This document shows, in pieces, positions 1 through 26,938 of a stretch of DNA of 26,938 nucleotides. Position 1 is the stretch's first letter; every line of letters starts with the position of its first letter. The position numbers and the translations under genes are program-made. Under the pieces are notes generated by a model. It did not search any database and had not been told where the DNA came from. It saw nothing but the letters and a program-made list of their open reading frames with translations. This DNA comes from Bacteroidota bacterium (lineage in GTDB: Bacteria; Bacteroidota; Rhodothermia; Rhodothermales; UBA10348). Location of the stretch: assembly GCA_004356265.1 (NCBI GenBank), contig SMXK01000067.1, forward strand, positions 1-26,938, written 5' to 3'.

Positions 1-2
1 AT

Positions 3-2237
3 CCGTGGGACGCTAAACATCTCCCTATAAAGAAAATCAAGTTTCTGAGCGACACAATCCTGCGCTTCGATGTGACGTCATCACAGGATGAAGAAGAGGA
101 CGAACTCGATGAGGAAGATGAGCTCGATGACGAAGAAAAAGATCAGGAGGACGATTCCGAAAAGGAAGAGGAGAAACCAGAGAAGAAGGTATTCCATTTC
201 GAGTATGATATAAACTCCCGAACGGTTCGGGAGCTCAGCGATTGGGAAGAACCAGATAACCACCCATCGTGGGCCGCGATTTCTCCGGATGGAAACACGG
301 TTGTATTCGGCCGGAATCACAATCTATGGTCGATCAGTGGCGACGTTTATGAGAAGGTGCTTGCAGCGCGGGTTGGAAAAACCGGCGATGATGCTGAAGA
401 AGCCGAGGATGAAATAGAAGTTACCGAGACACAACTGACCGAAGACGGAGTTGAGCATTATAGCTGGGTAGGCAGTTCTCGTGGTAAAGACACTGACCGA
501 GAGGAGAATAAAGACAAAAGAAAACGAGTCAGCGTGGCATGGTCTCATGATTCAGCGAAGTTTTCAATAGTCAGGCGCGACCAGCGGGAAGTGGGCGATC
601 TTTGGGTCATCCATTCTGTGGGAAATGAACGGCCAGAACTCGAGACCTATAAATATGATATGCCCGGAGAGGAGGACGTCACTCAGTCAGAGGTGATGCT
701 TTTTGACCTCGAGGACGGTACCGCTTTGATTCTGGACGCGGAATCATTTACGGACCAGTCGATTTCAGTATCAACTGCGCGGCAGTTCTTCTATCCCGAC
801 AGCGATGAGCCACGCAGGTCTTTATGGCTATCCGACGATTCTGAATTTTTCTACTTCAATCGGGCCTCCCGGGATCTTAAACGCGTCGATGTTTTGCGAG
901 CAAATACCGCGACCGGCGAGATTCAGGTTCTATTCGAGGAGAGACTCAACACATACATTGAGATGAAGCGATTGGAATTACTGGATTCAGGTGAAATGAT
1001 CTGGTGGTCAGAGCGAGACGGTTGGGGACATCTATATCGCTATGCTGCAGACGGGACTATCATAAACCAGATCACTCGCGGGCCGTTTTCGGTTCGCCGC
1101 ATACTGGATGTTGATGGGGCCAAAGGAGTGATCTATTTTACGGCCAATGCCAGGGAAAATGGCGAGGATCCTTATTTCCAACACATTTACCGCATAAATC
1201 TGGATGGAAGCGGAATGGAGCTGTTGAATTCCGGAGATTTCGATCACCGGACAAGCCTGGGCCCGTCGAAAAAATATTTTGTTGACAACTACTCCCGGGT
1301 TAACACCGTGCCCGCTGCCGGATTGTACAGTACAGCCGGACGGAAAGTGGTGGATCTCGAGACAGCCGACTTTGACAGATTGTTTGAGGCGGGGTATCAA
1401 TTTCCAGAACCGTTCACGGTAAAGGCCGGCGATCATATTACCGATCTGTATGGCGTGATGTACAAACCATTCGATTTCGACTCGACTAAGTCGTATCCCA
1501 TCGTTGAATATGTATATCCCGGACCCCAAACAGAATCGGTCTCTAAATCGTTCTCTACGAGTCGGTATGAGACTGCGCTGGCGCAGTTCGGAATCATCGT
1601 AGTGACAGTTGGCAACCGCGGCGGTCATCCTGCACGCTCCAAGTGGTATCATAATTATGGTTACGGCGATCTGCGAGATTATGGCTTGGAAGATAAAAAA
1701 GTGACTGTAGAACAGCTGGCCGACAGATTTGGCTATATCGATACTGAACGGGTGGGTATATATGGCCATTCGGGAGGTGGATTTATGTCCACAGCTGCTA
1801 TGTTGGTGTATCCAGACTTTTTCAAAGTCGCCGTATCGTCCTCGGGTAATCACACAAATGACGTGTACAATCGGTGGTGGTCCGAAAAACACCATGGTGT
1901 TGAAGAGGTTGAGAGTGATTCGGGCACCGTATCATTCAAGTACGACATTGATAAGAATCCGAGTCTTGCCGAAAACCTGAAGGGGCACCTTCTGTTAACT
2001 ACCGGCGATATTGACAATAACGTCCATCCTGCGAACACGTACCGAATGGTCGATGCCCTGATCAAAGCAAATAAACGTTTCGACTTTTTCTTGTTTACCG
2101 GTCAGCGCCATGGATATGGCAGTATGGCCAACTATTGGTTCTGGCTACGGGCAGAATATTTCGTAAAGCACCTTCTCGGGGATTATCGCTGGAACGTGGA
2201 TCTGATGGAATTGAATAGGGATAAAGCGAAGAGCTGA
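3..2237 (+). CDS. S9B family dipeptidyl-peptidase IV-like serine peptidase (DPPIV_N propeller + Peptidase_S9); 5'-truncated by the window edge
   Basis: The frame is open from the first full codon at 3 (PWDAKHLPIKKIKF...), so the ORF-track GTG at 72 is internal. It has the nucleophile motif GHSGGG, Asp motif GDIDNNVHP, His motif GQRHGY and propeller repeats (SPDG, WSHD, RDGWGHLY). Confidence 0.93.
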   Translation, partial: PWDAKHLPIKKIKFLSDTILRFDVTSSQDEEEDELDEEDELDDEEKDQEDDSEKEEEKPEKKVFHFEYDINSRTVRELSDWEEPDNHPSWAAISPDGNTVVFGRNHNLWSISGDVYEKVLAARVGKTGDDAEEAEDEIEVTETQLTEDGVEHYSWVGSSRGKDTDREENKDKRKRVSVAWSHDSAKFSIVRRDQREVGDLWVIHSVGNERPELETYKYDMPGEEDVTQSEVMLFDLEDGTALILDAESFTDQSISVSTARQFFYPDSDEPRRSLWLSDDSEFFYFNRASRDLKRVDVLRANTATGEIQVLFEERLNTYIEMKRLELLDSGEMIWWSERDGWGHLYRYAADGTIINQITRGPFSVRRILDVDGAKGVIYFTANARENGEDPYFQHIYRINLDGSGMELLNSGDFDHRTSLGPSKKYFVDNYSRVNTVPAAGLYSTAGRKVVDLETADFDRLFEAGYQFPEPFTVKAGDHITDLYGVMYKPFDFDSTKSYPIVEYVYPGPQTESVSKSFSTSRYETALAQFGIIVVTVGNRGGHPARSKWYHNYGYGDLRDYGLEDKKVTVEQLADRFGYIDTERVGIYGHSGGGFMSTAAMLVYPDFFKVAVSSSGNHTNDVYNRWWSEKHHGVEEVESDSGTVSFKYDIDKNPSLAENLKGHLLLTTGDIDNNVHPANTYRMVDALIKANKRFDFFLFTGQRHGYGSMANYWFWLRAEYFVKHLLGDYRWNVDLMELNRDKAKS

Positions 2238-2276
2238 ATTCGGCCGTAAGAAGTCCGTTCTGGATCCGCGTCAATT

Positions 2277-3161
2277 TTAAAATACGCGGTTGATCACAAA
2301 TCCGAATCGGATGTCTCCATCAGCAAATGATTCGCTGTTTCTGGCCATGACGTGTTGTTCGGTGAGCCACTGCGACGTTTTCAAGAATAGCTGAAAAACG
2401 TGCCCGCCTGTTTCGAAGTTTACCGCAATAGCAAAGGCATCAACAGTGTCTGTTGTGCGCTCACCGAGTACTGGTAGATACTCTGCCAGTAAGGAAATCT
2501 GTTCAGTCAGGAGGTACCGCATGGCAAATCCGATCGCGTAATGTGTGTTTTGTTCAAGGCTGACGGGTACACCGCCATCGGTTTCACCGAAAACCGTGTT
2601 GAAATGAGAAACCATTCCTGTTATTTGAAGACTGATCTTGTCTGACATTCTACGTGCCAGAAGAATGCTCCCAAAATAATTCAGTCGATCAATGAACTCG
2701 AAACCGTTTGCCACTGACATGATGCCAACATCACCGACCAGGGCGATTTCTATCGGTATCGCGTTATCCTTCGTTTGTCGGAGAACGTTCCATTTTGCGC
2801 GGAAGTCATATAATTTATCGAGTCGGGAGCGACCAACACCGAGGGATAAACGGTCTGTTATTCCATAGTCCAATCCAAACCGGATATTCGCCGGATCGTC
2901 CATACCCCAAAGCGACTGAATACCACCGTTCAATTTTCCAAACACATGCATGATGGTGAAATTCCAGTTTCGCGCATCGAGATTTTGGACAGAACTGCTT
3001 ATGACGATTTTTGGCGTCAGGAATAGTTCATCCACGGGTCCGCCGGGATCAGCACGTTTCCGATCCATCTGAGCGATCGCATCCGTTTGAATCCCGCTCA
3101 CAATACATGCGGCCAAAATGACTACTATCGAAGAATATCTCTTAAACACGGGAAAATTCAT
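2277..3161 (-). CDS. DUF5777-family outer-membrane beta-barrel protein
   Basis: Signal peptide ending AIA|Q, family-like segments (HVFG..., ANIRFGLDYGITDRLSLGVGRS, ETGGHVFQL), alternating beta-strand pattern and C-terminal Phe (INRVF) typical of BAM substrates. Confidence 0.8.
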   Translation of the reverse strand: MNFPVFKRYSSIVVILAACIVSGIQTDAIAQMDRKRADPGGPVDELFLTPKIVISSSVQNLDARNWNFTIMHVFGKLNGGIQSLWGMDDPANIRFGLDYGITDRLSLGVGRSRLDKLYDFRAKWNVLRQTKDNAIPIEIALVGDVGIMSVANGFEFIDRLNYFGSILLARRMSDKISLQITGMVSHFNTVFGETDGGVPVSLEQNTHYAIGFAMRYLLTEQISLLAEYLPVLGERTTDTVDAFAIAVNFETGGHVFQLFLKTSQWLTEQHVMARNSESFADGDIRFGFVINRVF

Positions 3162-3730
3162 TCTGAAATGCGTTGTAGCGTCGCTGTGATAGTAATTCGC
3201 TGGTCTTCATCGACTTTAAATATCAATAATTTGGGCGGCTCGATATTGTAGTCACCAAGTCGCAATATCCATGACGCGCTTAGAATCAATGTTTCGCCTG
3301 ATACCTTAATTTCACCCGTAATCGTAACCGGGCGCGTCACGCCATTAATTGAAAAATCCCCTATCGCCGTGACCGGGTAAGAGTTGTCCGAAGTGGGATC
3401 GATGGCGCCATGAAGTCTCCCATAAAACTCTGCGAACGGATTTTTTTTCGTACCCAGGGTCTGACGCATATCTTTGTCTCGCTTACCTATTCCCGTTTTT
3501 AGAGATTCAAGATCAAGATAGAAATCAAGAGTGGAATCAGGAAAACTGATGCGCCCGGCGAGATACTCTGATTCTCCGGTAAACTCGAACAACGGCATGC
3601 TGGATACAAATGCTGCGTGCCCCGACTCGGTAGCCCATACTTGTGCGGCGGCAGTGTCGCTTATGAAAACGAGAGAGAGATTGGCGGCAATCGCGACAAG
3701 GAAGCAGATTTTGTAGAATGACATTCTCAT
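3158..3730 (-). CDS. YceI-family periplasmic polyisoprenoid/lipid-binding protein
   Basis: Signal peptide ending AAA|Q and YceI motifs (SLKTGIGKRDKDMR, GDFSINGVTRPV, DYNIEPP). Its stop overlaps the next ATG by 4 bp (3158-3161). An alternative ATG lies at 3724. Confidence 0.9.
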   Translation of the reverse strand: MRMSFYKICFLVAIAANLSLVFISDTAAAQVWATESGHAAFVSSMPLFEFTGESEYLAGRISFPDSTLDFYLDLESLKTGIGKRDKDMRQTLGTKKNPFAEFYGRLHGAIDPTSDNSYPVTAIGDFSINGVTRPVTITGEIKVSGETLILSASWILRLGDYNIEPPKLLIFKVDEDQRITITATLQRISE

Positions 3731-3741
3731 CAGACTCGCTT

Positions 3742-4152
3742 CTAATTATCCTTTGCACCCTGATTGATCCAGTCCCGGATTGTTTGGATCTGCTCGCTGC
3801 TAAGTGTCGGTGCATTCAAAGGCATTCTTGACCCGTTCTCAGGGGAAGGACTGATCTTGTCGATTATCGGACTGTCGGTCGCGTTACCCGCTTCGATGAC
3901 ATTTATCCCATACACGAGGCCAACACTGCTGAGAGCTGAGTCGTGTGTCGATAAATCTACACCATTCGTTGCCTGAGAAATATGACATAATGCCCCACCA
4001 CACGTAGCCTGAAAAATAGGATTTACTTGTGTTGCGTAGCTGACTGGATCCGACGGAATTTCTCCGATTTCAGTTAGAATGGTCTCATTCTGGCATGCTG
4101 GAAACAACGAAGTCAGGACCAGCAAGGCGGCGCCAGCAATCCGTCTGATCAA
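3742..4152 (-). CDS. Monoheme c-type cytochrome lipoprotein (planctomycete-type cytochrome c domain) with CX4CH motif
   Basis: Lipobox-like LFPA|C20, CGGALCH at residues 51-57 (nt 4002-3982), candidate distal Met in SRMPL (M110) and C-terminal IRDWINQGAKDN typical of this domain. Confidence 0.75.
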   Translation of the reverse strand: MIRRIAGAALLVLTSLFPACQNETILTEIGEIPSDPVSYATQVNPIFQATCGGALCHISQATNGVDLSTHDSALSSVGLVYGINVIEAGNATDSPIIDKISPSPENGSRMPLNAPTLSSEQIQTIRDWINQGAKDN

Positions 4153-5036
4153 AATGGCGCCTCTTGTACGTTTTTCATCATTTCCCGCGTCTTTCCAATC
4201 GCATCACGTCCGTTCATTTGATAGACCCAATATCTTTCCACGCCCTCCGTTCTCATGAAAAGCTGCATGGTGCCCTGCGTTTTGTGCTCAGCAATCATCC
4301 AATTTGCGATGATATTGTAGTTAAGCCTGCCATCCTGCCCGAACGGGGTACTTCTGTCGAATGTGAACGGGCCGTCCTTGAAGATTCTGGTCTCAGGATG
4401 TCCCTCCAATTCGGTAAACTTGGCGACGACATCATCCATCATTCCGGTAACGAATCCTCCAAGAATAATCGGACGATCGTTTTTATCCATTCTGGAGACG
4501 GCCTGAATGGCCAGAATTGTCGCGGCTTTGTGATGAGAATGAAACGGCTTGATCGGCAAATGGGTGAAAACGAAATCATAGTCTCCTTTGTCAAGAAAAT
4601 AGTCGAGCCTCTCAGCTACAAATTTTCTGTCCCAGACAAACGCCAGAATTGAATCCTGATCTTCGGTCTTTCCAAGGTCCGGCTGGTCCAAAAACATGTA
4701 GTTCCGAATACCCGCAATCAATCCCCCAGCCATCAATTCTCGTTTTCGTATTGCCGGAAGATGTGTCCTGGCCGTCTCCGGATCTGTCAGATCCAGCCCG
4801 TAGATAGCCCCGGCAAGAGTGGAAAATCGATACCCACCAGCTCCATCAGTCACCAGCGCAAGGTCGACGCTTCCACCAAGAGCGTGGGAAACCCGGTACA
4901 TGGTAGCCGCAAACATTACCTCGTCGTCGGGATGCGCAGTCACCACCAAAATTTTTGGCGATTGATTGCTCATCTGAGCGGCAACGGGCGAGGCGCATAC
5001 AGACGAAACTAGAACCAGAAGAAGTAATCGGTACAT
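4149..5036 (-). CDS. Exported PIG-L/LmbE-family Zn-dependent N-acetyl deacetylase
   Basis: AHPDDE motif, RKREL segment and second metal motif HSHH. Signal peptide ends VAA|Q. It overlaps the cytochrome gene by 4 bp. Confidence 0.88.
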   Translation of the reverse strand: MYRLLLLVLVSSVCASPVAAQMSNQSPKILVVTAHPDDEVMFAATMYRVSHALGGSVDLALVTDGAGGYRFSTLAGAIYGLDLTDPETARTHLPAIRKRELMAGGLIAGIRNYMFLDQPDLGKTEDQDSILAFVWDRKFVAERLDYFLDKGDYDFVFTHLPIKPFHSHHKAATILAIQAVSRMDKNDRPIILGGFVTGMMDDVVAKFTELEGHPETRIFKDGPFTFDRSTPFGQDGRLNYNIIANWMIAEHKTQGTMQLFMRTEGVERYWVYQMNGRDAIGKTREMMKNVQEAPF

Positions 5037-5190
5037 GGTTGGGCGGTGTCGATCGATGTTAGAGTTTTTTTCACTCCTGTATATACGGATGATAAGGGAA
5101 TGTTCGATTTGTTTGAAGGCAGGAATCAGACACCTTACCTTGGTATGAATGCATCACAGATTTGTCATCTATTAATGTATACAGGCTCAC

Positions 5191-8453
<3,263 letters not shown>

Positions 8454-8467
8454 TAAGGCTTTCATCG

Positions 8468-9991
8468 ATGTCCACATTGGATTATATCGTATTACTTGCA
8501 TACCTCATCGGTGTGATTTGGGTTGGGCTTCGAATGTCCGGCAAGCAGGTCTCTGTCAAAGATTATTTTCTTGGTGGCAAGGATTTACCCTGGTGGGCTG
8601 TGTGTTTTTCGATCGTTGCTACAGAGACAAGTACACTGACCATTATCGGAATTCCTGCTGTTGCGTTTGGCGGCACCATGGTGTTTTTACAGATCACAAT
8701 CGGGTATCTACTGGGTCGAACGATCGTCGCGTTAGTTTTCCTGCCCAGATACTTCGCGGGTGAGCTGACTACAGCGTATGATTATCTCGGCCAGCGTTTT
8801 GGACCCAGAATGCAGACTCTGTCTTCTATTACCTTCATGGGCACCCGTCTGCTTGCCGATGGCGTCAGGTTGTTTGCGACCGCCATTCCACTAAAAGTAA
8901 TCGCCGACTCCACAGGCATGGACGTCGGGTATCCTATAATCATCGTGAGCATCGGGTTACTTACGATGTCGTATACGTATATGGGTGGATTAAAAGCCGT
9001 GGTCTGGATGGATGTCATACAGATGGGACTTTATCTGCTTGCGGCTATCGGATCGATCTGGGTTCTGCTTTCCAACCTGCCAGAAGGAGGCCTCGCCATT
9101 CTGGAGGCATCCGGTAAATTGATGGTATTTGATTTTGGCAATTGGGAAATAAACAGCATTCTAACCCAGCCGTACGTATTTGTGACAGCCGTAATAGGTG
9201 GTGGCATATTTTCGATGGCCTCGCATGGAACGGATCATCTGATCGTTCAACGTTTACTTGCGTGTCGAACTTTGGCGGACAGCAAAAAAGCATTAATCGG
9301 AAGCGCATTTATCGTAGCGCTTCAATTCGCGATATTCCTGGTCGTAGGAGCACTATTGTGGGTTTACTACGGAGGAGCTTCCCTCGCAGAACTGGGGCTT
9401 TCGAGGGGAGATGAGGTATTTCCCCGGTTTATCCTGGAGGGACTCCCATCCGGAGTGTCGGGGCTCGTGCTGGCCGGTATTCTTGCAGCGGCTATGAGTA
9501 CACTTTCTTCGTCTCTAAACGCTCTTGCTTCGTCAACGCTAACCGATGTTCTTTCGAAAGTCAGGGCGTGGAATGAAGCCAACTATAATCCCCTGAAAGC
9601 ATCCAGGTTAATTACGCTCATGTGGGGCATCGTTTTCATGTTTTTTGCTACACTTTTTGAGGATCAAAAAAACCCAGTGGTTGAATTGGGGCTTTCGATT
9701 GCTTCTTTTACATATGGATCTCTTCTGGGTGCGTTTGTGTTAGGCATGCTGTCCGAACGCGTTAAAGAAAAGGAAGCGATGATCGCATTCGGACTTACCA
9801 TCATCGTGATGGTGGGCGTCATATTTGGAGTCTGGTATGGCCCGGATACAGGCTGGATATTCGTATTCAAACCAGACGCTGCGGTAATCGCGGCGGGCAA
9901 TTTGAAATCAATTGCATGGCCCTGGTATACAGCTATCGGTTCTGTGATAACGATAGTCGTTGGTACAAGTCTATCATATCTGCACAAGTAG
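8468..9991 (+). CDS. Sodium:solute symporter (SSS/SLC5 family), substrate unresolved
   Basis: Many TM helices plus SSS motifs DYFLGGK, SIVATETS, YTYMGGLKAVVWMDVIQ, QRLLAC and AAAMSTLSSSLNALAS. Confidence 0.93.
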   Translation: MSTLDYIVLLAYLIGVIWVGLRMSGKQVSVKDYFLGGKDLPWWAVCFSIVATETSTLTIIGIPAVAFGGTMVFLQITIGYLLGRTIVALVFLPRYFAGELTTAYDYLGQRFGPRMQTLSSITFMGTRLLADGVRLFATAIPLKVIADSTGMDVGYPIIIVSIGLLTMSYTYMGGLKAVVWMDVIQMGLYLLAAIGSIWVLLSNLPEGGLAILEASGKLMVFDFGNWEINSILTQPYVFVTAVIGGGIFSMASHGTDHLIVQRLLACRTLADSKKALIGSAFIVALQFAIFLVVGALLWVYYGGASLAELGLSRGDEVFPRFILEGLPSGVSGLVLAGILAAAMSTLSSSLNALASSTLTDVLSKVRAWNEANYNPLKASRLITLMWGIVFMFFATLFEDQKNPVVELGLSIASFTYGSLLGAFVLGMLSERVKEKEAMIAFGLTIIVMVGVIFGVWYGPDTGWIFVFKPDAAVIAAGNLKSIAWPWYTAIGSVITIVVGTSLSYLHK

Positions 9992-9998
9992 TTACGAA

Positions 9999-12422
9999 AT
10001 GTCATTTCTTTCAAAAATAGGACTTCGGAAGAGATCTGTGAGACCGGTTGGGTCAAACTTGGAAAAAGGGGATGCGTCGACGCGTCGATCCTTCAGGATT
10101 AAGATTGCGATCAAGGCCAGCATCTTGCTCACGCTTGTGGTTGCCAGCATGTTTTCTTTTCGACGGGGGAGCGATTTCGAATACGCTGTTGCTGTCGACG
10201 ATGTCTGGAGATGGGAAGACCTGATCGCACCCTATGATTTTCCTATTCTGAAAACAGACTCTGAAATTCAAGCTGACAAGGAATCTATTCGAGCCTCCAC
10301 GCTGCCCATCTTCAACGTTCCCGCAGATGTGACAGTAGCTTTTCAACAGCGACTGGATTCGCTTTCCAGCGAAATAGAAATGGCACTATCTCTTTGGACC
10401 TCGTCCGAAATCGGTCGATCCAGAGGCCGACTGGTACAGGCGAAATCGGACTCTATAGCCTACCGGGAAGCGCGTGAAATTGTAGCGTTAACATTAACGG
10501 AAGTGCAATGGAGGGATCTTCTTGAGTCATACGCTAACAGTACACCAGGGTATTCGTCCTCTTCCCGCACACGATCCAGTGCGACGCTAAATCAACAGAT
10601 CACAACACTTGTGTGGAATACCGGGACGGCTCTTCTCCGCCGAGGAGTCCTTAACATCTCAAAGGATAGCTTGTACGCTTCCCGGATTATGTCCAGAAAC
10701 CTGGCCGCCCGAAGTCAGACACCGGAAGTTGTGTCCAATCTGATTTCGATCAACACCGCCATGAGTTCGGCAAGGCTTCGATTCGATGGCAATTTCCCTG
10801 TCGACCCCGGCCGTTCGGACATTGCTATGGCCATGTTTGCGCATTCGCTCGTCCCTTCGCATCTCTACGATCGCGCCGCAACTGAGGATTTATGGAATTC
10901 ACAGGAGAGAGCTTTATCTCCAACGAAAAATGTAGTGCGTACGAGCGAAATCATTGCTCGAAAAGGAGATATTGTGACTGAAGCTATTTTGCAAAGACTC
11001 ATTTCTTTAGAAGGAGAGCAAAAAAGGCGAAATCAAAGTGCCATATCCTGGAGTCGTTTTTTCGGCCAGTTGATACTGACTGTATCCACGTACCTGATTT
11101 TTTTCCTCTTTCTGTATTTGCTGCGCAGAGACATATTTATGGATAATAAGATGATGGTACTTATCACCATCTTATTTCTGGCCATCATGGGGTCGTTCGC
11201 ATTTGCACTCCGGTATGCGTTGTTGGATATGTACGTTGTTCCTGTGGCCATCGTTGCCATATTGCTGACAGTGATTTTCGACTCGCGGGTGGGCATATTC
11301 GCGACCCTTACCATGGCGCTTATGGGCAGTCACCTGCTGGACTATGACTTCGCCTATATGTATGCCACGTTATTTGCCTGTACCGTGGGTATTTTCAGCG
11401 TCCGAGATATTCGTAACCGAGGTCAGTTCTTTATCAGCGCCGGTCTGGTTCTGACTGGTTACCTGGCCATCCTGGCAGCCACCTATTTGTTGCAGAATAA
11501 GCCTCTCGACAGACTCACTTACGAGATGATGTTTGTAGCATTTAACTCGGCCTTGCTTCTGATGGCTTATCCACTCTTGTGGGGATTCGAGCGCGTTTTT
11601 AATATCACAACCGACCTTACACTTCTTGAGTTGTCAGATACGAATTCGCCGTTGTTGAAAGAGATGAGCATGAACGCTCCAGGTACGTTTAATCACGTGC
11701 TGCAGGTGGCCAATCTGGCCGAAGCCGCGGCGGCGAGCATTGGCGCAAACGCGCTACTGGCGCGGGTTGGCGCATTGTACCATGATATCGGCAAATCCGG
11801 AAAGTCTGAATATTTTGTTGAGAACCAGGCCGGGATGGATAATCCACATGATCATCTCAGGCCCAGCATGAGTGCGTTGATCATTGCCAACCACGTAAAA
11901 GAAGGACTCGAAGTCGCCCGTAAAAACAGAATTCCGCAGGCCGTTCAGGACTTCATTCCAATGCATCACGGTACGACTCGCATAGAGTACTTTTATCAGC
12001 GGGCTCTTGCGCAGCACCAGCCAAAAGAGCCGGAAGTCCAGGAGTCAGAATTCAGATATCCAGGTCCGAAGCCAAACACGGCAGAGACGGCGATCCTGAT
12101 GCTTGCTGACGCGGTGGAAGCCGCGGCGCGTGCCCTGGATAAACCGTCCCACAAGCGTTTAGAGTCACTGGTCGGGTCCATTTTACAGGCCAAAATGGAT
12201 GACGGTCAGCTCGATGAATGCTCTTTAACGTTTGCAAACCTGAAGAAAATAAAGGCGACTTTTTTGACGGTTCTGATGGGCGTTTATCATGTCAGGGTAA
12301 AATATCCAGGTGATGTTGATCAAGAACGTACTGACGACACGGACGGCAAGAACAATGGAAAGTCCCGAGCAGGAAAATCTAATACGTCAGGAGGGGATTT
12401 GCTGACGGAGGCGCTCAATTGA
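9999..12422 (+). CDS. pgpH: PgpH-like 7TM-HD phosphohydrolase (probable cyclic-di-AMP phosphodiesterase)
   Basis: N-terminal TM, large extracytoplasmic domain (APYDFPI, KGDIVT), 7 TM helices and an HD domain with metal ligands TFNH, YHDIGK, IANH, MHHGT and LADAVEA. Start moved from 9960 to ATG 9999 to avoid overlap with the symporter. Confidence 0.85.
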   Translation: MSFLSKIGLRKRSVRPVGSNLEKGDASTRRSFRIKIAIKASILLTLVVASMFSFRRGSDFEYAVAVDDVWRWEDLIAPYDFPILKTDSEIQADKESIRASTLPIFNVPADVTVAFQQRLDSLSSEIEMALSLWTSSEIGRSRGRLVQAKSDSIAYREAREIVALTLTEVQWRDLLESYANSTPGYSSSSRTRSSATLNQQITTLVWNTGTALLRRGVLNISKDSLYASRIMSRNLAARSQTPEVVSNLISINTAMSSARLRFDGNFPVDPGRSDIAMAMFAHSLVPSHLYDRAATEDLWNSQERALSPTKNVVRTSEIIARKGDIVTEAILQRLISLEGEQKRRNQSAISWSRFFGQLILTVSTYLIFFLFLYLLRRDIFMDNKMMVLITILFLAIMGSFAFALRYALLDMYVVPVAIVAILLTVIFDSRVGIFATLTMALMGSHLLDYDFAYMYATLFACTVGIFSVRDIRNRGQFFISAGLVLTGYLAILAATYLLQNKPLDRLTYEMMFVAFNSALLLMAYPLLWGFERVFNITTDLTLLELSDTNSPLLKEMSMNAPGTFNHVLQVANLAEAAAASIGANALLARVGALYHDIGKSGKSEYFVENQAGMDNPHDHLRPSMSALIIANHVKEGLEVARKNRIPQAVQDFIPMHHGTTRIEYFYQRALAQHQPKEPEVQESEFRYPGPKPNTAETAILMLADAVEAAARALDKPSHKRLESLVGSILQAKMDDGQLDECSLTFANLKKIKATFLTVLMGVYHVRVKYPGDVDQERTDDTDGKNNGKSRAGKSNTSGGDLLTEALN

Positions 12423-13307
12423 CGATTCAGCTACACTGATTTTTATCGGATAGTGCCGAATCGACTTAGGAATTACAGATCTGAGCTGTTTTTCAGCTGC
12501 TTCCGTATACAAAATAAGGTCACATTGTCGCAACAGAGGTGTCACATGTTCATTGCCATTATCTATCGAAACAGCTAACACCTGACCACTGAACCTTGTC
12601 TGATTTCTAAGTTCTGACGTAAGTGGACCGATGGCGTCAGCATATCGGGTTACAATTCCCAGCGTTTCTCGTTCGAGTAGCCTCGAGACATGCCCTAACG
12701 ATCCCGAGTCCAATTCTGTCAGCAGACCGATTACGTCTGCTCGGGGCGCCGTCGCCAGAACACTCCGGACTTCCCTGAAAGGTACCAGGACGAAATCGGC
12801 ATCCGAGTGTTTGACGAGTTTCGGAAGCGTAGTCGGCGTGATGTCCTTCTGAATGAGAGTCGAAAGTTGTTGAGCGCATGATTGCGCCCACTCTCTGTAT
12901 GTCCCAGCCGCGACAATTTTGTATGGATATTCCTCCGTTTCGAGCAGGGACATCTGCTCCTGAATAAGATAGTCGATATCCGCTTCGCTGAGCCCAAGAC
13001 CTATTAATTGTTGCAGAGAATCGCGAACGAGAGCAGCACCCTGTTCCATGCTTTCGGATTTCGCTGGTGGCGCGAATTCCGTAACGACGTACCCGCGGCC
13101 AGCGTGCGCTTTAGCATACCCGTCTCTCTCCAGATTTCGATAAGATTTGCGGACGGTGTGGAAAGAAATATCCAGTTGCTCCGCAAGAGCACGCGTAGAC
13201 GGAAGAATCTCGCCAACCCGGTAGTGTCCGTTCGCTATCAGAAATCGAATCCGGCTCTCGAGCTGCGTATGCAACGGAATCTCTGAATCTCTGTTTATCT
13301 CAATCAT
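12387..13307 (-). CDS. GntR-family transcriptional regulator with an extended alpha/beta C-terminal domain, resembling the PlmA subfamily
   Basis: GntR wHTH (SEIPLHTQL..IRFLI...LPSTRALAEQL.ISFHTVRKSYRNLERDGY...AGRGYVV) followed by about 200 aa of alpha/beta domain. ATG at 13307 chosen over TTG 13310. Confidence 0.88.
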   Translation of the reverse strand: MIEINRDSEIPLHTQLESRIRFLIANGHYRVGEILPSTRALAEQLDISFHTVRKSYRNLERDGYAKAHAGRGYVVTEFAPPAKSESMEQGAALVRDSLQQLIGLGLSEADIDYLIQEQMSLLETEEYPYKIVAAGTYREWAQSCAQQLSTLIQKDITPTTLPKLVKHSDADFVLVPFREVRSVLATAPRADVIGLLTELDSGSLGHVSRLLERETLGIVTRYADAIGPLTSELRNQTRFSGQVLAVSIDNGNEHVTPLLRQCDLILYTEAAEKQLRSVIPKSIRHYPIKISVAESSIERLRQQIPS

Positions 13308-13782
13308 CAAGTTGCTGCTTCATATCTCCCAGCGCTTCCCGGAGATGTTCGATCAGATCCTGTTTCTCCGGCCATTCCGAAAGAAATATTTTATAGAACT
13401 CGTGGCCGAGAGTCAAGCGAATCTGATTTCCATCAGATTGCATGTCGAGAAGCCTGAACCATCGAATTTTTCCGGAAGGTGACGCGGCGGAAACCAGTGA
13501 CCGAATACCGACGTCACCATCTCTGAAATGCATCTCAACCAGTACATCTCTGATGCGGATGTATGTCCATGCTGCGGCTATTGATAATCCTGCCGGAAAT
13601 CCGAAATACAGATACCCGATTACCGATTGCCCCTGTAGAACCGACGATAACCCTAAAATCATAACCGGGATCATACACACACCCAGCGGGAGAGCCATTC
13701 GGGACGAGAAAACATGGGCCCTGGATCTGAACGCCGGATGATGATCCGATCGATATTCAACTATCCTCGTGCCAGTTCTCAT
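13300..13782 (-). CDS. Hypothetical membrane protein (two TM helices + small soluble C-terminal domain)
   Basis: ATG 13782 lies 4 nt after the upstream stop, and its own stop overlaps the GntR start (ATGATTGA). Two hydrophobic stretches. The track's 13881 start overlaps the upstream gene and was not used. Confidence 0.7.
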   Translation of the reverse strand: MRTGTRIVEYRSDHHPAFRSRAHVFSSRMALPLGVCMIPVMILGLSSVLQGQSVIGYLYFGFPAGLSIAAAWTYIRIRDVLVEMHFRDGDVGIRSLVSAASPSGKIRWFRLLDMQSDGNQIRLTLGHEFYKIFLSEWPEKQDLIEHLREALGDMKQQLDD

Positions 13783-13786
13783 AATC

Positions 13787-14806
13787 CTATTTAGACCATT
13801 TTGTACCGAAGGCTCGCGGAATCGGCAAACTTGCAACAGTCGCCAGTCCAGCCGGTCCGGCTGCGACCGACGGAATGCCATTGATCAACGTCGCGACTGT
13901 GGCCGTATCGCCGAAAATACCACCCCGGACAACGAGATCCACTGGTGGGTCCCCTTGTACGAGAACAGCGTCTCTTGGATCTTCTGCACCAACGAACATC
14001 TTCAGATCGAGAGAGATCACGCATGTATCACCGATAAATGCTTTTGCATAGTGGTGAATTCCAGCAACTTGTCCCTCCTCGACGGTCAGAAATGGCGTAA
14101 CAACCTTCTTGGGAGAAATGACGCAGTCGAGCGTTTCATTGAGCCGCTCGATGGGCCAATTTAGCCCGTCAGCGATCAGCTTCACGGATTCAACAAGACC
14201 AATATGCCCGAATTGTCCTGTTGCTTTTTTCTCTTCAAATGCCTCGACAGAGAGGCCGGCTCCAATCTTCAGCTGCAATGGCAATCGTCGGAGACTGGCA
14301 TTTACTTCGCGATTGACCTCAATTGAAGTCACCTCGTTACAAACTCCTGTTGCCATGAGTGCGAGCGCATCCATCGCGTAACCAGGATTTACGCCGGTTC
14401 CCAGCAACGTCACCCCATGTTTTTTTGCCGCCTCGTCGAGGCGCACCGAAATTTCGGGATGTCGGTCGAAGGGGTACGACAACTCTTCCGTTGACGAAAC
14501 AACGTTCGCGCCGTACTCAGCGCATAACAAAAGTTGATCATACATGCTGGCTAGAAAGGACGAGGTCGTATGCACCACGACGTCCGGCCTCGCGTTTTCA
14601 AGAACAGCGCGAGCATCAGAGCCCACAATTACGCCCGTTTTTTGCTCCAGGCCGAGAATTTCAGAGACGTCCTTGCCGACCTTCTCGGGATCAATGTCAA
14701 TGGCGCCTACGAGTTCGATCGATTTATTTTTAGAAAGAACAGTCCGCAAACACGATTGACCGATTGGACCAATTCCGAATTGAACAACTTTAAGCCGGGT
14801 TGACAT
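13787..14806 (-). CDS. NAD(P)-dependent amine dehydrogenase family protein (2,4-diaminopentanoate dehydrogenase-like; often labelled dihydrodipicolinate reductase)
   Basis: Rossmann GIGPIG...AIDID, NVVSSTEELSYP, GTGVNPGY.MD, GHIGLVES and GGIFGDTAT are motifs of the Ord/native amine dehydrogenase family. Confidence 0.8.
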   Translation of the reverse strand: MSTRLKVVQFGIGPIGQSCLRTVLSKNKSIELVGAIDIDPEKVGKDVSEILGLEQKTGVIVGSDARAVLENARPDVVVHTTSSFLASMYDQLLLCAEYGANVVSSTEELSYPFDRHPEISVRLDEAAKKHGVTLLGTGVNPGYAMDALALMATGVCNEVTSIEVNREVNASLRRLPLQLKIGAGLSVEAFEEKKATGQFGHIGLVESVKLIADGLNWPIERLNETLDCVISPKKVVTPFLTVEEGQVAGIHHYAKAFIGDTCVISLDLKMFVGAEDPRDAVLVQGDPPVDLVVRGGIFGDTATVATLINGIPSVAAGPAGLATVASLPIPRAFGTKWSK

Positions 14807-14847
14807 TTATACAGATAACGTAAGACTGATGAAAGCGAAACATGGAT

Positions 14848-14865
14848 TCAGATACTGGTATCTGA
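14848..14865. promoter_or_regulatory. Perfect 8-2-8 inverted repeat TCAGATAC-TG-GTATCTGA spanning the pruA stop codon; function unknown
   Basis: The palindrome is read directly from the sequence; the regulatory role is inferred only. Confidence 0.3.
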
Positions 14866-16497
14866 CGGATCGTTCTCTAGAAACGGGTAACTGAAATGGT
14901 GCGGTGGATCAAAGGTCTCTTTTATCGTACGCGCTGACGTCCACCTGATCAGATTCAGATAGGAACCGGCCTTGTCGTTCGTTCCAGAGGCGCGTGCACC
15001 ACCGAATGGCTGTTGACCGACTACAGCTCCCGAAGGTTTATCGTTGATGTAGAAATTGCCGGCGTTGTCTGTCAGGCGCTTCGTAACAGCCCTGATTACC
15101 TCTCGATCTCTCGCAAATAACGCTCCGGTCAGGGCGAATTTAGATGTTGCATCCAGAATATCTACCGTATCATCGAATTTATTGTCGTCGTACACATGTA
15201 TCGTCACGACCGGCCCGAATATTTCTTCACACATTGACCGGTAAGATGGATCATCGACCAGAATAACTGTCGGTTCGATAAAATACCCTTCTTCATCAGA
15301 GTAATTGCCACCATGAATTATTTCGACGCCCTCCGCCGTCCTGGCGTGATCGATATACCCTGAAATGCTGTCGAAGGCTTTTTTATCTATGACGGCATTG
15401 ACGAAGTGGGAGAAGTCCTCCACGGGACCCATTGTGATTTCTGACAGCTGTGACAACATTTCGTCACGAACAACATTCCACAGTGAGGACGGGATGTAGA
15501 CTCTGGACGCGGCCGAACACTTCTGGCCCTGATATTCAAACGCCCCACGTACAATCGCTGTCGCCAAAGCGACAGGGTCCGCAGACGGATGAGCCATAAT
15601 GAAGTCTTTTCCTCCCGTTTCGCCGACCAGGCGTGGATAAGTTTTGTACGTACCCAGGTTTCTGGCGACTTCAGACCACATGAACTGAAATGTTGGCGTG
15701 GAGCCGGTAAAGTGTAATCCGGTGAAGTCTTTAGAGGCGAAGACATGTTTGCCAACTTCCGATCCACGACCCGGGATGATGTTTATCACTCCGTCGGGAA
15801 GTCCGGCTTCTTCGAGCATTTTGTAGATATACCATGACGACAAATTCGACGTCGATCCTGGCTTCCAGAGCACCGTGTTACCCATCATCGCTGGTGCTGA
15901 ACATAAGTTTCCGGCGATCGACGTGAAATTGAATGGTGTGACAGCAAATACAAATCCTTCGAGAGCTCGATACTGCAGTCGATTCCAGACTCCTGGCGAA
16001 CTTATGGGCTGGTGCGCATAGATTTGCTCCATGAAATGGACGTTGAACCTGAAAAAGTCAATCAGTTCACAGGCAGCGTCGATTTCAGCTTGATGCGGGT
16101 TTTTACTCTGCCCCAGCATGGTGGCCGCATTTATCGTATCTCGCCAGGGTCCGGCGAGCAGGTCAGCTGCTTTGAGAAATATTGCGGCGCGTTCGGTCCA
16201 TGGCATGTGCATCCAGTCGTGCCGGGCTTTCATGGCGGCATCAATTGCTGACTTTAACTCGACTTCACCACACTGGTGGGCCTTTGCCAGTACCCGGGAG
16301 TGTTCGTGTGGCGCTACTACATCAAGGGTCCTGCCCGTTCGGATTTCCTGGCCTCCGATTACGGCCGGAATGTCAATCGTTTCCGAGCGCATCTGAAGAA
16401 GTCGTTTCCTGAGCGAGGCTCTTTCAGGTGATCCTGGTGCGTACGATTTAACCGGTTCATTGACCGGTATTGGAGTCGACGACGTCAAATTATTCAT
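14848..16497 (-). CDS. pruA: L-glutamate gamma-semialdehyde (P5C) dehydrogenase, monofunctional
   Basis: NEPVKSYAPGSPER, QAEIDAACELIDFFRFN, PFNFTSI, ETGGKDF, catalytic GQKCSA, EEIFGPV and QQPFGGARASGTNDKAG. ATG 16497 matches the usual N-terminus. TTG 16641, with a closely spaced AAGGAG, is a less likely alternative. Confidence 0.96.
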   Translation of the reverse strand: MNNLTSSTPIPVNEPVKSYAPGSPERASLRKRLLQMRSETIDIPAVIGGQEIRTGRTLDVVAPHEHSRVLAKAHQCGEVELKSAIDAAMKARHDWMHMPWTERAAIFLKAADLLAGPWRDTINAATMLGQSKNPHQAEIDAACELIDFFRFNVHFMEQIYAHQPISSPGVWNRLQYRALEGFVFAVTPFNFTSIAGNLCSAPAMMGNTVLWKPGSTSNLSSWYIYKMLEEAGLPDGVINIIPGRGSEVGKHVFASKDFTGLHFTGSTPTFQFMWSEVARNLGTYKTYPRLVGETGGKDFIMAHPSADPVALATAIVRGAFEYQGQKCSAASRVYIPSSLWNVVRDEMLSQLSEITMGPVEDFSHFVNAVIDKKAFDSISGYIDHARTAEGVEIIHGGNYSDEEGYFIEPTVILVDDPSYRSMCEEIFGPVVTIHVYDDNKFDDTVDILDATSKFALTGALFARDREVIRAVTKRLTDNAGNFYINDKPSGAVVGQQPFGGARASGTNDKAGSYLNLIRWTSARTIKETFDPPHHFSYPFLENDPSDTSI

Positions 16498-16666
16498 TCG
16501 TGCCCTGAACTTGATTCTTTGTGCCTGAAAAACACAAGTTACGTCAGTAAGAGGGCTTATCGGTTTGTTCGCAGAATCTTCGAGTCTGAATCCTCTAGGA
16601 TCAATTTCACCATGGAAATCGTCTTGTGTGTCCCGGTCCAACCTTCTCCTTTACGATGACTGAAAC

Positions 16667-17911
16667 TTGAATATATCGTTCGAACATTCCATTGCCCTGA
16701 GATACCTGACGGGTGCAGAAAGCCGGTCTGACGGGAAGCGATTTATTCGATTTGTGACGGCCATTTCCATTTCCGGGGTCGCCGTCGGAGTGTGCGCGCT
16801 AATAATTTCCCTTGCAATAGTTCGCGGTTTCGCTTCGGAGATAGAAGCCAAGATCATCGGATTCGGCGCTCAGGTCCAGGTAGAGAGCTTCAGAAACGCA
16901 CCAATTGCCGAGGCCGGTAGAACTCTTCGGATCATAAAACAAAACAGCGATGTCTCCCTGATATCGCCCGTAATTGAAGAGTTTATCCTTCTGCGGGCGG
17001 GCGACGACAGGTCCGACGGCGTCAGTCTCAGTGGGGTGGAGGCCTTACCTGAGTATCTGATGGCGCATCTCACAGAAGGCGGTGCCAATCTGACTGAACT
17101 GGCCCACGGTAATCTGCCCATGGTCGTAGGTAACTCGTTGGCGCGACGGCTCAGCCTGGCGCCGGGAGATCGTGTTCATGCCGTTTCACTTAGAGGGAAC
17201 GGCTCCGACGGTCAGATTTCGGGCATACCGAGGCTTAAACAGTATCAGATCGTTGGTATATATGAGACTTCGCTTGCTGATTTTGACGATACCTATGTGT
17301 ATGCGCCTCTGGAATCTGCCCGAGATTTATTCAGGTACGGCCCCGACGAAGTAACTCGATACGATTTGACGTTAAGTCAGTCGGCAGACCCGATTGAAGT
17401 GGCGGAATCAATTGCCGGTGAATTGGAATTCCCAGTAATGGCTCGGTCCGTATATGAAATCCAACGGAGTCTTTTCTCATGGATCGATTTGCAGAAAGGA
17501 ATCATTCCGCTCGTGATCGGTATTATTGTGATCGTTGCAGCGTTTAATATAATTGGCACACTGCTCATGATCATCCTGGAGAAAACTGCGGAAATTGGTA
17601 TTTTTGCAAGCCTGGGTGCCAGCAGAAAGTCGTTGCAGCGAATATTCTTATATCTCGGGCTCTATATCGCGACCGTTGGAATTGCGGCAGGTGAATTCAT
17701 AGCTCTCGTATTTTCGTGGGCACAATTAAAATATTCGATAATCCCTCTGCCCAAAGAAGCGTATTACATGGACGCGGCTCCTATTGAAATGAGTCCCACC
17801 GACTTTTTTGTCGTGGCACTGATTACTCTAATTTTATGTGGCCTGTCATCGTATCTGCCGGCCAGGTTTGCTGCAAAGGTACAACCGGTTAAGGCCATCC
17901 ATCTTCAATGA
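16667..17911 (+). CDS. LolC/LolE-type (FtsX/MacB-family) ABC transporter permease for lipoprotein release
   Basis: IALRYL, ISISGVAVGVCALIISLAIVRGF, periplasmic domain, IVAAFNIIGTLLMIILEKTAEIGIFASLGAS and YLPARFAAKVQPV. TTG start. Confidence 0.9.
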   Translation: MNISFEHSIALRYLTGAESRSDGKRFIRFVTAISISGVAVGVCALIISLAIVRGFASEIEAKIIGFGAQVQVESFRNAPIAEAGRTLRIIKQNSDVSLISPVIEEFILLRAGDDRSDGVSLSGVEALPEYLMAHLTEGGANLTELAHGNLPMVVGNSLARRLSLAPGDRVHAVSLRGNGSDGQISGIPRLKQYQIVGIYETSLADFDDTYVYAPLESARDLFRYGPDEVTRYDLTLSQSADPIEVAESIAGELEFPVMARSVYEIQRSLFSWIDLQKGIIPLVIGIIVIVAAFNIIGTLLMIILEKTAEIGIFASLGASRKSLQRIFLYLGLYIATVGIAAGEFIALVFSWAQLKYSIIPLPKEAYYMDAAPIEMSPTDFFVVALITLILCGLSSYLPARFAAKVQPVKAIHLQ

Positions 17912-17921
17912 TGACACGCGG

Positions 17922-18173
17922 GTGACTATCAGGATTACATTGTTTGCGATGCTCAAGGAAGAAGCCGGATTGGCGAATTTCGAAATCGATATTGCCGAAG
18001 GCTCAACGGGCGCGGACGTATTGAGAGAAGTCGGAAAGTTGTATCCGGTGCTGTCGGATTATCTGGCGTATGTCAGGCTTGCATCACCAGAAAAATATTT
18101 GCGGACCCGTGACGTTATCGATGCGATTGCTACCCCCGAGTTGTACATCATTCCGCCCGTAAGCGGTGGGTAA
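17922..18173 (+). CDS. moaD: Molybdopterin synthase sulfur-carrier subunit (MoaD/ThiS family)
   Basis: TLFAMLKEEAG N-terminus and IIPPVSGG C-terminal di-glycine. GTG 17922 chosen because the track's start lies inside lolC/E. Confidence 0.88.
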   Translation: MTIRITLFAMLKEEAGLANFEIDIAEGSTGADVLREVGKLYPVLSDYLAYVRLASPEKYLRTRDVIDAIATPELYIIPPVSGG

Positions 18174-18175
18174 TA

Positions 18176-18610
18176 ATGGAGAGTTTAGTCAAAATAACAC
18201 CTGACTCCATCGATTCTGATCGACTTCTTGCCTACCTGACCGAGTCTGAAGGAGGTGCCATTGATATTTTTCTTGGTACGACCAGACGATTTACCGCCGG
18301 TCGAGAGACCGTCTCTCTATCGTATGAGGCAGCCCCGAACCTGGCTGAAAAAGAGATTCAAAAAATCCTGAGCGATGCTGCGCGAAAATGGCCGCTAATC
18401 AGGGCGGCCATTGTTCATAGAACCGGCCTGGTTCCTGTCAACGAAGCTTCTGTATTTATCGGAGTGGCGACGGAGCACCGAAGCGAGGCCTTCAGTGCGT
18501 GTCGATTTTTGATCGATGAGTTGAAAAAAAGGGTCCCTATCTGGAAGCGGGAAAAGTTCTGTGACGGATCCGAAGAGTGGGTACAGGGCGTGACGCCGTC
18601 AGGGGACTGA
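18176..18610 (+). CDS. moaE: Molybdopterin synthase catalytic subunit
   Basis: GAIDIFLGTTR, LSYEA, IVHRTG, HRSEAFSACRFLIDELKKRVPIWKRE; adjacent to moaD. Confidence 0.96.
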   Translation: MESLVKITPDSIDSDRLLAYLTESEGGAIDIFLGTTRRFTAGRETVSLSYEAAPNLAEKEIQKILSDAARKWPLIRAAIVHRTGLVPVNEASVFIGVATEHRSEAFSACRFLIDELKKRVPIWKREKFCDGSEEWVQGVTPSGD

Positions 18611-18614
18611 GAAT

Positions 18615-18629
18615 CGTCGAGCCTCGACG
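18615..18629. terminator. GC-rich inverted repeat between the convergent moaE and purC stops; possible atypical bidirectional terminator
   Basis: CGTCGAG-C-CTCGACG fills most of the 22-bp gap; no U-tract on either strand. Confidence 0.3.
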
Positions 18630-18632
18630 CCT

Positions 18633-19595
18633 CTACGACCGGTAATGATTGATTACTTCGCTGATTCGAGTTACCGGGTCAGGGTGCGTATCAGGCACGA
18701 ACGATCCACCCGTCATTTTCTCATACAACTCGATATAACGTAGAGACACCTCTTCGACGAACTCCACGTCCAGGTCCGGCAATTGTTGACCATCCAGCCC
18801 CTGGAAACCTTGGTTCATCAACCATTCGCGTACAAATTCCTTTGACAGCTGGCGCTGGGGACGGTCGCCGGCTAACAGATCCTGATACGAATCAGCGTAG
18901 AAATATCGCGAGGAATCGGCGGTATGAATTTCGTCAATTACAATGAAGGAGCCGTCGGGAAGTCGACCAAATTCGTATTTGGTGTCTACCAGGATGAGGC
19001 CATTTGCCTTTGCTACCTCGGTTCCTCGCGCAAAAAGCGCCAGGGCGTTCTTTTTTAATAAGGAGACGGACTCTTCAGTCAGAATGTCTCGCTCTATGAT
19101 CTCGAGCACAGAAATATCTTCATCATGTCCGGATTCCGCTTTCGTAGCGGGAGTTAAGATCGGGTAAGGTAGCGCTGAGTTTTCTTTAAGGCCGTCTGGC
19201 AACGTCTCGCCACATAACAGGCGTCCACCAGACAGGTAGGTCCTCCATGCGTGACCAGCGAGATAACCTCTTACGACAAACTCTACGGGCAGCGCCTCGC
19301 ACAGAGTGGCCACCGTTACATTGGGATCTGGAATAGACAAGACGTGATTTTGAATGATATCAGCCGTCTTCTTAAAATGAAAAGCAGCCAGCTGATTCAG
19401 GACCTGTCCTTTGAACGGAATCGTCTGGCGAAGGATATGATCAAAGGCGGAGATACGATCCGTGGTGATGAGGAGCAGTTTGTCTCCCGCTACATACGTG
19501 TCCCGGACTTTACCCTTGTACGCGCGATCAAATCCTTTGTAGTCGGTTGAATCGAGTGTCCGCCCTATCTGGCTTTGTACCAGTTCCCGGTTCAT
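18633..19595 (-). CDS. purC: Phosphoribosylaminoimidazolesuccinocarboxamide (SAICAR) synthase
   Basis: GKVRDTY, TDRISAFD, KGQVLN, PVEFVVRGYLAG, TPATKA, LILVDTKYEFG, DEIHTADSSRY and LSKEFVREW. Confidence 0.97.
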   Translation of the reverse strand: MNRELVQSQIGRTLDSTDYKGFDRAYKGKVRDTYVAGDKLLLITTDRISAFDHILRQTIPFKGQVLNQLAAFHFKKTADIIQNHVLSIPDPNVTVATLCEALPVEFVVRGYLAGHAWRTYLSGGRLLCGETLPDGLKENSALPYPILTPATKAESGHDEDISVLEIIERDILTEESVSLLKKNALALFARGTEVAKANGLILVDTKYEFGRLPDGSFIVIDEIHTADSSRYFYADSYQDLLAGDRPQRQLSKEFVREWLMNQGFQGLDGQQLPDLDVEFVEEVSLRYIELYEKMTGGSFVPDTHPDPVTRISEVINHYRS

Positions 19596-19765
19596 GTGAG
19601 ATTGGAGGTCAGGTTTCTTGTAACAAGCGCTGAATTTATGGACTCAGGAGATTGACGTGTACAGCAACGCGCAGAACTTTGGAAGAAATTGATTTTATCG
19701 GGTGGATCATTCTATTCGGTACGGCTTAATTCACCTCTGTTTTTCTGCACTTCCCTGAATATTGC

Positions 19766-22237
19766 GTGGACTCAAGAACCGATTCCATATCGATTCCTGT
19801 AGAAGGAATGACATGCTCTGCCTGTGCTGCTCGGGTAGAACGCCGTCTCTCTGAACTTGAGGGGGTTGGCCATGTCAGTGTAAACTACGCAACTGAAAGT
19901 GCCGTAGTCTCGCATACCGGTGTGCCATCTTCAAGAATGGTTCAAACCATAGAGAAGGCGGGTTATGGGGTTCGCACGCTGATTGCAGAAACTGTAATCG
20001 ACAACCATGATAGTGCTGCCCGGATTGACCGACTGAAAAGCACTTTGGCAGATGCTGCCGGAGTTGTTTCTACCAGTGTCGATAAAGACCCGGATTCCGA
20101 CGGGCATCTTATCGAAGTTCGGTACATCCCTGACCTGGTGAAACCAGCATTTTTGTCGGATGTCTTTGGTCAGGCAAGAGGATCATCAACTCGCGTAGTT
20201 TCGACCGCAGATGCGCTCGCAGAAATCAGCAGAATTGAGGCAGATCGTTTTTCCACCGTCCGTCGGAAATTGTTTTTGAGTGCATTGCTGTCAGGAGCAA
20301 TCATGTATTTGTCGATGAACAGTCAGTTATTTCCGTCGACATATGTCTGGCACCTGGTCCTCTTCATGCTCAGTCTACCAGTTATATTTTATGCCGGGGC
20401 CGAGTTTTTCAAGGGAGCATTCATAGCAGCAAGACTTCGTAGCGCTGACATGAATACACTGGTGGCACTTGGGGTTGGCTCGGCGTTCATTTACAGTACC
20501 AGTGTATTTTTATTTCCCTCGTTCTTCTCAGGGATTTCCGGGGGAGACGCTGTGTACTTTGAAGCCGCAGTGATGATCGTAACGCTGATTCTGGCGGGAA
20601 GAATGCTCGAAGCGCGGGCTCGCACGAAAACAGGAGAGGCGATCCGGGCTCTTATTCGGTTGCAGCCCAACACGGCAAATTTGCTCAGAGACGGACGAAT
20701 AGTCTCAGTTCCCATAGAATCGTTGAGTCTCGGAGATTTGATTCGCGTATTGCCCGGTGAAAGCATCCCGGCCGACGGAATTATCTCAGAAGGACGGAGC
20801 AGCATTGATGAAAGCATGCTCACTGGAGAGTCCATTCCCGCTGAGAAATCTATTGGTGACAGAATCTGGGCGGGTACGTTGAATACGGTCGGAACTGTTG
20901 ATGTAACCGTATCCAGACTTGGCGAGGACGCGCTTATCTCACAGATTGTCCGAAGTGTTAAAAAGGCTCAGGAATCTAAAGCACCGGTACAGGCCCTGGC
21001 CGATCGCATCTCTGCCATTTTTGTACCTGTGGTTTTGCTGATCGCCATGATGACAGCGGCTGCATGGGCGGTATGGGGTCCGGAACCAGTGATAAACAAC
21101 GCCTTGCTTCGATTCGTGACCGTATTGATAATTGCCTGCCCCTGCGCCCTGGGCCTGGCAACGCCGACGGCCATTGTGGTCGGGACGGGTCGCGCGGCAG
21201 CCAAAGGAATTTTACTTCGGGGAGGAGACTCATTTCAAAAAATCGCATCATTATCGACCGTATTGGTCGATAAAACCGGGACTCTGACAGAAGGCCGACC
21301 CGAAGTAGTAGACATAATCGTGATGAATGGGTACTCGGAGGAGCATGTTCTTGCGGTGGCGGCTGCTCTGGAACACAAGTCCGAACACCCACTTGCAAAA
21401 GCCATTCGATTGGCTGGCCCCGAATTCGTCTCCGGTGTGGATGAGTTCAAAGTTGTGCCCGGCGAAGGGGTAAGCGGCATTGTTGATGGTGCGGTAATTC
21501 GTGTAGGGACTGAAAATTATGTCACGCAATTAAACGTCGATTCAAGGGACAAAAGATCGGCCAACTCAGGCAAAGACAGCATCCCGAAATCAAGCTCTTC
21601 TGAACAGTATCGGTCGTGGCTCGAATACGGTCACACCATCATTTCTGTCTCGCTGGACGCTACTCTGATCGGACAGATCGCCATAGCAGACCAGTTGCGT
21701 GACAGCGCAAAAAGAGGTGTAGATCGACTGAAAGATGAAGGTCTTTCAGTAATAATGGTTACGGGTGATCAGGCTGCCGCTGCCAATAGACTCGGTTCGT
21801 TACTGGATCTCGATCACGTGCATTCGGGGATTCGGCCAGAAGGTAAACGCCGACTGGTAGAGAAATATCAGTTGGATGGTCAGAGCGTGGCAATGGTCGG
21901 AGACGGAATCAACGATGCACCAGCACTTGCTCAGGCCGATATAGGCATAGCGATCGGATCGGGATCTGATATTGCCATCGAAGCGGGAGATATTACAATC
22001 ATATCGGGAGACGTCGGATCCGTTGCTGATGCCATCCGGTATGCAAAAAAAACCCTCCGCGTGATTTATCAAAACCTGGGATTCGCGTTTATTTACAACA
22101 TCTTGTTGATCCCGGTCGCAGCTGGCGTGTTATACCCCATGTTCGGTCTGACTCTCAGTCCCGTGATGGCCTCTGCGGCCATGGCTCTCAGCAGTATATC
22201 AGTTCTAGGTAACAGCTTGCGCTTGAAGCGCATGTAA
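19766..22237 (+). CDS. copA: Cu(I)-exporting P1B-1 ATPase
   Basis: GMTCSAC HMA domain, TGES, CPC in TM6, DKTGT, SEHP, GDGIND, YN in TM7 and MALSS in TM8 (Cu+ signature). GTG start. Confidence 0.96.
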   Translation: MDSRTDSISIPVEGMTCSACAARVERRLSELEGVGHVSVNYATESAVVSHTGVPSSRMVQTIEKAGYGVRTLIAETVIDNHDSAARIDRLKSTLADAAGVVSTSVDKDPDSDGHLIEVRYIPDLVKPAFLSDVFGQARGSSTRVVSTADALAEISRIEADRFSTVRRKLFLSALLSGAIMYLSMNSQLFPSTYVWHLVLFMLSLPVIFYAGAEFFKGAFIAARLRSADMNTLVALGVGSAFIYSTSVFLFPSFFSGISGGDAVYFEAAVMIVTLILAGRMLEARARTKTGEAIRALIRLQPNTANLLRDGRIVSVPIESLSLGDLIRVLPGESIPADGIISEGRSSIDESMLTGESIPAEKSIGDRIWAGTLNTVGTVDVTVSRLGEDALISQIVRSVKKAQESKAPVQALADRISAIFVPVVLLIAMMTAAAWAVWGPEPVINNALLRFVTVLIIACPCALGLATPTAIVVGTGRAAAKGILLRGGDSFQKIASLSTVLVDKTGTLTEGRPEVVDIIVMNGYSEEHVLAVAAALEHKSEHPLAKAIRLAGPEFVSGVDEFKVVPGEGVSGIVDGAVIRVGTENYVTQLNVDSRDKRSANSGKDSIPKSSSSEQYRSWLEYGHTIISVSLDATLIGQIAIADQLRDSAKRGVDRLKDEGLSVIMVTGDQAAAANRLGSLLDLDHVHSGIRPEGKRRLVEKYQLDGQSVAMVGDGINDAPALAQADIGIAIGSGSDIAIEAGDITIISGDVGSVADAIRYAKKTLRVIYQNLGFAFIYNILLIPVAAGVLYPMFGLTLSPVMASAAMALSSISVLGNSLRLKRM

Positions 22238-22248
22238 GGAAATAAATA

Positions 22249-22304
22249 TAATTATGTCAACGATAATATTAAAATTTAATTATGTCAACGATAACATTAA
22301 AATT
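22249..22304 (+). repeat. 28-bp tandem duplication (27/28 identical) containing the copZ start codon
   Basis: TAATTATGTCAACGATAATATTAAAATT (22249-22276) followed by TAATTATGTCAACGATAACATTAAAATT (22277-22304). Confidence 0.95.
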
Positions 22305-22509
22305 AGCGGGAATGCATTGCGCACATTGCGTGCATGCGGTCGAAGAAATAATTACTAAGGCGGACGGTATTAAAACAGAGTCCGTTTCCATCGGACTTGC
22401 CGAGTTTTCGACAACCGAAAACTGGATGGGGCTGGAGCTCTTGAAAACTGAACTCGATCGAGAAGGCTTTCGTATTCTTGACGTCGCGAGTCTGGAGAAC
22501 GAAGTATAA
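22282..22509 (+). CDS. copZ: CopZ-like copper chaperone (single HMA domain)
   Basis: GMHCAHC metal motif in a 75-aa HMA-like protein directly after copA. Confidence 0.88.
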   Translation: MSTITLKLAGMHCAHCVHAVEEIITKADGIKTESVSIGLAEFSTTENWMGLELLKTELDREGFRILDVASLENEV

Positions 22510-22515
22510 ACCGGC

Positions 22516-23910
22516 TCACTTACCAGCGACCGTCAGCATTTCTTCGACTGATGTTATCTTCACTCTTGGTCGGTCAGAGGCAGCGCCCGCTTGTGTCTCC
22601 CGTTCATTGATTTTCTCCCATTCGGAATAAGAAACCCATCGGGGCTGTTTTCCGGACACCATCGTCATTGCAGCTTCTAGACCAGGATTTGATGGTCGCA
22701 GGTGTATTCCGGAAACCAGATCTTCAAGCATGTGACCTACCGTTTCGAAAGCATCCGGTTTATTGGTTCCGATAACTCCATTAGGGCCTCGTTTTATCCA
22801 GCCGCCTACATAACAGCCCGGGACCACCTCCCCTGATTCTTCCACAGCACGCCCCTTGTCATTTCGAACAACCCCCCAGCTTTCATTGAACGGCAGGTCG
22901 GGGAGTGCAACGCCTCGATACCCGACGGACCGAAATACAAGGCCGACAGGTAATTCAATGGTTTCATCTGTGGCGCGGGCAGTAAGACGCGACCCACTGG
23001 CTTCGAGCCTGTTTCGAACAAGTTTCATTCCGCTGACTGCGCCCGATTCGTCGGATATCAGTTCGGTCGGAGATAACAAGAACCGGACCTGGCATTCTTT
23101 GGAACCGTTTTCATTCGTCCCGCCGATGTACGAATTAATAATCTCCAGTTTCTTGGATGTCATTCGGTCAGGTGTTTCCGTGAGAAGCTGTTCGCTCAGG
23201 GTATCCAGTCTGGCCTCTTCTTCGAGCACAACACAGGAGGCATCTTCGAGTGTCCCCATCTCCTTGATTTCGGGCAGGGTGAAGGCGGCTTGTGCCGGTC
23301 CGCGGCGACCGATCATGTAAATGGTTCGAACTTTACTTTTCGAGAGCGCTTCCAGCGCATAATCGGCTATATCGGTGGAAGCGAGTTCGCTCGCAGTTTT
23401 GCAAAGGATTCGGGCCACGTCGATTGCCACATTCCCCATTCCGATGATAGCGACACTTTTCTGAGAAAGGTCGAACTGCAGGTGCCGATACTCGGGATGC
23501 CCGTTATACCAGGCAACGAATTCCGTAGCAGAGTGGCTGCGAATAAGGTCTTCCCCCGGTATCCCGAGCTTTCTGTCTACGGCAGCTCCTGTCGAAAAAT
23601 ATACCTGGTGATAATGCTTCTTCAGATCAGCAAGGGACACATGGACCCCGTACTCCACGTTTCCGAAATATCTAAACCCCGGTCTTGCAGCTGTTTTGTC
23701 AAAAACGCGCGTTACATTTTTGATCTTTTCGTGATCCGGAGCGACCCCTGCTCGAACAAGTCCGTATGGTGTTGGTAATTTTTCATACATATCAACACGC
23801 ACATCAATGTCGTCCTGCCGCAACAATTTCTCGGCGGCGTAATATCCGGCGGGACCGGCTCCCACAATTGCAATCAGGGCAGGTTCAGACGGGGTACCAA
23901 GAGTAGACAT
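22516..23910 (-). CDS. FAD-dependent ferredoxin--NADP+ reductase, FprA/adrenodoxin reductase type
   Basis: GAGPAG FAD motif, GLVRAGVAPDH, FVAWYNGHP, GMGNVAIDVAR, GRRGPAQAAFT, RSVGYRG and GWIKRGPNGVIGTNK. Start placed at ATG 23910 (MSTLGTPSEP). Confidence 0.9.
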   Translation of the reverse strand: MSTLGTPSEPALIAIVGAGPAGYYAAEKLLRQDDIDVRVDMYEKLPTPYGLVRAGVAPDHEKIKNVTRVFDKTAARPGFRYFGNVEYGVHVSLADLKKHYHQVYFSTGAAVDRKLGIPGEDLIRSHSATEFVAWYNGHPEYRHLQFDLSQKSVAIIGMGNVAIDVARILCKTASELASTDIADYALEALSKSKVRTIYMIGRRGPAQAAFTLPEIKEMGTLEDASCVVLEEEARLDTLSEQLLTETPDRMTSKKLEIINSYIGGTNENGSKECQVRFLLSPTELISDESGAVSGMKLVRNRLEASGSRLTARATDETIELPVGLVFRSVGYRGVALPDLPFNESWGVVRNDKGRAVEESGEVVPGCYVGGWIKRGPNGVIGTNKPDAFETVGHMLEDLVSGIHLRPSNPGLEAAMTMVSGKQPRWVSYSEWEKINERETQAGAASDRPRVKITSVEEMLTVAGK

Positions 23911-24033
23911 AGGGTTGGAATTCGGGGCAATTAATGCAAGATGATAAGCACTCAAGTTATTAAAGCGACACGCCTGCCACAACCTTCGGCGCACAGGAAT
24001 ATCTGAAATGGAAACCGGCCTCCCGTCGACGGG

Positions 24034-26938
24034 TTGATTTGTGGTCAATCGATCCCAGACAAACGGTTTCTGCGTACGTTGAAGAGTATCATCGGAGTTC
24101 TATCGATTCTGGTTACGATCACCATGGTCGGCGACCTGCGTGCACAAATCTCTGAGGGGAAGAAGGCGCCGAGCCAATCCAACATCGACAGCTTCCCGTC
24201 CAGAATTGATACACTCGTTGTTCAGGGCCAAGGTCCGTTCTTAATCCACCCGTTTCTGCTAGAAAATACGATCATCGTTTACATCGATCAGAAGCGCGTG
24301 GCGCGTGAAGAATTCGAACTCGACTTGCTCAACGGCCTGATCACATTTATAAATCGCGTCGTCCCGCCGTCAGCCCTGTTTGTAGTACAATACAGATACA
24401 TTCCACTTGATCTTGCATCCAGCTACAGAATCTGGCCGTTGAGGATTAACAACACCGAAATGCCAGACTCGTCACCGATACGTTCGGCGAGAGCATCGGA
24501 TCTAAGCTTTTCGGTACCAACAAGAAGCAACCTCCGCTCCAGCGGTTCCATTACCCGCGGAGTATCGACAGGGACGGGCCAATCCGCAGGGATAGAATCG
24601 GGGCTTCGGGTTCAGGTGGAAGGTGAAATTACGGAAGGCATTTATCTGCAGGCAGCGTTAACGGACGAGAATACGCCGATTCTGCCGGAAGGCACTACCA
24701 GACGGATCAATGAATTTGATCGCATATTTATCAAGCTGCAGTCGCAATCGGGCACAGTTCAATTGGGTGATTTTGACGCCCGGGTAGATGGTGGATATTA
24801 TGGTCGCCTCCGTCGAAAACAGCAGGGTGTTTCCGTTAAAGCCAATATTCCGGCGTCCGGGTCGATCTTTAATGGTGCAAACATTCAAACTTCCGGCTCT
24901 ATATCCCGGGGGATATTTCGGTCCCAACAGGTTCAAGCGATCGATCGCATTCAAGGACCATACCGGCTTGAAGGCGTGAATGGTGAACGATTTATCATTG
25001 TGATTCCCGCATCTGAATCCGTGTTCATCAATGGAGTTCGTTTAGTCCGCGGCGACCGAAATGACTATGTGGTGGACTATGAAACCGGTGAAATAACGTT
25101 TACCCCATCTCAGATCATCAGTGCCGATCTCAGGATTACAGTGGAATTTGAATACACCACCAGCCAGTTTACCAGAACCATGTTCACGGCCAGTGGGGAT
25201 ACACATTTCGGCGGAATTTCTGATGGAGGCAGTCGTCTGACCCTTGGCGCGACGGTTTTGCGTGAGTCGGACAGCAAGGCTTTCGGAAGTGAATTCGGTC
25301 TCAGTGCTGAAGACATTTCTATCATTGAAGCTGCAGGGGACGGCCTTGCGTTTCGATCGGGAGCGATTGCAGTATTTTTTAATCCAGAGGCAACCTATAC
25401 GCAGTATCTCATTGAGCAGCGCGAAACCATCTCGGCCGATACCGTCAACATTTTCGTAGCCGTCAGTACAACACCACCGGATACGGCTACAGTTTATCGC
25501 GTCTCGTTTTCGAGATTGGGAGAGAGGCGGGGCAGCTACATTCGAACAGGGCTTGTCACTAATGGAATAGCCTATGAATGGGTCGGAATCGGCCAGGGAG
25601 AATACGAACCGATTCAATTGCTGCCCACGCCAGTATTGAATCAGATTATCGATTTCAGGGCGCGGGTGGTTATTTCAAGTGGATTTTCACTTTCTGCAGA
25701 ACTCGCGTCATCGCTGCAGGATCTGAATCGAATCTCGGAACTGGATGATCAAAACAACGCAGGGGAGGCGTATCGGATTGAGGCTAATTACTCGACGGGG
25801 AAATCAAAGTCCATCGGCTTGAATATTTTTCAGCGATATCGGTCTTCGTCTTTCCGAACGTTCAGTCGATCGCGCTCTATTGAATTTGCACGTGACTGGA
25901 ATCTTGTTGGAAGGATCGTAGATCCAACCGGAGGGATTTCGGGTGCGCAGTCGGAAAGAGAGTCTGACGCGAATGTTTTCTGGCACTGGACCGATTCATC
26001 TCGTGTCGAGGCGTCCTTGTCACATCTCAAGCTGGGCTCAACGTTTGAAGGACTCCGGGCAGGAGGTGGTTTCAAGTTATTCAGATCAGAATCCACTTTC
26101 GCTGATTATTCCATCAGCTTTCTCGAGACCGACGACTTTCTCGCAGACGAATCCGGTAGCTGGATCAGGCAAAAAGGTCGAATTTCGTATGGAATAAAAA
26201 AAGACAGGATAAGACCGTATTTCTCGGTCGAACATGAAGACCATCAACAAACGGAAGGGATCAATGGTGTCCTTGTGGCACCATCCACTCGGTTCATCGA
26301 TTCGCGGGGTGGTGTAGCTGTTCGGGGCCGGATTTACGAGGCGCGTTTTGAAATCAGAAACCGGCAGGAAGATTTTGTGGTTCTTAACGGTAATCGCCAA
26401 CCATACGATGCGCTGACCTTTGTCTCGTCCGGAAGTTATGACCCTGGACGACACCTCCATATCGAAGGAACCGTGGGATTAAGGTCAACTCGGGGCTCTG
26501 CCGTATCGGATATTTTAGTGCCTGCAGCAAGCAGTGACGGCAGTTTATTGATAGGACTGAACGGGCGTTGGCGTTCTGCTCCGTCTGGCTTCACTGTCAA
26601 CTGGTTGTATCAGGCTCAGTCAGAACGATCCACTGTTTTGCAGGAGATATATATAAGAACGGGGCAAGATCGGGGTGAATTTGTATGGATCGATATTAAC
26701 AATGACAGCGTCATGCAACTGGAAGAATTCATTCCCGAAACGCTGCCGAATGAAGGACAATTCATCCGATCCTATTTCCCTTCTGATGATTTCGAGGAAA
26801 TCACGACTGCTAAGGCTCGCATCAGGTTCGAGTACAGACATCCCGGGTCGCAGGGCACTGCGTCGGGTACAACATGGAACCGGTTTATACGTGGAATCGG
26901 CTCCGTCACACTTATTGATGTAGAAGAGCGGAGCCGAG
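24034..26938 (+). CDS. Large uncharacterised outer-membrane protein of Bacteroidota type with SprA-like segments; 3'-truncated and missing from the ORF track
   Basis: I translated frame +1 by hand and found no stop from 24007 to the window end. Candidate starts are TTG 24034 or 24079. Signal peptide ...SIIGVLSILVTITMVGDLRA|Q. Motifs include SGSITRG, ALTDENTPILPEGTT, QGPYRL, ESVFINGVRLVRG..NDYVVDYETGEITF and WIDINNDSVMQLEEF. Confidence 0.9.
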   Translation, partial: MICGQSIPDKRFLRTLKSIIGVLSILVTITMVGDLRAQISEGKKAPSQSNIDSFPSRIDTLVVQGQGPFLIHPFLLENTIIVYIDQKRVAREEFELDLLNGLITFINRVVPPSALFVVQYRYIPLDLASSYRIWPLRINNTEMPDSSPIRSARASDLSFSVPTRSNLRSSGSITRGVSTGTGQSAGIESGLRVQVEGEITEGIYLQAALTDENTPILPEGTTRRINEFDRIFIKLQSQSGTVQLGDFDARVDGGYYGRLRRKQQGVSVKANIPASGSIFNGANIQTSGSISRGIFRSQQVQAIDRIQGPYRLEGVNGERFIIVIPASESVFINGVRLVRGDRNDYVVDYETGEITFTPSQIISADLRITVEFEYTTSQFTRTMFTASGDTHFGGISDGGSRLTLGATVLRESDSKAFGSEFGLSAEDISIIEAAGDGLAFRSGAIAVFFNPEATYTQYLIEQRETISADTVNIFVAVSTTPPDTATVYRVSFSRLGERRGSYIRTGLVTNGIAYEWVGIGQGEYEPIQLLPTPVLNQIIDFRARVVISSGFSLSAELASSLQDLNRISELDDQNNAGEAYRIEANYSTGKSKSIGLNIFQRYRSSSFRTFSRSRSIEFARDWNLVGRIVDPTGGISGAQSERESDANVFWHWTDSSRVEASLSHLKLGSTFEGLRAGGGFKLFRSESTFADYSISFLETDDFLADESGSWIRQKGRISYGIKKDRIRPYFSVEHEDHQQTEGINGVLVAPSTRFIDSRGGVAVRGRIYEARFEIRNRQEDFVVLNGNRQPYDALTFVSSGSYDPGRHLHIEGTVGLRSTRGSAVSDILVPAASSDGSLLIGLNGRWRSAPSGFTVNWLYQAQSERSTVLQEIYIRTGQDRGEFVWIDINNDSVMQLEEFIPETLPNEGQFIRSYFPSDDFEEITTAKARIRFEYRHPGSQGTASGTTWNRFIRGIGSVTLIDVEERSR

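Follow-up and report, generated by a model that had tools for sequence, protein, structure and literature searches.

What do a small haem-motif lipoprotein, a YceI lipocalin and an outer-membrane barrel of the DUF5777 family do together when their genes lie packed on one strand? The question is raised by a contig from a Rhodothermia-class member of the Bacteroidota (GCA_004356265.1, contig SMXK01000067.1), positions 1 to 26,938 of which are referred to here as the window. An original prediction, made from the letters of the DNA, had pointed to three tightly packed co-directional genes, and their open reading frames indeed fill positions 2277-4152 of the minus strand, with an 11-bp gap between the cytochrome and YceI genes and a 4-bp ATGA overlap between the YceI and barrel genes. 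The three-gene set thus stood, although an upstream gene in the same run had been missed: the stop codon of a PIG-L deacetylase gene (Pfam PF02585, 55.8 bits) overlaps the TTG start of the cytochrome gene by 4 bp. The run comprises the following genes:

2277..3161, minus strand: DUF5777 outer-membrane barrel, 294 aa, with a signal peptide ending in ...AIAQ and a C-terminal Phe
3158..3730, minus strand: periplasmic YceI-family lipocalin, 190 aa, with a type I signal peptide
3742..4152, minus strand: predicted mono-haem c-type cytochrome lipoprotein of the PSCyt1/FoxE type, 136 aa, with a TTG start
4149..5036, minus strand: secreted PIG-L/LmbE-type deacetylase, 295 aa, with a signal peptide; first gene of the run

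In the genome of the window, the transcription unit probably consists of all four genes, PIG-L included. A promoter and terminator scan of positions 2000-5400 gave counts no higher than those of shuffled sequence; no RNA data are listed for this stretch. Two runs labelled 'METATRANSCRIPTOMIC WGA' contain short contigs on all four genes, mostly 99-100% identical and one approximately 95% identical. Their status as RNA is a guess, DNA being possible, and they are not counted as evidence of expression. DNA of the organism was also found in marine sediment and subsurface metagenomes. The PIG-L gene was considered as a member of the module and ruled out, as no homologue lies near any of 160 other DUF5777 loci; judged from these neighbourhoods, it is a lineage-specific addition.

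The first of the three remaining genes had been described as encoding a c-type heme lipoprotein. A lipoprotein with a haem motif was confirmed, but the motif is of the CX4CH type; the canonical CXXCH is absent from the 136-aa protein, in which CX4CH is the single haem motif. Two features of the gene are of particular relevance:

3820..3825, minus strand: Met110-Pro111, likely distal haem ligand, aligned with the RMP motif of FoxE
3982..4002, minus strand: predicted haem-attachment motif Cys51-Gly-Gly-Ala-Leu-Cys56-His57 (CX4CH), found at the same alignment position in 61 homologues

A word-indexed homologue search with the window protein returned its own cluster only, and relatives were drawn from genome neighbourhoods. 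Across 61 aligned homologues, C20, C51, C56, H57 and W128 are invariant, Met110-Pro111 is kept in at least 90%, and CX2CH and CX4CH alternate in the same columns. All 80 members of the family contain C-X2-C-H or C-X4-C-H, with motif totals of 48 CXXCH and 34 CX4CH. Haem would be attached at CX4CH in the window protein; a gene for cytochrome c assembly (PF01578) is present in the genome. The protein has an unusual lipobox (LFPA-C20), its C20 being nonetheless invariant as noted. Against Pfam PSCyt1 (PF07635), the window protein scores 17.9 bits, under the cut-off of 22, while 21 of the 61 homologues match PSCyt1 and 28 match Cytochrome_CBB3 at E up to 0.01. The family profile finds its best solved sequence relative in FoxE, both domains of which (PDB 5mab) are matched with E 1e-10, followed by cytochrome c6, c551/c552 and other class I cytochromes (1e-6 to 1e-3). 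A fold search with the AF2 model (pLDDT 88) returned weak matches throughout, but the best ones were nearly all c-type cytochrome domains. FoxE of Rhodobacter ferrooxidans SW2 (PDB 5mab, 5mvo) shares the C..CH arrangement, the RMP motif and a C-terminal W-I-x-x-G-A helix with the window protein. However, FoxE is a soluble, two-domain, di-haem protein with CXXCH motifs, encoded in the foxEYZ operon of a phototroph, whereas the window protein is a single CX4CH domain on a lipid anchor, and its gene lies with those for YceI and a barrel.

Assignment of the middle gene to a periplasmic YceI was borne out by Pfam (PF04264, 51.2 bits against a cut-off of 23.7). The family profile matches solved YceI structures, namely E. 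coli 1y0g (2.6e-13), 5ixg (3.9e-12) and 1wub (5.6e-06), as well as 3hpe. Isoprenoids and other lipids are known ligands of YceI proteins (PMC8981238; PMC9113575), and that of the YceI encoded here may be a quinol. The genome holds five YceI genes in 1.9 Mb. A second cluster has the organization YceI-YceI-porin and contains no redox gene, which shows that a YceI can be teamed with an outer-membrane barrel outside any redox context; the remaining paralogues sit in unrelated contexts.

The third protein, ending in ...NRVF, is a DUF5777 barrel with a C-terminal Phe, as had been predicted: it matches PF19089 with 253.1 bits (cut-off 23.1) over model positions 1-247 and is the one DUF5777 copy found in the genome. 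In keeping with the earlier statement that the family has no assigned function, neither DUF5777 nor PF19089 is mentioned in the literature searched. The AF2 model (pLDDT 92.8) has 12 strands, and its top structural matches are likewise 12-strand barrels: FapF (Z 17.9), KdgM (Z 17.8) and the COG4313 channel (Z 16.9). Weaker neighbours include FadL/TodX (Z 11-13), PcoB (Z 10.7), LpxR and OMPLA, and a Foldseek search of the PDB returned generic barrels only (TM ~0.5), with no functional family emerging from the fold. FapF, KdgM/NanC and the COG4313 channel (PDB 5o65, 4pr7, 2wjr, 4rl8) share the fold of the DUF5777 barrel, superposing on 166-216 residues with rmsd 2.1-4.0 Angstrom and Z 16.6-17.9. 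Two of them, FapF and COG4313, are plugged barrels, to which the conserved N-terminal segment of the DUF5777 barrel can be aligned from residue 44 and residue 54, respectively. Nevertheless, the known barrels are only 4-12% identical to it, have no motif in common with it, and differ in function and gene context.

Alignment of 71 barrels shows six invariant residues: H72, F74, H254, F256 and, in the last strand, G287 and F288. Two of them are histidines:

2400..2402, minus strand: codon of His254, in the TGGHVFQ motif at the start of strand 11
2946..2948, minus strand: codon of His72, in the HRFG motif of strand 1

Residue alternation puts both on hydrophobic faces, His72 in strand 1 and His254 in strand 11 at its periplasmic end; both appear to face lipid, at different heights. 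A bis-His haem site formed by H72 and H254 in the lumen was considered and is not supported by this placement. No cofactor site was recognisable in the barrel.

How far the association extends was determined by inspecting the neighbourhoods of 161 DUF5777 genes, consisting of 82 from an even sample of the phylum and 79 from a second set, which was drawn from the 80 best matches and is hence biased towards relatives. Gene calling simply took the longest open reading frame, the loci counted were also those from which the HMMs had been built, and the search for related loci used a closer 18-sequence barrel alignment. The original prediction would have been undermined if DUF5777 accompanied cytochrome c and YceI in close relatives only. 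Instead, a same-strand YceI lies within 3 kb of 71% of the DUF5777 genes in the even sample and of 94% in the second set, and a member of the cytochrome family near 78% and 80%, respectively. Chance would yield adjacency of approximately 1%, given five YceI genes in 1.9 Mb, versus the 71-94% observed across the phylum. Most partners are closer still, with 66 of 74 YceI matches and 66 of 80 cytochrome matches within 1 kb, and 11% of the even sample is accompanied by none of YceI, cytochrome and Rieske. These counts support the three genes as a conserved functional unit well beyond close relatives. DUF5777 itself occurs in 87 of 201 sampled Bacteroidota genomes and is represented by 3348 cluster representatives among 1.84 billion library proteins. 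Anaerobiosis was rejected as the reason why many Bacteroidota lack the module: a haem-copper oxidase is encoded in 185 of the 201 sampled genomes, some of them in families devoid of DUF5777; in f15, for example, 29 of 39 genomes have the oxidase and 0 of 39 the barrel.

The identity of the redox partner varies. As sole occupant of the slot, the cytochrome accounts for 115 operons, a Tat-exported Rieske lipoprotein for 13 and a cupredoxin lipoprotein for two; mixtures of the three are rare. The replacement of the cytochrome by a Rieske or cupredoxin lipoprotein indicates that the conserved role is one-electron transfer, strengthening the redox reading of the module that had been put forward for the window. 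A redox gene is missing from 26 of the 161 operons; thus, the haem partner is either not obligatory or encoded elsewhere. Among such cases are the three closest relatives by barrel identity (L112-L114, 50-60%), in which the operon consists of YceI and barrel. YceI and barrel alone form 11 operons in total, and ten operons combine cytochrome and barrel with no YceI. Approximately 12% of modules are preceded by an ECF sigma gene and an anti-sigma-like gene with a C-terminal OMP_b-brl_2 barrel, the same architecture as that of the outer-membrane-sensing Dma/Reo family. Reo/EcfO has been linked to oxidative stress in B. fragilis (PMC10927553).

Do the products form one complex, as had been proposed? 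Cytochrome and barrel are physically joined in two genomes of the taxonomic order to which the window belongs (genes at L033 7989-9254 and L034 7989-9227), in which a single polypeptide comprises a signal peptide, a cytochrome domain (CX4CH, Met-Pro) and the DUF5777 barrel. A further locus (P0091) encodes a Reeler-type CXXCH domain fused to the barrel. The YceI part of the proposal fared less well. Multimer prediction, which had been suggested as a check, gave a docking score of 0.36 for YceI against barrel plus cytochrome, compared with 0.00 for the best of three controls, and was graded as weak support; contact agreement between runs was at least 81% and partner pLDDT at least 84. The mark applied is reached by 58 of 80 solved complexes and by two of 110 mismatched pairs, but scores of 0.60 or lower at that mark come from just seven of the 80 solved complexes and from both mismatches.

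Precedents exist for YceI working with a cytochrome or a quinone. In Burkholderia cenocepacia, the YceI lipocalin BcnA and the cytochrome LcoA (yceI-yceJ in E. coli) are proposed to quench lipid peroxyl radicals in the envelope (PMC9113575). As in the window, a secreted YceI is genetically coupled to a haem protein; electron exchange between the cytochrome and a quinone held by the lipocalin was proposed, and fusions occur in some taxa. The partner there, however, is an inner-membrane di-haem cytochrome b561, rather than a lipid-anchored one-haem c-type protein or its Rieske and cupredoxin substitutes. No cytochrome b561 gene (PF01292) was matched in the window's genome, which is 74.7% complete, and the neighbour of YceI is the c-type lipoprotein. 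The module also adds a dedicated outer-membrane barrel, shifting the site of action to the outer membrane. A second precedent is provided by the YceI-like X158 domain of Saccharophagus, which binds ubiquinone-8, and by Cbp2D and Cbp2E of Cellvibrio japonicus (PMC8981238), in which a YceI-like domain and c-type cytochrome domains work together in electron transfer beyond the cytoplasm, as proposed here. Each of these, in contrast, is one secreted multidomain polypeptide that includes a CBM2 and supplies polysaccharide monooxygenases, whereas the module consists of separate small proteins and a barrel; Pfam detected no carbohydrate-binding module in the window proteins.

The module most likely moves single electrons at the outer membrane. 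Our preferred reading, which is held tentatively, is that the window contains a minimal, Rhodothermia-class version of a widespread Bacteroidota one-electron relay anchored at the inner face of the outer membrane. The 12-strand DUF5777 barrel would serve as the membrane platform, with the one-haem FoxE/PSCyt1-type lipoprotein held on its periplasmic side, or fused to its N-terminus in the relatives from the same taxonomic order. The soluble YceI lipocalin would ferry a polyisoprenoid quinol, probably menaquinol, through the periplasm to the platform, where a high-potential haem, or a Rieske or blue-copper centre in other genomes, would oxidise it. Oxidants in or on the outer membrane, such as lipid radicals or reactive oxygen, would be the final electron acceptors; where relatives secrete haem or copper proteins, redox proteins at the surface may take that part. 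Haem attachment at CX4CH, the quinol as ligand, docking of YceI, and the course and end point of the electrons are conjectural in this scheme. An outer-membrane lipoprotein cannot directly reach the respiratory chain, and YceI as the bridge between them is hypothetical.

Within this relay, a speculative and rather improbable variant is that electrons cross the outer membrane on a lipid-soluble carrier instead of a haem wire, with YceI loading menaquinone at the barrel and the invariant His residues acting as quinone sites. The site at H254 would then lie near the periplasmic leaflet and that at H72 nearer the outer leaflet; redox exchange with the quinone, in either direction, would fall to the docked haem, Rieske or copper lipoprotein at the periplasmic side.

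A different reading is that of a trans-outer-membrane redox unit exchanging electrons with the cell exterior, with inward flow to oxidases and YceI as an accessory. It could operate by the logic of the fused cytochrome-porin Cyc2, or by periplasmic oxidation of Fe(II) after entry through the barrel. The original prediction had likewise invoked porin-cytochrome pairs. In MtrCAB, PioAB/MtoAB, Geobacter Pcc and Cyc2, a barrel gene adjoins or is fused with a c-type cytochrome gene, and a redox role in the envelope is likely, as here. That analogy breaks down in the very features that define such systems. The MtrCAB/PioAB/Pcc-type conduits and Cyc2 have, between them, 8-10 or more haems and a 16- to 26-strand sheath. 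The 136-aa protein contains a single haem motif instead of the several of a multihaem cytochrome, and the modelled barrel has 12 strands, not the approximately 20 or more of a wide sheath, with the plugged FapF and COG4313 barrels among its nearest folds. Twelve strands are too few to sheathe a cytochrome, and the module is thus not an Mtr-type conduit. Cyc2 joins haem domain and porin in one polypeptide; these are separate genes in the window, and the L033/L034 fusions have the domain order of Cyc2, but with a 12-strand DUF5777 barrel. Also in favour of exchange with the exterior are the description of FoxE as a putative iron oxidase, the T9SS-secreted or EB_dh/Reeler-type haem and copper proteins in the operons of some relatives, an upstream TonB receptor, FecR-like gene and ECF sigma at three loci (L109-L111), and the occurrence of the organism's DNA in marine sediment and subsurface metagenomes. 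Nonetheless, the barrel, with an N-terminal segment recalling its plugged relatives, leaves no space inside for a haem domain; the single haem leaves a membrane of ~25-30 Angstrom with no cofactor spanning it; and the position of the cytochrome before strand 1 in the fusions places it in the periplasm. Rieske and cupredoxin replacements speak against haem-specific iron-oxidase chemistry, and an outer-membrane lipoprotein has no evident route to inner-membrane oxidases. Taken as a whole, this reading is unlikely.

Quite unlikely, too, is the import or hand-off of a hydrophobic molecule, whereby a barrel of the COG4313/FadL style would pass its ligand to YceI, with the redox lipoprotein serving only to oxidise or reduce that ligand. 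The structural neighbours of the barrel fit this idea, as they include the hydrophobic-compound channel COG4313, FadL/TodX and the lipid-acting LpxR and OMPLA. So do the lipids bound by YceI proteins, the redox-free YceI-barrel pairs, the YceI-YceI-porin cluster of the same genome and, by residue alternation, the membrane-facing conserved His/Phe patch. A one-electron carrier is nevertheless found near 84-91% of barrels, and in ten operons cytochrome and barrel occur with YceI missing. Within the sets examined, the barrel is fused only with haem-motif domains and never with YceI, and no catabolic or transporter genes recur in the operons.

Metal handling, in which iron or copper would enter through the barrel and be taken up or detoxified after a change of oxidation state at the redox lipoprotein, is very improbable. 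Cupredoxin, Rieske and FoxE-like partners are compatible with it, as are the copper transporter barrel PcoB among the structural neighbours, the TonB/FecR/ECF context at a few loci and the mild induction of a YceI-like gene under iron limitation in Riemerella (PMC5429918). Blue-copper and NosL proteins appear by name among the AlphaFold clusters neighbouring the barrel fold, but these names describe whole entries and the identity is 10-14%. Moreover, the operons show no recurring gene for a metal chaperone, permease or metal regulator, no part in metal handling is known for YceI, and the invariant His residues appear to face lipid rather than the lumen. Finally, chance neighbourhood or mere co-transcription with no common function can practically be dismissed in view of linkage kept across the classes of the phylum, fusions in some genomes and spacing within 1 kb.

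The cytochrome-YceI-barrel set is therefore recurrent across Bacteroidota, and no description of it was found in the literature searched: DUF5777, a family with small one-electron carriers and YceI as nearly constant companions, is named in no paper there. Candidate cultivable carriers of the cassette are strains of Gracilimonas, Algoriphagus, Runella, Flectobacillus and Hymenobacter. At 37 of 161, the three-gene version found in the window is the most frequent architecture as well as the simplest, and the natural fusion of cytochrome and barrel in the same taxonomic order offers a ready object for structural study. Beside the two known couplings of cytochromes with outer-membrane barrels, the module would represent a third design. 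If the lipid-carrier variant were true, the outer membrane would contain a pool of quinone for surface redox proteins or for the quenching of lipid radicals, a mechanism for which we know of no described counterpart. The outer membrane has no respiratory chain of its own. If the tentative relay indeed constitutes an outer-membrane redox station, it would help to explain how aerobic Bacteroidota protect or use this membrane, as well as the role of the enigmatic YceI family.

Four minus-strand open reading frames, each with an N-terminal signal sequence, run head to tail:

4149-5036, minus strand: PIG-L/LmbE-family deacetylase, 295 aa (Pfam PIG-L, 55.8 bits; cut-off 28.2)
3742-4152, minus strand: small cytochrome-like lipoprotein, 136 aa, TTG start (PSCyt1, 17.9 bits, under the cut-off of 22)
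3158-3730, minus strand: YceI protein, 190 aa (Pfam YceI, 51.2 bits; cut-off 23.7)
2277-3161, minus strand: DUF5777 barrel, 294 aa, with a C-terminal Phe (Pfam DUF5777, 253 bits; cut-off 23.1)

The first and second genes overlap by 4 bp, as do the third and fourth, and 11 bp separate the second from the third. The last three genes are as the original prediction described them, but it overlooked the PIG-L gene and its translational coupling to the cytochrome gene that follows. PIG-L/LmbE-family enzymes are usually cytoplasmic; this one bears a signal peptide. The neighbourhoods of 160 other DUF5777 loci contain no homologue of it, and the PIG-L link is thus special to the lineage of the window. 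Metagenomes from at least five studies (marine sediment, subsurface, marine) contain DNA nearly identical to 1800-5600, with strain variants differing at scattered, mostly third-codon-like positions.

DUF5777 is single-copy in the source genome (G000) and present in 87 members of an even 201-genome sample of the phylum Bacteroidota. Lack of aerobic respiration was rejected as the cause of its absence elsewhere, since 185 of the 201 genomes contain a haem-copper oxidase. The family is large, with 3348 representatives at E <=1e-3 among 1.84 billion library proteins. Among named genomes, the closest relatives belong to Rhodothermales and Balneolaceae, which assigns the window to the class Rhodothermia. 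Two neighbourhood sets were scored with HMMs of the window's proteins: 8 kb either side of 80 DUF5777 genes from the even sample, and the 80 best relatives from species-representative genomes.

Genes within 3 kb of a DUF5777 barrel on the same strand (even sample, 82 barrels; second set, 79 barrels)
YceI: 71%; 94%
Cytochrome family: 78%; 80%
Rieske protein: 6%; 19%
None of the three: 11%; 0%

The partners lie nearly always within 1 kb of the barrel. Five YceI genes are present in 1.9 Mb of G000, and chance adjacency is therefore expected near 1%; against this value, the gene linkage reaches across the phylum, well beyond close relatives, contrary to the original prediction's refuting condition that co-occurrence be confined to these. 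The commonest single architecture (37/161) is cytochrome-YceI-barrel, in the same order as in the window, followed by versions with an added OB-fold lipoprotein (PF12869). The window shows the plain three-gene Rhodothermia form of the module, with a CX4CH motif. At three loci among the minority of DUF5777 genes lacking both YceI and cytochrome (L062, L064, and L107), an AhpC/TSA peroxiredoxin and a ~600-aa M23 peptidase/Big_13 protein lie upstream of the barrel.

The small protein had been called a c-type haem lipoprotein. A Cys at position 20 behind a hydrophobic stretch and a haem-type motif fit this, but the spacing of the motif, its only one, had been missed: Cys51-Gly-Gly-Ala-Leu-Cys56-His57 is CX4CH rather than CXXCH. 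CX4CH sites occur in multihaem cytochromes c3. Among homologues gathered from DUF5777 neighbourhoods, all 80 carry C-X2-C-H or C-X4-C-H (48 CXXCH and 34 CX4CH motifs in total). An alignment of 61 members shows no variation at the Cys of the lipobox, at the two Cys and the His of the motif, or at a C-terminal Trp; Met110-Pro111 is conserved in at least 90%. Single-sequence Pfam scans of these 61 (E <=0.01) returned Cytochrome_CBB3 (28), PSCyt1 (21), Cytochrom_C (10), and PccH (7). Against solved structures, the family profile matched both domains of di-haem FoxE (PDB 5mab; E 1e-10), aligning the C..CH, RMP, and W-I-x-x-G-A elements, and then many class I cytochromes. Structural matches to the AlphaFold model (pLDDT 88) are weak, but c-type cytochrome domains make up almost all of the best ones (hydrazine synthase alpha, FoxE, PccH, c6, c551). 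G000 also contains a cytochrome c assembly gene. We read the protein as a putative His/Met one-haem c-type cytochrome lipoprotein, with haem attachment predicted. A second cytochrome-family match in G000 (contig C203, ~5435-5824; L193/L197) lies within a 1107-aa open frame reaching the contig end, probably a large PSCyt1-type multidomain protein.

The AlphaFold model of the barrel, built from 71 sequences, has 12 strands (pLDDT 92.8). In an alignment-independent structure search, other 12-strand barrels ranked first at 4-12% identity: FapF (Z 17.9; rmsd 3.8 Angstrom over 216 residues), KdgM (Z 17.8; 2.1 Angstrom over 166 residues), and a COG4313 channel (Z 16.9), with NanC and autotransporter barrels also among the top matches. 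Invariant Phe47 lies in a conserved N-terminal segment that can be aligned with FapF and COG4313, both plugged barrels, and the modelled lumen is therefore probably occupied. The other invariant residues are H72 and F74 (strand 1), G86, H254 and F256 (strand 11), G287, and F288 (strand 12). Judged from the alternation of hydrophobic and polar alignment columns, H72/F74, H254/F256, and F288 would be on the hydrophobic, membrane-facing side, H254 near the periplasm and H72 at a greater height. This conserved His/Phe patch is a candidate site. In a member of another class of the phylum, two DUF5777 barrels share one ~610-aa frame as a tandem double barrel (L052, 7857-9677; protein P0002).

In two genomes of the window's own taxonomic order (L033 and L034), cytochrome and barrel form one protein of 421 and 412 aa: signal peptide, cytochrome domain (CX4CH, Met-Pro), Pro-rich linker, and DUF5777 barrel. 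Since barrel termini are periplasmic, the haem domain of the fusion comes to lie on that side of the membrane. In P0091 (456 aa), a Reeler-type domain with a CTECH (CXXCH) motif precedes the barrel. Operons without the cytochrome often have another carrier in its place before YceI. This is either a Rieske [2Fe-2S] lipoprotein exported by Tat (the only carrier in 13 operons, beside a cytochrome in 4) or a cupredoxin lipoprotein of plastocyanin/azurin type (the only carrier in 2, beside a cytochrome in 1). The cupredoxin genes stand upstream of YceI and barrel in Balneolaceae relatives:

L116, 2215-2730: cupredoxin lipoprotein
L040, 9437-9865: cupredoxin lipoprotein
L106, 6262-6702: cupredoxin lipoprotein, also next to a cytochrome

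Because three unrelated kinds of small one-electron carrier share one position, we take electron transfer to be what is conserved, rather than haem transport or chemistry special to one cofactor.

The most economical reading, a tentative one, places a one-electron relay on the outer membrane's inner face. A polyisoprenoid quinol would travel on YceI from the cytoplasmic membrane and be oxidised by the high-potential carrier docked to the barrel; oxidants within or at the outer membrane would take up the electrons. Thermodynamics suggests this direction, since menaquinol is able to pass electrons to His/Met cytochromes, Rieske centres, and cupredoxins, whereas the opposite transfer is uphill. 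The YceI family profile matches solved YceI lipocalins. There are two published precedents for YceI working with a cytochrome. The lipocalin BcnA pairs with the cytochrome b561 LcoA, proposed to re-reduce the quinone held by BcnA and thereby quench lipid peroxyl radicals (PMC9113575); in Cellvibrio Cbp2D/E, a YceI-like domain, a known ubiquinone-8 binder, is joined to c-type cytochrome domains (PMC8981238). For the three-protein complex originally proposed, structure prediction of YceI against barrel plus cytochrome scored 0.36 (best control 0.00), graded as weak support. The mark was reached by 58/80 solved complexes and 2/110 mismatches, with scores of 0.60 or lower given by only 7/80 solved complexes and both mismatches. 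Runs agreed in at least 81% of contacts, with YceI pLDDT at least 84. The output listed no interface, and predicted docking adds a small increment only.

Against the relay, 10/161 operons pair cytochrome and barrel without YceI. Other observations against it keep viable a lipid hand-off by the YceI-barrel pair, which we consider improbable: 26/161 operons have no carrier, L112-L114, the loci nearest by barrel identity, have only YceI and barrel, and G000 has a YceI-YceI-porin cluster in which no redox gene was found. That cluster (contig C218; L196, 2580-5287) comprises two tandem YceI genes and, after them, a gene for a 439-aa porin-like outer-membrane protein with no Pfam match, whose Atlas neighbours are labelled 'porin family', some with Porin_O_P.

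Identity with known systems was rejected in each case. Compared with the Mtr/Pio/Pcc conduits, the module has one haem and a 12-strand barrel; compared with Cyc2, its cytochrome and barrel genes are separate and its fused relatives have a different barrel type. No cytochrome b561 (PF01292) as in BcnA-LcoA was found in the 74.7%-complete G000, and unlike Cbp2D/E the proteins are separate and lack a CBM. The pairing of cytochrome with barrel, and of cytochrome with YceI, is shared with known systems. About 12% of modules are preceded by an ECF sigma gene and an anti-sigma-like gene whose product ends in an OMP_b-brl_2 barrel. The dual-membrane-spanning Dma/Reo family has this architecture, and its member Reo/EcfO has been linked with oxidative stress in B. 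fragilis (PMC10927553). A few barrels stand beside a peroxiredoxin and others beside T9SS-secreted or EB_dh-type haem proteins. Such neighbours in relatives suit a role in envelope stress or surface redox chemistry. The module reads as a variant of kinds of envelope redox coupling already known, with a real chance that it stands further away.

Follow-up and report, generated by a model that had tools for sequence, protein, structure and literature searches.

A group G1 native amine dehydrogenase encoded behind pruA in Rhodothermales as a candidate NAD-dependent D-glutamate dehydrogenase

What does an amine dehydrogenase encoded directly behind pruA act upon, and does it supply PruA with its substrate? 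The gene pair lies in the window, that is, the whole 26,938-nucleotide stretch of DNA, from a metagenome-assembled Rhodothermales genome, that was analysed. The upstream gene (14848..16497, minus strand; 549 amino acids from the ATG) encodes a group 1 PruA/RocA L-glutamate γ-semialdehyde (P5C) dehydrogenase, its product matching TIGR01236 over the full length with 786.9 bits against an equivalog cut-off of 613.6. The dehydrogenase gene (13787..14806, minus strand; 339 amino acids) follows after 41 bp, as a previous sequence-only reading of the locus had stated, and this spacer (14807..14847) carries no terminator-like site, which is consistent with co-transcription of the two genes. The gene for a 160-amino acid membrane/PH-like hypothetical protein, which is part of the conserved block and returned zero Pfam matches (13300..13782, minus strand), begins 4 bp past the dehydrogenase stop, and its own stop is overlapped by 8 bp by the gene for a GntR regulator with an atypical, PF27163-like C-domain (12387..13307, minus strand). 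Scanning of the locus for promoters and terminators gave chance level only, an Rfam search gave no match, and no relative was found on viral contigs. Genes for ornithine aminomutase, ortAB, ornithine aminotransferase and proline dehydrogenase (PRODH) were absent from the window genes scanned, again in agreement with the previous reading; the missing PRODH is uninformative because a monofunctional PRODH is encoded elsewhere in the source genome. The window itself holds no pointer to D-amino acids.

Assignment of the enzyme to the native amine dehydrogenases (nat-AmDHs) was borne out by a DapB_N Rossmann domain (PF01113) joined to a PF19328 C-domain, and by a predicted model (pLDDT 92.5) with the AmDH fold (TM 0.93 to AmDH4, 6G1M; 35% sequence identity). 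The glutamate of the SSTEEL motif, previously picked out as the likely catalytic residue, is Glu107 (P3; codon 14486..14488, minus strand); it aligns with catalytic Glu102 of AmDH4 and is invariant among 121 close homologues, and the GHIG histidine is His201, equivalent to His197. By sequence alignment, the 21 positions P1–P21 (S82, T106, E107, G138, V139, N140, Y143, A144, R166, V168, N169, R173, L177, I181, H201, I202, G203, L268, M270, G299 and T303) agree with the G1 rows of Supplementary Data 5 of PMC11164908. On the basis of arginine at P9 (Arg166; codon 14309..14311, minus strand; AmDH4 Arg161), arginine at P12 (Arg173; codon 14288..14290, minus strand; Phe168 in Ord), histidine at P15 and hydrophobic residues at P10, P14, P18 and P19 (Val168, Ile181, Leu268 and Met270), we assign the enzyme to nat-AmDH group G1. 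Ord has polar side chains (Asn163, Gln176, His264 and Gln266) around the 2-amino-acid end of its pocket, and these are here replaced by valine, isoleucine, leucine and methionine. Arg174, Lys180 and Asp300 are conserved in 211–214 of the 215 G1 loci. Judging from alignment to AmDH4 and the descriptions in the papers, the conserved Arg166 and Arg173/Arg174/Lys180 would form two cationic sites flanking the catalytic glutamate, with Arg166 predicted to bind a distal carboxylate, as in Ord, and Arg173 an α-carboxylate. The arginine at P12 has been read as a residue that binds a negative group instead of 2,4-diaminopentanoate's methyl, and Asp37-Ile38 fits the NAD rule of the same study, which predicts NAD as the cofactor (PMC11164908). 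The G1 substrate was stated there to be unknown and the gene context to lack a consensus; docking, a virtual screen of 1,090 amines and a gene-context search did not find it (Elisee et al. 2024, PMC11164908).

We tentatively favour an NAD-dependent D-glutamate dehydrogenase that acts beside, not upstream of, PruA, and the proposed reaction is D-glutamate + NAD+ + H2O <-> 2-oxoglutarate + NH4+ + NADH. Glu107 would handle the amine; Arg166 would hold the γ-carboxylate at the site that in Ord takes the C1 carboxylate of 2,4-diaminopentanoate; and Arg173, aided by Arg174 and Lys180, would hold the α-carboxylate at the site that in Ord takes the methyl group. An arginine at this methyl site predicts a D-configured α-amino diacid as substrate: if the hydride face of Ord is kept and the methyl is swapped for a carboxylate, the (S)-centre becomes (R), that of a D-amino acid. 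The gene would have entered once behind pruA in Rhodothermales, and a single transcript would therefore funnel both the proline-derived L-glutamate made by PruA and D-glutamate, drawn from cell-wall peptides or D-transamination, to 2-oxoglutarate. It counts against the D-configuration that a pocket with two arginines could also take glutamate in the reversed orientation, giving the L-enantiomer.

Gene neighbours of G1 enzymes elsewhere bear on the configuration of the substrate. Four Balneolaceae-like genomes have a D-amino acid transaminase gene ~40 bp from the G1 gene; the best match of its product is TIGR01121, at 258–264 bits slightly below the cut-off of 277, with the tyrosine and RxH motif present. 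In two archaea a D-glutamate cyclase gene (PF14336) overlaps or converges with the G1 gene, and clusters of G1 genes with those for NlpC/P60, Ala-Glu epimerase-like, LD-carboxypeptidase, S13 peptidase or amidase proteins occur in Acidobacteriota, Balneolaceae-like genomes and Halostagnicola. Haloarcula has the order hutU–amidohydrolase–G1–D-aminoacylase, and a racemase–GNAT–OSBS/NSAR–M20 cluster is headed by a homologue of 58% identity that branches within the pruA-linked clade; D-aminoacylase-like, NlpC/P60, S13 and enolase-family homologues are also present in the source genome. D-class neighbours were counted in 11 of 59 lineages, and a P5C dehydrogenase neighbour only in Rhodothermales, this in-sample count being circular because the reference set was drawn from contexts already seen. 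A held-out test was carried out with the reference set frozen and the prediction recorded in advance. D-class genes were found at 6 of 50 G1 loci, and the 681 kb of control DNA from the same genomes contained 0 (p = 0.004, which overstates the result because the held-out matches come from ~3–4 lineages, of which two had been encountered before). At most G1 loci the neighbouring genes are uninformative, as they were in six unbiased context look-ups; a search of Halobacteria yielded only three new G1 loci, all adjoining a class III aminotransferase gene.

With more reserve, we suggest as one joint reading that the G1 nat-AmDHs at large (~1,400 modelled, from bacteria and archaea) may be natural NAD-dependent D-glutamate dehydrogenases, that with a D-amino acid transaminase they may mirror, in the D-series, the route of L-transaminase and glutamate dehydrogenase and recycle cell-wall D-amino acids, and that the reverse reaction could help to supply D-glutamate in Rhodothermales, nearly all of which are without MurI. 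MurI scored over its cut-off in 1 of 61 relatives, and few members of the order have the canonical D-transaminase; a MurL search, which had no positive control, was empty. A role as an essential MurI substitute is not supported, at least 10 near-complete relatives being without both MurI and the dehydrogenase gene. A role in D-hydroxyproline metabolism was considered unneeded, as a separate epimerase/oxidoreductase/deaminase-like cluster, read by eye, lies on another contig of the source genome.

The pairing of the dehydrogenase with pruA is not due to chance. The two genes are adjacent and co-oriented in 40 of the 47 relatives bearing the dehydrogenase gene, the order pruA–AmDH–hypothetical–GntR recurs in the family loci with pruA adjacent in 30 of 30 cases where the available DNA reaches, and the gene is kept behind pruA across at least eight families. 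This linkage nevertheless represents a single Rhodothermales clade and one linkage event, as judged from a quick IQ-TREE run with SH-aLRT support only and with no donor direction claimed, and among 215 G1 loci none outside Rhodothermales lies beside a P5C dehydrogenase gene; the synteny that the sequence-only reading proposed to quantify thus holds within the order and is absent elsewhere among these loci. The pruA–hypothetical(–GntR) block is also kept in genomes without the dehydrogenase, where the hypothetical gene directly follows pruA, and the unrelated flanks lolCE, moaE, purC, 7TM-HD, SSF and ligA are conserved either way. The slot behind pruA is filled by another gene family in two genomes, and three close Rhodothermales homologues are not linked to pruA. 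These features would suit a reading in which the G1 dehydrogenase acts on a different D-amino acid or a different carboxylated amine (D-aspartate, D-2-aminoadipate, D-alanine, D-ornithine or D-lysine at the α-carbon, or a broad range) and stands behind pruA through inheritance of the gene order, with no pathway in common. Non-glutamate enzymes among the D-class neighbours (proline racemase family, D-serine dehydratase-like) and the conserved Asp300, which could bind a second amine, point the same way. We regard this reading as somewhat unlikely: those neighbours that are most specific (D-glutamate cyclase, D-transaminase, a γ-D-glutamyl peptidase family and the Ala-Glu epimerase-like proteins) have D-glutamate in common, G1 enzymes gave a negative result with racemic diaminopimelate, and the gene has been retained behind pruA across the families noted above.

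A dehydrogenase that acts on the glutamate skeleton with another stereo- or regiochemistry, either an L-glutamate dehydrogenase taking the PruA product directly, as with rocG next to rocA in Bacillus subtilis, or a β-glutamate dehydrogenase, is distinctly unlikely. Several neutral or L-glutamate-yielding genes adjoin G1 genes (pruA, PRODH, hydantoinase B/oxoprolinase at two loci, and hutU), as do TAXI-TRAP transporter operons at two loci and class III aminotransferase genes in 11 lineages, so that glutamate could be formed or imported nearby, and two arginines would suit any diacid. The source genome, however, has a conventional Glu/Leu/Phe/Val dehydrogenase, L-glutamate would need to bind reversed relative to the Ord substrate, the D-specific neighbours would be left unexplained, and none of the G1 loci examined had a confirmed aminomutase gene next to it.

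In the proposal of the sequence-only reading, PruA would receive glutamate semialdehyde/P5C from this enzyme in place of ornithine aminotransferase, either through deamination of an omega-amine such as the δ-amine of ornithine or through interconversion of proline and P5C. The co-oriented adjacency to pruA is what this would lead one to expect; RocD exceeded its cut-off in only 2 of 61 relatives, searches for ProC were negative in 22 of 34 family genomes, and PRODH lies near G1 genes at three held-out loci from two Acidobacteriota lineages. Published docking put omega-amines at the catalytic glutamate with the carboxylate near both arginines, and ornithine, proline and GABA are absent from the G1 substrates tested in PMC11164908. 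The proposal is still improbable. PRODH is encoded in 56 of 61 genomes, including the source genome, and already supplies PruA; of the suggested rocD/putA check only the absence of RocD went in its favour. RocD, moreover, is missing with or without the dehydrogenase gene, and the arginase family is missing in at least seven near-complete linked genomes (95–99% complete), leaving no complementarity with RocD and, as far as the arginase family shows, with an ornithine source. Ornithine cyclodeaminase-family genes offer an alternative, G1 enzymes gave negative results with β-lysine and 5-hydroxylysine, the polar pocket end of Ord is hydrophobic here, and the single linkage event and the persistence of the block without the enzyme also count against it. 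As a ProC substitute the enzyme is a weak candidate, since ProC is present in the G1-bearing genomes of all other families and one relative is without both ProC and the dehydrogenase gene.

The identity that database names suggest, a plain 2,4-diaminopentanoate dehydrogenase (Ord) or a DapB, is very improbable: the Pfam names, the identity to AmDH4, the lack of DapB in three family genomes tested and the in vitro acceptance of 2-amino-4-oxopentanoate by a few G1 enzymes (clearly by two) speak for it, but NF040740 gives 276.4 bits against a cut-off of 400, the G2 residues Asn P10, Phe/Tyr P12, Gln P14, His P18 and Gln P19 (N, F, Q, H and Q at a true G2 locus) are V, R, I, L and M, DapB structures match only at TM ~0.5, and TIGR00036 gives just 29 bits on a G1 gene. 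ortAB/oraSE are absent from all pruA-linked loci, and no PF09043 aminomutase was found in five genomes, in a search in which no control genome gave a match either. A role as DapB substitute was rejected, with no DapA over cut-off in five family genomes and a true DapB coexisting in two.

Naming D-glutamate/2-oxoglutarate, a cheap candidate pair, opens the G1 substrate question to one assay. If the D-glutamate reading is true, it would provide a gene for a nicotinamide-dependent reversible D-glutamate dehydrogenase, for which our literature search found none, an added route by which marine and soil microbes turn over the D-amino acids of peptidoglycan, and a natural scaffold for D-amino acid production; if the ornithine proposal is right instead, the result would be a transaminase-free ornithine route.

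Among known systems, MurI racemase, D-amino acid transaminase, the flavin enzyme DadA and D-glutamate cyclase have D-glutamate as a common metabolite. meso-Diaminopimelate dehydrogenase (Ddh) and engineered D-amino acid dehydrogenases oxidise their substrates at a D-centre in an NAD(P)-dependent manner. The enzyme resembles Ddh in its related Rossmann and DapB-like architecture (8I78, TM 0.53) and differs from it in sequence (14% identity), in the negative result with diaminopimelate for G1 enzymes and in its predicted substrate, a C5 diacid. Confirmed D-glutamate suppliers are the racemase and the transaminase, and an NAD(P)H D-glutamate dehydrogenase was sought in one archaeon without success (PMC4187202). 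With Ord/AmDH4 (G2; 6G1M, 6G1H and 7XDU) the dehydrogenase shares the fold, catalytic glutamate, distal-carboxylate arginine, histidine and NAD-type loop; unlike Ord, it has Arg173 for Phe168, the four hydrophobic replacements given above, a basic RRxPxQxK lid and an extra Asp300, is without ort/ora neighbours and falls below the NF040740 cut-off. Like group G1 (e.g. E1QRK4 and JGI_GEM-1986), it has glutamate at P3, arginine at P9 and P12 and histidine at P15, and over P1–P21 it departs from JGI_GEM-1986 at just two positions, with N for D at P11 and I for V at P14. In contrast to the published account of G1, a conserved, operon-like pruA block is described here, and D-amino acid and glutamate contexts are counted across lineages.

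The product of the gene at 13787–14806 (minus strand; 339 amino acids; PF01113 and PF19328) was modelled with AlphaFold (pLDDT 92.5) and gave a TM score of 0.93 against AmDH4, the 2,4-diaminopentanoate (2,4-DAP) dehydrogenase Ord, compared with about 0.5 against DapB. The 21 active-site positions (P1–P21) of PMC11164908 were transferred by sequence alignment with AmDH4, yielding E107 (P3), R166 (P9), V168, R173 (P12), I181, H201 (P15), L268 and M270. Judged by these residues, the enzyme is a native amine dehydrogenase of group G1 and not an Ord (G2); of the earlier label "Ord/native amine dehydrogenase family", the native part stands on the G1 residues and the Ord part falls, with the Ord profile model scoring 276 against a cut-off of 400. 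Asp37–Ile38 fits the NAD rule of PMC11164908, and Arg174, Lys180, Asp300 and Asp37 are near-invariant across 215 G1 loci. An Acidobacteriota subtype (L296–L300), with Phe at P12 and a distinct C-terminal signature, is neither G1 nor typical G2.

The gene lies behind pruA (14848–16497, minus strand; 549 amino acids, above the TIGR01236 cut-off), and the 41-bp spacing given in the sequence-only reading was confirmed, both genes being on the minus strand. Four bp further on follows the gene of a 160-amino-acid membrane/PH-like protein, overlapped by a GntR gene, both also on the minus strand. Homologues of the dehydrogenase were found in 47 of 61 relative genomes, and synteny counted by coordinates placed the gene directly behind pruA in 40 of these carriers; three of the other seven are interrupted by contig ends yet lie ahead of the hyp–GntR pair, and four are unlinked. 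The pruA–dehydrogenase pair is real and conserved, within a wider unit, as lolCE, moaE, purC, 7TM-HD, SSF and ligA travel with the block; in at least nine genomes lacking the dehydrogenase in this slot, pruA directly abuts hyp. All pruA-linked copies form one clade (SH-aLRT 98; quick tree), and in a context survey of 215 G1 loci (clustered at 60% identity into 59 groups) only Rhodothermales loci had a true P5C dehydrogenase next to G1, L247 showing the same block; the linkage is therefore a single event, long retained.

The hyp–GntR pair itself (12387–13782) trails pruA across Rhodothermales whether the dehydrogenase is present or not, and its GntR C-domain shows likeness to PF27163 (YmtS_Ross) clusters. 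Second or relocated pruA copies in G006 (C3:1851143–1852786; L200) and G016 (C245; L172), 78–79% identical to that of the window, stand in a different context with the dehydrogenase absent. No long start-to-stop ORF is listed in 24034–26938.

The enzyme had been read as possibly deaminating an omega-amine such as the ornithine delta-amine, or interconverting proline and P5C, to feed PruA. Proline dehydrogenase (PRODH), present in the window genome (a Rhodothermales MAG by the names of homologues; 75% completeness) and in 56/61 relatives, already accounts for PruA. Ornithine aminotransferase (RocD) exceeded its cut-off in 2/61 relatives and is absent with or without the dehydrogenase gene. The sole ureohydrolase of the window genome is agmatinase-like (by eye), none was found in seven pruA-linked genomes of 95–99% completeness, and ornithine cyclodeaminase-family genes are present. 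ProC is absent in 22/34 genomes of the window's own family and was found in all other families, and DapA and DapB were not found in the genomes of this family examined, which suggests dependence on lysine/DAP and proline, or other routes. The window genome also carries a hydroxyproline-catabolism-like cluster (by eye; C145:2371–7701) of DapA-family, aldehyde dehydrogenase, GntR, proline-racemase family and FAD oxidoreductase genes.

G1 genes of other lineages are repeatedly accompanied by D-amino-acid and glutamate genes. In four Balneolaceae-like genomes (a sister family within the class) a transaminase lies about 40 bp from G1; its best model is TIGR01121 (258–264 bits, cut-off 277), it retains the canonical Tyr and RxH motif, and three of the four loci add a D-aminoacylase-like gene. 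Six other genomes hold G1 within a SusCD locus alongside beta-lactamase-like, S13, NlpC/P60 or amidase genes. In a Bathyarchaeia MAG, G1 overlaps a D-glutamate cyclase gene; in a second archaeon the two genes are convergent. An acidobacterial order runs lysA, class IV aminotransferase, G1, NlpC/P60, epimerase-like; in Haloarcula it is hutU, amidohydrolase, G1, D-aminoacylase; and in Halostagnicola NlpC/P60 and dipeptide epimerase accompany G1. A 58%-identical homologue from a different class, nested in the pruA-linked clade, heads a racemase, GNAT-like, OSBS/NSAR and M20 cluster. Other recurrent neighbours are TAXI-TRAP operons, hydantoinase B/oxoprolinase and, in 11 lineages, class III aminotransferases. 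Among the latter, a HemL-like enzyme is repeatedly paired with G1 in archaea and bacteria (L145, L069, L217, L270, L281, L302–L304). The Halostagnicola larsenii plasmid locus (L216: peptide ABC transporter, G1, NlpC/P60, dipeptide epimerase, serine hydrolase) resembles a peptidoglycan-peptide recycling set, here carried by an archaeon.

With the reference set frozen and the prediction recorded in advance, 50 new G1 loci, mostly Acidobacteriota, were held out. D-class genes occurred at 6/50 loci (459 kb) versus none in 681 kb of control sequence taken from those genomes, and PRODH at three versus none; the nominal p values (0.004 and 0.065) both overstate the significance, because the hits stem from 3–4 and 2 lineages, respectively. 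Post hoc, a D-serine-dehydratase-like gene was seen at five related loci and a MurQ-like/DUF819/LD-carboxypeptidase cluster at one. Neighbours of the majority of G1 loci were uninformative.

Within Rhodothermales, MurI was above cut-off in one of 61 relatives, a genome without G1, and neither MurI nor G1 is present in at least 10 near-complete genomes, which rules out G1 as a universal D-glutamate supplier. Canonical D-amino acid transaminase is nearly absent (3–4 strong matches among the 61), MurL was not found in five relative genomes, and many relatives carry a second class IV aminotransferase (e.g. L229:4271–5176, plus strand).

PMC11164908 leaves the substrates of G1 unknown, found no consensus gene context, and interprets the arginine at P12 as the partner of a negatively charged group that occupies the site of the 2,4-DAP methyl; the compounds tested there include diaminopimelate, beta-lysine, hydroxylysine, glutamine and piperidine dicarboxylate, with glutamate, ornithine and proline not among them. 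In native amine dehydrogenases the pocket is a box shut at one end by the catalytic Glu; P12 sits on its mobile lid, and the floor is made up of positions around P9 (PMC9325545). In Ord, it is the (4S) amine of 2,4-DAP that is oxidised; the long carboxylate arm would rest on Arg P9, and the methyl would lie close to Phe P12. Exchanging that methyl for a carboxylate and removing the 2-amino group would give glutamate, and the swap in priority would make the centre (R), that is, D-glutamate. The gain of Arg173 and the loss of polar floor residues fit this scheme, and D-glutamate is put forward as the leading, still tentative, candidate substrate. The enzyme may instead act on L-glutamate (by reverse binding), beta-glutamate, other D-amino acids or ornithine. 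The literature searched yielded no NAD-dependent D-glutamate dehydrogenase with an assigned gene.

D-Glutamate is the usual product of D-transaminases, and a G1 enzyme oxidising it beside such a transaminase would regenerate 2-oxoglutarate; behind pruA, the dehydrogenase would belong to a glutamate-family catabolic unit. The protein is a member of the already described group G1: Ord carries N, F, Q, H and Q at P10, P12, P14, P18 and P19, whereas the window enzyme has V168, R173, I181, L268 and M270.
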